Virus record (IMG/VR): IMGVR_UViG_3300037400_002553
Coordinates: 1-64,000 of that record
DNA length: 64,000 nucleotides
Reading direction: 5' to 3' (one strand)
DNA from: a virus
Taxonomy: Duplodnaviria > Caudoviricetes
The first letter of the stretch is position 1, and each line of letters starts with the position of its first letter. Both the position numbers and the translations under genes were made by a program. The notes below the pieces were generated by a model. That model made no database searches and was not told the DNA's origin. It saw nothing but the letters and a program-made list of their open reading frames with translations. Shown in pieces: positions 1-64,000 of this stretch.

Positions 1-247
1 TTTCGATACGACGCTTTACCCATTGATCAACATTCATGCCTTCTCCAACAACCAAAGAATCAGTTGTTTTTACTGACATATCTTCCATTCTGAAAACTTC
101 GCTCTCTAAATTACGGAGTCTCTTATTTAAAACGCGCTTTTGCTCGTTAAATGATTCTTCTACATCAATGCCTAAATTCTCGGCACGCTTGCTCAACAGT
201 TCCTTGCCGTTGAGTGTTAATAAAGATTCAAATTTGTTCTTGCTCAT
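1..247 (-). CDS. Hypothetical protein, 3'-truncated by window edge (MSKNKFESLLTLNGKELLSKRAENL...)
   Basis: Open frame read manually from ATG at 247 to position 1; not in the ORF track because it has no stop in the window. Confidence 0.75.
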   Translation of the reverse strand, partial: MSKNKFESLLTLNGKELLSKRAENLGIDVEESFNEQKRVLNKRLRNLESEVFRMEDMSVKTTDSLVVGEGMNVDQWVKRRIE

Positions 248-258
248 ATTACTTTATA

Positions 259-528
259 TTATTTATGTATAATGTTATATTCGATTGGTGGTACTGCTGA
301 TAGACTTCTTTTAGCCTTCATAATTGTCTCAACCTCTTCTTTATAGTTCTTATGACCAAGAACATCATGCATGAAACCAAGTTCATATCTAAGTTCCAAT
401 TGATCATATAGTTTAAAAGGTAAAAATTCTTTCATTTGATCTAACATAGTCCTACTGATAAAAATAGGCATTTTTTGATCAACTTTTTTACCTTGTTCCT
501 CAGCGTTATCAAAAAAATTACGATCCAT
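259..528 (-). CDS. Hypothetical protein (start revised to MDRNFF)
   Basis: ORF track 259..555; ATG at 528 lies just downstream of a TGTATATTTA motif at 545-554. Confidence 0.7.
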   Translation of the reverse strand: MDRNFFDNAEEQGKKVDQKMPIFISRTMLDQMKEFLPFKLYDQLELRYELGFMHDVLGHKNYKEEVETIMKAKRSLSAVPPIEYNIIHK

Positions 529-562
529 ACTTTTTACTTTTAAGTAAATATACAAAAAAAAT

Positions 563-587
563 AAAAAAGAGAGTGAAAATACTCTCT
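563..587 (-). terminator. Intrinsic terminator after the recombinase gene
   Basis: AGAGAGT/ACTCTCT stem with a U-run on the minus strand directly after the stop at 593. Confidence 0.7.
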
Positions 588-592
588 CTTAA

Positions 593-1759
593 TTATTCAT
601 TTCCTTCTTCCTCTCCAAATGTAATGTCATCTGCATCTGTAACAGCATTTGTTTCAGCAATTGCATTTAACTGTTTTAGGAATTCTGTCGCATGTTCTTT
701 TCTGTAGGCATCAAGTGCATCCTTGTCCGCTGCAATAAAACCAGTTGGCGTACAAACAATCTCGCCCTCGTAAGTTAATGTAAACGGCGCTGGCAGTTGG
801 TTCTTCATAACCTTAATCTTCGTTTGTGTAGCATATTGGTATGTCAAACCTTTTGAAACTGCGGTCAATTTCTTAATAGACGGCCCTAATTGTCCACCCA
901 TAAGAATACTTAAGCGTTGTGCATATACGAACGTGTTTCCACCCTTCTGTTTAATACTTGGAGGTGCGACAGGATTGGTCATGCTATCCATCCATACCTT
1001 ATTTACCACAATCATTGTATTGGTGTATGGTTCTGACACCTTTCTAGAACCAGGAATCTTATTATTTAAAAGGTCTGTAAACGCCTCGCTAATAGATGCC
1101 GCATCAAACATGTGGTTACCTACTTTCGAGTTGAGACTCTTTTGGGAAATAATTGAGCCTATAGAATCCCAAATGAATAAAAAACCTGCTGCAATATCTC
1201 CGTTATCTTGTGCTTCAAGTAACTCTCTTATACTGTAAGCGATATCCTCAAGAACGGCATCTTTTCTAGGCTTTGATAAATCAACACCCTTTAAGTGATC
1301 ATGAATACCATATCTCTCAGCAAGACGCTTATTGTTAAAATACAAGAAATTGCCGTCGTAATCAACAATACCTTCGTGCACTTCTCCAGTTTCTTCGTCT
1401 ACAATATCTCCATATACTGGTTCTGCCTCCATGCCCATACTGATTGCATAAGTAAAGTCAAAGTTATTCTCTGTATCATAAATAACTGGAATTAAACCTT
1501 GTTTCTGTGCAGATGCAATTGCGTGGTTAATTAATGTTGATTTACCAGTGTTTGAGTGCCCTAAAATAGTTGTGATATATCCTTGTGGAATGCCAGGGAG
1601 TTTTACTACATCCTGGAAGGCTTTTGGCATTATTATCCACTCTAACTCTTTATCAGCACTACTTGATTTTAGTGTCGAAAAACCCATCTTCTCTTTAAAT
1701 GAGGCTAATGATGGTTTTTGTTTTACTTCTTTCTTTTTTAATGGTTGTTTTCCTGCCAT
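593..1759 (-). CDS. recA: RecA/UvsX-family recombinase
   Basis: Walker A GHSNTGKS, YDTEN, Walker B FIWDSIG, GG..F motif, KIKVMKN; 388 aa. Confidence 0.9.
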   Translation of the reverse strand: MAGKQPLKKKEVKQKPSLASFKEKMGFSTLKSSSADKELEWIIMPKAFQDVVKLPGIPQGYITTILGHSNTGKSTLINHAIASAQKQGLIPVIYDTENNFDFTYAISMGMEAEPVYGDIVDEETGEVHEGIVDYDGNFLYFNNKRLAERYGIHDHLKGVDLSKPRKDAVLEDIAYSIRELLEAQDNGDIAAGFLFIWDSIGSIISQKSLNSKVGNHMFDAASISEAFTDLLNNKIPGSRKVSEPYTNTMIVVNKVWMDSMTNPVAPPSIKQKGGNTFVYAQRLSILMGGQLGPSIKKLTAVSKGLTYQYATQTKIKVMKNQLPAPFTLTYEGEIVCTPTGFIAADKDALDAYRKEHATEFLKQLNAIAETNAVTDADDITFGEEEGNE

Positions 1760-1789
1760 AATTATTTAAATTTTATTTTTTATTTATTA

Positions 1790-2212
1790 TTAATCATGCC
1801 CATAATACCCAAATGCAACTATATTGTCGCCATGCTTTGTAGTATACTCCTCTTTATAATCTTCATAATACTGCAATATGTGATCAGCCCACTCTTGGTA
1901 TGTGACATACATGCAATAATATTCAATATCTTCTTCATCGAATGTATCTTCAAGACTTTTTGTTTCTCTGTATTTATCCTTTAGTTTTTCTAATTCATCT
2001 TCTTCATATTCTGAATCTAGGCCATAATCATTGATTAATATCTCTAAATTTTTTTCAATAGCCTTATCAATATCTAAGAACTCATTTTTATCTTCACAAT
2101 ATAAAACTTCGTTCTTTTTCCAAGCCTCATAAGTCTCTTTTTCGGTAATTGCAATTGCATGTGTTGAACTACTGTTTGTTTCAAACACCCCTAATCTAAT
2201 TTGTTGTTTCAT
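1790..2212 (-). CDS. Conserved phage hypothetical protein (IRxGVFETNSSSTH family)
   Basis: N-terminal IRLGVFETNSSSTHAIAI motif recognised from other phage proteins; C-terminal AFGYYG. Confidence 0.7.
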   Translation of the reverse strand: MKQQIRLGVFETNSSSTHAIAITEKETYEAWKKNEVLYCEDKNEFLDIDKAIEKNLEILINDYGLDSEYEEDELEKLKDKYRETKSLEDTFDEEDIEYYCMYVTYQEWADHILQYYEDYKEEYTTKHGDNIVAFGYYGHD

Positions 2213-2227
2213 AATCTTAAATTTTTA

Positions 2228-2476
2228 TTATTTATATTCTTCTTTTAATATTCTAATCATTTCTCTTTTAATGGCCTTATCATATGAACTATTTTCAAGA
2301 TAAACCTCTACCTCTGGTTTATAATGTTCACAATGTTCCTTACAAAATTTATCCCTATCTTCTTCTGGAACATAATCAAAACGAACTATTTCGCCAGTTT
2401 TTTCATCTGTATAAGCACCGTTTCCGAACATTTTTACAGAGCAAAATGTACACTGGTTTATCTCATTACTCTTCAT
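2228..2476 (-). CDS. Hypothetical protein, possible Zn-binding (CxxC...CxxxCxH)
   Basis: 82-aa ORF in operon context; CTFC and CKEHCEH. Confidence 0.7.
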   Translation of the reverse strand: MKSNEINQCTFCSVKMFGNGAYTDEKTGEIVRFDYVPEEDRDKFCKEHCEHYKPEVEVYLENSSYDKAIKREMIRILKEEYK

Positions 2477-2498
2477 ATTTTGCTACTTTAAATACACT

Positions 2499-2897
2499 TT
2501 ATATTATTTTATTTATTTCATTTACAGCATTTACTAACTTTTCATTGTAAATTTTCTGATATTTCTCCTGCAATTCATTAAACTCTTTATAATTCTTATG
2601 TTCCTCACCTGTTGGACATAGTGAAAACATCCTATCTATTTCATCATTAGGTTGAACCTTATAAAGATGGTTATTATCATTACCTTTAATACCTCTTATA
2701 TGCTTCTCATATGTCCCATTATCGAATTCATCAATACGTCCACACCAAAACCATATTCTAAAGGTGCCTTCTTTATTCCCTTGTGCTTTGTCAGGAGATA
2801 CAATCTTATCTATCTGAACAATACCATATCCACCAAAATTGTACAGATAATCACCCTCATGGAGTTCTTGACCGTAATAATTTATAAACTTATTCAT
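2499..2897 (-). CDS. Hypothetical protein (start revised to MNKFINYY)
   Basis: ATG at 2897 lies 1 nt after the tdk stop (2899-2901). Confidence 0.7.
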   Translation of the reverse strand: MNKFINYYGQELHEGDYLYNFGGYGIVQIDKIVSPDKAQGNKEGTFRIWFWCGRIDEFDNGTYEKHIRGIKGNDNNHLYKVQPNDEIDRMFSLCPTGEEHKNYKEFNELQEKYQKIYNEKLVNAVNEINKII

Positions 2898-2898
2898 T

Positions 2899-3480
2899 TT
2901 ATTTTGTCTTTTCTTTATAACATTTTCTACACATTGTAAGGTATCTATCTTCGCCTCCAACTTCAACTTGGGCGCCAGTAGTAAGAACGCGACCGTTTTT
3001 GTCTATCCTAGCGTTAAACATGTTTTTTTCTCCGCACGAACATGTTGATTCAATTTCTTTAACTTGATCAGCAATTTCGAATAATCTCTTTGACCCTGGA
3101 AATAACTTTGTTTTAAAATCTGTTTTTAAACCATAACAAATAACATTAATATCAAGGTAGTCAACTACATCTGAAAGTTGATCAACTTGTTTTTCTTTTA
3201 GAAATTGTGCTTCGTCTACTAAAACATATTTTAACTTACCTCTGTTAGTTAACTCTTTTGAAATTCGCTTGTATAAATCCTCTGTAGGCTTAATAATAAT
3301 ACATTTCATATCACCCATCGGACGGCTATGAATAACAGCATTGCCATCTCTAGTATCAATACTGCTTTTAAGAATGATATACGGAATATTTCGTTCTTCA
3401 TATCCAAAAGCCTTCATTTGTAACTGTGCACTTTTTCCCGCATTCATTGGAGCAAAAAATACCGTAAGTTTTGCACTCAT
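2899..3480 (-). CDS. tdk: Thymidine kinase (TK1 type)
   Basis: APMNAGKS P-loop, VDEAQF, YGLKTDF, CSC...CRKC Zn site, VGGEDRY lasso. Confidence 0.95.
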   Translation of the reverse strand: MSAKLTVFFAPMNAGKSAQLQMKAFGYEERNIPYIILKSSIDTRDGNAVIHSRPMGDMKCIIIKPTEDLYKRISKELTNRGKLKYVLVDEAQFLKEKQVDQLSDVVDYLDINVICYGLKTDFKTKLFPGSKRLFEIADQVKEIESTCSCGEKNMFNARIDKNGRVLTTGAQVEVGGEDRYLTMCRKCYKEKTK

Positions 3481-3550
3481 ATATTATTGTTTATTTTTGT
3501 GTAGAGTTGGGAGAGTAATTAAATACTCCCCCATTATCTCTAGTTAATTA

Positions 3551-4567
3551 TTAAAACGGCAAATCACTGTTACCTAAATTAGATGTAGGGACTGACTTTT
3601 CAATATCCTTATTAATTTCACTTGCTTTTTCGGCCTGTTCCTCTGATTCTTTATTATTTGCTTCAGACTTATTCTCCTTTACTACCCACTTTTTCTCATT
3701 TTTATCGAAGAAAGGAATTTCACCGTCTAATACGATTGAAAGATAGTCATACGGTTTTACAGTAAATACGTCTGACCACTTCTTTGTATCATTAACCCAT
3801 TGTTCAATCTTTGTTTGATCAACTGAAGCAGGGCCTTCTGGTCCATAATCCATAATAGCGTATCCTCTTTTTGCCGTTTTTGCTTTTGAATCTTCCTCTT
3901 GTTTTTCTTTCGTAATAACAATCTTAAGGTCTTTTCCAGTTAATACATCATATAACGTCCAATTCTCATCTGTTAATAAACCATACGCTTTCTTTTCCTC
4001 TCTACGAGTCTCGTTAAGGTTTTTAATCAAATGATACGGATCAATTCCATCTTTTCTGATTGTAAATTTCCAGAACTTTGGGCCATCCTCCTCATGCCCT
4101 CTCTCGATACAACGAATAATACAAATGTCTTGAGGAAAACTATCTTTTCCTAACTGATACCATTTGTTTCTCTCAACCTGATCTAGATTTGTGTCTTTTG
4201 CACGTTTAAATGCCTCATATCTTAATTCACATATAGGACATTTACTACCAAACTTCTCATGGTCTATATCTTCCGTCTCTGCTAAGCACACGTATTTCTT
4301 CCAACCGCTTTCTGCTATTTCGGTTGGAACTTTCAAATTGTGCATACGAATAATTTTGAAAGGTGTTTCAGAATCCTTATCAATAGGAAGTAATCGAATT
4401 ATTAGTTCTTTTTTGTCTTGGTTTTTTTCAAGACGATCGTTTAGATAATTTTTTTTGTCGAAACCATTATTGTTATTACCATTATTATTGTTTTCTGGTT
4501 TTGGTTTCTCTACGGGCTTTAACGAATTTCCTGTTTCTTCAATGCCCTTCATTGTAATGTTTTGCAT
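3551..4567 (-). CDS. Single-stranded DNA-binding protein, T4 gp32-like
   Basis: IRLLP, H...C...CPICE Zn motif, GPKFWKF, GKDLKIVI, acidic tail ending SDLPF; near recA and tdk. Confidence 0.75.
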   Translation of the reverse strand: MQNITMKGIEETGNSLKPVEKPKPENNNNGNNNNGFDKKNYLNDRLEKNQDKKELIIRLLPIDKDSETPFKIIRMHNLKVPTEIAESGWKKYVCLAETEDIDHEKFGSKCPICELRYEAFKRAKDTNLDQVERNKWYQLGKDSFPQDICIIRCIERGHEEDGPKFWKFTIRKDGIDPYHLIKNLNETRREEKKAYGLLTDENWTLYDVLTGKDLKIVITKEKQEEDSKAKTAKRGYAIMDYGPEGPASVDQTKIEQWVNDTKKWSDVFTVKPYDYLSIVLDGEIPFFDKNEKKWVVKENKSEANNKESEEQAEKASEINKDIEKSVPTSNLGNSDLPF

Positions 4568-4715
4568 AGTAAATTTTTTATTTTAAATTATTTTATTATT
4601 ACACGACAAAATCTAAATTGTTATTATTCTACTAAATTAAATATACAAAAAATATATCAAAAATAAATACAAAATAAATTTTATCCTTTATACTTATAAA
4701 TACATTTTTAGGTAT

Positions 4716-4747
4716 AAAAAAACACCCTAATTTGAAATTAGAGTGTT
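4716..4747 (-). terminator. Intrinsic terminator
   Basis: AACAC-CTAAT / ATTAG-GTGTT imperfect stem, U-run on the minus strand after the stop at 4775. Confidence 0.6.
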
Positions 4748-4774
4748 AATTTTAGCCGTTATTTTTTTACTTAA

Positions 4775-5617
4775 TTACATAGGCAAACCCATTGTGTTTT
4801 TCATGGTTTGATGCATAATATCAAAGTCATCTAACGTATCCGCAATACCTTTCCAGTCTACAGTTCCATCCACATCATTCTTAGTAATTACGTATTGGCC
4901 CTGATTTACACCATTTTGGTCATCTTCAGTTCGGTAATTACTTGTTTTCTCTTTATTATTCCAGTATTGTTCTGGTGTTTCACTAAATGGATAAGATTTA
5001 TCTGTTTGCATGCTTAGTTTTTCAACTTGAGTTGGGTTACGTCTTTCAAATTCAGCCTTCAAATCATTAATCTTATCATCATTTGATTTGATTAACTCCT
5101 CAAATTGTCCGAGATATTTCATAACCTTATCAAATTTTGCATCCAACTTATCAACATCCTCCTGAGTTTCTTCTTGACTGTCTGTTAAATCAGATACATC
5201 AATAACATCGTCGTCTGGTTGTACACCGCCATCTTCTGGCATTGCACTATCCATTGGTGGCATTCCTGTATCCATACCATCTTGTGGAACTTGAGGGTTG
5301 AATCCTTCTGGGCTTTGTGCACCGCCATCTTGAGGCATTTCATCGCCCGTATCGCCACCTGGTGCTGGAGCACCTGCATTTGGATCCATTGGCGCACCGC
5401 CATCTTGAGGCATTTCGCCACCCATATCACCACCTTGTGCTGGAGCACCTGCATTTGGGTCCATTGGTGCACCACCTTCTGGAGGCATTTGAGATGGATC
5501 TTCCTGAGGCTGTTCTCCCGCTTCTTCGGTATATTTATTGCGTCTAGTAGTATATTCCATGATTTGTTGGAATCTACTCATAGCCTCGTTTAATATTTCT
5601 TGGTTTTGTTTTTCCAT
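4775..5617 (-). CDS. Acidic Pro/Gly/Met-rich protein, putative prohead core/internal head protein
   Basis: EILNE N-terminus, low-complexity repeat middle, coiled-coil C-half. Confidence 0.5.
   Translation of the reverse strand: MEKQNQEILNEAMSRFQQIMEYTTRRNKYTEEAGEQPQEDPSQMPPEGGAPMDPNAGAPAQGGDMGGEMPQDGGAPMDPNAGAPAPGGDTGDEMPQDGGAQSPEGFNPQVPQDGMDTGMPPMDSAMPEDGGVQPDDDVIDVSDLTDSQEETQEDVDKLDAKFDKVMKYLGQFEELIKSNDDKINDLKAEFERRNPTQVEKLSMQTDKSYPFSETPEQYWNNKEKTSNYRTEDDQNGVNQGQYVITKNDVDGTVDWKGIADTLDDFDIMHQTMKNTMGLPM
5318..5488 (-). repeat. About 2.3 copies of a 75-nt (25-aa) tandem repeat MP(P/Q)(E/D)GGAPMDPNAGAPA
   Basis: Visible in DNA (TGCTGGAGCACCTGCATTTGG twice, 75 nt apart) and in protein. Confidence 0.9.
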
Positions 5618-5621
5618 AGTA

Positions 5622-5783
5622 TTAGCCTAATAAAACTTGTCTGTTGTCTTCAGCGAGAATTATTTTTTCTTCATTTTCTGTTCTCTCAAGTAAACCTCTA
5701 TCTTTCTTGATAAATTTTACTTTTTGTTCTTGATTAATGCTCTCAATTAACTGTTCAGCATTTCTAATTAGATTTGCATTCAT
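5622..5783 (-). CDS. Small hypothetical protein, 53 aa (MNANLIRNAEQLIES...EDNRQVLLG)
   Basis: Manually translated ORF filling the gap upstream of 5617. Confidence 0.75.
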   Translation of the reverse strand: MNANLIRNAEQLIESINQEQKVKFIKKDRGLLERTENEEKIILAEDNRQVLLG

Positions 5784-5807
5784 AATAAACTCAATGTTTT
5801 AGTAATA

Positions 5808-5987
5808 TTATTGTTTGTCAGCATCGCCAGTTGCAATATTAGTACTTGCCTTTCTATTTTTCTTTGGAGTTTCTGCCTTTTCTTCAGTATGTGCCTTTGC
5901 GGCTTCAAGTGCTGCGTTTTTTAACTTCATAAGTGACAATGTTGCTGACTTTTTAAATAAATTTGCGCTTTTTCTTTTAATAAACAT
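5808..5987 (-). CDS. Small basic protein, 59 aa (MFIKRKSANLFKK...)
   Basis: Manually translated; AGGAGG upstream of the ATG and TATTTATA motif at 6011-6018. Confidence 0.65.
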   Translation of the reverse strand: MFIKRKSANLFKKSATLSLMKLKNAALEAAKAHTEEKAETPKKNRKASTNIATGDADKQ

Positions 5988-6038
5988 AGTTATTCCTCCT
6001 TTTACTTTATTATAAATACTTCTATATCCTTAAAAAAG

Positions 6039-6641
6039 TCAATTTTTTGATAAAAAATAGATATAAGGCACCATGAACTTGGTATTATTTAGGTATTTCT
6101 TCATGTTTTTGGATATGAAGTAGTCATTTGTTATTATTTTATTGTTCCTATTACGTTTAATTCTGTTGATCACTTTGTCTTTATTAACTCCGATGTACTC
6201 TAAATCCATAAACGATATGCCATATACAGTATTATTAGTAAATAGATATAAATCTCTATCAGAAACGTAGCAAACATTCCCTTTATTTTTGTCTATCTTT
6301 GTTAATAATGACTTTATATCACTATAATCACTTGTGTAGACATTAAAATATTCATACTGCACATTTTTGAATAACTTTTTTACTAACATTTTGTTAAATG
6401 ATAATAAATCTCGTTCAAAATCATTCCTGCGCTCTAATTTACCAAATGTCCAATATACATTATCCCAGATTTTCTTATCTAAGACATGTACATTTTCTTT
6501 CCCGCAAATCTTTTCAGCATTTTGCTTGCCAATAATCAATGTTGGCACTGTTCTGTCTGTAACATCCAATTGTTGTGTGATGTCAACAAAATCAACTGTC
6601 TCTAAGTTTTTTCCTTTTGTAATAATTCTTCCTATATACAT
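6039..6641 (-). CDS. Hypothetical protein
   Basis: 200-aa ORF with TGTATATTTA motif at 6671-6680. Confidence 0.75.
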   Translation of the reverse strand: MYIGRIITKGKNLETVDFVDITQQLDVTDRTVPTLIIGKQNAEKICGKENVHVLDKKIWDNVYWTFGKLERRNDFERDLLSFNKMLVKKLFKNVQYEYFNVYTSDYSDIKSLLTKIDKNKGNVCYVSDRDLYLFTNNTVYGISFMDLEYIGVNKDKVINRIKRNRNNKIITNDYFISKNMKKYLNNTKFMVPYIYFLSKN

Positions 6642-6685
6642 AAGTTTTAACCAAAAAATATTAAACGTTGTAAATATACAAATTT

Positions 6686-9600
6686 TTATGAATAGAAAGT
6701 ATCTGTTAGACTTGTATAAGTAGGTTTACTTGAACTAGCATTCTTTGTCCACTTAAATTCTCCACGTTGTTCCCCATTATTTTTCTTAAATCCAATATGT
6801 GCCCATCCGTTATTTTCTACCTTTGCAATTGCCTTATTATTACTAGAAGATTGTTCGTCAATAAATTGGTCAATTTTCTTATTATTGTTTTTTAACCAGA
6901 AGTATACAAACTTTTTAAATCGCCCTCTATTATCAGTTTTTTTAGATTGTATATCTACAGCAAAGCCATATGTATGTGCAGATCCTTTTTTCTCTGTAGT
7001 AGGTTTTTCATTTGTCTTCCTTGTAGTTCTCTGTGATCTAAATCCACTTGTTAAATTAAATCCGTTTTCATAACCCTCTTTAACCCATGCGTCCCATAGC
7101 GGGTCTAAAATTGTTTCCGCTATTTCATTAAGACGATTTTTTAATTCTTCTATATTTACCCAGTCTTCACCTTCTATTGGTAAATTACATATATCATATT
7201 GTCTTGCTGTAGTTGATTTAATAGTAAAATCTGACAACATAAAATGTTTTCCAATCTTTTCATCAATAAAGTTATTACATGTCACGTGAACGCTATCGTT
7301 TCCTATGTTTAATGACACTCCTTCGGTATTTATTTTATCATTTTGTCCTTGGTATGTGAACGTAGTTTTAACTAGGCCAATATGGTTTTTTGATACTCTT
7401 ACTCCAGTAAATTTAGTTGTCATATTACCAGGAACTACACTATGTGAAACATTAATAATTATATATAATCCCCTGAACATCGGTATGTTATTTAATTGGA
7501 AATACATCATTGGCATGATATTTATACATCCAAGCATTTCTACTGTACAAGTATATGATCTATTCGCATATATTGAATATAAATCTTGTCCTATACCAAC
7601 ATCATACCCATCACTATCACCATGTTTACCTCCTTGAGAAATTTGAATCAGATTTGCAATTGAATAGTCGGTTACTTTTGGGTTATCCATATTTACTGTA
7701 ATGTTTTTAAAATACATTTGATTTTGTTTTCCAAATGTAACGCCAAAAACTGGAACTACAAAATTTAAACCGTCACCATCTGATTCTTTTAATAATGGCT
7801 CTAGATCTGATACAGATGTAGGTACCTGGTCTTTTTCGGATTGGAAGATATCAGGTATACTTGTTATGCCATCATCATCATATTCACCTTCCTGCCCGAA
7901 ATCTAACTTTGATGAGGCCTCTCCAGTGTACATTATTACATATGTATTTCCAGGAATATCTGATTTTCCAGGTTTTGTAAGATCATATTTCTTGTTTGGT
8001 GAAAAGATATCAACAATTGTATTTGTGTCGTAGAAATTGCTATAAACTGGTAAACTTGCAAATAATAGACCATTCTTTTCGGCAATTTCATTCATAAATT
8101 CAAATACAGAAGCATTACTATTCATAATTTCAGCATTACTATATGATTCTGCTAATTGTTTTAATGTATCTGGATCTATTAAAAACTTATCGCTTATGTC
8201 TCTATAAAATGAATCAACAAAAATAAAACTATTAAACTCTGTTGATATATTTTCATCGCTATTTGTTGTGTATCTAAGTTCTCTATTTAATTTATCCTGT
8301 GAAGGTTTATTTAGCATAAATACATCTTCAACCTTTTCTGGTTTATTTAAATTATAACAACATAGCCATTTATCATATAACCTTTTTAATGTATAATATA
8401 ACGCTTTCTTAACTTCACTTACGTCACTTACTTTTTTCTCTTCTTCTTTTCTTTCTTCTTCCTTTATATCTTCTTCTGTTTTATAGCCTTCAAATGATTT
8501 TTTAATTGCTTCAAGGTATTCTTTTGAATAACTATATATTTCATTAGAAAATGTTAATCCCTCTGGTTTTTTATATACATATACATCCTCGCATAATATT
8601 TTTTTAATTTCTAAATCTTCTCTACTAGATGCATACCTTGTTGTAAATATTATAGAATTCTTATTTACGTGATATTTAGCATCATATTTTATCATTTTAA
8701 CAGTCTCAGCCCCTTTGTCATTTGATAAGATGTCATCAATCTGTTTAAATTCTCCACTATCAACCCAGTTTATAAAATATTTTTCTAAATCATCTATTAC
8801 TCCATCTGAAACTTTAATTTCTAAACAATCTTCCAATTCACTGTTAGATAAAAATAAGTTTTTCTTTTTATCAGTAAAAGTTTTTAATGTCCACTGTTTA
8901 TATGTATTATCATATTTAATAACAGCATCATCGGTTACATAAAGAGGTAGATTGATTAATGAAAATGAATCTTTATAAATTGTTCCATCATTAAGCCTTT
9001 CGTGATTGTTTTTCCTAAAGTATGCACATGCTCCATAATATAACAATAATACTTTCGGATGCTTAAATAACTTTGCTTCTTTATTATAGTATTGTTTTGG
9101 AGTATATTGAACTGCTGGAGTTTCGTAATATGTTTCTAACGAATAACCATTGTCTAAATTAAAATATGTTGATAAACTACCAAGTAATAGAAATGCCCTA
9201 AAATATTTATTACCTTGAACACTCATTACTGGTTTATCTTTTTTGTTTGTATATGATTTTATGTCTATTGCCGCATTTGTACCTTTATAAATATCATCAA
9301 TATAATATTCTTTGTTATATACCTTTTCAGTACTTCCGTCGATATATTTAACTCTATTATCTCCTATTTGTAATATGCCAGCATTATAATTAGTTAAAAC
9401 GGCTTCACCATTTGTGTTATAATCTGTTAACATTGTTGATAGTAGCCATTGTTTCTTGTTATAATCGCCAGCAAAACCTATTTCACTCTTATTCTCTTTT
9501 GATGTTGTTATATAAGACATGGAATATTCATCGCAAGAACCATTTTTAAGCCATGATTCTCTCGATTTTATAGTGTTTTTTGTATCTATTTTTATACTAT

Positions 9601-12025
9601 CGTTCTTTTCATAATTTTTAATTGTATCATTATATGAATCGTCCAATATAGTAAAAACAGACTTATCGGTTTTTGAAAATTTATTTCCGTTATCATTTAT
9701 ATTAAATGCATCATTAAAGAAGTAACAATAATTAGAATTGAATTTATAGTACTCTTTCTCCACGTGTTCTTCATTTGTATAAGTAAAAATTTTCGTCTCT
9801 AATCGATATTGTTTAGCGCTATCCAATAATAAAGACTTTGTGTTTTTATCTATACTGATATTTGCTTTTTTAAAGTTTTCAAATTCCAACGCTACTAAAT
9901 CGCTAATTTTATTCTTTATTGCTTTATCATCAATACAATTTGTTATTGCATACATTATTATTCTAGCAAAAATAAAATATTCAATATAAGACGCTTTTTT
10001 AGAGTCTACTTCCGCAAATCCATTAAGTTTATTTCTAAGAGATATGTATGGGTTTATGTTATTGTATAATATATCGCTAGGAGAAAGTGGGCTGAAACTT
10101 TTATCTTCTTCAACTGATAGGCTTTCAATTAATGTTTTTATTTCAGCCGCCTTGTTATTGAATATTTTAATACCGTCTACTATATTTTCAATAAAATTAA
10201 CTTCATCGATATGATTTATATTATCACTAGCGCCGTTGAAAAATACTCCTGGGTATTGATATTCACTGGTTTTCTCATCTTTACATAATGGAAACGGAGG
10301 TATTGTTGCATCTCCTTCCCAATATTTCGGTATGTCACTATTTTTATTAGTTAATCCTAAGTATGAAGAAGTCCTTTTTCCATCACCATTTGCAATTGAA
10401 GAGTTAATGTTATCTAAAACATTTGTTCTTAATGCGTGTATAAAAGTATCAATATGTGCGAAAATCATTCTGAAAACATTCTCAATTGTAGGTCTGAATT
10501 TTAATTTCTTTTCTACAATATTTAACATTTCTTCGTCCGCATCTTTTCTTATACTTTCAAGTTCTTCTGTAACTAAGTCTAATCTTTTGTTTACCTCTTC
10601 TTCAAAATTACCTTTGTAATATGTAAAATATCTATTAGGTATAAAAGTTCCTTCTTTTGATTTAATGCCAGGAACTTCTGTTTTAATACTATCTAAATAG
10701 TCTATTACTGAATCTATTTCTTTGTTGTTTGTATGTGCTATCTTATCATATAATGTGTTAACCTCTAGAGTAAAGTCTATATACTCACCAGTTAAATTTG
10801 CACTAGTGAAGTCATTTAAATTTAATTTATCATTTTCATTTTTTACATAATTTTGATTATATGTTAGAACCAAATTATTTAAATTGTCAAATTTTTGTTG
10901 TATTAATGTATGACGCAAACTGTCGCTAAATAATAAAAACGCCTTCGGATTTTTTTCGTTTTTATGAAATATTTTTATTTCATTTGTATTTGTTGTAAAT
11001 TGAGCATTAAATATATTAAATGCTTCTAAAATCTCTTCTAACGAATTTTTAGCATCATTTAATTTCTTATAAATTTTTAATATGTTGCTATTATTAAAAC
11101 CATCATCATTTCCTTCTTTTTTTAATTCATAATATGCTTTAAGATATTCAACAAATGTCATTATTGGCTGTTCGTCTGTGTATTTAAATCTTCCTTCTGA
11201 TGTTAACGTTTGACCAGACCAGTACTCATAATCATAATATGGTGCTGTAAAAATAAGACTCATTGGTAAATCTGTATATAAACCGTACATGTAACCAATA
11301 AAACTTACATTTACATCAAAATTTCCATTTGTTGAATTAAAACTTGTTTTAAAATCATTAACGGCAAGTTGAAATGTTACCCTATTACCATAATAACCCA
11401 TAACAGTAAGCATAAAACGAGGATATGGGAAATGGAATAATGATTTAAAAAAACTAGAAGACATCTTACCATTCTCTTCTGATATCTTTTTATTTTTTTC
11501 TTCTTTACTTAAATTTTTATCATTTATTATAGCATCTATTCTTTTATTATGCACATATTCATTATCTGTAGGGCCAAATAGTGCAGCGGCTCTAACATCA
11601 GTAAATTTAATGTTAACTAATGGAAAAAAGTGTGAATCAAAACTAATATCGATAGAATCAATACCTAATGCCTCTTTTTGACTTTCTCCTTTAGCACTAA
11701 CCTCTTGAAATGTTATATCAGTATAAGAATCTGTTAAGTAATTACTTTCATTATTAAAATCTTTTCCACTCATAAATGATATGAATTTTGATTCATACAC
11801 ATTGTTAGAGTTTTGATATATAGGTAATTTTGAGCCTAATCTATCTGGATTAATAACGCGAAGATCTACATTAAATTGTAAATCTTCTTGATTCCATGAA
11901 ATATTATCCAATGTAACGCCTTTTGATATATTTCCATTTTCATGTATTTTATATTCTGGAAAATCAGTTGGCTCTAAGTAGATGATTCTACCTTTTTTTG
12001 CTGCAAATTCATTGTTATTTTGCAT
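6686..12025 (-). CDS. Giant baseplate hub-like protein with C-terminal peptidase M15 (Zn) domain
   Basis: 1779 aa; hub-like segment TCTVEMLG..IMPMMYFQL.NIPMFRGLY.I..V.H; M15 motifs SGFRS, HTYGFAVD (H-x6-D), WAHIG. Confidence 0.7.
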   Translation of the reverse strand: MQNNNEFAAKKGRIIYLEPTDFPEYKIHENGNISKGVTLDNISWNQEDLQFNVDLRVINPDRLGSKLPIYQNSNNVYESKFISFMSGKDFNNESNYLTDSYTDITFQEVSAKGESQKEALGIDSIDISFDSHFFPLVNIKFTDVRAAALFGPTDNEYVHNKRIDAIINDKNLSKEEKNKKISEENGKMSSSFFKSLFHFPYPRFMLTVMGYYGNRVTFQLAVNDFKTSFNSTNGNFDVNVSFIGYMYGLYTDLPMSLIFTAPYYDYEYWSGQTLTSEGRFKYTDEQPIMTFVEYLKAYYELKKEGNDDGFNNSNILKIYKKLNDAKNSLEEILEAFNIFNAQFTTNTNEIKIFHKNEKNPKAFLLFSDSLRHTLIQQKFDNLNNLVLTYNQNYVKNENDKLNLNDFTSANLTGEYIDFTLEVNTLYDKIAHTNNKEIDSVIDYLDSIKTEVPGIKSKEGTFIPNRYFTYYKGNFEEEVNKRLDLVTEELESIRKDADEEMLNIVEKKLKFRPTIENVFRMIFAHIDTFIHALRTNVLDNINSSIANGDGKRTSSYLGLTNKNSDIPKYWEGDATIPPFPLCKDEKTSEYQYPGVFFNGASDNINHIDEVNFIENIVDGIKIFNNKAAEIKTLIESLSVEEDKSFSPLSPSDILYNNINPYISLRNKLNGFAEVDSKKASYIEYFIFARIIMYAITNCIDDKAIKNKISDLVALEFENFKKANISIDKNTKSLLLDSAKQYRLETKIFTYTNEEHVEKEYYKFNSNYCYFFNDAFNINDNGNKFSKTDKSVFTILDDSYNDTIKNYEKNDSIKIDTKNTIKSRESWLKNGSCDEYSMSYITTSKENKSEIGFAGDYNKKQWLLSTMLTDYNTNGEAVLTNYNAGILQIGDNRVKYIDGSTEKVYNKEYYIDDIYKGTNAAIDIKSYTNKKDKPVMSVQGNKYFRAFLLLGSLSTYFNLDNGYSLETYYETPAVQYTPKQYYNKEAKLFKHPKVLLLYYGACAYFRKNNHERLNDGTIYKDSFSLINLPLYVTDDAVIKYDNTYKQWTLKTFTDKKKNLFLSNSELEDCLEIKVSDGVIDDLEKYFINWVDSGEFKQIDDILSNDKGAETVKMIKYDAKYHVNKNSIIFTTRYASSREDLEIKKILCEDVYVYKKPEGLTFSNEIYSYSKEYLEAIKKSFEGYKTEEDIKEEERKEEEKKVSDVSEVKKALYYTLKRLYDKWLCCYNLNKPEKVEDVFMLNKPSQDKLNRELRYTTNSDENISTEFNSFIFVDSFYRDISDKFLIDPDTLKQLAESYSNAEIMNSNASVFEFMNEIAEKNGLLFASLPVYSNFYDTNTIVDIFSPNKKYDLTKPGKSDIPGNTYVIMYTGEASSKLDFGQEGEYDDDGITSIPDIFQSEKDQVPTSVSDLEPLLKESDGDGLNFVVPVFGVTFGKQNQMYFKNITVNMDNPKVTDYSIANLIQISQGGKHGDSDGYDVGIGQDLYSIYANRSYTCTVEMLGCINIMPMMYFQLNNIPMFRGLYIIINVSHSVVPGNMTTKFTGVRVSKNHIGLVKTTFTYQGQNDKINTEGVSLNIGNDSVHVTCNNFIDEKIGKHFMLSDFTIKSTTARQYDICNLPIEGEDWVNIEELKNRLNEIAETILDPLWDAWVKEGYENGFNLTSGFRSQRTTRKTNEKPTTEKKGSAHTYGFAVDIQSKKTDNRGRFKKFVYFWLKNNNKKIDQFIDEQSSSNNKAIAKVENNGWAHIGFKKNNGEQRGEFKWTKNASSSKPTYTSLTDTFYS

Positions 12026-12034
12026 AATTTCATT

Positions 12035-12346
12035 TTATTTATACAAAGTATTATAAGCATTTATTGCATTGTTATATGCATCAATTGTTAAATTTAATGG
12101 AAATGGTATTCTTAATATAGCACCATCTGGAATGTCAAATTCCATAGAACCATATTCTGGATTGGCCATCATAATTAACCAATCATAGTTTGGGTCGCCG
12201 TAATATTTACTTGATAATAAATCAAGTCTTGTAACGCCAGCCTTATATATTTCCATATAATCCGTAGATTTACTATATATTGGAACCGATGGGACAATTT
12301 CATATTTCCCATTATTTAAAAACCTGCTATATCTATTATATGACAT
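12035..12346 (-). CDS. Baseplate wedge protein, gp53/LysM/tail-X-like
   Basis: TRLDLLSSKYYGDPNYDWLIMMANP...IPDGAILRIP pattern; between two baseplate genes. Confidence 0.7.
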   Translation of the reverse strand: MSYNRYSRFLNNGKYEIVPSVPIYSKSTDYMEIYKAGVTRLDLLSSKYYGDPNYDWLIMMANPEYGSMEFDIPDGAILRIPFPLNLTIDAYNNAINAYNTLYK

Positions 12347-12398
12347 ATTTTATTATTGTTATATTAAAATATAATTATTTTATTATAAAAATACATAG

Positions 12399-15300
12399 TT
12401 ACTTTTTACATTGACCATTTCCTTGTGATAAATTATAGCCGTTAAGATTTGTTTTTGCCTCATCATATTCTGCTTTATTTATCTTTGATTTATCGATGTA
12501 ATCATTATTATTGTTACCTTTTGGGTTTCTATAGAGTGTATAATCAGATTCATCTTCTGAAGGTTTAATATTGAATACGTAATCATAAGTCATATCACCA
12601 CTTCCATTTGTATCTCTTCGCACTCTATCTGCTCTATTATCATATACACCAGTATTAGCATAATAATCAAATGAAACAGCATTTTGTAATCTACTAATAG
12701 GGCCTTCAAGTGATTGACCACCAATAATAGTAATACCTAAGTTAACTTTTGCATACATAGGTTGTACGCCAATGCCTTCTGGGTTTAAATCCCATTGCAT
12801 ACCACCATTATCATAGTTAATATTAATATTATTAATAATAATTCTTGTATTAATAAAGTCGCCAATACGTAACACACAAACAGGCATTCTACCGAATGCT
12901 AGGTTATGTGCTGTCTTAACACCATTACCAGATTTTGCTTCGTATGTGTGCCCTTGTCGTGTACATTGATGTAAAAAATTTAAACGAGCATTAAATCCTT
13001 CTGGCGACATTGAGTGAAACGCTGGATTAAAATATTTAAACTTCTCTTTAATACTTTTGAATATTAGTGGATGTTCAATATTTAATTTCTCGAAATATTC
13101 GCTTTCAGTCTCATATCTAGTAACTCCACTACCAGTGAATACAGAATATAAATATTGGTCTTTCTTCTTATCTACAGTTTCTTTTAACTTACCCAATGTA
13201 TCACACTCACTCTTATATTTTTTCTTTAACTTTTGTGCCTCTTTTTCTTTTTCTGCTGCTTCTGCCGATTCTTTTTCTGCATTATATAAATTTTCAGCAT
13301 TACTTTTAACCTCTTCTGTTATTGCATTAATCCTATCAGATAAGAATTCCGTCATATTTGTTAATGGACCTTCTGGTGATAATACTGCATCCAAAACGTC
13401 TGATATTGCATCACTCCTTTTTGGATCTTCAAGATCTTGATGGTCATAGAAGTATTTTAATATAGAAGCAAATCGTTCTGCATCATCTTTTAAAAATTCA
13501 TCGTCAATACAACAATCGCTTGTTCCTATAAAGTTACTTACAAAATCACAAGTTTGATATAATACAGTACTTGTTGTTAAAGTATCACCATCACCATAAT
13601 TATGATCTACAGCATCTTTATACCCTAAATCTAATAAATATTTTAAATATATTGATTGTCTCAACTCGCAATATAAATCATCATTATTAAACAAATAATA
13701 GCAGCCATATTCAAACCCTTCGTCTACATTATTAATAATTTGTCTAACGGTTAAATATTCAATAAGAAGTAAATTATAACTTAAATTTCCACTACAATCT
13801 TCACACTGTAACTCTGTATTATAACCACTGTAAGGAAAATATTCCCATGAAGCGGTTATGGCAGTTTCGTGTACTGGATAAGTTATTGACGTACCGTTAC
13901 TATTTTCTCCACGGAAATTACCAATACTAAAATCTGAATCACATTCAAACAACTTTTCGAAATATATCTCTGTTTTTGTTAAATCAATGTTAGTTGGCGT
14001 TCCACCATTTATTTTGTTATATTCTTTAACTGCATCAGAATTCTTATTGTCAGCATTATTAAATTTAAGTTGTTCTTGTTCTATACTTTTTTCTAAATTA
14101 CTTATATTGTCATTTAATTCATCTATCTCATTTTCTAGTTTTTCCTTTTCCTCTATCGTTAATATATTAATTGTATTATTTTTACTATCAATCTCTTTCT
14201 GTTTTTCATTTCTCTCTTTTATTAAAATAGGTTTCTTATATTCTTCCTCTATTGATAAATGTGACAGTTCAAAATTTATAACATCAATACGGTCTTGTAA
14301 TCTTTCAATACTTTCTTCTAGATCATTAATACTTGTATTTACACTTTCTAATTCTTCTTTTTTTTCTTCTATTTCAGATTCTTTATTTATTTTTTCGGTT
14401 TCATAAGTGTCGATTAAAGTTTCCGCCGCATCCTTTTCTCTCTGAGTTTCAATCACTTTTATAGTTGCGGCTTGTTTTTTGGAATTATAATCATTTTGAA
14501 ATTCAGATGGTACCCACGTTCCACCATCACTGTTTAAATGGTCTAAAAAATTACAGTTTAAATCTGTACTTATATCACCGCCAATACAAAGTGCTGGCAT
14601 GAGATATTTAAATCCATATTTTTCAACTAAAGGAAATACTACTTTTTTATTCCAATCATCATCTGATGCATTATTCCAATATGAATCATCTGTGTAATCT
14701 ATTTCATTTTCTTTACACCATTTTTTAATTTCATTGTCAAAATTATTATATTCTAACTCAAAATCTTCATTATCAAAAATAATGTCATATTCATTAATTA
14801 TACTTGCCCCTGCTTTTAACTTATTATACCATTTTACAAATGCTTCCTCGTCTGTTTGTTCTTCTTTACGAGTCATTTCTTCCTCATTAGTTGCATTTTC
14901 TGACATAGAAGATAAACTCTGTTTTGTACCAGGTAATGTATATTCTACCGTTACAAAAGCATATCTTTGTAATTTATTTTCTTTATCATTTGCTGATTTA
15001 GAAGGATCACTTTGTGATGATTGTGATGAAAATTCAATATTTTCATTATTTATTTCAATTCCATAAACATCTTCAGTAAACAATTTTTTAATTGATTCTG
15101 CTCTTCTAGCCGCTAACATTCCAGAATTCTTTTTATCGTTACTATCGGCACTACCAAAAATTTTAATAGAATCAATAGTTAATCCGTCTGATTTAAAATC
15201 TTCGGATAATTTTTTAACTGAATTGGCTGAACACCCATTTTTAAGCAAAAAATCTAATAATAAATTAGCATCAATATCTGATAACGCTTCCATTGCGTTA

Positions 15301-17909
15301 TTACTATTTTTTGTGTTCAATCTTTTTGCGGTAAGTAATGCAGCAATAACTTCTCCAAATGAATAATCGGCACCTTTTTGGAAATTTTTATTATCCAATT
15401 TACTATTTAATTGATTTGAGTTTTTATCAATAAAACTTACGTTAGTTGGATTTGGTTCTTTTAAATATGCCCCTAATTTTTGTCTTAAATCGCTATCGAC
15501 TTTATATTTATAACACCACTTTCCATCACCAGTCTTATCAACTTCATCTGCGTCGTTTTTATATACATTAGTTGTATCACCTATACAATCATCTCTTCTT
15601 TCCCAATGGCATTTTGACACTCCTATCCACGCATCTTTAAATCCATCATCTATACTAGCAACACCATATTGTTTAGATATACCATCTCCTTGTGTTATTT
15701 CATAGCCAACCCAAGCATTATATTCGCTACCTAATGCATCATTTGTTCTGAAAAATTCACAATTATTACCAACTAATATATATTTCCACCAGTCATTATA
15801 ATAATCTTTTATATTTTTACCACTTTTATCTGAAACTATGCCAGAAAAATTATTTGGGAAATATACATAGAAACTAAATTTTTCATGTCTTTTTAGTTCT
15901 GGTTCTGGATCTGGAGTAGTTTCTGGTTCTTCTTCAGTTGTTTCCTCTGATTTTTTAATTTCTGGCATTTCACAACCAGCAAAATAACGTAAAATATCAC
16001 TATCAATATCACTACTAAGATCACCGTCATCTAATCTAGAAAAACTATTAACTATAGAAGGATGATCGATTAATAATGTAAATGATAATGTACCTGTTCT
16101 ATCTGTATTTGTGTATGTATAAACCTTTTCTCCGCGGCCGATAAATGTACTTTCATTCCATGCGACATTTACATTTTCACTAAATGATAAATCATATGGT
16201 GGAAACCACATAATTCTACCGCCATTTGGCCCTGTTTGCTCTTTACTAATATAATTTTCCTTTGTGAATTTAGGTACATCCTTCCACGCTAGATTTTCAA
16301 TTGAAAACATACATTTATCAATTGACACGCCACTTTTACCTGCTGCTACGTCACCTTCTGATGGGCAAATATTAACAAAACCATTCTTATTAAGAACAGT
16401 GTTATCACCTAAATACTTAGGGCCAATTAACTTTCTACTATCTTTATCTCTTGATCTATATTTTCCGTTAAGTTTTTGAACAGCCTCTATAGACATTGCA
16501 GTCGCTTCTCCATTATCATTAGTAATAATAAAAGGCCTAATTAATTTTTTTACTTGATTATATTGATGATGGTAGGTCCATGTACGACAATATGGATTAT
16601 CATAGCCATTAGTATCATCAGCATCTGCAACTTCGCTATCCTGTGCTTTTTTAGTTAATAAATTTCGGCCATGTGAATTTCCATATTTACTCTTTGCTGT
16701 ATCAATAAATTCTTGTTCTGTTGGAATACCACCATCTACAGAAGTGTGAAAACGCCCAACCAACGTATTTAGTTTATGATAATTAAATAATTGTGCCGTC
16801 TTACTTAATATTGATTTCTCATTCTTATTAAAATCTATTGCTTCATAATGCTCCCATGATGCATCATCTTCATTGGATGGCGCATTTTCATAAGTGTAAG
16901 TTGCATTATCGTTTTCATTATATATGTCATACGTCTTATCCGTGTTAGATTTATATACAGAAGTAAAGTTGCTTTGTGATATAAAATCAGTTAAATCAAG
17001 TACACTCTCCTTACCTTCAATATAATTAACATATCCTTCTTTACCTAACTCATACCCACTAAATCCTATATTGTGTTCTGCTAAATATTTCTTCGCATTT
17101 TCGACATTTTTAGTCATCCAATGGATATTTAAATCTCCAACTGCATCTTTAAAACTATGAATAATATGGGCATCAGCCCCTAAATCTTCCCTTAACTCAT
17201 AATCACCAACACCTACACGAAGCATATCACCGAGTTTCGTAACATTAGAAAGATTATTACCATACTGATTAATCAAACTTCTTGTAATGTATTTTGTCTC
17301 ACTTTTTCTATCACTATTAAATATAGCACCATTATATAGTAATGTTGAATACATAAAGTTAGTAATCGTACCCAATGGAGTATCAACACTCTTAAGATTA
17401 TTAGTATTTGTGGTTATTATACCTTGTTTTGCTATAGGTATATTAATATCACGAATAACTCCAACCTCTGTCTGTCTTAATGCATTTTCCATGTATTGAC
17501 CAGATAGAAAGTCATTAATATATCTGACATGCCTTGAGTAAATATCTTCTCCTAAAACATCATCTAAATAAGATATATAATCAACATAATCCCCACCCCA
17601 TGCTTGTATTTGATCAAAATTTAAATTCTTAACTGAATATATATCCTTTTTCCTATTTTTATTAAAGTATTTACGATTAATAGAATTACCATATGGTTCT
17701 GCACCATTATGAGTGTAATCTAACAATGGTTGATTATTAGTGATTGAATATAAAGGTCTATCATAATCAATATTATAGACCTCTCCTATTGCTGGAACTA
17801 GATTTTCAGTATATTGAAAATATTTACCGTAATTTCTTCTTAAATGTTCATCCCTTGTTTTTGAATTTTTATCCAATACACTAGGTACTTCTGCTATTTT
17901 TGATTTCAT
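12399..17909 (-). CDS. Giant baseplate/tube-initiator-like protein with OmpA-like domain and coiled coil
   Basis: 1836 aa; WFPPYDLSFSENVNVAW...FIGRGEKVYTY..T.RTGTLSF; IFGSAD...MLAARRAESI; C-terminal AFGRMPVCVLRIGDF. Confidence 0.65.
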   Translation of the reverse strand: MKSKIAEVPSVLDKNSKTRDEHLRRNYGKYFQYTENLVPAIGEVYNIDYDRPLYSITNNQPLLDYTHNGAEPYGNSINRKYFNKNRKKDIYSVKNLNFDQIQAWGGDYVDYISYLDDVLGEDIYSRHVRYINDFLSGQYMENALRQTEVGVIRDINIPIAKQGIITTNTNNLKSVDTPLGTITNFMYSTLLYNGAIFNSDRKSETKYITRSLINQYGNNLSNVTKLGDMLRVGVGDYELREDLGADAHIIHSFKDAVGDLNIHWMTKNVENAKKYLAEHNIGFSGYELGKEGYVNYIEGKESVLDLTDFISQSNFTSVYKSNTDKTYDIYNENDNATYTYENAPSNEDDASWEHYEAIDFNKNEKSILSKTAQLFNYHKLNTLVGRFHTSVDGGIPTEQEFIDTAKSKYGNSHGRNLLTKKAQDSEVADADDTNGYDNPYCRTWTYHHQYNQVKKLIRPFIITNDNGEATAMSIEAVQKLNGKYRSRDKDSRKLIGPKYLGDNTVLNKNGFVNICPSEGDVAAGKSGVSIDKCMFSIENLAWKDVPKFTKENYISKEQTGPNGGRIMWFPPYDLSFSENVNVAWNESTFIGRGEKVYTYTNTDRTGTLSFTLLIDHPSIVNSFSRLDDGDLSSDIDSDILRYFAGCEMPEIKKSEETTEEEPETTPDPEPELKRHEKFSFYVYFPNNFSGIVSDKSGKNIKDYYNDWWKYILVGNNCEFFRTNDALGSEYNAWVGYEITQGDGISKQYGVASIDDGFKDAWIGVSKCHWERRDDCIGDTTNVYKNDADEVDKTGDGKWCYKYKVDSDLRQKLGAYLKEPNPTNVSFIDKNSNQLNSKLDNKNFQKGADYSFGEVIAALLTAKRLNTKNSNNAMEALSDIDANLLLDFLLKNGCSANSVKKLSEDFKSDGLTIDSIKIFGSADSNDKKNSGMLAARRAESIKKLFTEDVYGIEINNENIEFSSQSSQSDPSKSANDKENKLQRYAFVTVEYTLPGTKQSLSSMSENATNEEEMTRKEEQTDEEAFVKWYNKLKAGASIINEYDIIFDNEDFELEYNNFDNEIKKWCKENEIDYTDDSYWNNASDDDWNKKVVFPLVEKYGFKYLMPALCIGGDISTDLNCNFLDHLNSDGGTWVPSEFQNDYNSKKQAATIKVIETQREKDAAETLIDTYETEKINKESEIEEKKEELESVNTSINDLEESIERLQDRIDVINFELSHLSIEEEYKKPILIKERNEKQKEIDSKNNTINILTIEEKEKLENEIDELNDNISNLEKSIEQEQLKFNNADNKNSDAVKEYNKINGGTPTNIDLTKTEIYFEKLFECDSDFSIGNFRGENSNGTSITYPVHETAITASWEYFPYSGYNTELQCEDCSGNLSYNLLLIEYLTVRQIINNVDEGFEYGCYYLFNNDDLYCELRQSIYLKYLLDLGYKDAVDHNYGDGDTLTTSTVLYQTCDFVSNFIGTSDCCIDDEFLKDDAERFASILKYFYDHQDLEDPKRSDAISDVLDAVLSPEGPLTNMTEFLSDRINAITEEVKSNAENLYNAEKESAEAAEKEKEAQKLKKKYKSECDTLGKLKETVDKKKDQYLYSVFTGSGVTRYETESEYFEKLNIEHPLIFKSIKEKFKYFNPAFHSMSPEGFNARLNFLHQCTRQGHTYEAKSGNGVKTAHNLAFGRMPVCVLRIGDFINTRIIINNININYDNGGMQWDLNPEGIGVQPMYAKVNLGITIIGGQSLEGPISRLQNAVSFDYYANTGVYDNRADRVRRDTNGSGDMTYDYVFNIKPSEDESDYTLYRNPKGNNNNDYIDKSKINKAEYDEAKTNLNGYNLSQGNGQCKK

Positions 17910-18065
17910 GATTTTTGATCAAATGGTTAATCTTTCTTTTTTATTTTCTTTCTCTATATATTCTTGATTTTAGATGTCTAATATTTATATACCAAGTATT
18001 ATTAATTATAATTATTATTTTATATTTTTAAATACTTAGTATTAGTAATAACGCGCGCACGCGTA

Positions 18066-20852
18066 TTATGCCATACCTATACCAAACTTATCATGGGTCT
18101 TATTTCTTGCAATTCTAAATTCTTTTCTATTTAATAATTGTTCATTAATATAATCTATTACAGCAGGTTTTAATGAATCAAGTAATACCTTTGAATCAAT
18201 AGTTGTTGTTTGGCCATTTAATGATAGTGTTAATGTGCCATTCATATTAATATTTATTGGTTCAATTGACAACTTATCAGCAACATTTGTTAACCCATTT
18301 TTAATTGCTCCACCCGCTTTAACGACCATGCTTCTTAATTGATCTTTAATAGGCCTTACTGGTCCTCCATTAGCATATCCTTGTGCATTTATTGCGTCAA
18401 GTGTTCCTCTGTTTTTAGCGGCGGCCGCTGCATTTATAACATATTCACCATTTGATAACCTAGCGTGTATTAAATCATCTTTAGGACCTCCAGGACCTAC
18501 TACACTACCACCATGAGAGAATAATTTCTTATTTCCCATGTCTACTTCCTTATCGTCTTTAATCCAATTGTTATCACTATATTTATATATATCCCATCCT
18601 TTAGTTTTTGCTTTTGTATATCCTTGTGCTTGTGCTGCATTTAATAAACTTATAAGTTTTTGATCAAATTCATCTTGTGAAAATTTACCTTTACCGTTTC
18701 TACCTTTTTCTGCTTCTGCAATATCTTCTGCTGACATACCAAGTTGTTTTAGAATATTAACACTTCCGCTGTGTAACTTTCCAGTATAAAAATCATCAGA
18801 AATATCTTCAAATAACTCAGCATTTGCTTTATTGAGACCCATATTTTGAGCCATCTCCTCATCAGTGCCACCGACTAACTTAGCCATCATATTAACAATC
18901 CTAGTTTTCAATACATCTAAGATGTCGTTAAGTTTATCGGTCACCGTTCTTGTTGTTACGAGTATATCACCAACCGTAGCGCCTTCTTTTAATGTTTTTT
19001 GGTCGCTTTCATTCTTTAATCTCATTTTATCTTCCATTGTTAAAGAACTAACAGCCTTCGTTTCTTCATTCTCTTGACCAGCATTAAATGTTACAACTGC
19101 TTCGCCTTTCTCATTTATTCTCGCTATATTTTTAATATATGTTTCAGTAGGCTTATCAAGTCCCTTTCCTAATTGGCTAGTAACCATATTTTCTCTTGCT
19201 AGATTCATAGCCATTGACATCATTTCAGATGGATCAACACCCATTTCCTGAGCGGCTTGTTTCATTCTTACACGGTTAAATGAGGTTATATCAATGTGTC
19301 CCTTTTTCTCATCAAATTTTGCCATTGATGAATACATATTAACCATACGATCCATTAAACCCTCTGCATCATTTAACCCCTCATAAAGCATTTGTAATGG
19401 ATTTCCGAATCTAGCAAAATCTCCGCCCAAAACTGATAATCCAGCACCAGCCTGAACAGCGCCTTCTAGTGTTGATACTTTATCTGCAAATCTGGCTGCT
19501 TGGTCCATATTAAATTTAAGCGCCACAGAACGCTCTGCCATTCTCTCTAATGCTTTAACACCACTGGCAAATGTGTAATTTTGAGCCATTTTTAAGTTTT
19601 TAGTAACAGCATTAGTTACAGCCTTAGCATTTAAGCCATGTTTACCTGCAGTTGAATATATACTTGCAATCTTTTTATCTATAACATCAACTGATAAACC
19701 GAAAGTGTCATATTGTGAAATGACATCCTTATCAATACCAAATTTTGTTAAATCCTCTAATGATTTATATTGGCTTTTAGACATGTATTCAAAATTTCTA
19801 CCTGTCTTTTCAGATAATTCTGCCATGTTTTTAAGGATGTCTTGCATTTTATATGCCATTCCACCCCACTTTGAAATTTCAGAAGCGACTGCCGATGCTT
19901 GAATTTTCATTTTTTGCATTGCTCTCTCGCCACCACCTACATTTCTTACATAACCCTGCGCTGCAACGTTAAGTTTATCATATTCTTCTACCATCATGGC
20001 AATACCCTGTGCCGCTGCACCAATTGCCTTACCCCATGGGCCAAAATTACTAGTAATATCAGAAACTTGTTTACCAACGTCTGTTATTGATACTTTATCT
20101 TTATTAAGAAAATTAGCAGTTTTTTCTAATCCAACCCCAGCACCGTTCACTAAACCAACACCAACGGCATTTGCGACGCCTTTAACTCCACGTCCTCCTC
20201 TTCCATATGCTTCAAGAATGTTTTTAGTAATATCTTTGTTAAGAATGTATTTTCCTAAATCACCCTTAAAACTACCATTTTCTCCTTTTCTAATTAATTC
20301 TTCCTTATATTTTTTATTGATTTCTTCCTGAAGTTTTGTTTTTATTTCCGCGTTTTTTCTCTCATTTTTAATTCTTTCTTCTATTGCGGACTTTTCTTCT
20401 TCACTTAAAGATTTAAATTCATCCCTTAGTTTTTTTGCTTCTTTTAATTTTTCGTTTTCTTCTGAAAGTTCTTTTCTTTTTATAGTCAATAATTGCCTCA
20501 TGGTCTTTTCTTCATCTTTGTTTAAAGCACCACTTGACAATTTATCTTTCATCTGATCAATAATATCTTGTTTTATTCTTCTTTGTTCCTGTTGAAATTT
20601 TACATCAGCATCTAATTCTTCCTCATGAGTTTTACTCTGTTCTTTTTTAATTTTTAATTCATTTAAATATATCTCGTTTAAATTCTTCTTAAAGTTTAAT
20701 TCATCACTTAAACTAAATAAAGACGTATTACCAAGCGACTCTACATTCACAGAGCCACCATTACTTCCGTTTGGCATATCAATTTTTAATTGACGAATTG
20801 CATCCGAAAATGCCTCTTTTAATAAATTTATATCACTTCTTTCTAATGCCAT
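18066..20852 (-). CDS. Tape measure protein
   Basis: 928 aa, helical Ala/Gly/Lys-rich; C-terminal GGSVVGPGGPKDDLIHARLSNGEYVINA motif; downstream of chaperone-like genes. Confidence 0.75.
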   Translation of the reverse strand: MALERSDINLLKEAFSDAIRQLKIDMPNGSNGGSVNVESLGNTSLFSLSDELNFKKNLNEIYLNELKIKKEQSKTHEEELDADVKFQQEQRRIKQDIIDQMKDKLSSGALNKDEEKTMRQLLTIKRKELSEENEKLKEAKKLRDEFKSLSEEEKSAIEERIKNERKNAEIKTKLQEEINKKYKEELIRKGENGSFKGDLGKYILNKDITKNILEAYGRGGRGVKGVANAVGVGLVNGAGVGLEKTANFLNKDKVSITDVGKQVSDITSNFGPWGKAIGAAAQGIAMMVEEYDKLNVAAQGYVRNVGGGERAMQKMKIQASAVASEISKWGGMAYKMQDILKNMAELSEKTGRNFEYMSKSQYKSLEDLTKFGIDKDVISQYDTFGLSVDVIDKKIASIYSTAGKHGLNAKAVTNAVTKNLKMAQNYTFASGVKALERMAERSVALKFNMDQAARFADKVSTLEGAVQAGAGLSVLGGDFARFGNPLQMLYEGLNDAEGLMDRMVNMYSSMAKFDEKKGHIDITSFNRVRMKQAAQEMGVDPSEMMSMAMNLARENMVTSQLGKGLDKPTETYIKNIARINEKGEAVVTFNAGQENEETKAVSSLTMEDKMRLKNESDQKTLKEGATVGDILVTTRTVTDKLNDILDVLKTRIVNMMAKLVGGTDEEMAQNMGLNKANAELFEDISDDFYTGKLHSGSVNILKQLGMSAEDIAEAEKGRNGKGKFSQDEFDQKLISLLNAAQAQGYTKAKTKGWDIYKYSDNNWIKDDKEVDMGNKKLFSHGGSVVGPGGPKDDLIHARLSNGEYVINAAAAAKNRGTLDAINAQGYANGGPVRPIKDQLRSMVVKAGGAIKNGLTNVADKLSIEPININMNGTLTLSLNGQTTTIDSKVLLDSLKPAVIDYINEQLLNRKEFRIARNKTHDKFGIGMA

Positions 20853-20911
20853 ATTTCTTTATATATTTTTTCTAATTATAAATACTTTCTCCTATAATAT
20901 TTAACAACAAA

Positions 20912-20934
20912 AAAACACTCAAATAGAGTGTTTT
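20912..20934 (-). terminator. Intrinsic terminator upstream of the tape measure gene
   Basis: AAAACACTC-AAATA-GAGTGTTTT hairpin at the stop of 20933. Confidence 0.7.
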
Positions 20935-21232
20935 ATTGCCTTTTTAAGTTAGATTGTTCCATTTCTGCATAAGCATTTAATGCTGCGCCATCAACAGTCT
21001 TAGGCTTACCGTCATTATGCTTACCTGGGTCGTTTGCTTCATTATGTCTTTTTATCCAATATTTTCTAATATATACTGGCATCTCATACATTACTGTTTC
21101 GTATGGTATCTTGACGTAATTTACACACCCCCATATTTCATCCCATAATGCGTTTTCTGCTTCTGGATTATTAGATATTGACGAAAATAAACTGATCAAA
21201 TCGCAGAAAGGTACTAACAGAGCCACCTCCAA
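20933..21232 (-). CDS. Tail assembly chaperone second ORF (gp51/GT-like); true start uncertain
   Basis: LWDEIW...IPYETVMYEMPVYIRKYWI motif; overlaps the upstream gene in the +1 frame; no in-frame ATG before the conserved part. Confidence 0.55.
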   Translation of the reverse strand: MEVALLVPFCDLISLFSSISNNPEAENALWDEIWGCVNYVKIPYETVMYEMPVYIRKYWIKRHNEANDPGKHNDGKPKTVDGAALNAYAEMEQSNLKRQ

Positions 21233-22646
21233 GACTCTTAGGACGTTCTACTTTTACATTATAATCAATTCCAGGTGTATTTTGAATAATGAATTTTCTA
21301 TATTCAGAAGCATCTTTAATGTTCATATTTAAAATATAGTTATTAATGTAATCTCTATTCTCTATGCCATTAACTGATACTGTTTGTAAAATTAATCTAT
21401 CGGTTAATTCGTGCGTAAACGTATAATCAGCCATTTCGTCATATTTACTTACAATTTCATTATGAACGTCTTCAACCTCTTTTCTAATTTTTTCTTGTAA
21501 ATCATTATCAATAAGGTCATTTCCAGATATAGCATCAAGTAATTCATCAGAATACTTTCTTAACATCATTACTTTTACTTTATTAGACTCTTTAATCTTG
21601 AGTTTTTTCAAAAATTTTTCATCACGGTTTGTTAAGAATCTAAACTTAATTTTATCGTGTGTATTTGGTGTTTCAAAATCAAAAAATCCATTTTCATCAC
21701 CCTTCAAATTAAAATCTTTATATTTTAATGTTGTTAAATCAATATTTGTTTCAAATTCCTTGCCAGTATCTGGATCCGTAACAATTATAGGATATTCATT
21801 TCCATATCCAGTACCTCTTAACCATATGATTATTGCTTCAATATCACCCTGTAACAAACTATCAACATCGATTTTATCCATTACCTTTCTTTTTGCTATA
21901 TGCTCAAGAAATTCTCCTTCTTTATATAAGTTTGGAGAAAAAATCATGTTTTCATCATATGCTGTTAAGTATGATACGCGCAATTCCTTTAATTTATTTT
22001 TGTAACATTCACCCTTAGATGGTAATTTTACCATTCCAAACATTTCTCTGCCATTCATTTCGAAAGGCTTATCTTCTTGTGATTGTTCTGACTTTTGAAT
22101 TTCAAATTTAGGTGTATTTTCTACTCTTTGTGTATTTTCCTCAACCTGCAACTTTTCAACAACCTGATGATTAAATTCTGGTACGACCTGAGACCGTTCA
22201 TCTAATTTAATAATAGGTTCATTATCAATAGAAGGAGCCTGAATTTTAAGTTCGCTAGTTTCTTGTCTTCCAGGGAAGTTAAGATTCTTCATTTGTTCCA
22301 AATATTTAGCCATTTCTTCCTTCTCCTCACTCTTTTTAACGATACTTTCGAGAGCACTTCTATCAATAGTCTTCTTTTTACCTTTTACACTTGATTTCAA
22401 CTCTTCTTCAGTACCACCAAGGGCAACAAATCTATCAACTACGTCTTTTTGCATAGTTTTCATTAATTGTAATGCCTTTTCAGTGTCTTTTTCGCTATAA
22501 ATTGGATTACCATCCTTATCTTTAGCCTCTTTACGGCGTTTAAGAGCATCAGCAATGCTCTTTTCATACATATTATATGAATTTATTAGTACACTTTTGG
22601 CTGTTTTCCTCTGTTCTGCTAATTCTTCTTTTGAAATTTGTGCCAT
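21171..22646 (-). CDS. Tail assembly chaperone / baseplate hub subunit (gp26-like C-half) with long charged N-terminal extension
   Basis: VKLPSKGECY, YLTAYDEN, LLQGDIEAIIIWLRGTGYG, IKFRFLT, PGIDY. Confidence 0.7.
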   Translation of the reverse strand: MAQISKEELAEQRKTAKSVLINSYNMYEKSIADALKRRKEAKDKDGNPIYSEKDTEKALQLMKTMQKDVVDRFVALGGTEEELKSSVKGKKKTIDRSALESIVKKSEEKEEMAKYLEQMKNLNFPGRQETSELKIQAPSIDNEPIIKLDERSQVVPEFNHQVVEKLQVEENTQRVENTPKFEIQKSEQSQEDKPFEMNGREMFGMVKLPSKGECYKNKLKELRVSYLTAYDENMIFSPNLYKEGEFLEHIAKRKVMDKIDVDSLLQGDIEAIIIWLRGTGYGNEYPIIVTDPDTGKEFETNIDLTTLKYKDFNLKGDENGFFDFETPNTHDKIKFRFLTNRDEKFLKKLKIKESNKVKVMMLRKYSDELLDAISGNDLIDNDLQEKIRKEVEDVHNEIVSKYDEMADYTFTHELTDRLILQTVSVNGIENRDYINNYILNMNIKDASEYRKFIIQNTPGIDYNVKVERPKSLGGGSVSTFLRFDQFIFVNI

Positions 22647-22662
22647 TTCTTTATTTAGTTTA

Positions 22663-23247
22663 CTATAAAGTTATTTTTTCTACTATAGTTGCAAAATATA
22701 GTGGATATTTATCGTCAGAATAATCCTCAAATATCTTACAATTTTTTAATGTGTATTTATTTCCGTCTGAAAGCACTATTTTTAGGTCGCGGGGAGGTAA
22801 GGCTTTTAGTTTTGTTTCAGAATCAAGGTCTTTATCATCCAAAACCCTATAACTATCATCCAACCAATATTTAATTTCACTTTCAGCGTCCTCATCAAGG
22901 CCTTCTGGATTGATATTTATGATTAAAACAAACATATCCTCTTCATCAGCCTTATCAAACAAGAAATCTTCATCAAAATTATTTCTATCTGAATCTAATA
23001 ATAAGGCCTGTACCTCTACTTCATTATCATCATCTCCGTCATAGTATTCACCATAACTATTATCGTCATGCAAGTCATAAGAAAAGTCCCTGCTTTTATC
23101 TCTATGTAAGAATGCATCAATCTGCTTATCTGTTCTACGGAATTTATCCATTACCATATCCTCATAAGCATCTCTTGTTAGTGTGCCTTCATATTTAAAT
23201 TGAGCACTTTCAGTATCTTGTACTGGTATAATTAAATTTGTTAACAT
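22663..23247 (-). CDS. Acidic hypothetical protein
   Basis: 194-aa ORF; ends TAG immediately followed by TAA. Confidence 0.75.
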   Translation of the reverse strand: MLTNLIIPVQDTESAQFKYEGTLTRDAYEDMVMDKFRRTDKQIDAFLHRDKSRDFSYDLHDDNSYGEYYDGDDDNEVEVQALLLDSDRNNFDEDFLFDKADEEDMFVLIININPEGLDEDAESEIKYWLDDSYRVLDDKDLDSETKLKALPPRDLKIVLSDGNKYTLKNCKIFEDYSDDKYPLYFATIVEKITL

Positions 23248-23249
23248 AA

Positions 23250-23426
23250 TTAAAATAGATTATTTATAATACACATCAACTGTTCTTCTATTGCCTTAAT
23301 TCTTTCTTCTATAATTTCTTTTTCACTTTCTTCACATACGTCTAACTCGTATTTTAGAAAGTTAAACATATTATGGAGTTCAACAAAAGAAAGATGCTGT
23401 ATCTTTTCGTTATTTATTTTCTTCAT
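23250..23426 (-). CDS. Small hypothetical protein, 58 aa (MKKINNEKIQHLSFVELH...)
   Basis: Manually translated; fills the gap between 23247 and 23477. Confidence 0.6.
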   Translation of the reverse strand: MKKINNEKIQHLSFVELHNMFNFLKYELDVCEESEKEIIEERIKAIEEQLMCIINNLF

Positions 23427-23476
23427 ATTATTGCTTATTTTAAAAATAGTTATTTTTCATGAAAAGTAAACACTTT

Positions 23477-23989
23477 TTAGTGTCTTTTCTTTTTATTTTT
23501 GATAGTTCCATCTAAATATGGTTTTAATTCCTCTTTTAAATATTTCATAACACTGCTTGGCGATTCATTAATATCTTTTTCCCAAACATAAATTAATTTA
23601 ATCCCATTTGTCCTACACCATTTCCTTTTTAATTCATCAATCTTTATGTCTCGTTTTTGCGTCCTATCTAAATCTTTTTCCTCGTATAGCCTTGGATCTC
23701 CATGCCAATAACTACCCTGTACTTCAATAATTGGGCCTCTCAAATCTGGACATATTCTAAAATCAAAATATCTACCAATAGATTCAGCCTTATATTGGTA
23801 AGTATAATTGATGCCTAGTTTATCTAGAAAATCTCTTGCAAAACGTTCTTCCAACTTAGAAGTGCCATATTCTTGTTTTCCTTTTGCTCGTTCTCGCGCA
23901 TAACGAATTTTAGAGGCCTTCGTTCTTTCTATATGCTTTTTCTTTCTAGGAATAATAGTCTTAATATTTTTACGAATAGGTTGTGCCAT
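23477..23989 (-). CDS. Vsr/DUF559-like endonuclease
   Basis: YFDF..IIEVQGSYWHGDP...D..K..W...GIKLIYVWEKDI; basic N-terminus. Confidence 0.8.
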   Translation of the reverse strand: MAQPIRKNIKTIIPRKKKHIERTKASKIRYARERAKGKQEYGTSKLEERFARDFLDKLGINYTYQYKAESIGRYFDFRICPDLRGPIIEVQGSYWHGDPRLYEEKDLDRTQKRDIKIDELKRKWCRTNGIKLIYVWEKDINESPSSVMKYLKEELKPYLDGTIKNKKKRH

Positions 23990-24165
23990 TACATATCATG
24001 TTTATTTTTATACATATCAGCCATAGAATCATTAATCCAGCCACTTAATCCTTTAGTAAAGCCCATACTTTCCCAACGTTCGCGGATAAGTTTACGTGCT
24101 TCGGCCTGTATGCCAGTAGATATATTACCTACTTGGCCTTCATTTAAAAATTGTAATTTATTCAT
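23989..24165 (-). CDS. 58-aa protein resembling the N-terminal segment of a gp23-like major capsid protein
   Basis: MNKLQFLNEGQVGNISTGIQAEARKLIRERWESMGFTKGLSGWINDSMADMYKNKHDM; stop overlaps the next ATG (TAATG). Confidence 0.6.
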   Translation of the reverse strand: MNKLQFLNEGQVGNISTGIQAEARKLIRERWESMGFTKGLSGWINDSMADMYKNKHDM

Positions 24166-24217
24166 AATATTTTTTTGCTATTTTTAGCCAATATAATTTC
24201 TTTTTTTCATTAAATAG

Positions 24218-24565
24218 TCATAGATCTAAGTTTTTCGGATCACTATGACTGATATTATATAAATCTTCAAACTTTTGGCAATTTTTTTTGAAACTTAACA
24301 TATCATCAAGTCCCATTTCAAACCATTCATTCATAATTTTATTACTTCCATACTTAATATGCATCCACTTCTCAATAAAGAACGGGTGTTCTGTTTGAAA
24401 ATAATCAACCAGATATATTTCTCCGCTATTTCCAGTCTGTAATTTCTTTATTCTACGCTCGATAGTACCTCTTGTTACGCCTATTTTATATATTCCTTCC
24501 TTTTCAAAGTCGCCTAATAAATAAACATAACCTTTTTTCTCGGTATTTTCATCTTTTATATTCAT
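24218..24565 (-). CDS. GIY-YIG-like T5orf172/MUG113 domain protein
   Basis: GYVYLL...YKIGVT...RRIKKLQTGN...IEKWMH...EWF. Confidence 0.85.
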   Translation of the reverse strand: MNIKDENTEKKGYVYLLGDFEKEGIYKIGVTRGTIERRIKKLQTGNSGEIYLVDYFQTEHPFFIEKWMHIKYGSNKIMNEWFEMGLDDMLSFKKNCQKFEDLYNISHSDPKNLDL

Positions 24566-24698
24566 TTTTACTTCGCAAAACTATATTTATATATGAATAA
24601 TATGATTTTTTTAGGAAAAGTAAATATTTTTTACCTATAAACAACTATTTATTAGTAATAAAAGACGAATAATCAATTCAATAAAAACGTTTTATACA

Positions 24699-25127
24699 AT
24701 GAATAAGAAGAATTATTTAAAAGAACTCAATGAAATCAAGAGTATCGCTGATAAAATCAAAAAAATCAATCTTAATGAACAAATAAGTTTTGAAGATGAC
24801 GAAGATTTTAACGATTTATACGGAAACGATGATGAACAGCCAGTAGAGGAACCAGTTCAAGAACCAGAAGTTCCAGCAGAGGAACCAGTTCAAGAACCAG
24901 ATCAGTGTGCGGATGGTGAATGTAACTTAGACAAGAAATCTACCGAGGAAGTTGGTATGGAAGAACTTGATAAAATGGGTGAAGTAGACCAAATCCGTAA
25001 AATCACTCTTAATGGTATGACAAAACTTGCAGACCACCCAGAAGATCCTCAATTCCAAGCACTTTTGAAGATATTCCAAATCTGCAATAAATCTGTTGAT
25101 ACAAAAGAAGATGGTGGTGAAAAATAA
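24699..25127 (+). CDS. Acidic protein, putative internal head protein
   Basis: LNE-type N-terminal motifs; EEPVQEP duplicated (24-nt repeat at 24845 and 24878). Confidence 0.55.
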   Translation: MNKKNYLKELNEIKSIADKIKKINLNEQISFEDDEDFNDLYGNDDEQPVEEPVQEPEVPAEEPVQEPDQCADGECNLDKKSTEEVGMEELDKMGEVDQIRKITLNGMTKLADHPEDPQFQALLKIFQICNKSVDTKEDGGEK

Positions 25128-25209
25128 TTTAATTTTTTTCATCAAAAACTTATAAGTGATACTATTTATAATAAACGAAAATAACTAAGATTAAAAAGAC
25201 TATAATAAT

Positions 25210-25698
25210 ATGAGTGATTTACTTCAAAGAATGCCGTTACAGTTCGAACCTCTAAGAAAAAATAGATGGGTGGTTCGTTTTCCAAGTGACTTAGGTATAT
25301 CAGAATGGATGCTTTCATCTGCATCTCGTCCAAAATTAACACAGAGCTCAACAGAAATACAATTCCTTAATACTTCTACTTATGTAGTTGGAAGATACAC
25401 ATGGGATAGTTTGCAATTTACCTTCAGAGACCCAATCGCGCCATCAGCATCTCAAGCATTAATGGAGTGGATTCGTCTTTGCTCTGAGTCAGTAACTGGA
25501 CGTCAAGGCTATGCTGCTGGATATAAGAGAGATATTGAGTTGGAAATGCTTGATCCTACAGGCGTTTGTGTTCAGAAATGGATTTTAAAAAATGCCTGGA
25601 TTTCGAATTGTGATTTTGGGTCACTTTCTTACTCAGATGATGCCATCGCTGACATTACTGCTACAATAGTTCTAGATTATGCGATACTCGCGTACTAA
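25210..25698 (+). CDS. gp19: Tail tube protein (T4 gp19 family)
   Basis: FEPLRKNRW, VVGRYTW..FRDPI.PS..QA.MEW, GY..GYKRDI.L.MLDP.G...KW.L.NAW, FG.LSY. Confidence 0.9.
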   Translation: MSDLLQRMPLQFEPLRKNRWVVRFPSDLGISEWMLSSASRPKLTQSSTEIQFLNTSTYVVGRYTWDSLQFTFRDPIAPSASQALMEWIRLCSESVTGRQGYAAGYKRDIELEMLDPTGVCVQKWILKNAWISNCDFGSLSYSDDAIADITATIVLDYAILAY

Positions 25699-25734
25699 CC
25701 TGATTATCAAGCAGTTACATTATTATAACATTAT

Positions 25735-25767
25735 AAAAGCCGATAAAAATTCGGCTTTTATTTTTTT
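25735..25767 (+). terminator. Intrinsic terminator after the tube gene
   Basis: AAAAGCCGA / TCGGCTTTT stem followed by a T-run. Confidence 0.75.
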
Positions 25768-25810
25768 ATATGTATACATATTTTTTTTGTATATTTATAG
25801 TACTTTATCT

Positions 25811-27730
25811 ATGGGAAAAAGTATTTATAGTAAAAAAAGAAGAAATATGTATAGTTTTAATGAATTTATAGAAAGGGCAAAAAAAGTACATGGTGACAAA
25901 TACAATTATTCAAAAGTTAATATAGTAGATAATAATGAAAAAGTTTGTATTATATGCCCAAAACATGGTGAATTTTGGCAAACGCCAAAAAGTCATATTG
26001 TTAGAAAATATGGTTGTCCTAAATGTGGCCGTGAAATATGTGCAAATAAAACAAAGAAAACTAATAATGAAATTATTAATGATTTTTTTTCTGTACATGG
26101 CAAAAAATATGACTACAGTAAAGTAGAATATACTAATGCATATACCAAAGTATGTATTATATGTCCAAAGCATGGTGAATTTTGGCAAACACCGCATGAT
26201 CATTTAAAAGGTGTTGGCTGTCCAAAATGTGGCATGGAAAAGCAAAAAGAAATTCTTTCAGATACTTATCCTATTTTTTTAGAAAAAGCAAAAAAAGTAC
26301 ATGGGAATAAGTATGATTACTCAAAAGTAGATTATATAAACCAAAATACTAAAATTTGTATTATATGCCCAAAGCATGGTGAATTTTGGCAAACACCAAA
26401 CAACCATCTTCGTGGGGAGGGATGTAGAATATGTGGCATAGAGTCAACTAAATATTATCGAAGTTTAAAACAAGATGATTTTATAAAAAGATCAAATAAA
26501 AAATTTAATAATTTCTATGATTATTCAAAAACAGATTTAAATCATAGAGATGAAAATGGAAAAATAATTATTACTTGCCCACTACACGGTGATTTTCTAG
26601 CAAACCCGTCTTGGCATCTATCTGGGGTTGGATGTCCAAAATGCGGAAAATCTGAAAAATATACTACTGAAGAATTCATAGAAAAGGCAATAAATAAACA
26701 TAAAAACAAATATACATATGAAAAAGTTGAATATGTAAACTGTCAAACTAAAGTACCTATTACATGTCCAAAACATGGTATTTTTTATCAAGCACCAAGT
26801 GAACATTTATACGGTAAAGGTTGTCCAAAATGTGGAAACCAAATATCAAAAGCAGAAGATGAAATATATAATTTTTGTTGTGAACAAATAGGTGAAGAAA
26901 ATGTTCAGCAGAGAAATAGACTTATTATCCACCCGTATGAATTAGACATTTACTTACGTTCATTAGGATATGCAATTGAATATAATGGGTTAAGATGGCA
27001 TTCAGAAAAATTCGGAAAGGATAGATATTACCATCTAAATAAATTAAATGCTTGTAAAGAAAGGGGTATTAAACTAATCCAGATATTCGAGGATGAATAT
27101 GTAAATAAACGAGATATTGTGTATAATAAGTTAAAACATATAATGAAATTTGATCAAAAATTACCTAGAATACCTGGCAGAAAATGTAAAGTAACGGAAA
27201 TTTCTATTAACGAAGCAAAAGATTTTCTAAACAAATACCATATTCAAGGTTATGTTGGTTCTAAAGTTTATTTAGGTGCTTTTTATGATAAAGAATTAGT
27301 TGCTGTAATGACGTTTAAAACATTAAATAGAAATCCTCTAAATTGGGAATTAACGAGATTCGCAAGTAACTATAATTACATTTGCCAAGGTGTCGGAGGA
27401 AAATTATTCACTCACTTTATAAAGAATTATAATCCAGAAGAAATTAAATCTTTTGCTGATAGGAGATGGACTATCAACGAAGAAAATAACATATACACAA
27501 AATTAGGTTTTGAATTTGACTCTTATACCAATCCAGATTATCATTACTATAGAGAAGAAGACGGTCCAATTAGACAACATAAATTTGCTTTTAGAAAAAA
27601 TAGACTAAACAAGAAGTATGGCTTACCATTATCCATGACAGAAGAAGAGATGACTGAAAATTTAGGCTATACAAAAATATACGATTGCGGACTTATAAAA
27701 TATACATGGAACAAAAAAAGAGAGGTTTAA
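25811..27730 (+). mobile_element. Free-standing homing endonuclease-like gene (Hef-like): 5 Zn-finger CPxHG...GCxxC repeats, a Vsr-like nuclease domain and a GNAT-like C-terminal domain
   Basis: Five C(I/T)xCP(K/L)HG.F.Q.P..HL.G.GC..C units; ELDIY...AIEYNGLRWHS; FLNKYHIQG...ELTRFA...SFADRRW; start revised to ATG at 25811 (25847 also possible). Confidence 0.75.
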
Positions 27731-27743
27731 ACCTCTCTTTTTT
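27714..27743. terminator. Bidirectional terminator between the endonuclease and sheath genes
   Basis: Perfect AAAAAAGAGAGGT-TTAA-ACCTCTCTTTTTT inverted repeat. Confidence 0.9.
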
Positions 27744-27760
27744 CTTTATTATAGGAAATA

Positions 27761-30700
27761 TTAAATATCGCTGAAGGATACGCCTTGAGGAGTGACCATA
27801 AACTCAATCTCGATATATTCGAGGGTTGGAGTAGGTTTAACCCATAGTTTACATTGGATTTCGTGAGCATCCATCATTTCAGGAGTTTGTTCTACATCCA
27901 ATCTGTAATCTGTAATACCTCTATCTCTCTTGATTTGAGCAAGGATTGGGTTAACAATGTCCTCGAATTCTGCTTTTAGAGTTGTATCATTAGGCTCGAA
28001 GAGTAATACTCTTGTAGACTCAATGATAAGTTTTCTCATGTAAAGCATCAATCTCACTGTGTTAACTCTGTTCATTGGAGTGTCACCAGTGTACATTGTT
28101 TTATTACCCCAAACCTTAACACCATCTTGTGAGAATGTCTTTAATGGGTTGATACGACCATCGTAAACATTATCCTCATCCTCAAGTTTAGCAAAGAAGT
28201 GCATTCTAGTGCAATCAACTTTACCTCTCTCAATACCTGCAGGTGCATACCATGGGAATTTCTTGTTATCAACGTCAGCCATATTTCTCAATACGTCCTT
28301 AGTTGCAGGAAGATTAATAAAGATATTATTCTCACTATCGAAGAATTTAACCCAAGGATAGTATGTACATGCATAATATGTATCGATACCTACATCTTCA
28401 AGGTTTTCAGCAGCATCTGCAGATGAGTACATCTCGTCAATTGCGTCTGAAGCGCCCCAAGGCTTATCAGGAGTATCAACTACATATAATGTATCTTGAC
28501 GTTTTTCCTCAATCATGTCGAGTGCATCTTCAACAAGTAATGTGTTGTTTACGTAATCGATGCCTGGAGTAGCAAACAAGTTGATTATATACTTCTCTGG
28601 AATCTCAAATTGGTTATAGCCAGCTAAGAAAGCGTAATAGTCAGATGTGATACAGTTTCCTTCAAGTGCTAGGCTTGTTCCATCTTGGATTTTAGAGAAT
28701 GTTTGTCCGTATCCGTTTTTAATTGTACCCTTATATTTATTTGCTTTAAATTCGTCTGTATTTGTACGCGCGTTACGATAAATATCCCATCCATCGAAAC
28801 CACCATAGAAGCACATTGTGAACTTACGCAATGCTTTATCAGCATAGATTGTATCTTCCATATCTTGTTCACTACCAATTACTGGTGCACTACCTCCTAC
28901 AGGTGTATTATTTACAGATACACAATCCCATGTAATTGATGAAGTATTTAAGTCTCCGTCAATGGTAATTGTAATTCCGCTTAATTCTTGTTTTATCTCA
29001 TCTGATAGTGTAGAATCAAGGTGGAATGGGTGTGTATATCCGTGAGTAAACTCATCCGTGTACGCATTTTTGCCTTTATAAGAAAGCATGTCGGTATCTA
29101 TACCAGTTAAATCTGACAAACCGAAGTATTGACGTTTTGCCTTGATATCATCATCAAGAATAGTGTTATATTTGAATGAAGGGGCGATTAATTGACTAGT
29201 ACCCTCTTTTTTGTCTGAATAATCACGTACAGGGTAGCCTAAGAAACCGCATGGAACACAATTTTGTGTCATATCATTTTCAATAACCTCTACCATGATA
29301 AATTTAGATTTCAATTCATATGCACCATCTAATGTACCAATTTGTAGTCCAATATATTTTGGATCACCAGGAACCATAGTAAGATTCTTAAATGACTCAA
29401 GAATTGTTACATTACCGTCAGAATCACCGAAGTCACGAACATATACATCAAATCTTCCATCATCTGGGCGAATATTAGCAATAGAAATCTTTACTTCAGT
29501 ATTAGATTCTGTACCGTCAGAAATAGTGTGGAATCTGAAAAGTTTCTTAACTTGTAAGTTCTTTCCATCACCCTTTAACTCTGAAACAACCCAAGGAGTT
29601 GATGCACAACGGAATTGATCATGGTAATCACTCATATCATTTAATGGCACAAGAATATCTTTATCATTTTCATCCTTGTCTAAACAAACAAATGCATCAT
29701 ATTCCAATACTTTAACCGCTTTAACTGTATCATTGAGCGTTCCAGCACTTATACTTTCAACTGTAATTCCACTTCCGCTTTCGTCTTTTAATTCAACATA
29801 TATATATTTTTTTACACCGTTAGTAGGATCTATAAATGATTTAACAGTATAAATACTACCTACCGTCATTGCGCTAGTTTCAGAAGTAATAGTATTAGCA
29901 CTATTTGTTATATGGAATACAAATCCGTTACCAGTATCGCCACTAAATTCTTCTCCATTTTCTGCACAAATAAATGTTTGACCAAGTTGTTTTCTTGTTA
30001 AACTTGTCTCAGGAATAGTAACGAAGTCTTTAACTGGATCCGCAACAGCAGAAATTACCAACTCGTTAACTTTTTTAAGTTCTCTAGTTGTTCCACTTGT
30101 TCCAGTAACAGTTATTCCGCCAATTTCAGAAACTTTTTGTCTGGTAATCAAGTCATCCAACATTACATCATATAATTCCTCAACGAAAATTGCGGATGTT
30201 CCCTCACTTGCTTTAGAACCAAGGACATTATAGATATAATCCTTAGTACCAGCGTTTAATGAAACTGGATAACGACCAACCTCAACATATTCTCCCTTTT
30301 CTTGATCGAATTTATGTGCAACCAATGTAAATTGGCCATAGTTAATCGCATTAATTGGATAAGTTTCAGTGCTTGCAGTAGTTGCTGTTACGGAGCCACA
30401 ATTAACCAAAACAGATACGTTAGTGTAAGGTTCAATAGTTACTTTATCACATGCAAATTGCAATGTATCATATTTAGAAATTGGGTTACACTCAGTACCA
30501 ACATTTGCATACTTTTTGTAAACACCTCTTGAACGTAATACTGCAATCACATGTGTTTCTGTTTGGGCAGAGTCCGTTGCAGTGATTAAGAATGCAGGGC
30601 CTGCATTATAGCCGCTAAGTCCTAAAACACGGCAAACATAAAGACGATCTGATGCTGACAAATATGATTTAGCAATGTAAGGTAATTGATATTTAGGATA

Positions 30701-30913
30701 TTGAGAATCCTTAAATTTCTCTGCGCTAGTACCACCAAAATAGTCTCTAAATTGGTTATAATCTTGAACTAAAATTGGTTCAAAAGCAGGACCTTTAAGC
30801 GTCTCACCAGCAATACCCAATGTAGTTACACCTAATGTTTTCGCAGCATAAGAAAGATCTGTGAATTTAGTATAAACTCCAGGACTTGAATGTGTTCCTC
30901 TAATTTTTCCCAT
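27761..30913 (-). CDS. gp18: Tail sheath protein (T4 gp18 family)
   Basis: SPGVYT N-terminus, GETLKGPAFEP, INLFATPGID, ACTYYPWV, WYAPAG..RG, RINP, NRVN.VRL, FEPND. Confidence 0.95.
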   Translation of the reverse strand: MGKIRGTHSSPGVYTKFTDLSYAAKTLGVTTLGIAGETLKGPAFEPILVQDYNQFRDYFGGTSAEKFKDSQYPKYQLPYIAKSYLSASDRLYVCRVLGLSGYNAGPAFLITATDSAQTETHVIAVLRSRGVYKKYANVGTECNPISKYDTLQFACDKVTIEPYTNVSVLVNCGSVTATTASTETYPINAINYGQFTLVAHKFDQEKGEYVEVGRYPVSLNAGTKDYIYNVLGSKASEGTSAIFVEELYDVMLDDLITRQKVSEIGGITVTGTSGTTRELKKVNELVISAVADPVKDFVTIPETSLTRKQLGQTFICAENGEEFSGDTGNGFVFHITNSANTITSETSAMTVGSIYTVKSFIDPTNGVKKYIYVELKDESGSGITVESISAGTLNDTVKAVKVLEYDAFVCLDKDENDKDILVPLNDMSDYHDQFRCASTPWVVSELKGDGKNLQVKKLFRFHTISDGTESNTEVKISIANIRPDDGRFDVYVRDFGDSDGNVTILESFKNLTMVPGDPKYIGLQIGTLDGAYELKSKFIMVEVIENDMTQNCVPCGFLGYPVRDYSDKKEGTSQLIAPSFKYNTILDDDIKAKRQYFGLSDLTGIDTDMLSYKGKNAYTDEFTHGYTHPFHLDSTLSDEIKQELSGITITIDGDLNTSSITWDCVSVNNTPVGGSAPVIGSEQDMEDTIYADKALRKFTMCFYGGFDGWDIYRNARTNTDEFKANKYKGTIKNGYGQTFSKIQDGTSLALEGNCITSDYYAFLAGYNQFEIPEKYIINLFATPGIDYVNNTLLVEDALDMIEEKRQDTLYVVDTPDKPWGASDAIDEMYSSADAAENLEDVGIDTYYACTYYPWVKFFDSENNIFINLPATKDVLRNMADVDNKKFPWYAPAGIERGKVDCTRMHFFAKLEDEDNVYDGRINPLKTFSQDGVKVWGNKTMYTGDTPMNRVNTVRLMLYMRKLIIESTRVLLFEPNDTTLKAEFEDIVNPILAQIKRDRGITDYRLDVEQTPEMMDAHEIQCKLWVKPTPTLEYIEIEFMVTPQGVSFSDI

Positions 30914-31013
30914 AATTATTATTTTATTTTAATTTGATTATTCACTTATTTTATAATAAATACTTTCTTTCTTTCGAAAAATACAGTTAGTTTGTATTTA
31001 TTTTACTAAAATT

Positions 31014-32060
31014 TTATACTTTAGTGCCATTAATGATGAATGTAGCCTCTTTGTTTTTAACTATTTTATTACACATAACCTTTATTTCATCACCGTTATG
31101 AAGTGTTACGTTTCCATCTATCTTATCTCCATTAACATAAATTTTGTAATTATTGAGTATATTATCAAGGTCGACTCCAGTCATTTCAAAATCCGTATCG
31201 TTTTTAAAATGAATTATGTTCTTGGTACACTTTATCGGGAAGAAAACTGTTATTTTAATATCTTTACCATTTTCACAATCTTCAATTTCAGCATCTGGTA
31301 TATTTATTTTACTAGGCATGGATAATATATTAACGCCTCTCTTTATTGGAATCTCTTCAACTCTATAGTCATCCTCAGTTATGATATATGCCATTACTTT
31401 AATATTAAATGTTTGTGCATAGTACTGTCTATCATCTATTTGATAAGATGATTCGTCAGATATACTCTCTAATGTCATTGGCATGAAGTGCCCATTTGGC
31501 CTAATATAACACTGTCTTGCCCTAAACTTTCTATTGATTAATGTGTTGAACTCATTTATCTTGTCGTATTTGTTTGTAAATACAGATATTTTATAAACCA
31601 AATCAATTGCTGTTGGCTGATGCATTTTTAGTACTAAGAATGACTCTGACCCATTATCATCCAATACAATTTGTTTCTTCATTGTATAGAATCTATCTTC
31701 ACCTGGTACGTTCCAGTAGCCATTTTGTATTTTGCCTAATTCTGGGTTATTATCACGGCTAATAGATTTAAAATTTAATAGAATATTTTTATCTTTATCT
31801 GTAAAACGCCACGATTGGGTATATTCTGAGAATCTTTGATTACTAAACAACACCATCGTTGGAAATTCTCTTCCATCATCGGACGTAATTGTTAAATCCT
31901 GTTCGACCCAGCGTTTAAAATCATCATCAATGTCTTTATACTCCACAGTTTTAGGTAGGAAGGTACCGTTTTTCAGTATCTCCGACATTAATTCATACCT
32001 TCTGTCATTTCCGACATAATGTGAATGTATGTCTAAATAATTTTTATACTCTTCTGCCAT
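31014..32060 (-). CDS. Putative tail terminator / sheath stabiliser (gp15-like)
   Basis: Position between neck and sheath genes; PTAIDLVYKISVFT, HFMPMTLESISDES, QTFNIKVMAY. Confidence 0.5.
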   Translation of the reverse strand: MAEEYKNYLDIHSHYVGNDRRYELMSEILKNGTFLPKTVEYKDIDDDFKRWVEQDLTITSDDGREFPTMVLFSNQRFSEYTQSWRFTDKDKNILLNFKSISRDNNPELGKIQNGYWNVPGEDRFYTMKKQIVLDDNGSESFLVLKMHQPTAIDLVYKISVFTNKYDKINEFNTLINRKFRARQCYIRPNGHFMPMTLESISDESSYQIDDRQYYAQTFNIKVMAYIITEDDYRVEEIPIKRGVNILSMPSKINIPDAEIEDCENGKDIKITVFFPIKCTKNIIHFKNDTDFEMTGVDLDNILNNYKIYVNGDKIDGNVTLHNGDEIKVMCNKIVKNKEATFIINGTKV

Positions 32061-32602
32061 TAAATACCTTGTGTTTCCGTAACATCACCAACAGAAGCAC
32101 ATACTATATTTCTATAATATGGCTCATATCCATAAAGTGTATGTTTATTATCGTAATTAACCCTACCATCATCTGCAACTGTAAAAAACTCCATATGGTC
32201 TGGTGTTACTTGTAATCCGATATAATCGCCTAAATGTATTTCGCAGTTATTCTCATCCAACTCCTTCTGAAGTATCTGGAATTCAAGTTTTCCTACCTTT
32301 TTATAATAGTTTTTAATCTTCTGAACATCATATGTCTTCAATTCGGCCTGATTTAACTTATACATACAGTTAAGTTCAATAGGTGTTTTGAATACTAAAT
32401 CCTTAAATTTAGCCTCTTGATATACATCATCTATTTTAGTGTTCTCCCTATCAACTTCATACAATACAACAGTCTGATTTAGCACTTTGTTTATATACTC
32501 CATGCTAAATCCAAGTTGCATATTAAATTGATGTTCCGAGAAGAACATATTATTCCTATTGATAGGATTTTTTCTTTTAATATCTGTTGTATTTAACTTC
32601 AT
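32060..32602 (-). CDS. Putative neck / head-closure protein (gp14-like)
   Basis: EYI..VLNQTVVLY.VD..T.IDDVY.EA, GDYIG, FF.V..DG; context. Confidence 0.55.
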   Translation of the reverse strand: MKLNTTDIKRKNPINRNNMFFSEHQFNMQLGFSMEYINKVLNQTVVLYEVDRENTKIDDVYQEAKFKDLVFKTPIELNCMYKLNQAELKTYDVQKIKNYYKKVGKLEFQILQKELDENNCEIHLGDYIGLQVTPDHMEFFTVADDGRVNYDNKHTLYGYEPYYRNIVCASVGDVTETQGI

Positions 32603-32604
32603 AA

Positions 32605-32748
32605 TTACGCTCTACCTTGGCCACGATAGGATTTTTTATAATTCTTTGAACTTTTAAGTCTTGATGTTTTACATTTTGATATCACACCTGGGCGTTTTTT
32701 GTGAGGTGTTGCTATAAATGAAAAACTACTATTTGTTACTTTTGCCAT
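32605..32748 (-). CDS. Small basic conserved phage protein (KKRPG...YKKxYRGQGR)
   Basis: Manual translation MAKVTNSSFSFIATPHKKRPGVISKCKTSRLKSSKNYKKSYRGQGRA, 47 aa. Confidence 0.7.
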   Translation of the reverse strand: MAKVTNSSFSFIATPHKKRPGVISKCKTSRLKSSKNYKKSYRGQGRA

Positions 32749-32775
32749 TTTATTTATTTTTTAATGTTTTGTTTA

Positions 32776-33735
32776 TTATTTGTATTTTACAACTTTCCCA
32801 GAAGTTTTATTATAGGCGTACATATGGAAAACTGCGTTATCTACATAAGACAGACCACCATAGGCTCTAACATTATAATCTTGATTACTATCTGAAAGTA
32901 ATGAAATATCACCAAATGTCAAACTAGTTGGTTCTTGTTTATTTAGGCCCAACACGTTGTGCAACGTTCCAGGATAACTCTCCATAGCATATGCCTCATA
33001 TTTTAAATTACTATAAGATCCGTTATAAAAAAATAAAGGATAATACCATGCTATATAATTATTATTGAGAACTGGTGAAAAAGTACTTGAATTATAGTTG
33101 TTTGTTGTACTTGTTCTTTTTAAATAAGAAACTTGTTGCAATTGTCCGCTTGTACTTGACCATATAAGTCCCCTAAAATACGTCCCATCATAGTGATACC
33201 ACGAAACCCATTTATCTAAACTAGATTCAACTCCCGAGATACTATCAGTGCCAAGATTATAATCCCAAATTGCTGTACGGGCTTTGATGTATTTACTACA
33301 AAAATGTAAATTTGAAGAGGCATCTCTATAAGCAAACCAACAATCAACACCTGGCCAATTATATGAATTAGTTCTTGTTTTTAGTAAACTAATAGAATTA
33401 CCATCAAAGTATAATATATGTAATGGGACACTATAATTACTATTACCTCCATATAAACATATATAGTTATCTTTAACAACGCCGTTATGATATTTTGAAG
33501 AAAGTTCAATAGAATCCAAATCATTCCCATTTAAATCGAAAACATGCAGTGTATGTACAGTCGAACTCCATTGGTCGAATACTAATACATATACATACGG
33601 GCTGTTATCAAATTTATACAAGAATGATTTTTCACCAGACAACTGATTGATTGCATTAACAACTGTTTCAAATGGATCACCAGACATATGTCCGCCGTCC
33701 TGTTGCATTATCAATGTTCTTCTAATATCACTCAT
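32776..33735 (-). CDS. Putative fibre tip / receptor-binding protein (beta-rich, IRRxLxM N-terminus)
   Basis: Start revised to ATG at 33735 (MSDIRRTLIMQQ), overlapping the upstream stop; Tyr/Ser/Asn-rich beta composition. Confidence 0.55.
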   Translation of the reverse strand: MSDIRRTLIMQQDGGHMSGDPFETVVNAINQLSGEKSFLYKFDNSPYVYVLVFDQWSSTVHTLHVFDLNGNDLDSIELSSKYHNGVVKDNYICLYGGNSNYSVPLHILYFDGNSISLLKTRTNSYNWPGVDCWFAYRDASSNLHFCSKYIKARTAIWDYNLGTDSISGVESSLDKWVSWYHYDGTYFRGLIWSSTSGQLQQVSYLKRTSTTNNYNSSTFSPVLNNNYIAWYYPLFFYNGSYSNLKYEAYAMESYPGTLHNVLGLNKQEPTSLTFGDISLLSDSNQDYNVRAYGGLSYVDNAVFHMYAYNKTSGKVVKYK

Positions 33736-34192
33736 TATCCCATTCACCTATAACACCTAAATTATTTTCTATGCTAACTAAATATTTTTTATTTGTTTGC
33801 GTATTCAAATCCTTCATCCATACTACTGTATCAGGTACATATAACGCTGTCGCAACGTTACCGCTTGTAAATTGAAACATATATTCATTAACGATATTTG
33901 AATCACCAGAAACAAAAGTAATATTCAAAACCTCCCTCTCGCCGAACATATACATTTTATTTGGTTCAATACTAAAAGTATTTCCACTATCAGATGTTTT
34001 ATCAATTACAGGTATGCTTCCTCCTCCAGCAGATACTAATTCCTCAATTTTAGAAGAGGAATATGTTGTCTCATTTGAAACATTATTATCATCAATTGCT
34101 GCGACGATAGTTTCTTGTGGGATAAAATATTCGGAATCCGCTCCATCATAATTAGAAAATTCTCCGTTATAGTAATTTTTATAATCTCTCAT
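33728..34192 (-). CDS. Short fibre adapter protein
   Basis: Start revised to MRDYK; TYSSSKI motif and C-terminal NEYMFQF...VW...KYLVSI.N.LG domain, similar to the end of 39771..41978. Confidence 0.6.
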   Translation of the reverse strand: MRDYKNYYNGEFSNYDGADSEYFIPQETIVAAIDDNNVSNETTYSSSKIEELVSAGGGSIPVIDKTSDSGNTFSIEPNKMYMFGEREVLNITFVSGDSNIVNEYMFQFTSGNVATALYVPDTVVWMKDLNTQTNKKYLVSIENNLGVIGEWDNE

Positions 34193-34331
34193 TTTATTCA
34201 AAAATGTTTATACACTATTATTTACTTATAAATAGTTTTTATCATCGAAATAATATAATTTTTGTATATTTATTTTGTATTTATATACAGAAAGCGAAAA
34301 ATAACACAAAGTAACAAATAAGATATAAATT

Positions 34332-35486
34332 ATGCAAAAAGAAAGTAAAGTACAATTATCAAAAATGATGTCTTTAATGGAACGTATGGATAAACATTAC
34401 ACCAATGATCAAGCAAAGGTTTTATTAGAGAACGATTTGAGAAGCAAAAATCTTTTAAAAGAAGAAATTGAAGAGGCTGATAGGGGTACAGCCGTTCAAA
34501 TTGACAACAACACTTACTCATTAAGTGATCCAGAAGAATTAGTTAGAGTGTTATCCAAGAAAGATATGACGCCCCAAAAAGGCTGGTTTGTAACCATGGG
34601 TTATGTATGCGGCGTTACGGAATTAGGCGATAAACAAATTCAAAAAGGTGTCGACTCATTTGAACCAGGTTCCCCAGAAAGAGTAAAATCATTAGGTTTC
34701 GATAGATTAAATAACATTATTGATAATCCAACGATTATTGATAAGGGTATAAATAAAGGCAAAATTAAAAACCCATATATGCCAGATAGTAATTCAAACT
34801 TTATTGTTAAAGTTGAAAAAATACAACTAATGTATGGTAGAAATGAAGAATATGGCAAGCGTAAACAAGATGTCGAACACGATTTAGAGGCATACCAACA
34901 CGAGAATCCAGAAGATGTACAACATTATATCGATTATGTAGCAAATAGGCCAAAGAATCCATATCAAATAACAAGTTTCCCACAACAAGCATATGGTATG
35001 AAGAGCGACAATAGAACAAGAGTTCCAAATACCAACATATTCCAGTATCCAGACGGAAGTTATGAAATGGACTTCAATACTCCTCTTAAAGTTTATAAAC
35101 GTCTAAAGGTTGCTTATTTCTTAATTAATGACGAAAATAATATTGAAGAAATAACCCCAGAAGAAGTAAAAGCATACGTTGACTTATTTGGTGTTAAAGC
35201 AAATAAAAAAGTTGCTAACGAGGATGAAATTGTCGCAAGAGTTGAGAAATTTATAAACGATACAAAGACAAAACGCCATAATGGGGACTTATATAATCAC
35301 TACAAACTAAATAGCATCTTCTTACTTAACTTTGCAACAGAAGATGGAAGACAAAAATTACAATTCTACAATCCAAACGCTGTTGTTAGATTTGTTAAGG
35401 GAAAGGAATTGAAGAGCGGAATAACTCCTTCAAGATATACAGCATCTGGACTGCTTAAACCTCATCTTGAAAAAATGAAACAATAA
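34332..35486 (+). CDS. Hypothetical protein, possible internal head protein
   Basis: 384 aa; KMMSLMERM...LLE..LLKEE N-terminus. Confidence 0.6.
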   Translation: MQKESKVQLSKMMSLMERMDKHYTNDQAKVLLENDLRSKNLLKEEIEEADRGTAVQIDNNTYSLSDPEELVRVLSKKDMTPQKGWFVTMGYVCGVTELGDKQIQKGVDSFEPGSPERVKSLGFDRLNNIIDNPTIIDKGINKGKIKNPYMPDSNSNFIVKVEKIQLMYGRNEEYGKRKQDVEHDLEAYQHENPEDVQHYIDYVANRPKNPYQITSFPQQAYGMKSDNRTRVPNTNIFQYPDGSYEMDFNTPLKVYKRLKVAYFLINDENNIEEITPEEVKAYVDLFGVKANKKVANEDEIVARVEKFINDTKTKRHNGDLYNHYKLNSIFLLNFATEDGRQKLQFYNPNAVVRFVKGKELKSGITPSRYTASGLLKPHLEKMKQ

Positions 35487-35506
35487 TTTTAGTTCATAAT
35501 TTTTAG

Positions 35507-35534
35507 GGAGATAAGAAATTATCTCCTATTTTTT
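35507..35534 (+). terminator. Intrinsic terminator
   Basis: GGAGATAA-GAAA-TTATCTCC followed by T-run. Confidence 0.75.
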
Positions 35535-35566
35535 GTATATTTACAAAGAATAATACAAAACTTACA

Positions 35567-37570
35567 ATGGCAAACTTAAAAAAGACAACACAGGCACTCG
35601 AAATTCTCAAGAATTATGAAGGAGAAAATCCGTATATCCTAATGTTAAAGAGGGACATGTTTGTTTATGAGGATCCAGACGCAGTTGGAGACTTTCAGAT
35701 AAACTATATCCTTAAAAATCACGATTATAAGCCTAAAACAATAAACAGATATACAAAAATACCAGAATGGTACGGCCTAGATAGACAAGAAAAGTGGAAT
35801 ACCGAATTTGTACCTCAAAAATTACTTGTTTGTTCAATTTTTGGTGAAACGGATATTTCTTATAGTTGTTATGTACAGTACAGACAGTCCGTACCACCTG
35901 TTATGTGTTTTTTACCAAAGAAAGCAATTATAAATAACCTATTCGTTGAGGATTATAATAAAATAGAAGTTGATTTTGATAGGTACGATAGATTATCAAA
36001 TGCAAAATCGGAAGGTAGAAAGTTAAAACCACACCAAAAAGAGGCTGTTAAATTCTTATTGTCAAGAAAAAAATGTATGTTATGTGACGAGCAGGGATTA
36101 GGAAAAACAACATCCTTATCAGTAGCCGCTATTGAAGGTAATTTCGACTCCGTATTGATTATCTGCCCAGCATCATTAAAGACAAACTGGAAAACCGAAT
36201 TATCATATTACGTTGATGAACGATATATTACCGTAGTTGATGGATTTAGTGACAAAAACAAAAAAGAATTAGAGAAGTTCCTTGGGTATGGTATAGGAAA
36301 ATCTGGAAAAAAGAGAGAAGAACTATTAGAAGATGTAAAACAATATGGCAAATGGCAAGATAATCGTTTTGTCATCGTTAACTATGACATATTAGACGAT
36401 TTTTATACACTATCAAGTGTCAGAAGTGAGTCGTCCGTTAAGGAATTAGTTGAAAACAATCCAATGCTGAAATATATTTACAATAAAAAGGCCTGTATTA
36501 TAATGGATGAGGTCCATATTCTAACGGATAGTTCATCTAAACGCTATAAAATCATTAATAATTTGATCAAAAGGGGTAAACCAGAAAGTATATATCTTGC
36601 AACAGGAACTCCAGTGACAAATAACCCATTGAATTTATACTATTTACTAGCACTTATTGAGAATGAGATAACGGCCGACTATAATTATTACATTAATACC
36701 TATTGCGAAGCAAAGAAATTCCCAGCAAAAGGAGAAAGAGAGCGTTGTGAGAGAGAATTTTTAAGAATGAAAGGTAAATCATCGTGGTATGATTTAACTA
36801 ACGCAGAAAAAGAAGGGCTAAAGGACTATATTTCAAAGCACGCAAAGATGATTACCACAGCAACTGGTTCTGATAACCTTAATGAATTGCAAGAAAAGAT
36901 ATCTCATATCTATTTAAGAAGAACAAAAGATATACTCGACCTACCTCCGAAGTATCTACATGAAGTATTTTATGACTTAACGGTTGATCAAAAGAAAGAG
37001 TATAACAGATTGTGGGAAGAATATGAGGCAGAACAAAAACAACTCGATCAGGATAAGGAATTAAATAAGGAGTTGCTTGAGGGAAGTATCTATCGAAGTT
37101 ATCTTGCAAACATAATGGTTCCAAAAACAATAGAATTGGCTAACTCTATTATATCAAAAGGTAATAAAGTCGTAATTGCATGCTGTTTTGACGAGGAATT
37201 ATACTCATTACGTGATTATTATAAAGATAAATGTGTTATTTATAACGGGAAGATGGGACTCAAGGATAAAGACGCCGCAAAAGATAAATTTCAGAATGAT
37301 GATAATTGTATGGTATTCATCGGAAATGTCATTAGTGCTGGAAAAGGCATCACACTGATTAAATCTCACGACCTTATATTCAACTCATTTAACTATTCAA
37401 ATGCTGATTGTAAGCAAGTCGAGGATAGAATACATAGAATTGGGCAAACACATGACTGTGATATCTATTATCAGTTCTTTAGAGAGACACAGTGTGAGAA
37501 TGTTTGGAATATCGTATTGAAAAAACAAAGAATAACTGAAGCATTAATAAAAAAAGAAGAGGAGAAATAA
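35567..37570 (+). CDS. SNF2-family (HARP/SMARCAL1-like) helicase
   Basis: LKPHQ, DEQGLGKT, ICPASL..NW, IMDEVH, ATGTP..NNP, QVEDRIHRIGQ. Confidence 0.9.
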   Translation: MANLKKTTQALEILKNYEGENPYILMLKRDMFVYEDPDAVGDFQINYILKNHDYKPKTINRYTKIPEWYGLDRQEKWNTEFVPQKLLVCSIFGETDISYSCYVQYRQSVPPVMCFLPKKAIINNLFVEDYNKIEVDFDRYDRLSNAKSEGRKLKPHQKEAVKFLLSRKKCMLCDEQGLGKTTSLSVAAIEGNFDSVLIICPASLKTNWKTELSYYVDERYITVVDGFSDKNKKELEKFLGYGIGKSGKKREELLEDVKQYGKWQDNRFVIVNYDILDDFYTLSSVRSESSVKELVENNPMLKYIYNKKACIIMDEVHILTDSSSKRYKIINNLIKRGKPESIYLATGTPVTNNPLNLYYLLALIENEITADYNYYINTYCEAKKFPAKGERERCEREFLRMKGKSSWYDLTNAEKEGLKDYISKHAKMITTATGSDNLNELQEKISHIYLRRTKDILDLPPKYLHEVFYDLTVDQKKEYNRLWEEYEAEQKQLDQDKELNKELLEGSIYRSYLANIMVPKTIELANSIISKGNKVVIACCFDEELYSLRDYYKDKCVIYNGKMGLKDKDAAKDKFQNDDNCMVFIGNVISAGKGITLIKSHDLIFNSFNYSNADCKQVEDRIHRIGQTHDCDIYYQFFRETQCENVWNIVLKKQRITEALIKKEEEK

Positions 37571-37571
37571 T

Positions 37572-37814
37572 ATGGAAAAAAGAATGAATTGGAAAGAAAA
37601 AGGAATGTGGGTAATAAGAGACTTTGATGGAATCTTATATATCTGTAACAGAAAGCCATATAAAAACTTTCACGACGAATTTGATTTTGTATGGAGTTGC
37701 GAGGGCGATTTTATTAGATTAGATTCGAAAAACTTCGATGATTTAAAGCCACAAGACGATCCAGTTGAGGTTGATGTCGTTGATTTATGGAAAAACAGAA
37801 AAATAACAGACTAA
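37572..37814 (+). CDS. Hypothetical protein
   Basis: 80-aa ORF directly after the helicase. Confidence 0.7.
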   Translation: MEKRMNWKEKGMWVIRDFDGILYICNRKPYKNFHDEFDFVWSCEGDFIRLDSKNFDDLKPQDDPVEVDVVDLWKNRKITD

Positions 37815-37975
37815 AATAAGCCTGCTATTTTATTTTTAATTAATATCTGGTCCTGGAGTTATTGTTCCAGTAGATAATGCATTTGAAAAAAAATCTGTTA
37901 TGAACTATATATACTTATACAAGTTGCGAAGAGCAGATAAGCGAGAAGAATATGTAAACTATTCGGGTTCATTTT

Positions 37976-38689
37976 TTATAAATTATTACTCCATATTGTT
38001 TGTCCACTATTAGTGTCTTTTATGTACATTGCGGACGTTTCATTTATATCGTAGTTGCTTGTAAAATATGCCACAGTAGAGTTTACATTTACTGTACGAC
38101 TATTTGGGAAAGACGAATTCCAATAAGACACATAATTTTTATCTATGTCATAATAATATATAGGATTGCGTAATAAGAATGTTATCCTTGATGAGGGTAA
38201 AGTATTAGGAACGATAATTGAACATCCAATAGGGCTGGCACCAAAATTACGCGTATAATATCTAAAAATATAATTTCCCAAACTGATTTCCTTTTCACCC
38301 AAAATCACATATGCATCCTCTATTTGTTTATCTGGGAGATACCCCAATACTACATTTTCAACTTGGCTTATGTTTGTACATATAGATACATATTTACAAG
38401 GAGAAACATTTCTGAAATAGGAATATCCAGTAAAATATTCTACATATTGCCAAGTTTCTTGTTGTCTGTATAACTTACAATTATCGAAGTCTAATATATT
38501 TGTATCTCCTAAATATACTTTATGACTAAGATTTGAATCTAATTGTATATTCACAATACTTGCATAGTTAGCATCTTCTTCGAGGATAATATTTCCATTA
38601 CTTCTGACTATCTTATAACCATACAGCCAGGCATTTCCTATGCTTTGCATCTGCATCATCAGCCTTCTTCTCTCTAATAACGTACTCAT
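37976..38689 (-). CDS. Putative fibre tip protein (ERRRLMM N-terminus)
   Basis: MSTLLERRRLMMQ; ATGA overlap with the upstream stop; AGGAGG upstream. Confidence 0.6.
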   Translation of the reverse strand: MSTLLERRRLMMQMQSIGNAWLYGYKIVRSNGNIILEEDANYASIVNIQLDSNLSHKVYLGDTNILDFDNCKLYRQQETWQYVEYFTGYSYFRNVSPCKYVSICTNISQVENVVLGYLPDKQIEDAYVILGEKEISLGNYIFRYYTRNFGASPIGCSIIVPNTLPSSRITFLLRNPIYYYDIDKNYVSYWNSSFPNSRTVNVNSTVAYFTSNYDINETSAMYIKDTNSGQTIWSNNL

Positions 38690-39409
38690 GCAGCAATCCT
38701 CCTTTCTCTAGAATCACTACATAAAATATTGATTATTAAGAGTTTACCCCCCCCACACATTGGCGGATTTGAAGCTATAATGTTGCCTATTTGGAATATT
38801 CCAACGCCTGGATAAAATGCATTGTTAATATTGTCAATTACACCACAAATTCCATTTTTCAAATATGGGTAAAGGTCTAACAATGTATTACCATCTTCTA
38901 TTATTTTTAAATTTAAATGGTCTGCTTCCTTGTGCACTTTTAAATATTTCAAGTTGATTATCATAAACAAAAATATCATTTTCATTACCACTTCTTTTTC
39001 TCTGTCTATATGGCATTTCAACCCCATTTTTTAATATTTTAAGTTCACTATCAGTAACATAAATTTTGTAATTTGCACTTTCTTCCTGGGAAAAATTAGA
39101 TATTACTTGAATTGTTGGAGAAGTTGTTTTTCCAACTCTCCCTTGAATAATATTACCTCCATAAACCCCACTCTTTAATATTACACAACCACAAAATTTA
39201 TTTTCCCATACATCAAGGTCTTTACGATTGCTTATACCAAAACCAACAATATTTGGAACATTTTCAAATTCAAAAATAAATCTAGTTTTTTTATTATATA
39301 TGTATGATACTGGGATATAAGATGATGTATTATAATTCATTATCCAATCAATGTATCCACTTTCTCTACCCATTATCACATTTCTCCTATTTAACAATTC
39401 CTTACTCAT
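38686..39409 (-). pseudogene. Fibre tip gene split by a +1 frameshift at an A5 run (ORFs 38888..39409 and 38686..39027)
   Basis: NRRNVIM N-terminus; removing one A at 38904-38908 joins ...PFKFK to IIEDGNTLLDLYPYLKNG...FYPGVG, a typical C-terminal end for this domain type. Confidence 0.55.
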
Positions 39410-39743
39410 CTCTATGTGGTTGATTTTTCGCCCAAGTTATTGCTTCTTCTACAAAGTTATAATATTCCTGAAATGCTTCTGGTTCTACATCTCTCTTCCT
39501 TTGTACTTCAAATTCTTGGTTAATAGAATATCTCTCTCTTATTTTACCTTCTACTAATTCTTCAACAGTAGGTAAATATGGTTCTGGTTCTGGAGCCACA
39601 TATTCTTCCCATCCTTCATTCATAAAAACCTCTAAGGTAGGGTTAAATATCATAAAACCATCTATCGTAATAGATGTTAATACCTTACCGTTCTTCACTG
39701 TAAATGTTCTTATAACTCCGTCTTTTATAAATGTCTTACTCAT
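39402..39743 (-). CDS. Putative tail fibre assembly/chaperone protein
   Basis: IRERYSINQE...QRKRD..PE.F.EY..F.E motif; directly after the fibre gene. Confidence 0.55.
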   Translation of the reverse strand: MSKTFIKDGVIRTFTVKNGKVLTSITIDGFMIFNPTLEVFMNEGWEEYVAPEPEPYLPTVEELVEGKIRERYSINQEFEVQRKRDVEPEAFQEYYNFVEEAITWAKNQPHRDE

Positions 39744-39770
39744 AATATATAGTAGTATTTTAAATATTTT

Positions 39771-41978
39771 TTATGATTGAGAAGGTAGTGTTATTTCAGC
39801 AAATACACCAATATGTTCCATAATTGACACCTCGAATATTTTCCCACTTGTTCCACCGTCAAATACTGGTACTATTCCAGCATTCCAATTAATAGGATAA
39901 GACATGTCGAAGTCAATTGTTAGTGTATCACCAGGTGCTATATTGATTAAGAAGTGGTATTCTTGTACGTTTGTACTTCCAGAATCATAGATAAATGATA
40001 ATGTCACATTATCAACTCCTTCTTCTAATACGTATAGTGTGTTTGCACTAATTAATGTCATTCCACTAGTAATACCAGAATCAATTATCACTATTGGTGT
40101 TTCACCTAAATTATTGATTACTTCTTGTACTGTGCTTGCAGATGTTATATTTGAGCCATTGTAATCACCTATACCGTTAACATATAAGTCTCCGTTGTTC
40201 ATCACTTCAATGGCATTCTTTCTATCATAAATAGAGGTACCTATACCGATTGAATCAATAGTTAATCCACTATGTGTTTCATTATATATACCACTTGCGC
40301 GTTCATAATTATTGCTTGTCTTTGTCCCGTATCCCTCTGAGTGGGAAGCGATTCCAATGGCGGTAGTTGCCTGTCCTTCAGCATGTGAAGATGCACTTAC
40401 AGCAACATTACTCCTTGTTACGACTCCACAACCACCACCATATGCTGTATCAGTTTTAAGTGTGTCTGGTGGATAAACATTTACAATCTCACTATAGAAT
40501 AATGGGTTAATTGTAAAAACATATGTATATTTTGTAACTCCACTAACTTCTTCTTGTGTTTTTATTGTTTCTGATATTGGTAACACTCTCCTAAAATCAG
40601 CCACATCAGTTAAATAAATAACCCTGATTTCATTTATATCAACATCCGTTATAGTTGTAACTGTTACCGTGTGTGCCGTATCATCATGAGAATAATTTTC
40701 CCAATCATAAAACTGTATAGAATTATAATTTCCGCCCTCTGAGTGTGAAAAATTACCAATCGCAATATTTTCGCTTCCCTCTGCATGTGAACTATTACCA
40801 TACGCACAAGTATTATGTCCTTCACCATGCGCTGCTTGATTTACTGCAACGCCTTGTTGCCCTTCTGCCTGGGAGTTTTGCCCTAATGCCTGAGAACCAG
40901 ACCCAGTGGCAGTAGATGCCGTTCCCATTGCCTTAGTATTACAACCTCTTGCATTTGCCCAAAAATTAGATGCTTCAGTACCCTCTCCTTCGGCATGAGA
41001 ATAATGCCCAGAAGCAATTGTATTATATCCTTCGGCGTGTGAATAAGAGCCAGAAGCAGTTGTCCCGTTTCCTTCTGCGTGAGAATCTCCCCCAGATGCC
41101 GTTGTCCCGTTTCCTTCAGCATGAGAGGCAGTATTAGAAGCGGTCGTACCATTTCCTTCAGCGTGTGAATAAGAGCCAGAAGCAGTTGTTCTATTACCTT
41201 CTGCATGTGCCCCGAAATGTCCAGATGCCGTTGTAAGATTTCCCTCTGAGTGTGAATATTGCCCAGATGCCTTTGTTTGATATCCTTCAGAATGGGCTGC
41301 AGAGAGTAAAGCACCAGTTTCCTCGACTAAATCTACCGTCGTAAAAGTAGTTGTCGCAGTAATTGGTATTTCAGTATCGAACCTGACATCATAACCAGAA
41401 GTACTAATATTAATTACATTGGCATAAGCAGTAAAACTACTTAATAATTTTTTGAATCTAACAGTGTTTCCTAAAGCCAATTTACCAATCATTGATTCGG
41501 AGAATATAGCGATGTCTCTATTCTCTATATTAACGGTACATTTGGGCAAACTCACTACATTTCTGTACCCGCCAACTCCTTCTGCGTGTGCAGAAGCGCC
41601 ATCGGCCAATGTTCCGCTACCCTCAGCATGAGAAGAAGCACCATTGGCCACAGTATCAGTTCCTTCTGCGTGGGCAGAAGATGCACTAGCAACCGTATTA
41701 CGACCCTCGGCAAATGAATTAGCCCCAGTTGCGGTATTATTTCCAACAACAGCAAAACTTGTTGCGCCAGTATCAAAGATATAACCCTCAGCCGATATAG
41801 TATTAGACGAATCTATTGAAATATTTGTTCCAGGTATCAACGTGTCCTGTTTATTCCCTATTTCAGAATTAATCTTTTCAGAACTCCATGTTGAACCTGT
41901 GTCTATTACACCATCATTAATTAAATAAGAGACCTTAACACGTCTTACATAATTGTCATATTGATTTACATTACTCAT
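39771..41978 (-). CDS. Tail fibre with YadA/Hep-Hag-like 14-aa (S/A)HAEG repeats
   Basis: Many SHAEGxxTxASGxx repeats, TWSSEKI motif, IGIGT...RKNAIEV neck-like segment, C-terminal adapter domain. Confidence 0.8.
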   Translation of the reverse strand: MSNVNQYDNYVRRVKVSYLINDGVIDTGSTWSSEKINSEIGNKQDTLIPGTNISIDSSNTISAEGYIFDTGATSFAVVGNNTATGANSFAEGRNTVASASSAHAEGTDTVANGASSHAEGSGTLADGASAHAEGVGGYRNVVSLPKCTVNIENRDIAIFSESMIGKLALGNTVRFKKLLSSFTAYANVINISTSGYDVRFDTEIPITATTTFTTVDLVEETGALLSAAHSEGYQTKASGQYSHSEGNLTTASGHFGAHAEGNRTTASGSYSHAEGNGTTASNTASHAEGNGTTASGGDSHAEGNGTTASGSYSHAEGYNTIASGHYSHAEGEGTEASNFWANARGCNTKAMGTASTATGSGSQALGQNSQAEGQQGVAVNQAAHGEGHNTCAYGNSSHAEGSENIAIGNFSHSEGGNYNSIQFYDWENYSHDDTAHTVTVTTITDVDINEIRVIYLTDVADFRRVLPISETIKTQEEVSGVTKYTYVFTINPLFYSEIVNVYPPDTLKTDTAYGGGCGVVTRSNVAVSASSHAEGQATTAIGIASHSEGYGTKTSNNYERASGIYNETHSGLTIDSIGIGTSIYDRKNAIEVMNNGDLYVNGIGDYNGSNITSASTVQEVINNLGETPIVIIDSGITSGMTLISANTLYVLEEGVDNVTLSFIYDSGSTNVQEYHFLINIAPGDTLTIDFDMSYPINWNAGIVPVFDGGTSGKIFEVSIMEHIGVFAEITLPSQS

Positions 41979-42022
41979 ATTATATAAAATAGAACATTGT
42001 TTTTTTTTCTTATATTTTTTTA

Positions 42023-43759
42023 TTATTCTATCACAGCGTCTTCTACAGTCCAGTTATCTGGGATACCGTTCTTGTCTCTTGTCCAACTTGTTGCATCTTG
42101 GTGTTTAACAAATGTGCCACTACTTGCCACACCATTCACCCAATTAATAGTACTATTATTTTGATTTATGCCATTAACAGCAAGACATTTAATATAATTT
42201 AAACTACTACAACCATTGAACATATCACCATAACAACTACTTGCCAATGTAGTTGCTGGTAATTCTGGCGCGGTTGTTAATCTACTACAACTAGAGAACA
42301 TAGCAGCATAACACCATTCTGCTAATGTAGTAGCGGGCAACTCAGGTACATCTGTTAAACTTGTGCAACCTTTGAACATACTAGTATAACAATAATTAGC
42401 CAATGTTGTTGCTGGTAACTCTGGAGCCGTCGTTAAACTTGTGCAACCTTGGAACATATAGTTATAGCACGCTTCAGACAATTCAGTTGCTGGTAATACT
42501 ATCCTTTTTTCTTCTGTCATAAATATAGGCGTTGCGGCAAATAATGAATCAAAAATACCATCTTGCCCATTTGCAAACACTGTTAAATCATATAATTTTG
42601 AAAAATCATCCATTCCAAGAAGCGACATAATATTACCATATACTAAACATGGTTTATCAATTCTAAATGAATTTGTTGCATATGCGTCATTATATCCAGA
42701 GATACCGTTATTTCTAAAACTATCCGATTTAAACCTTATTTTATCGCCTGAGTTTATTGTTATGATATCTGGCGTATCATCGTCTACGTCTTTAAATGTT
42801 ATTTCTCCCCAAACGCCATTATTGATTGAATAATAAATTGTGGCATTGATAGGGTCAACATCCCAATCTGCACCTTCTGAGTATATAAATGTAATATTTG
42901 TGTCATCATTTAATGCTTCGAATGTTAAGTATTCTTTCCTCATATCCTTTGGTATCTCATGATTCTCAATTCCACTAATAAAATCAGCCGTTTTAAATAC
43001 AACCAATTCTCCATCATCGTTCATTGATATATCACATTCTGAGATTGGAAAATCTATATAACTATTTACACAAGTAGGTTTAAATATATTTGTATTACAA
43101 TCTTTTCCTGTTACTCTAATTTTATTAATTGTTTGTTTACCCGTTTCAGAATTTACACAAGGTAAAATTTTGTTATTATATACGCCATTAACATAACCAT
43201 TTAATGAATAATCTTCTCCATTATTACCAAATGTATATTCGCCGTCTTTTTGTAATATATTTTTAAAATCAAAAGGCGCTTCGTTATTATAGTCATCTTT
43301 CATGTAATATATTATGCCTTTACTGTTTTCAGTATCAGCGAACTCAAATCTCCTATCGCCATTATCGAGACTATATTTAATTTCCCATACATTGATATTG
43401 CATTCATCAAAATACCCGTCACTATTACTGTTTAAACATACAAAGCCATTTTCATTTAAACTATTCGTTGTATTAGCAAACAAAATTAAGTCAAATGGAT
43501 GCTCGGCAGAACTAATACTTTCATCCTCACTATATACCTTTGTTACATAGTCAGTCATCCTATATAACATACCAGGTTTTAATTTACCATTATCTCTTAA
43601 AGAAACCAATTCATTATATGTAACATTAGTCATTAAATCAGTTGTAATACCAGTTAATGCATCTGCCACATATTGTTTAATCCATTTCTTTGCATCCTCT
43701 ATATTGGTTTTTAAGCCATAATAGTTTAATATTTCATATGTTTTATCTGTATCTGCCAT
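42023..43759 (-). CDS. Tail-associated protein with C-terminal LPATTLA leucine-rich repeats
   Basis: TYNELVSLRDNGKL..YRMTDY, KGIIYYMKD, four LPAT(T/E)L..CY..MF repeats. Confidence 0.7.
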   Translation of the reverse strand: MADTDKTYEILNYYGLKTNIEDAKKWIKQYVADALTGITTDLMTNVTYNELVSLRDNGKLKPGMLYRMTDYVTKVYSEDESISSAEHPFDLILFANTTNSLNENGFVCLNSNSDGYFDECNINVWEIKYSLDNGDRRFEFADTENSKGIIYYMKDDYNNEAPFDFKNILQKDGEYTFGNNGEDYSLNGYVNGVYNNKILPCVNSETGKQTINKIRVTGKDCNTNIFKPTCVNSYIDFPISECDISMNDDGELVVFKTADFISGIENHEIPKDMRKEYLTFEALNDDTNITFIYSEGADWDVDPINATIYYSINNGVWGEITFKDVDDDTPDIITINSGDKIRFKSDSFRNNGISGYNDAYATNSFRIDKPCLVYGNIMSLLGMDDFSKLYDLTVFANGQDGIFDSLFAATPIFMTEEKRIVLPATELSEACYNYMFQGCTSLTTAPELPATTLANYCYTSMFKGCTSLTDVPELPATTLAEWCYAAMFSSCSRLTTAPELPATTLASSCYGDMFNGCSSLNYIKCLAVNGINQNNSTINWVNGVASSGTFVKHQDATSWTRDKNGIPDNWTVEDAVIE

Positions 43760-43874
43760 AATAATCTGTATTATAGATTGTTTTAATTAAATTTGTATCG
43801 TTTTACTATACTAATAAAATAGTACATTTTCATTAGTTTTGGGCTATTTTCACTTATACTGAAAACGAACCGTT

Positions 43875-44165
43875 TTATATATACATAATACCATTTTTTA
43901 TTCCTTCATCAGTTAACTCAATGTAAGCAACATTATTACTAATTTCATCTGCACTGTATATAATACCATTTTTAATATATACGTCACCTCCACCGAACCA
44001 CAATTCATGTATTTCATCATCAGTAATAAATGTGTACCCGTCTTTGACGAGGTACATTGCTTCAGGGTCATAGCTGTAGCCACCAACGGTGCCACCGTTG
44101 ATTAATATCTCGTAATTCTCACGAGAGATTTTTATGATTGTTTCTAATTTTCCTATATTTGCCAT
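43875..44165 (-). CDS. Small fibre-associated protein
   Basis: 96 aa; KISRENYEIL...MYLVKD motif resembling short fibre-shaft motifs. Confidence 0.55.
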   Translation of the reverse strand: MANIGKLETIIKISRENYEILINGGTVGGYSYDPEAMYLVKDGYTFITDDEIHELWFGGGDVYIKNGIIYSADEISNNVAYIELTDEGIKNGIMYI

Positions 44166-44225
44166 TTTTTATTAAAAAATTTACTATATAATGGTATTTT
44201 TTTTGTTATTTGGATGTATTTATAT

Positions 44226-44300
44226 AACAGAGAGCAACTTCGATGACTCCTTTGATTGGTACCTGTGGTACGTGAGGATGTTGGGTCTGCTCTCTTTTTT
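44226..44300 (+). ncRNA. Putative small structured RNA A
   Basis: GTATTTATATA upstream, AGAGAGCA/TGCTCTCT closing stem, T6 tail, no plus-strand gene upstream. Confidence 0.45.
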
Positions 44301-45051
44301 AATATATTCTATAATACGTTATCCAGTTCTTCTTATCAGTACTATTAATATTGTTTTTCATCGCCCTATATTTATAATGATAAATACTTTTACGGCGAGG
44401 GCATCTAGATACTATTGGTATTATAGTTATTGTATTTCTTAATCCACAACCCCTATTATTTGTCTTTATTTTGTTTAGAAACGAGTGAGACAAATTATTT
44501 TTAGACGATAAACCAATAAGTTTTACTAAATGTTTTTTATTACGCATTATTTTTTTACCACGCTCAACATAACTCCAAAAAGTCTCCTTATACGAACGTT
44601 GATGTTGTTTTTTATAACGTCTAGTTCTGGATATTACATTATATGAGTCAATAGTTAATTTTCTAATACATATAATATTACCGTCTCGGATAATAAAATT
44701 TTGTGAGGTTGTGTTTGCATTTAAATTTCTTGCCTTTCTGACAAATTGTTTTACATATTCTACATCATTCATTTTAGAAAAATCTAAATTCTCTGGCACT
44801 GTAAATATACATGCGATACCCCACACCATTTCATTTTCGTTAATAGGATACGGTTTGACATATGAATAACCAACATCGTGTTCTTCATCTTTATATTTCA
44901 CCATGCCATCTTGAAAATAATACTGCATTCCAGGCACAGAATTAGGCCTTATTACTCTACCAAACACAACTGTAGGCATATCACCAATTGGTAATATGTT
45001 ATATAACTTATCATCTTGCCTATTATGTACTCTACTTACAAATTGTCCCAT
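44299..45051 (-). CDS. Hypothetical protein, paralog A, basic C-terminal half
   Basis: Shares GDMPTVVFGRVIR.NSVPGMQYYF.DG and DVEYVKQF.RKA.NLNA.TTS with 45291..46067. Confidence 0.8.
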   Translation of the reverse strand: MGQFVSRVHNRQDDKLYNILPIGDMPTVVFGRVIRPNSVPGMQYYFQDGMVKYKDEEHDVGYSYVKPYPINENEMVWGIACIFTVPENLDFSKMNDVEYVKQFVRKARNLNANTTSQNFIIRDGNIICIRKLTIDSYNVISRTRRYKKQHQRSYKETFWSYVERGKKIMRNKKHLVKLIGLSSKNNLSHSFLNKIKTNNRGCGLRNTITIIPIVSRCPRRKSIYHYKYRAMKNNINSTDKKNWITYYRIY

Positions 45052-45124
45052 ATCTTTTACTATATAATATTTCTATATATAATAAATACTTTCTACGCAG
45101 AAAAACAAACACATATTAACAACA

Positions 45125-45149
45125 AAAATAACCGCCAAGAAATTGACGG
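45125..45149 (-). terminator. Probable terminator for the paralog B transcript
   Basis: CCG-CAA-GAAA-TTG-CGG imperfect hairpin followed by TTATTTTTG on the minus strand. Confidence 0.45.
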
Positions 45150-45217
45150 CTATAAAAATATTTTTAGAAAAAAATTACTTTTTCTTGCATTTTTTTAATA
45201 TATGGTAGTATTTATAT

Positions 45218-45292
45218 ATGGCGAACGACATTCATAAAACCTTATTCCAATGACTTTTGTCTCGGTGGTATTTGAAGCTGTTCGTTTTTTTT
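45218..45292 (+). ncRNA. Putative small structured RNA B
   Basis: GTATTTATATA upstream, GCGAAC/GTTCGT closing stem, internal TTCA/TGAA and ACC/GGT helices, T8 tail. Confidence 0.45.
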
Positions 45293-46067
45293 ATACCTCT
45301 TTCAGTTTCCATCCGCCTACTATACCTTCTTCGAAGTTGTACCATTTAGCGGTTCGTATAAATTCATGCCTTTCTCCTGTTGTGTTATATTTAACTCGTT
45401 GAAGTCCAGAATTCTCGTATTTGACTTTATATTTTACTCTTCCAACTGGTATTAATGTGAATTTATTTGGCTTATTTTTTGTTTGCCCTAATAAGGGGTT
45501 TTCAATATGTCCATCATGCCCATTTAAAAAATCAGAAAAACGCTCACCTTCAGACATTGAAACCTCTCCGCAAACACTATTTACTTTTCTATATACTGGC
45601 TCATCGTTATATATTTTTTTCCTCCTTTTACAAGTAACTACAACATATTTTCCTGGTGCATCTAATGGTTTAATACATTTAATATGACCATTCTCAATAA
45701 CATAATATGGAGAAGTTGTTTTAGCATTTAAATTTTGTGCTTTTCTACAAAATTGCTTAACATATTCCACATCAGATAACTTGGAATAATCAAAATTATC
45801 AGGTATTGTAAATATACAAGGAGTACCCCATTTATCCTCACCTAATTCCTGTTCTTCAACCGCATAAGGTGTAACGTGTTCAAAAGTTTTGGAACTTCCT
45901 TCTACATGCCATTTAACCCATCCATCTGGAAAATAATATTGCATTCCAGGAACGCTATTTTCTCTAATTACTCTACCGAATACAACTGTCGGCATATCTC
46001 CAAGAGGTAATATATTATACACTTTACCATCTTCTTTACTATGAACTCTACTAGCGAAATTTCCCAT
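45291..46067 (-). CDS. Hypothetical protein, paralog B
   Basis: Tandem paralog of 44299..45051. Confidence 0.8.
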   Translation of the reverse strand: MGNFASRVHSKEDGKVYNILPLGDMPTVVFGRVIRENSVPGMQYYFPDGWVKWHVEGSSKTFEHVTPYAVEEQELGEDKWGTPCIFTIPDNFDYSKLSDVEYVKQFCRKAQNLNAKTTSPYYVIENGHIKCIKPLDAPGKYVVVTCKRRKKIYNDEPVYRKVNSVCGEVSMSEGERFSDFLNGHDGHIENPLLGQTKNKPNKFTLIPVGRVKYKVKYENSGLQRVKYNTTGERHEFIRTAKWYNFEEGIVGGWKLKEV

Positions 46068-46075
46068 AATATTAA

Positions 46076-46510
46076 TTAATATTTTTTGTTTTCTTTATAT
46101 TTTTTATAGGCATTATCTCTTTGTTCTTTTGTTAAAAAGAATCCATTGTTATTGATATATGCTTCGTATATTATTTTCTCATATACATGTCTATCATCCA
46201 TATTTTTAAATGATTCATCGAATAATTTCAAATCATCTATGGTGATATTCATATGTTTACATAATTCTGGTACCAGGAATTTACCTGCAGCCATTGGTGT
46301 TTTCTTACAATGCTCTAATTCATAATCTATGAATTTCTTTTTAGGCATTGTTTTATAGAAGAATATATCTGTTCCTTTACCTCTTGCATTCATGAATAGT
46401 TTATATAATTTAGGTTCATCCTGAAATTCAATATAATCCTTATCATGCGAGGTATAATCATTATATTCCTTAAAAAATACCTGACTTCCTATTTCTATTC
46501 GTTTATTCAT
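46076..46510 (-). CDS. Hypothetical protein
   Basis: 144-aa ORF, 8 nt upstream of paralog B. Confidence 0.75.
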   Translation of the reverse strand: MNKRIEIGSQVFFKEYNDYTSHDKDYIEFQDEPKLYKLFMNARGKGTDIFFYKTMPKKKFIDYELEHCKKTPMAAGKFLVPELCKHMNITIDDLKLFDESFKNMDDRHVYEKIIYEAYINNNGFFLTKEQRDNAYKKYKENKKY

Positions 46511-46587
46511 AATGTTATTTAATTATTATAATTGTTTTGTATGAATACCATCCGACATAATCTCTCAAGATTGTTCTTACATTTATA

Positions 46588-48261
46588 TTAATTTTGCTCC
46601 TCGGTATATATCATTTCTAATGGTGTTGGATTGTATACAACATTTGGGAAATATTCAATTCTATCAAATGGCATTTTACTTGGTGCCTCTGAATAGTCAA
46701 GATTTTCATCCCAATTAAACCATGTTACAAATTCTGGCGAATCCATTGTAAAAGGTAACGACGAAATCCAAAGTGTATTTGTTAAAATTTTTTGTTGAGC
46801 CAAGTCATCATCTACAGTTGCTTTTACTTTATTACAATATCTGTACCACACGAAACATCTTTGACCATTGTATTCGACTGTTTCTCCATCATATTGTAAA
46901 TAATCTCCTTTACCATCTTCAATAAAGCCAGATTCAAGGTCATAATTGTACATTCTAACTCCAACATTAGCCATTTTAACTTTTCTCTCGCCATTATCAT
47001 ACTCATTAACTTGAGCAATACAAATATGGGCTGGCATTATATAATCCTTTTTATCCTCTCCACTGTCAATCGCTATGAGATATGCAATCTCTGGTGAATC
47101 TTCTGTTAATGGTAAATCTGGTTCTAAAGTTGTTGTTAATAAGAGCAAATGGCTATTAACGAAAAATTCCTCAAAACTACCTCCATTATATTCTTCATAT
47201 GGTCTCCAAAGATAATATGTTTCACCTTCAAATTCATATGTTTCATCATTCTCATTAATGAATGCTTCTTTTAATGTTAATGGGTATGAATTTGTTGATT
47301 CATATGTATAACTACTATGCTCACTGCTATCAATAACAAGGTATCTTTTAATAATTTTATTATCTTCATAAACTCTATCAGGGAAGTACTCTATTCTATC
47401 GAATGGTAAATCAACTGGGTCTGGATAACCGTCATCATAACTTATGCATGTTACAAATTCTGGTGAGTCTTTTGTAAATGGGAGGCTATGTATCCATAGT
47501 GTGTTAGTGTAAATTTGTTGTAAATTATACCAACCGTTATCTTTTCCTTCCTCGGTACATAATTCATCCGTATCATATCTATTCCACACAAAGCATCTTT
47601 GCCCTTCATAATCAACTGTTTCTCCATCGTATTGGAAATAATCCCATATATAATCATCCCCGCTATAATCAATTAGGCCATAATTAGTTTCATAAGCATA
47701 CATTCTAACTCCGACATTAGCCATCCTGGTTTCTTGCTCTCCAGTATTATATTCTATACATTCAGATAAGAAAATATACTTACCATCAGTATAAGTTGTT
47801 ATATTATCAACTTCGCCAGTTCCATTTGTTATAATAATTATATAACCAAATTCGCTTGAATCCATTGTAAAAGGTAATGAAACATCTAAATTGCTTGTTA
47901 ATAAATAGACATATGAGTCTTGCCTGTTATTAAACGGTTCAGGATTTGTACTTTCATTGTACTGTGCATACCCCTTCCATACATAATACGTGTTTCCTTC
48001 AAACTCCATTGTTTCATCATTTTCATTGACAAATGATTCTAACAGAGACAATGGATATTTATTAGTTTTTTCTATTAAGTAATTACTATGTTCACTACTA
48101 TCCCTCACCAAATATCTCTTGACAATTTTCTTTTCTGGCGGCTCAGGTTCTACCCATTTAGCAGGATAGGCAGGAAAATATCTTTCCCCGCCCATATAGA
48201 TTGCCCATTCATGGTTATCTATTTTCGTGTTATAATATTTCGGTATTAAAATTTCACTCAT
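46588..48261 (-). CDS. Acidic protein made of two ~255-aa tandem modules
   Basis: KRYLVxDSSEHS, MANVGVRMY, QYDGETVxYxGQRCFVW, TNTLWIxSLPFTxDSPEFVT and PFDRIEYFP each occur twice. Confidence 0.8.
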   Translation of the reverse strand: MSEILIPKYYNTKIDNHEWAIYMGGERYFPAYPAKWVEPEPPEKKIVKRYLVRDSSEHSNYLIEKTNKYPLSLLESFVNENDETMEFEGNTYYVWKGYAQYNESTNPEPFNNRQDSYVYLLTSNLDVSLPFTMDSSEFGYIIIITNGTGEVDNITTYTDGKYIFLSECIEYNTGEQETRMANVGVRMYAYETNYGLIDYSGDDYIWDYFQYDGETVDYEGQRCFVWNRYDTDELCTEEGKDNGWYNLQQIYTNTLWIHSLPFTKDSPEFVTCISYDDGYPDPVDLPFDRIEYFPDRVYEDNKIIKRYLVIDSSEHSSYTYESTNSYPLTLKEAFINENDETYEFEGETYYLWRPYEEYNGGSFEEFFVNSHLLLLTTTLEPDLPLTEDSPEIAYLIAIDSGEDKKDYIMPAHICIAQVNEYDNGERKVKMANVGVRMYNYDLESGFIEDGKGDYLQYDGETVEYNGQRCFVWYRYCNKVKATVDDDLAQQKILTNTLWISSLPFTMDSPEFVTWFNWDENLDYSEAPSKMPFDRIEYFPNVVYNPTPLEMIYTEEQN

Positions 48262-51208
48262 CCCCCGTTAAGTCTATTACTGTTATGGAGCCACTTCCAC
48301 TACCTGAGATTTGTTTCCAATAATCTTTTTTATAGATATCTCTGTTATATTTTGGATTCGGGTAATATTCATATTTTAAATTATTGAATGTAATACCTTT
48401 AACAATGCATCTTCTGCCATATTGTTCTGGATTTTCGCCATATTGTGTCCAAATTTTTATATAATCACAATCTCTACCTTGTAATGAAACCGTTTCTCTT
48501 AATAGTGGGTTTTGAATGTAGGTACGTTGTAATTTATATATTGTATATTTTTCACCTTGTGGATAATTGTCTATATAATCAAACAATATGTTTTCACCAT
48601 CGGTATGATTAACAGTCATTACAACGTTATTTATTTTTAATTTACCCCCCTGTCTTAATGAATTTATAAAATTTATGATATCTTCGCTTGATGGGCCTTT
48701 AATACCATATATTGGGTAGCCAGAACTAATCCCTTTACTATTTGCCAAAAAACTTGTTTCTACCCATTCCTCTGTATATTCATCACTATATTTTTTAAAC
48801 CACACATTTTTTGTTTGTTGTGGAGTTAAAATTTGGCTTACTCCTGTTCCAGGTGTTTCGTGGTCAACAAATGTTACATATTCTCCTTCGACGACAGATA
48901 TTTCTCTATCAAAACGCAAAAGCCAAGCACTGACATCATCACGATATGTATAGTTTATAATATTGTACGCTTCGCCATTATAATTTACATTTGTATAACC
49001 TTCATCTAATATGCTAATAAACACATCTATTGGTGTACCATTCGTTGAACGGATATATGCTTCATATGGCTCCAATTCTCCATCTTTAAAAAGTTCCCAT
49101 CCACTACTTACGCATTCACTAGTCCCTATTTCAACATATATATTAGCATTATCTGTCGTATAATCTTTAATATCAGAATCTGGGCCATTCCATGATTGTA
49201 AATTTACTTCTACTTCATTGAAAAGGAATCTTTTATTATCACCCTCATCTCTCATGGCGAGTAATACGCTACCGTAGTCATTACTACTACCAAGTTGCAT
49301 ACCTCTACCTTTTGTATTCTGTATCAATATGCTGCTACCACTAACATAATAATCCTCATAGGCTGCGCTTACAATATCTATTCTATCTTGGAATATAAAA
49401 TTACGTAATGAATTTCCACAATATCCCTGTGTTTTGTAATCACGTGAAAATTCTCTTAAATCAAGAGATAATCCAGAGTCATTATGTACTGCGGTATATA
49501 AACTATTATTCCATCTCAATAGTTGTTTTAATCTATTTTCACAAGAATCAGTTTGTCCTTCTTCGATGATTGGCAAATCTTCATCATTAGGCCAGTCATA
49601 TGTCTGTACGTCGCCAATACATGGTTTGTTAAATAAATCAGTATAACTACCAGTCCTTGCAACTTTTGGTAAAGCATTAATTTTGTCTTCTATATCTTGT
49701 ATCTTAGCAATCTGAGACCAATAATATCTATCGCCTTCACCTTCACCTTTTTTAATTATTTTATGTAAATAACAACGTCTATTCGTATTGATATATACTT
49801 CAGAAGAAGCGGGAACATTTACAATAGTCCATTTCTTTTCTAATAAATTTATATTATCAAATACTTCAACCTCATATTCCTCAGTATCTCCAGCATCGCC
49901 ATCATTAACTTCTATCGTTGTATAATCCTGCTCTATAATCGCTTCTTGTGTTGAACTATTAAAACTGATATAAGGACTAAAATATAAATCAACATCTGTT
50001 TTGGTTGAAAGGAAAATAGAACCACTGTTATTCTTAGTGCCGACACGGATTGGTGTAATTGTAACTCTTTCTCCTAAGTCATTTATCCAATAACGGTTAT
50101 CAGCGTAAATTTGTTCAATTCCATTAACACTATCAATCCAAACTTCACTTGGGTCAATATATCCACGCAACTCATCAGTATCATTAATTTGTCCACCTGT
50201 TTTAGGATGTACAATATCTATAACGAATCCACCCTCACCAGGATTATATTCTGCATCAGTAACGTAAATATTATTATTCTCAATCTCCCTATAGAATCTT
50301 TTTCTTGTGTCCTCCGTTGCTGGTGTTGTATCTTCTATCGGCAATTCTTCTTCAGAAACCTCTTCCCATACCAAGAAATCAGAGAATATACTGTTTTCAT
50401 AATCCTCTCGACTTGCACATGAAGCTAATTGGAGTGTTAATGATTTGAGAAGAAATGGGCTATTATCCTTAAGATAAAGATAATCCGCATAATTCATTTC
50501 TGTATATGAACCATTCTCACCAAAGGTTTCAGTATGAGTTTGTACTTGAGGCGGATATTCTGTATCTGTTTCATCTGTAAAAGAATATACTCCGTCTAAT
50601 AAGTCATCTGCACTAATCTGAATATCACCTTGATATGATTCTTCATCTTCCTCATTATAATTCGATTGATATTTTACTGTATATCCCCTTATATATAGTG
50701 TGTTCCAATAATTGAATTGTTCTTTATCGTTTCTTTGTTCGAATGCAAATTCAAAATCTTTATCCAACAATATAGAGTCTTTTTCTTTAGGTAAATCAAG
50801 ACAAGTAAAATCCGTTCCCCCATCGTTATAAACCATCACAATATTCATTCCATTCTGATTAATGAAATCCATGAATATTTCCCTTGTGACATATCCATCT
50901 CCATTAGTTGGAATCTTACTAAAATCCAACGTAAGCGTGTTTAATTTCTTTGCCCTATATAATTCCCCATCATATGCATAAATCTTTCCTAATTGCTCTT
51001 GAGATGGGTACAACGGCAATTCAGATAGTTCTTCCACTACCTTCTCCGTATCTCTAATGGCCTTGGCATTTTCTTCCATATATTCATCCAGGCCATTAAC
51101 ATCACTTGTTTCATGTCTGTGCCCTATTTGAGAAAAATATTCATTAATTTTATCCCATAGATATTGAACACCAATTTTATCTAAAAATCTTTTATTGTCG
51201 TTTGCCAT
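48254..51208 (-). CDS. Long acidic tail fibre/spike-like protein
   Basis: FLDKIGVQYLWDKI, HRHETSDVNGL and KVARTGSYTDLFNKP fibre motifs. Confidence 0.6.
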   Translation of the reverse strand: MANDNKRFLDKIGVQYLWDKINEYFSQIGHRHETSDVNGLDEYMEENAKAIRDTEKVVEELSELPLYPSQEQLGKIYAYDGELYRAKKLNTLTLDFSKIPTNGDGYVTREIFMDFINQNGMNIVMVYNDGGTDFTCLDLPKEKDSILLDKDFEFAFEQRNDKEQFNYWNTLYIRGYTVKYQSNYNEEDEESYQGDIQISADDLLDGVYSFTDETDTEYPPQVQTHTETFGENGSYTEMNYADYLYLKDNSPFLLKSLTLQLASCASREDYENSIFSDFLVWEEVSEEELPIEDTTPATEDTRKRFYREIENNNIYVTDAEYNPGEGGFVIDIVHPKTGGQINDTDELRGYIDPSEVWIDSVNGIEQIYADNRYWINDLGERVTITPIRVGTKNNSGSIFLSTKTDVDLYFSPYISFNSSTQEAIIEQDYTTIEVNDGDAGDTEEYEVEVFDNINLLEKKWTIVNVPASSEVYINTNRRCYLHKIIKKGEGEGDRYYWSQIAKIQDIEDKINALPKVARTGSYTDLFNKPCIGDVQTYDWPNDEDLPIIEEGQTDSCENRLKQLLRWNNSLYTAVHNDSGLSLDLREFSRDYKTQGYCGNSLRNFIFQDRIDIVSAAYEDYYVSGSSILIQNTKGRGMQLGSSNDYGSVLLAMRDEGDNKRFLFNEVEVNLQSWNGPDSDIKDYTTDNANIYVEIGTSECVSSGWELFKDGELEPYEAYIRSTNGTPIDVFISILDEGYTNVNYNGEAYNIINYTYRDDVSAWLLRFDREISVVEGEYVTFVDHETPGTGVSQILTPQQTKNVWFKKYSDEYTEEWVETSFLANSKGISSGYPIYGIKGPSSEDIINFINSLRQGGKLKINNVVMTVNHTDGENILFDYIDNYPQGEKYTIYKLQRTYIQNPLLRETVSLQGRDCDYIKIWTQYGENPEQYGRRCIVKGITFNNLKYEYYPNPKYNRDIYKKDYWKQISGSGSGSITVIDLTGDE

Positions 51209-51236
51209 TGTATTAGTCTATATATTTTCTTTTTAA

Positions 51237-52061
51237 TTAACAATCTATTAAATTTCCTGGGATACATTGAGGCACTAATATTTCATCTAATTCCTCCTCT
51301 GTTATTACATCTATATCATCATTGGATACTAAAAATTTCCATTTATATTCGTCTGGTACTGATATTTCTGTTTTTTTGTATAATTGAATTAAATGTTGAT
51401 TACTCTTGAAATATCTAAACCTATTTCCACCACTGTTCTTTTGTAATTTAGGCCCTGCACTTGACGTTACAATTACATTTCCATTTTCATCAAAACTAAT
51501 AGTATTTACAAACGGTGCATCCGCATTTGTATTCATACCATTACTATTAGACGTTCTACCAATATATAGCCCGCTTTTTGATTGTATAGATACTCCGCCG
51601 TCAATATCCGATATAATAAATGCCGAATCACTCGTTGTTCCATCAAATGGTATCTCATCATCTTCTATAGTTACGGAAATAACATTACCATCAACGTCTA
51701 ATGTAGATAATGAACCATCAAAAGCAATACTACTTGCCTCACGCACAAATAAATATTCCCCACCACTCACATATTCATTAATATCAGTAACCTTTTTCCA
51801 CACATAAGTACTTTCACCTGGAGTCTTGTCTACAACCATTACATTATCATTTTCATCCCTGAAAATAAAATTTCTATCTTCTTCTGTTGGATTAGATAGT
51901 GACAAACCAGGGAAAATAGATTTCTCTATCTTCTTTGATAATTTATGTGTAGGATTCTCTAATGAACCACCACATGTTACATCATTTGTTGAATGAGATT
52001 GCTCCGATACAACCTTATCCTTTATATCTATACTACTATTTTCGTAATTACTATTTTTCAT
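51237..52061 (-). CDS. Hypothetical protein with a bacterial surface-protein-like beta domain
   Basis: WKKVT..SG.EYL...AFDG.L..LD...SI....G.YIG.TSN.NG...RFRYFKS.Q..IQLYKK. Confidence 0.55.
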   Translation of the reverse strand: MKNSNYENSSIDIKDKVVSEQSHSTNDVTCGGSLENPTHKLSKKIEKSIFPGLSLSNPTEEDRNFIFRDENDNVMVVDKTPGESTYVWKKVTDINEYVSGGEYLFVREASSIAFDGSLSTLDVDGNVISVTIEDDEIPFDGTTSDSAFIISDIDGGVSIQSKSGLYIGRTSNSNGMNTNADAPFVNTISFDENGNVIVTSSAGPKLQKNSGGNRFRYFKSNQHLIQLYKKTEISVPDEYKWKFLVSNDDIDVITEEELDEILVPQCIPGNLIDC

Positions 52062-52111
52062 ATATCAATAAATACTTTTTAATGTAGGAATTAATATAAT
52101 ATCTGGCAGAA

Positions 52112-55100
52112 TTATTCTATCACGGCATCCTCTACTGTCCAGTTAGTTGGTATACCATTATTGCTCGTAGGCCAACTTGTTGCTTCAGGATGTTTAACAA
52201 ATGTGCCACTATTTGTTTGAACACCATATACCCATTGATATGTACTGTCATTCTGGTTTATACCATTAACCGCCAGACATTTAATATAATTTAAACTTGT
52301 ACAACCATGGAACATACTTTTATAACAATAATTTGCTAATGTAGTTGCTGGTAACACAGGCGCTGTTGTTAAACTACTACAACCTTGGAACATACTATTA
52401 TAACAACCTTCTGCTAATGTAGTAGCAGGTAATATTGACGGTGCAGTTGTTAAACCAGTACAATCTTGGAACATATAACAATAACAATTACTTGCTAATG
52501 TAGTAGCAGGTAATTCTGGAGCAGTTGTTAAACCAATACAATTATAGAACATATAAAAATAACAACCTTCCGCTAATGTGGCGGCAGGTAACACAAAATC
52601 ATCTACATTTACTATTGCATAACAATTTTGGAATAATCTATAAAATTCATAATAATTAACATATTCTAATTCTTCATTGTAGTCTTTAAGGTACATTATA
52701 TTACCCAATAAATCACATTGACCATTTACAATATTAAACCATGTATAACTACCTCCATCTCTACTAAATCCATTAGGATTATATCCTCTAAAATATACAT
52801 AATCACTATATCCTTCACTTAAAGAAATAGTTAAATTATTGTTATTCCAAATATTATACCAATTCAATCCATCATAACTATATTCAACATTGGCTGGATA
52901 ACTTCCATTATAGCCCATTGAGATATTAGTAACATCATTAGAAATAGATTTAACCATTATTGCTTTTACTTCTCTATGGTGAGCATATAATGTCATATTC
53001 CCTACAACGTAGTCCTCTTCGAAATTCCATTCATTTCCATCCTCATCTTCCCAGTATTCGAATTCATATAAATCTTTATGTACACTTCCTGGGTCTTCTA
53101 TGTATGCACCACAACGTACATATTGTACTGATGGTGTTGTTTCTCCACTTAAACTATCAAATGTAATGGTATATATACTATTACCGAAGATTAATTCTCT
53201 ATAATCATACCAATCTTCTGATTCACGATAATCTGTGATTAAATCATCTGGCACTATAATGAGAGAAAGATTATCACAACCTTGGAATGCATTTGTATTT
53301 TGCAAATTAATTTTATTTGGATTATTTGACAAATCAACCGTTTCGAGAGAAGTGCATAATGTAAAACAACTTTTTGGTATTAATGTTACGCTGCTTCCGA
53401 TGGTTGCGTATGTTAAACTCTGACAAAAGCCAAATGCTGAATTACCAATATTTATAACACTATGCGGTATATTAATACTGATTAAGCCGCGGCATCCAAA
53501 AAATGAACCATCCCCGATAGTTACTATTGTGTTTGGAATGGTAATAGCTGTTATTTTTTCAAGCGAAAAACATAAAGTATTTGGTATAGTTGTACAATGT
53601 TCACCAAACTCAAATTCTGTTATTGTTTGATTATGGTTATTAAATTTAGTTTCATACCCACTTAACGATGTATCATTAACATCCCATACTACTCTTCGTA
53701 AATTATTACAATTACTAAATGCATTATTAGATAATGTTCTAACATTTTGAGGAATAGTAACAGCCGATATACTTGAAACTGCAAATGCAAAATTATTAAT
53801 ATTAACCGTACTATCTGTCATAGTAATGTTGCTCAAATTTGTATTTCCGCCAAACAAATTAGTACTAATAGTTTCAATATTATTAGTATTAACGCTTCTC
53901 AAATCACAATTTGCAAATGCGCCAACACCAGCAACAGTAACACTATCAGGAATAGTAATAGCAGTTAATGAAGAATCATTCATAAATGCTTGATTACCAA
54001 TTGTAGTTACATTATTACCTAATGTTACATCACTCAAACTACTACAATCTTTGAATAGATAGTTAGAAATAATAGGTACATTAATATTAACCACTTGTAA
54101 AGCAATACAACTTCTAAATGTTGATTCTCCTATACTTTCTACTGTGTCAGGCACAACAACAGTACCATTCAACGCCGTACAACCACGGAACACATTATCA
54201 CCAATTGTTAATAAACCATCAGGTAATGTAATACTCGTCAATCTTGTACATTCATCGAATGCACCACTTGCAATATGTTTAATATTATCGGGTAATGTGG
54301 TAACATTACAACCTTGAATAAGTGTTAATTGATTGTTAATAGCAGAACGTCTACCTCTTGTGGCAACTGGCTTCTCTATAATACAATTACATTCTACACC
54401 TTGGCTATTTCTACTTGTATATTTAGGGTTATTCTCATCTACTACTAGGCTTTGTAAACCATCACAACTTGCGATTGCATATGTTTCAATATCTGTTAAA
54501 CCACTTGGTATATATAGATTTTCTAAGTGAACACATCTGAATAATGTATATGCTGGCAAACTCGCAATATTTTCGAGGTTGATTTCTCTAATTCTACTGT
54601 AATCCAAGAATACTCTATATGTTTCACCGTCACTTAACTTATTAATGCCAGTAAATTCAGGTAATTCAGTCCATGACTCTAATTCATAGAAACAGTTACC
54701 ATAATGCACTTCATTAACATAATGCGCATCATTAAGGAGATATTTTACACCATTTTTACCATAGCAGAAACACTCGCTTATGTTAAAATAATTACCATTT
54801 TTATCCCAACACACGCCTTCATATAGATTATAACCCACCATAATGATGTTGTCTACACCATCCTCGTCATATATAATACTATCATAAACTGGAATAATAT
54901 TTCCATTCTCATCCTCAATAACGGTTAATTTTTTTGACGCTTCTGCTACCATTTCGTCTGTAATGCTTTGTATTTCACTTAATGTTATATAATCAGGGCT
55001 ACTACTCCAACCATTTTCATAACAAATTTTTAATAATATCCTATTATCATCACTTGTCATAAACGGAGTAATATAATATACCGTTGATTCGGCTTCCACA

Positions 55101-55801
55101 TTTCTCAATGTTGTTATATTCGTATCCCAATATCCTCCGTTAACAAACTCTGAATAATCTAATTCTGGGTATCTTAACAATGTATTTGTATCAGTTACCT
55201 TAACATCGGTTATATGTGTAGATATTTCTTCACCCTCTCTCTTTTTTCTAAAATGTATGGTTATTTCTGGTTTTTCATTGATTTGATATTCAGGTTTCCA
55301 TCCATCCTTATTATTTGTTTCCCATTCGCCTTCATATACAAATCTCCAACTACCTTCATATGTTTTTCCAGTATCCTCACCAACATATTCGGATGCATCT
55401 ACGATAACGATATAATCACCTTGTCTTGGCATTCTGTTTCCTTCACCATCTTCTGGATATTCGTCGCTATCAGTTGGAACATCATTCCACGTATTCCAAT
55501 TTCCCCTAAAAGCAGAACTTGTACTATGAATTAAATCAAGTACGTATTGTTTGTCGGCTAATTGATTTAGCGGAGTTGCAGCATCTGGAATGAGTGCTTC
55601 AACATTTTCATTTGTTTCACCATATAATCTAGTACCTAGATAAATTTCAAAATGCACTGGATTCTCACATCTTACAAACCATAAATAACCAAGTTTTTCA
55701 GAATCTTGTAACTCTGAAAAAGCGGTTTTTGTCATTTGTTTTATACCTAAAAACGGTCTTTGTTCTACGGACATATTATAATCTATATATTTTATTATCA
55801 A
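52112..55801 (-). CDS. Adhesin-like protein: BspA-type LRR array, InlB B-repeat and LPATTLA repeats (start may be MSVEQ)
   Basis: SITLPDGLLTIGDNVFRGC-type repeats; YTITFDS..G...F.YW....WNF..D.V.GNMTLYA; C-terminus NWTVEDAVIE. Confidence 0.8.
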   Translation of the reverse strand: MIIKYIDYNMSVEQRPFLGIKQMTKTAFSELQDSEKLGYLWFVRCENPVHFEIYLGTRLYGETNENVEALIPDAATPLNQLADKQYVLDLIHSTSSAFRGNWNTWNDVPTDSDEYPEDGEGNRMPRQGDYIVIVDASEYVGEDTGKTYEGSWRFVYEGEWETNNKDGWKPEYQINEKPEITIHFRKKREGEEISTHITDVKVTDTNTLLRYPELDYSEFVNGGYWDTNITTLRNVEAESTVYYITPFMTSDDNRILLKICYENGWSSSPDYITLSEIQSITDEMVAEASKKLTVIEDENGNIIPVYDSIIYDEDGVDNIIMVGYNLYEGVCWDKNGNYFNISECFCYGKNGVKYLLNDAHYVNEVHYGNCFYELESWTELPEFTGINKLSDGETYRVFLDYSRIREINLENIASLPAYTLFRCVHLENLYIPSGLTDIETYAIASCDGLQSLVVDENNPKYTSRNSQGVECNCIIEKPVATRGRRSAINNQLTLIQGCNVTTLPDNIKHIASGAFDECTRLTSITLPDGLLTIGDNVFRGCTALNGTVVVPDTVESIGESTFRSCIALQVVNINVPIISNYLFKDCSSLSDVTLGNNVTTIGNQAFMNDSSLTAITIPDSVTVAGVGAFANCDLRSVNTNNIETISTNLFGGNTNLSNITMTDSTVNINNFAFAVSSISAVTIPQNVRTLSNNAFSNCNNLRRVVWDVNDTSLSGYETKFNNHNQTITEFEFGEHCTTIPNTLCFSLEKITAITIPNTIVTIGDGSFFGCRGLISINIPHSVINIGNSAFGFCQSLTYATIGSSVTLIPKSCFTLCTSLETVDLSNNPNKINLQNTNAFQGCDNLSLIIVPDDLITDYRESEDWYDYRELIFGNSIYTITFDSLSGETTPSVQYVRCGAYIEDPGSVHKDLYEFEYWEDEDGNEWNFEEDYVVGNMTLYAHHREVKAIMVKSISNDVTNISMGYNGSYPANVEYSYDGLNWYNIWNNNNLTISLSEGYSDYVYFRGYNPNGFSRDGGSYTWFNIVNGQCDLLGNIMYLKDYNEELEYVNYYEFYRLFQNCYAIVNVDDFVLPAATLAEGCYFYMFYNCIGLTTAPELPATTLASNCYCYMFQDCTGLTTAPSILPATTLAEGCYNSMFQGCSSLTTAPVLPATTLANYCYKSMFHGCTSLNYIKCLAVNGINQNDSTYQWVYGVQTNSGTFVKHPEATSWPTSNNGIPTNWTVEDAVIE

Positions 55802-55804
55802 TTA

Positions 55805-56650
55805 TTACATTTTATAGAAGGTATCAGCAAATTTTAATATACCATTTAAATGAACTCTAACAATTGCATTTTTACCCTCATCACTAGTAATGAATCTTGC
55901 GTCATCTATATTTGTGTAGAAGAAATTTTCAGTCAATACCGCTGGCATATTTGCCTTAACTAACACAGTAAAATCGGACTCCCAATCTCTATCTCCATCT
56001 TTTTTATCTGTTCTTATAGTTTTACCAAGAGGCTTTAATATCTCCTCGGCAGCATCATATAAGCAATCAGCCAATTTATCAGAATTGTTTTGGCCCTTCG
56101 TTGTGAAACAACTCCATCCGTTAGCCTTTGTCCATTTATCACCCATCCCATCAGCGTCAGAATGAATTGAAATATAAACTCCTTTCTTGCCGCTTTTCTT
56201 TACATAATCATTTGCCCTACCAGCCCTTTTTGATAGACCAAGGTCTGTGTCCTTATCCCTTTCTGCATCAGTAGTGATGAACACATCAATACCAAACTCT
56301 CTTAACATTGGCTTTAGTATATAAGCAATTTCTCTATTAAATTCCCACTCTTCAAATGGTATTTCTGGACTGGAAACTTTTTTAAGTGAATATGGTGATT
56401 TTTTTCCTGGTGTAGTAATCGCGTGCCCTGGATCAAGAACAACTACTAATCCGTTATACATTTTTCTGCTATCAGCAATTCCAATTGCTTCACCTTCATT
56501 AATTTCATTCATAACATTTTCCTCCTTATTAATTATAATTTCATCAATAACCTCATCCGTAGATTTAACATCTACTATAATCGGCTCACTATTATTTGTT
56601 TTTACAAATAATGATTTAATGAATTCTATTATTTTTCTTATAATACTCAT
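55805..56650 (-). CDS. N-acetylmuramoyl-L-alanine amidase (Amidase_3), probable endolysin
   Basis: LDPGH, EWEFNREIA, ISIHSDA, AVLTENFF Zn/catalytic motifs. Confidence 0.9.
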   Translation of the reverse strand: MSIIRKIIEFIKSLFVKTNNSEPIIVDVKSTDEVIDEIIINKEENVMNEINEGEAIGIADSRKMYNGLVVVLDPGHAITTPGKKSPYSLKKVSSPEIPFEEWEFNREIAYILKPMLREFGIDVFITTDAERDKDTDLGLSKRAGRANDYVKKSGKKGVYISIHSDADGMGDKWTKANGWSCFTTKGQNNSDKLADCLYDAAEEILKPLGKTIRTDKKDGDRDWESDFTVLVKANMPAVLTENFFYTNIDDARFITSDEGKNAIVRVHLNGILKFADTFYKM

Positions 56651-56703
56651 TTATGATAAATACTTTTTCCATGAATAAAACAAAATAATTTTGCCCTAAA
56701 ATA

Positions 56704-56733
56704 TTGACACAATCAAATTTTTATGTATATTTA
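56704..56733 (+). promoter_or_regulatory. Host-type promoter upstream of the DNA polymerase gene
   Basis: TTGACA (56704-56709), 16-nt spacer, TATATT within the shared TGTATATTTA motif. Confidence 0.55.
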
Positions 56734-56794
56734 ATTTGAAAATAAGTGGATGTATGTCTATTGCATACTAACACAAACGCTAATATTATAATTT

Positions 56795-59700
56795 ATGGAC
56801 AAACAAAAAAAGACTATTTCTATGGAAGAAGTGGGTAAATTTCTAGAAGGTAGAGACCCACAAGAACGTATAGTAAATCTGCTATACAGTTATCAAAACA
56901 ATTATGTTACCGTTGTGTACCGCAACGAAAATGATCAAAAGTGTACGAATGACGAACCATTCTTTCCTTTTGTATGGGCAACAAAGTATGCTTGCCTAAA
57001 GTTAGCACAAGTAGGTAAAGATAAACTCACGAAGATGATGCGTGAGTATGGCATCTGGGTAAAGAAACTTAGTAACACAGATGTTGACGGAAATGTAATC
57101 GATTCATTTAATGATGGTTATATGTTCCAATTCTACTCAACAAGACCGATGTCTTATCAAAAGTTTCTAGAGTTCTTTAGGAATGCAGGAAACCCAGTAT
57201 ATGGGAAAGACAATGCACAGCAAAGCGCCACAGAAAGCCGCCAATATCTCGCAATTCCACCACAAGAGCAGTTCCTAATTCAAACAGGAAAGCGCTTTTT
57301 TAAGGGATACGATGATTATGATCAACTTCTCCGAATGATATTCGACTTGGAGACCGAAGGCCTTAATCCAAGAAAAGACCGTATCAAACTAAACGGTGTT
57401 AAGTTGAACCGACCAGTTACAGTTAATGGCGTGACATATAAAGATTGGGGTCGAATATTTGATCTAAAAGGAAAAACAAAAGAGGAAAAAGATAAGTCAG
57501 AGTTGGAAATCATTGAATTAATGCTCAAACTTATCTATACTTTTAAACCAGATGTTATTACAGCACACAACGGAGAGAACTTTGACTGGAACTTCCTTAT
57601 TGTTCGATGTGAAGAACTTGGTACAAGTATGGAAGAGTTGTCAAAGAAATATTTTAATGGAGACTATATCAGAAAAGAGGAGAAGCCAAGTATTCTTAAA
57701 CTTGGTGGAGAAATTGAAGAGTTCTATAGAACAATCGTTCCAAATACAACTGTTACAGACTCTCTACATGCAGTTCGTCGAGCACAAGCAACTGATAGTA
57801 ATTTCTTAAAAGCAGACCTTAAGTATTCTTCTAAATATCTTGGTTTAAAGAAAGATAATCGTGTATATACGCCAGGTGCTGAAATTGATAAAATTTTGGT
57901 GGACACAGAACATAAATATGCTTTCAACGATAAAGATGGAGATTGGTATGTATACGATCCAAATTCTGAAAACGGAAAAGATATTGAGTTCAAAAAGGGT
58001 AAAGATGGAGATAGACCATTTGTCAAATACACACGAAACTATCTCGCTGATGGCTACGAATTAGTAACTGGCCGTTACATTATTGAACGATACTTGTTGG
58101 ATGACCTATGGGAGTGTGACAGGGTTGAATATACACTGAACGGTACTGATTTCATGTTAACAAAAATGATTCCGCTTCCATTTAGTAAATGTTGTACTAT
58201 GGGTACTGCAGGCCAATGGAAGGCTATCATGCTTGCATGGAGTTATGAAAACGGATTAGCAATACCTCTTGCAGAAAACACTGGCGCATTTACTGGAGGT
58301 TTGTCTCGACTCGTAAAGGTAGGTTATATTGATAATGTCGTAAAGTTAGACTTTAACTCTCTTTATCCATCCATTATTTTAACGTGGGCAATATCCGACG
58401 AAAATGACCTAATGAAGGCCATGCTTTACATGCTCGAATACGTATTAACTACGCGCGAAAAATATAAAGGACTAAAGAAAAGTGCTGGAAAGGTTGTTGA
58501 TAAGTTCAATGAGCGAAATAATAGTGGAGAAAAATTGACGGCAGAAGAAATTGCCGAATGGGAGCAAGCAAAGAATGAATATAAGTCCAATGATAATAGA
58601 CAGATGGTTGTTAAAAAGTTGGGTAACTCGTTCTTTGGTTCTTATGGCAGTAATAATGGTGCTGTATTCCCATGGAAATCAACAAAGTGTGCTGAGCAAA
58701 CAACTTGTACTGGTCGTCAATGCTTGCGACTTATGATTAGCCATTTCCATAATCTTGGATATCAGCCAATTGTAGGCGATACTGATGGTTTTAACTTTAA
58801 ATTACCAGATAGCAGCCAGTTTAGATATACAAAAGAACATCCATATATTGGACTTGGGCTAAACCGAGAGGTAAAGGAAGGCAAAGAATACATTGGATTT
58901 GAGGCTGATGTTGCGGAGTTCAATGATATGTATATGAAAGATTTCCATTATTCGCCTTATGCGGTAAATAAGATGGGTCTTGGAATTGATGAGGTAGTTA
59001 CATCAACCATTAACTTCTCGCGCAAGAACTATGCAGACTATTTCCCAGAGAATCCATATCCAGAGGATGTAAAACTCGTTGGAAATACCATTAAGTCAAA
59101 GAAAATGCCAGAATATATTGCAAAATTCCTCGCTATTGGTATTCGATTGTTACTACAGGGCAAAGGCCAAGCATTCCTTGATGAATATTATAATTATATT
59201 GGCAAAATTTACAACTATAAGATACCTTTGAGAGACATTGCTACAAAGGGTAAAATCAAAAAGAGTATTGAAGAGTATAAGAAAGATATTCAGGAAATTA
59301 CAAAGGCTGGTAGACCAAAGTCTCGTCAAGCATGGTACGAATTGGCAATTAAATATAACCTTATTGTTGATAATGGAGATACCGTATATTATATCAATAC
59401 TGGCAAGAGCAAATCACATTCTGATGTCAAAAAGGTAACGCATTATTACTATATCAACGAAAATAGCGATAGAGTTGAGTTTACAAAGGATATTGATAAG
59501 AAATATAAGGCCCACAAACAGGAACTTGGAGATAAGTGCTTATCAAAGCAAGCATGGATTGAACAGGAATATCCAAATTACTTTACCGAGGACGAAATCA
59601 TCTTTAATTGTGTTCCAGTTCCAAACGACGTGATTAATTCAGAAAGAGACGAGTTCTGCAGCGAAGACAACGGTATTGAATATAATGTGGCAAAGTACAT

Positions 59701-60244
59701 TGATATGTTCAATAAGCGAATCACTCCTCTACTTGTATGCTTTAGTCGAGAAATACGAGATAAGATTCTTATTGAGAACCCAGAGGATAGACAATATTTC
59801 ACGGAGCAAGAATGTGAGTTGACATCTGGAGAGCCAAATAAGCCAAGCGACCAAGATACATACGAGCAACTTATGACAATGGAGGATAAGGAAATTAAGT
59901 TCTGGTCAAAATATGACTTAGTTCCTCCGTTCTTGAAAGAGTGTGGAATGGGAGATTGGGAAGTAATCAAACAAGACTACTTTGATAGAATGGCAAAAGA
60001 AAAGGAACTCGGTGTTGATAAAGAACGCGAAGCATATTCAGAAGCATTGAATAAGTTGACAAAAGAAGAAATTAATAATTTCATTGAAGAAGGAGAAATG
60101 CCAGCGTCAATTCTTAAGATTGTTGATATCGATCCGAAATCAAACGACTTTGTTTCAAAAACTTATAGCGACGTTGTTATAGGCAGTATAAATGATATTA
60201 CCGACAAACAATGGGACTATTACTTTGATGAAATCGCGGATTAA
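56795..60244 (+). CDS. polB: Family B DNA polymerase
   Basis: Exo DLETEG, HNGENFD, YLLDD; pol LDFNSLYPS, KKLGNSFFG, VGDTDG, KNYA. Confidence 0.95.
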   Translation: MDKQKKTISMEEVGKFLEGRDPQERIVNLLYSYQNNYVTVVYRNENDQKCTNDEPFFPFVWATKYACLKLAQVGKDKLTKMMREYGIWVKKLSNTDVDGNVIDSFNDGYMFQFYSTRPMSYQKFLEFFRNAGNPVYGKDNAQQSATESRQYLAIPPQEQFLIQTGKRFFKGYDDYDQLLRMIFDLETEGLNPRKDRIKLNGVKLNRPVTVNGVTYKDWGRIFDLKGKTKEEKDKSELEIIELMLKLIYTFKPDVITAHNGENFDWNFLIVRCEELGTSMEELSKKYFNGDYIRKEEKPSILKLGGEIEEFYRTIVPNTTVTDSLHAVRRAQATDSNFLKADLKYSSKYLGLKKDNRVYTPGAEIDKILVDTEHKYAFNDKDGDWYVYDPNSENGKDIEFKKGKDGDRPFVKYTRNYLADGYELVTGRYIIERYLLDDLWECDRVEYTLNGTDFMLTKMIPLPFSKCCTMGTAGQWKAIMLAWSYENGLAIPLAENTGAFTGGLSRLVKVGYIDNVVKLDFNSLYPSIILTWAISDENDLMKAMLYMLEYVLTTREKYKGLKKSAGKVVDKFNERNNSGEKLTAEEIAEWEQAKNEYKSNDNRQMVVKKLGNSFFGSYGSNNGAVFPWKSTKCAEQTTCTGRQCLRLMISHFHNLGYQPIVGDTDGFNFKLPDSSQFRYTKEHPYIGLGLNREVKEGKEYIGFEADVAEFNDMYMKDFHYSPYAVNKMGLGIDEVVTSTINFSRKNYADYFPENPYPEDVKLVGNTIKSKKMPEYIAKFLAIGIRLLLQGKGQAFLDEYYNYIGKIYNYKIPLRDIATKGKIKKSIEEYKKDIQEITKAGRPKSRQAWYELAIKYNLIVDNGDTVYYINTGKSKSHSDVKKVTHYYYINENSDRVEFTKDIDKKYKAHKQELGDKCLSKQAWIEQEYPNYFTEDEIIFNCVPVPNDVINSERDEFCSEDNGIEYNVAKYIDMFNKRITPLLVCFSREIRDKILIENPEDRQYFTEQECELTSGEPNKPSDQDTYEQLMTMEDKEIKFWSKYDLVPPFLKECGMGDWEVIKQDYFDRMAKEKELGVDKEREAYSEALNKLTKEEINNFIEEGEMPASILKIVDIDPKSNDFVSKTYSDVVIGSINDITDKQWDYYFDEIAD

Positions 60245-60247
60245 AAG

Positions 60248-60273
60248 AAACGGGGGCTTATGCCTCCGTTTTT
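60248..60273. terminator. Bidirectional terminator
   Basis: AAACGGGGGC-TTAT-GCCTCCGTTT between convergent genes. Confidence 0.85.
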
Positions 60274-60748
60274 ATAGTTTAATAATTAGTTTTAATGGTG
60301 CTATAACCTTATCTTTTCCAACTGTTGAATAAGCCCATTTATCATTGAACATACATAGTAATACGTATTTCATGCAAGACACCTCTACGCAGTTAATCTT
60401 ACAGAATTTATCTTTTATTGAAATACCAAGCCTATTATCTATTATATCAAATTTAGGGTTATTATATCTTGCCAGTGGAATCATTAATACAACACAATTA
60501 TTATGATCGTCGGCAATTTCGTTATACTCTTCTCCGTTCGCGAGTAGTTCGGCCAATTCTTCAACTGGTATGACAGATGGCATGTCCATACATATATCAA
60601 CAACAGAATCCATGCTTCTCATTTGAGATACGGTATCAATTTCTTTTATTTCATCTCCTGTCAATTGAAGTATGTGCTCTATTGATTCATCAGTTATTTC
60701 ACCGTCAACTGTTTTTATCGGCATATATCCAAAATAATACACTATCAT
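60272..60748 (-). CDS. Hypothetical protein
   Basis: 158-aa ORF overlapping the upstream stop (ATGA). Confidence 0.7.
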   Translation of the reverse strand: MIVYYFGYMPIKTVDGEITDESIEHILQLTGDEIKEIDTVSQMRSMDSVVDICMDMPSVIPVEELAELLANGEEYNEIADDHNNCVVLMIPLARYNNPKFDIIDNRLGISIKDKFCKINCVEVSCMKYVLLCMFNDKWAYSTVGKDKVIAPLKLIIKL

Positions 60749-62595
60749 AATTCATCAGAATTATTATTTTTGTTATTATTATTGTCTTCTAGTGTTTTAA
60801 TTCTCTCCTCAAGACTTGAAATATATGAACGTAGATAATCGAATGTTTCTTTACTTTCAGAAGCATTACGCATATAGTTCTTAAATTTATTAACTTTACA
60901 CTTTTCTTCAAGAGCAGCAATCTTAGCCAACAAGTATTCAATAGAATTTTCTTCTTCAGTAGATTTTTGAATACATTTTCTAATTTTCTCGGCTCTACTT
61001 ACTGTATTTTCTTCATCGTTTTCACAACCTTCAATTATATCGTTTTCAAATAGTGCGTTGTTTTTAATTTCATTATATTGTAGTTGGCAATCATAAAATT
61101 TAAATGATCTTAAATCACCGATAAATGTTCCACCGAAGTTTTCTTCAATTGGTAATATTCTACAGTAAGGATGATTATAATTATCTACCCACATACTTTC
61201 AGCAAGGCCCTGTGTTCCTCCTCCGAGTGATATATTGAACGGAACGCCCTCTTGTTTATCGAAGTATTCGTTTAATTCTTTAAATCTAAATTCTGGTAAT
61301 TCTTTTGATACTAATTTAAGATAACCATTAACATAGATGAATATTTTCATTGTTCTATTTCCGAGCGAGTTTCCACATTTATCTACTCCACCGTCTAAAA
61401 TTTTAAACATCACATTAATAGTATTCCATTTGTCATTTTTAACTATATCAGAAAAACTATTTTCAGATATGACACCATACCCACTATCCGAGTTGCAATC
61501 TTTTACTAAATATTTATATCCAATACTACCATCTTCATTTATTTTCAAAGCAAATGCGTTATTTTCAACATCACTCATTATAGAATATTCTTTGCTTTGG
61601 CCAGTAACACTATCAAAATATTCGGCTATAGTATCAACGGTATAACCGCTTTTCCCTCTATTCATCAACAAAAATAAATTATCATTTCCAGGAAATTTCC
61701 CTTGGTCAATAACAACCTTAGTATCATCGTCATCCCACGTATCAACGGTATAGCCATTTTTTGTCCTGTCAAATATTAAAAATTTATTATCAGTGGTCAC
61801 CTCAAAATAATCGCCATTATTTAATTTATGATCATTTGACGTTTCTATTTCATTCTTATTTGAATCAAAACAATTATTTTCAAAACCATTTCTAAACGGA
61901 TACTTTGTCAAATCTTCTCCGTTGAATCTGCCAAATTTATTTTCGTTTCTCGTACCAATATAGAAGAATATACCCTTGTTTTCTGGATGTTCCACATTAA
62001 GAGTCATTCCACTTTCTTCATAATCAGTTCTAGGGCGAATTACGAACTCAAGATTCCAACATCTTTCAATATTCGCTGGCAATACCTCATAGTCAAAGCC
62101 ATTTAATTTATAAAAACCCTGCATGAAACCGCCCTTAAATGCATAATATCTATCGCGGTCATCTTGCATTACTTCTGCTTGATAATTATAGTATTTTGAG
62201 TTTCCTTGTGCTGGATATAAATGTAATTTTGCATCCCCGCTTTCCAACTCCATAGAAGAACCAGTTAGGACACCGATAAATTCATCTAAAGTTATGGTGT
62301 TATCATAAAGTATTCGGCCGTTATCAATTCCAGTAAATCCAAAGTCGTCTAATTTTACATCATTATTCAAATAATTCTCATATGTAAAACCACTAAATGA
62401 CGAAAGATTCCCATCCTCGTCTATACAACCATCTATATTTGTGTCAATATAAGAAATTAAGCACCTTTTTGTTAATTCACCATCAATTTCGACTGTGTGT
62501 GAATTGTCTTGAGAAAGAACAAAGTCTAGTTCCCTGTCTCTATTAATGATTAATCTAGGTTTCCATCTCTTATATTTATTTAAAATTTCTGCCAT
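60745..62595 (-). CDS. Putative virion protein with a concanavalin/LamG-like beta-sandwich and coiled-coil tail
   Basis: WNLEFVIRP, KWNTINV, MKIFIYVNGYL, F.G.L.SF.FY. Confidence 0.5.
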   Translation of the reverse strand: MAEILNKYKRWKPRLIINRDRELDFVLSQDNSHTVEIDGELTKRCLISYIDTNIDGCIDEDGNLSSFSGFTYENYLNNDVKLDDFGFTGIDNGRILYDNTITLDEFIGVLTGSSMELESGDAKLHLYPAQGNSKYYNYQAEVMQDDRDRYYAFKGGFMQGFYKLNGFDYEVLPANIERCWNLEFVIRPRTDYEESGMTLNVEHPENKGIFFYIGTRNENKFGRFNGEDLTKYPFRNGFENNCFDSNKNEIETSNDHKLNNGDYFEVTTDNKFLIFDRTKNGYTVDTWDDDDTKVVIDQGKFPGNDNLFLLMNRGKSGYTVDTIAEYFDSVTGQSKEYSIMSDVENNAFALKINEDGSIGYKYLVKDCNSDSGYGVISENSFSDIVKNDKWNTINVMFKILDGGVDKCGNSLGNRTMKIFIYVNGYLKLVSKELPEFRFKELNEYFDKQEGVPFNISLGGGTQGLAESMWVDNYNHPYCRILPIEENFGGTFIGDLRSFKFYDCQLQYNEIKNNALFENDIIEGCENDEENTVSRAEKIRKCIQKSTEEENSIEYLLAKIAALEEKCKVNKFKNYMRNASESKETFDYLRSYISSLEERIKTLEDNNNNKNNNSDEL

Positions 62596-62654
62596 AAATA
62601 TTGAATTATTTCTAATACTAAATATATTTATCTATAAATAAAGTATCTATAAAT

Positions 62655-63452
62655 ATGAAAAAAATACTATTCACAGAAAAACAAATAAAGTCTATTTTGG
62701 GCGAGGAAGCATTTACATATTTAGACAAAGAGGATAATGGTATGGATTTTCCAGAAGATTCTTTAGTTGCGACTGGAGGAGAGGTATTGACAAACGATCC
62801 TGATGCTGACGAATTCCCAACTACGGATAAAATCGCCGCTTCAAAAACCAGAAGTCATCCTTTCTATCGCAACTCTGGATATGGAACAATGTTTGAGGGT
62901 AAAAAAAAAATTGTAAAAAATGATGAAGGAGAAGTAGTACCAGATACATGCCCAGAGTGCGGAAGTAAAATTGGTTTATACGTTCAAGGTGAACCAGTTT
63001 ACTTATGTTCCAATAAAGAATGTGGTAAGTATTTTGGTACAATGCCATTTTCTAAAAAATTATATGAAAGAAATCATCAATTAGATGGAAGAACTTTTAG
63101 GCTCGGTAAAAAGACGAATCAGCAAATAGACAATATGGCCAATAATAATCCTGGTGATAAAATGTTGAATAATATGTCAAAGGATAAAAACGCAAGTGCA
63201 AATTGTCTTGCCGTCCGTCAAACAAGATTAAAACAAATGAAACAAAACAATCCAGAACGCTATGAACGAATTAATGGGGATAGTCTCGAAAATGCGATTG
63301 ATGATAGATTAAATATTGCAAGAGCGGAAACAAAAACAGCATCATCAAATATTCAAGAGCCTCTTATGAATACGATTCAAACAGCAAGAACTGGGACTGG
63401 AAAAGGTCATAGGAAAAATAATGGAACAACAATTTATTACGAAAATAATTAA
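62655..63452 (+). CDS. Putative head-associated protein with a Zn ribbon
   Basis: MKKILFTEKQIKSILGEE N-terminus; CPEC...CSNKEC. Confidence 0.55.
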   Translation: MKKILFTEKQIKSILGEEAFTYLDKEDNGMDFPEDSLVATGGEVLTNDPDADEFPTTDKIAASKTRSHPFYRNSGYGTMFEGKKKIVKNDEGEVVPDTCPECGSKIGLYVQGEPVYLCSNKECGKYFGTMPFSKKLYERNHQLDGRTFRLGKKTNQQIDNMANNNPGDKMLNNMSKDKNASANCLAVRQTRLKQMKQNNPERYERINGDSLENAIDDRLNIARAETKTASSNIQEPLMNTIQTARTGTGKGHRKNNGTTIYYENN

Positions 63453-63504
63453 AAACTATTGATTTTTTGAAAATAATAATTATAATATAAACATAGAATA
63501 AGAT

Positions 63505-63870
63505 ATGGCACAACAATCTAGATTGGAAAAAGAAGCGTTCATCAAAAGACCAGAACTTGAAATGATGAACACATATCAGGATGATATTAACGAATATTCT
63601 TCTGAACATAAAAATGCAATAAGCGACGGAGACGTTAAAGGTAAAGGTGTGGGCGGTTCCGCTCATCCATATTTATTACCTAATCCAGACGAACCAAAAA
63701 CAAGTTATAAACCAACATTAAGAACCGACGATGGCGGTGGCGCATTAGACATTGCACAAAGAGAAACATTAGAAAATATCAACATTTACAGTAGAGAGAA
63801 TCAATATGGCCCAAATTTTGTTGACACAAGTAAAAATGTTGCAGATGGTCAATATGTTGTTATCAAGTAA
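63505..63870 (+). CDS. Conserved phage protein, probably structural
   Basis: QSRLE...N.Y...EYS..H.NA.SDGD.KGKG.G pattern. Confidence 0.55.
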   Translation: MAQQSRLEKEAFIKRPELEMMNTYQDDINEYSSEHKNAISDGDVKGKGVGGSAHPYLLPNPDEPKTSYKPTLRTDDGGGALDIAQRETLENINIYSRENQYGPNFVDTSKNVADGQYVVIK

Positions 63871-64000
63871 TGGCAAAAATAAATAATACAATATTAAGAA
63901 AAGCAGTAAACGAGGCCGCCACCCCACAACAAGTTACCGATGCCATCAAAAAGAGATATGGCGTATGGATAAAATATGGTAATGGAAATGAAAAGGGTGG
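63870..64000 (+). CDS. 5' part of a gene running off the window (possibly WYL-like)
   Basis: TAATG overlap; MAKINNTILRKAVNEAATPQQVTDAIKKRYGVWIKYG. Confidence 0.5.
   Translation, partial: MAKINNTILRKAVNEAATPQQVTDAIKKRYGVWIKYGNGNEKG

Follow-up and report, generated by a model that had tools for sequence, protein, structure and literature searches.

Two paralogous tail-region genes of an uncultivated rumen phage each face, at their 3' ends and on the opposite strand, a unit in which a promoter-like block, an imperfect hairpin and a T-run overlapping the stop codon follow one another in a layout well beyond chance. The units were found in a window of 64,000 nt, which belongs to a 74,203-nt record. 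The anatomy makes it probable that a plus-strand transcription unit exists at these places. As the best explanation, we tentatively propose that the units encode convergent RNAs of ~72 nt that would pair with read-through mRNA just past the stop, in the manner of lambda OOP and cII, a reading that we consider quite possible although it falls a little short of probable.

The paralogs neighbour each other among the tail-fibre genes, both on the minus strand. Paralog A (44299..45051) encodes 250 aa and paralog B (45291..46067) 258 aa of the same family. As originally described, the N-terminus is conserved (135 aa in B; 57% identity between A and B across the first 151 aa, E 2e-61) and the C-halves are divergent and basic, with pI values of 10.8 in A and 9.5 in B compared with 6.7 and 6.1 for the N-halves. 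At the 3' side of each paralog, and read on the plus strand, a 65-67-nt imperfect hairpin begins 4-5 nt past the motif GTATTTAT and ends in a T-run overlapping the paralog's stop codon. Candidate RNA A (44229..44300, plus strand, ~72 nt) would consist of an imperfect rod (44229-44295) and a U-run reaching to 44300 over the A stop codon, and candidate RNA B (45220..45292, plus strand, ~72 nt) of a rod (45220-45286) and a U-run to 45292 over the B stop codon. Stem A is closed by AGAGAGCA (44229-44236) pairing with TGCTCTCT (44288-44295), and stem B by GCGAAC (45221-45226) pairing with GTTCGT (45280-85), to which the fold adds G45220-U45286. Apical hairpins are present in both (TACC-TGT-GGTA and GAC-TTTT-GTC). 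The T-runs are T6 in A (44295-44300, five of the six after the stem) and T8 in B (45285-45292), and they overlap TAA stop codons at 44299-44301 and 45291-45293, respectively. The original prediction of this two-unit arrangement therefore holds almost to the base, with motif, stems, apical hairpins and T-runs all located. It also holds that the two hairpins, which are unalignable in sequence, share a layout of imperfect rod, closing stem and apical hairpin. Their GC content is 49% (A) and 40% (B), and that of the genome is 32%.

Several other properties of the hairpins were considered. A complementarity that had been pointed out between ATTGG in the A loop and CCAAT in the B loop amounts to 5 nt between two loops, which is chance level. 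A trans target for RNA A or B was rejected, the longest complement elsewhere in the contig being only 11-12 nt, again at chance level. Frame 0 is open through all three hairpins (A, B and that of a related locus described below), but so are other frames, and the stop codon has no slippery site ahead of it; read-through or frameshifting past the TAA was therefore rejected, the open frame being put down to composition. The whole window gave no Rfam match at gathering threshold, a local scan returning noise only (E 0.9-1.3, 19-23 bits vs a gathering threshold of 45-55), and tRNA and tmRNA searches found none.

To express the layout as a frequency, we sought a closing stem (≥6 bp) that starts 2-8 nt past a given point and whose 3' arm abuts a run of at least T6 located 50-90 nt downstream. 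This geometry occurs at six places on both strands of the 74,203-nt record (~1.5-2.8e-4 per position), and two of the six are units A and B, directly behind the motif. The number expected at the 20 GTATTTAT sites is ~0.005, whereas two were observed, plus one in an independent locus. This locus, L001, lies on a rumen-type metagenome contig and is the sole related locus returned from metagenome contigs; the same search found none in viral contigs or genome contigs. In L001, a member of the A/B family is followed by an unrelated 62-nt hairpin and then by GTATTTATTAG on the opposite strand, with a T8 at the stop codon and a downstream terminator as at B. The distance from motif to T-run is 86, 86 and 84 nt in A, B and L001, and that from motif to closing stem is 5, 4 and 6 nt. 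The hairpins of the three loci are unrelated in sequence, yet equal in size, closing stem and raised GC. At this one locus, then, a homologous gene elsewhere keeps both promoter block and hairpin at its stop, as the original prediction would have it, although with an unrelated hairpin sequence.

Conservation is concentrated in the block ahead of each hairpin. The 29-nt blocks of unit A (44198..44226, plus strand; core GTATTTAT at 44216-44223; repeat family D3) and unit B (45190..45218, plus strand; core at 45208-45215) are 83% identical, similar in L001 and also kept in contigs of relatives. The latter, drawn from four DNA contig sets, match up to 44223 or 45220, after which the sequence diverges completely; differences near piece ends fall outside this listing, and uncovered parts were excluded as evidence. 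One such contig (X3) joins an A-type hairpin to a terminator of the type found at 45128-45153, and another (X4) carries a B-like hairpin. The promoter-like block is thus conserved while the hairpin drifts freely, and conserved flanks enclose both a hypervariable hairpin and a hypervariable C-half. RNAalifold over the three full units recovered the closing stem only, with few compensatory pairs, and exact DNA patterns of the terminator and promoter block had no match in viral or genome contig collections. With full examples numbering only three and with mosaic boundaries falling at the motif-hairpin junction, the units might be thought to have no function, as chance palindromes or as a trait of the DNA itself, for instance the scar left by recombination where cassettes were swapped. 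We consider this very improbable, given a joint geometry that was expected ~0.005 times and was found twice in the record and once in an independent contig, and given that size, closing stem and raised GC are kept across three unrelated sequences.

From its distribution, we infer that GTATTTAT is a recurrent gene-start motif of this phage that acts as a promoter. Thirteen of its 20 copies are intergenic. In sense orientation it precedes at least nine genes (sheath, tape measure and gene A among them), often right after a canonical terminator, and at least 14 genes if C is permitted at the first base. The copy ahead of gene A, GTATTTATTA (45080..45089, minus strand), is likely the promoter of that gene and stands back to back with the putative promoter of unit B. 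Perfect matches to the 11-mer GTATTTATATA number exactly three in the 64 kb and stand at plus-strand positions 34277, 44216 and 45208, each of them between genes. The first of these (34277..34287) does precede an ordinary gene, as had been stated, with the ATG of plus-strand gene 34332-35486 following 45 nt on, and a second motif class precedes it; the region upstream of unit A resembles the tandem promoter of this gene over ~30 nt. Since three sense copies, at 52061, 56650 and 70176, lie only 4-6 nt ahead of an ATG, the start site is predicted 5-7 nt past the motif, where the closing stem has its first base. The start must also be near the motif because the copy at the 5987 gene lies only ~10 nt before a Shine-Dalgarno sequence. 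A reading of TTTATATA as an archaeal TATA box was rejected in view of this same copy and of the hairpin-type terminators in use. Two observations count against promoter-driven RNAs or weaken the argument from the motif. The antisense units have no A-rich stretch of the kind found ahead of most sense copies. At 30994, moreover, the motif stands reversed with no hairpin beside it, which shows that an RNA gene is not needed for reversed copies to arise.

Hairpins A and B are genuine structures, yet their folding does not by itself tell which strand is the active one. The plus-strand fold energy is -25.1 kcal/mol for A (z -3.1) and -14.5 for B (z -1.2, which is weak), and on the minus strand it is -19.7 (z -3.7) and -16.3 (z -3.3), respectively; the L001 hairpin has a z of -4.4 on the mRNA strand vs -2.4 on the opposite strand. 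The sequences next to the stems differ between strands. Terminator-type U-tracts adjoin the hairpins on the plus strand only, as originally claimed, with after-stem T-runs of T6, T8 and T8 in A, B and L001. Together with closing stems of 6-8 bp or longer, these runs form, at the sequence level, an intrinsic terminator belonging to each unit. On the minus strand the tails start with GUUAUAUAAAU, CCAUAUAUAAAU and AUACUAAUAAAU, with no U-run after the stem, and so do not form an intrinsic terminator of the A or B mRNA. No minus-strand terminator lies between the A or B stop codon and the hairpin. The next one for B is at 45128..45153 on the minus strand, canonical, short, conserved in L001 and ~65 nt past hairpin B; it had earlier been put at 45125-45149. 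For A there is none ahead of the 96-aa gene (43875..44165, minus strand), which has neither sense motif nor terminator before it and presumably shares the transcript of A, which would run through hairpin A.

These results also bear on the possibility that the hairpins act on the minus (mRNA) strand, as 3' stabilisers or as processing sites for a double-strand-specific RNase after the A and B stops. The T-runs would then be merely A-runs after the TAA stop codon, and the 11-mer, read on the minus strand as TATATAAATAC, would mark the start of the conserved downstream module, possibly as a T4-type late promoter (TATAAATA) of the next genes. The better minus-strand z-scores in all three loci and the location of the hairpins within read-through mRNAs speak for this. 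The reversed motif contains the T4 late-promoter box TATAAATA, oriented toward the downstream genes, the block conserved among relatives starts exactly at this box, and sense copies of it precede several minus-strand genes (at 17982, 24584 and 34278). However, enrichment of TATAAATA is slight (29 seen vs 21 expected), and sheath, tape-measure and other structural genes carry GTATTTAT, not sense TATAAATA. In unit B, L001 and X3 such a promoter would fire into a terminator 60 nt downstream, and PHROG and Pfam scans of most ORFs (62-74 kb) revealed no sigma-like gene resembling T4 gp55. Action on the mRNA strand would also leave unexplained the A6-A8 that abuts the stem in all three units and the constant 4-6 nt motif spacing. 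The best-known elements of this type are the T7 intergenic RNase III hairpins and lambda sib, which act on the mRNA strand. They resemble the units in being ~60-nt imperfect hairpins with internal loops right after ORFs in polycistronic phage mRNA, conserved in shape but not in sequence; unlike the units, they have no opposite-strand promoter box or U-run. We regard this reading, under which the hairpins would be ordinary processing or stability elements, as the main rival of the convergent-RNA explanation, though less likely than it.

Under the convergent-RNA explanation, GTATTTAT within the conserved 29-nt block would serve as the phage promoter box, and the plus-strand transcript, with the first base of its closing stem as its 5' end, would fold into one imperfect rod. 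The closing stem and U5-U8 would then bring about intrinsic termination exactly at the A or B stop codon. The minus-strand mRNA would run past the hairpin, into the 96-aa gene in the case of A and to the terminator at 45128-45153 in the case of B. Since no terminator intervenes at that point, each read-through message would hold, just past its stop, a stretch that is fully complementary to the small RNA. Pairing of the two would yield a duplex of ~65 bp, a potential substrate for a double-strand-specific RNase, and cutting might shorten the A or B message at its 3' end, make that end less stable or uncouple the message from downstream genes, much as OOP acts on cII. Since the candidate RNAs end at the stop codon, they would be antisense only to untranslated read-through mRNA and not to coding sequence.

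Lambda OOP is a 77-nt antisense RNA convergent with cII and leads to RNase III-dependent cleavage of cII mRNA. The units resemble it as short phage promoter-to-terminator RNAs that are convergent with a protein gene, end at its 3' end and would be expected to pair with its message. However, OOP overlaps ~50 nt of the cII coding sequence, whereas candidate RNAs A and B stop at the stop codon. They further differ from OOP in that a single rod makes up the entire RNA, its closing stem also serving as terminator, in that two tandem copies are tied to paralogs, and in having neither sequence similarity to OOP nor an Rfam match.

A multi-bulged hairpin of 65 nt is long for an intrinsic terminator, which counts against the convergent-RNA explanation. 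The ordinary terminators of this phage (45128-45153 and the intergenic 529-592, 20853-21170 and 35487-35566) consist of a GC-containing stem followed by a T-run; they are sense, with 6-11 bp stems and 3-7 nt loops, while the units add 45-50 nt of enclosed structure and have no upstream gene. The same promoter and terminator anatomy would suit an action at the level of transcription, in which a convergent promoter past the stop blocks or collides with polymerases leaving A or B and insulates the downstream genes, the hairpin and T-run merely keeping the reverse transcript out of the gene. It is in keeping with this that no significant complement to the RNA was found in the rest of the contig. 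However, a rod of constant size (65 nt) would be unexplained when ordinary terminators of the phage are 20-25 nt, and a real terminator follows unit B anyway, which makes this an improbable account.

Small RNAs of uncultivated phages are nearly unexplored. If the units are transcribed, they would show clearly how a gene family in the late region of a phage can take a convergent RNA of its own along when it is duplicated and when cassettes are exchanged, with the promoter conserved and the RNA drifting in sequence while fixed in shape and size. Transcription would further point to tuning of tail-fibre-module genes at the post-transcriptional level, and would provide a simple search signature for metagenomic phages, namely a promoter box, a rod from the start site and a T-run at the neighbour's stop.

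The original prediction held that each paralog was duplicated with its own promoter-driven small RNA, as in toxin-antitoxin pairs or ribonucleoproteins. The first part is supported in part, by the promoter-hairpin-T-run unit on the opposite strand, the motif orientation, the 83% identical block and L001; the two analogies fare poorly. The type I toxin-antitoxin pairs txpA/RatA and bsrG/SR4 of Bacillus prophages have 3'-overlapping antisense RNAs and resemble the units in that, on phage DNA, an RNA gene and a protein gene point towards each other with their 3' ends in contact. Their toxins, however, are hydrophobic peptides of <60 aa, whereas A and B are mostly beta proteins of 250 and 258 aa, related to a tail-fibre module and without hydrophobic-peptide character, and so are not type I toxins of this kind (a hydrophobic peptide under ~60 aa). 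Nor is the arrangement like that of type III ToxIN, there being a single hairpin per gene, downstream and on the opposite strand, with no tandem repeats found.

The basic C-half is the sole hint of RNA binding. Cognate pairs, in which the neighbouring protein would hold the rod RNA through its variable basic C-half as a ribonucleoprotein or in an RNA-antitoxin-like manner, would account for the joint divergence of hairpin and C-half (pI 9.5-10.8) and fit the occurrence of the unit, within the record, only beside the A/B family. However, co-divergence would be equally expected for any neutral stretch in one swapped cassette, and a cis-antisense RNA is likewise free to drift. Pfam and PHROGs contained no family for the A/B proteins, and no RNA-binding, nuclease or toxin match; the domain was found again as the C-terminal module of tail-fibre-like proteins of 650-1535 aa, and the genes lie amid tail-fibre genes. 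Such pairs are improbable. A slightly less probable version still is a co-diversifying pair in which the rod RNA is a specific ligand of the tail-region paralog beside it, for example as a packaged or counter-defence ribonucleoprotein, or with the RNA keeping the protein inactive until assembly; if true, it would be a cassette type so far undescribed for phages. Concerning hypervariability, no RVT_1 match indicative of a diversity-generating retroelement was found in the 74-kb record, itself estimated to be only 21% complete.

About 25 members of the A/B family were found in ENA and Logan, the family being put at 27 to about 36 members. With an AF2 model of pLDDT 68, Foldseek against PDB and BFVD found nothing at E ≤0.001, VIA-align reached a Z of 3.8 at most, and a PDB sequence profile search was empty. 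Atlas scores of 0.8 are at noise level, and the beta-trefoil lectin rows among them are a lead only. By blastn and tblastn, the region and protein B had no match in the phage collection, in which PolB has distant matches only, at 25% identity.

Paralogs A (250 aa; 44299-45051, minus strand) and B (258 aa; 45291-46067, minus strand) occupy, together with the plus-strand units that converge on them, positions 44216-46067 within a run of minus-strand tail-fibre-like genes. The window covers the first 64 kb of an IMG/VR virus record of 74,203 nt (GC, 31.8%; CheckV completeness estimate, 21%). The record encodes a tail sheath, baseplate hub, tape measure, family B DNA polymerase, SNF2 helicase and BspA-type repeat proteins, and therefore derives from an uncultivated lineage of tailed phages with contractile tails. 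A search of the phage collection returned no DNA match to the record, and polymerase matches there reached 25% identity only. Most of the stretch was present in a single sequencing run, a bovine gut metagenome, which may be its source.

The predicted paralogy of A and B was borne out, with 57% identity over the first 151 residues and divergent, basic C-halves. The family was seen in metagenomes only (27 close members; ~36 by profile search), Pfam and PHROG scans of A and B assigned no family, and an AlphaFold model was mostly beta (pLDDT 68), with no convincing match in structure and PDB profile searches. The A/B domain with a similar basic tail also forms the C-terminus of distant relatives of 650-1535 aa, two of which gave weak tail-fibre PHROG matches; in P0037, P0040 and P0049, tail-fibre-like proteins of 804-1535 aa, it makes up the C-terminal 150-200 residues. 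A and B thus have the appearance of a fibre-tip module in stand-alone form, and the domain's position at the end of tail-fibre-like proteins favours a tail-associated role, structural or adhesin. A fibre C-terminal domain outside any Pfam or PHROG family lends no support to the suggestion that the proteins are toxins or bind cognate RNAs. Residues 1-28 of B (MGNFASRIHSKEDGKVYNILPLGDMPTV; 46067-45984, minus strand) show the strongest conservation in the family and yet are modelled as disordered (pLDDT <50), which fits a peptide that would become ordered upon partner binding.

To map promoter-like motifs, every intergenic region was oriented to match the gene that follows it. Three perfect copies of the 11-mer GTATTTATATA occur in the window, each of them intergenic and plus-strand; the one outside the two units, already noted to precede a gene, sits 45 nt ahead of plus-strand gene 34332. 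Its core, GTATTTAT, was intergenic in 13 of 20 copies, and at least nine intergenic copies were in sense orientation 5-130 nt upstream of a start codon, the genes behind them including those for sheath and tape measure as well as gene A. Several copies directly follow an ordinary hairpin-plus-T-run terminator, and allowing C at the first base added sense copies ahead of 24699, 25210, 34201, 70176 and 71185. Since the motif is placed in sense between genes, often after terminators, the most fitting interpretation is that it is one of the phage's promoter boxes. In three cases, a sense copy of the form [G/C]TATTTAT sits just 4-6 nt before an annotated ATG (52068-52075(-), 56656-56663(-) and, beyond the window, G000 70164-70171(+)), which points to late mRNAs that are leaderless, or to mis-called starts. 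Taken with another sense copy ~10 nt ahead of a Shine-Dalgarno sequence, this spacing places the predicted start site 5-7 nt past the box. The closing stem opens 5 nt (unit A) and 4 nt (unit B) past the box, so that a transcript would run from the first rod base to the U-run, ~72 nt in both units.

The stems (44229-44295 and 45221-45285), their apical hairpins and the T-runs were all found as described, and the T-runs overlap both TAA stop codons. We then scanned each position of the record, on either strand, for a stem (6 bp or longer) that begins 2-8 nt further on and whose 3' arm runs straight into T6 or longer at a distance of 50-90 nt. The stem and T-run geometry occurred at six places, two of them units A and B; with 20 copies of the box, ~0.005 coincidences of box and geometry would be expected, and under a stricter geometry the sole intergenic case was hairpin A. 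The hairpins are GC-rich for this genome (40-49%), and tRNA, tmRNA and Rfam searches matched no family. Plus-strand fold energies were -25.1 (A) and -14.5 (B) kcal/mol, with z-scores of -3.1 and -1.2; minus-strand values were -19.7 and -16.3 kcal/mol, with z-scores of -3.7 and -3.3. The hairpin structure is real, and the strand cannot be read from folding since both strands fold. The frames of A, B and the homolog on L001, an independent metagenome contig, stay open 24-31 codons beyond TAA, through the hairpin (44299-44180(-), 45293-45170(-), L001:1229-1348(+)). This openness is probably a composition effect, as the remaining frames, too, are frequently open and the hairpins have a raised GC content.

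On L001, the TAA of the family member leads into an A-run and an unrelated 62-nt hairpin; GTATTTATTAG lies on the opposite strand, 6 nt from the stem, and beyond it come the terminator and then the sense promoter that are also present downstream of B. Units A and B agree at 83% identity in a 29-nt block surrounding the box, and L001 has a similar block; motif-to-T-run lengths are 86, 86 and 84 nt, whereas the three hairpins cannot be aligned, in keeping with the lack of shared sequence noted for A and B. Partial pieces from four other metagenomes (Logan contigs) included one with a B-like hairpin (~84% identity), one with an A-like hairpin joined to a B-type terminator (X3), and two whose match ends at the box (44223, 45220), with unrelated sequence beyond it. 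The picture from the three full units compared (A, B and L001) and these pieces is one of a conserved, putative promoter block beside a rod that diverges freely within a constrained size, in each case behind the A/B gene family. Also on L001, the gene after the terminator (1470-1715(+)) begins MRKYEVDRIHNSKDNEIYQI and shares the A/B N-terminal peptide motif (SRIHSKEDGKVYNI), which may mark a shared docking peptide, and not the remainder. The ORF that precedes the family member (L001:2-184(+)) is a chimera, its N-terminus matching window gene 46588-48261 and its C-terminus window gene 43875-44165.

Read backwards, the 11-mer contains the T4 late-promoter box, TATAAATA, pointing towards the genes downstream. 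In the main alternative reading, the motif could be a T4-type late promoter serving those genes, with the hairpins acting as mRNA 3' stabilisers or processing sites; the better minus-strand z-scores and the sense copies of TATAAATA ahead of a few other genes speak for it. However, transcription from such a leftward promoter would, in unit B, L001 and X3, meet a terminator after 60 nt, the enrichment of TATAAATA is slight (29 observed vs 21 expected), structural genes bear GTATTTAT instead, and the A-run abutting the stem in all three units is left without explanation. Scans of the remaining 10 kb found no sigma-like gene, but the record represents only a fifth of a genome.

The unit anatomy is real, non-random and specific to the A/B gene family; this much of the proposal that each paralog has a small RNA with its own promoter stands, while transcription of the candidates, and its strand, are predicted from sequence. 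The units are most economically read as two small-RNA genes convergent with A and B. On the minus strand no terminator separates the A or B stop codon from the hairpin, so messages from that strand would carry the exact complement of the candidate RNA. In phage lambda, OOP RNA pairs antisense with the cII message, followed by RNase cleavage; by analogy, the candidate small RNA would pair with the A or B message, which a double-strand RNase would then cut. The units are probably a new variant of this convergent antisense-RNA theme in phages. A hairpin whose sequence drifts while its shape is kept is what a cis-antisense RNA permits, and no complement of either candidate longer than chance was found elsewhere in the contig.

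Another promoter-like motif, TTTTTTGTATATTTA, stands in sense ahead of the helicase, the DNA polymerase and other genes (e.g., 35535-35543(+), 56725-56733(+), 6671-6679(-), 4638-4646(-), 545-553(-) and 34264-34272(+)). Its core, TATATTTA, is a 7/8 match to the Bacteroidota -7 box (TAnnTTTG), which hints at a Bacteroidota host; the motif may likewise mark an early or middle gene class. A fourth reversed GTATTTAT, at 30994-31001(+), has neither hairpin nor T-run; the stop codon of gene 31014-32060 is 12 nt away from it, and the sense copy ahead of the sheath gene 30 nt. One 13-mer (plus strand, TTTACTATATAAT; minus strand, ATTATATAGTAAA) occurs in identical form at 44180-44192 and 45056-45068, just upstream of the ATG of a 96-aa gene and of gene A, respectively. 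Contigs of other metagenomes align to 44155-44212 in large numbers, so the leader in this region seems widely shared.
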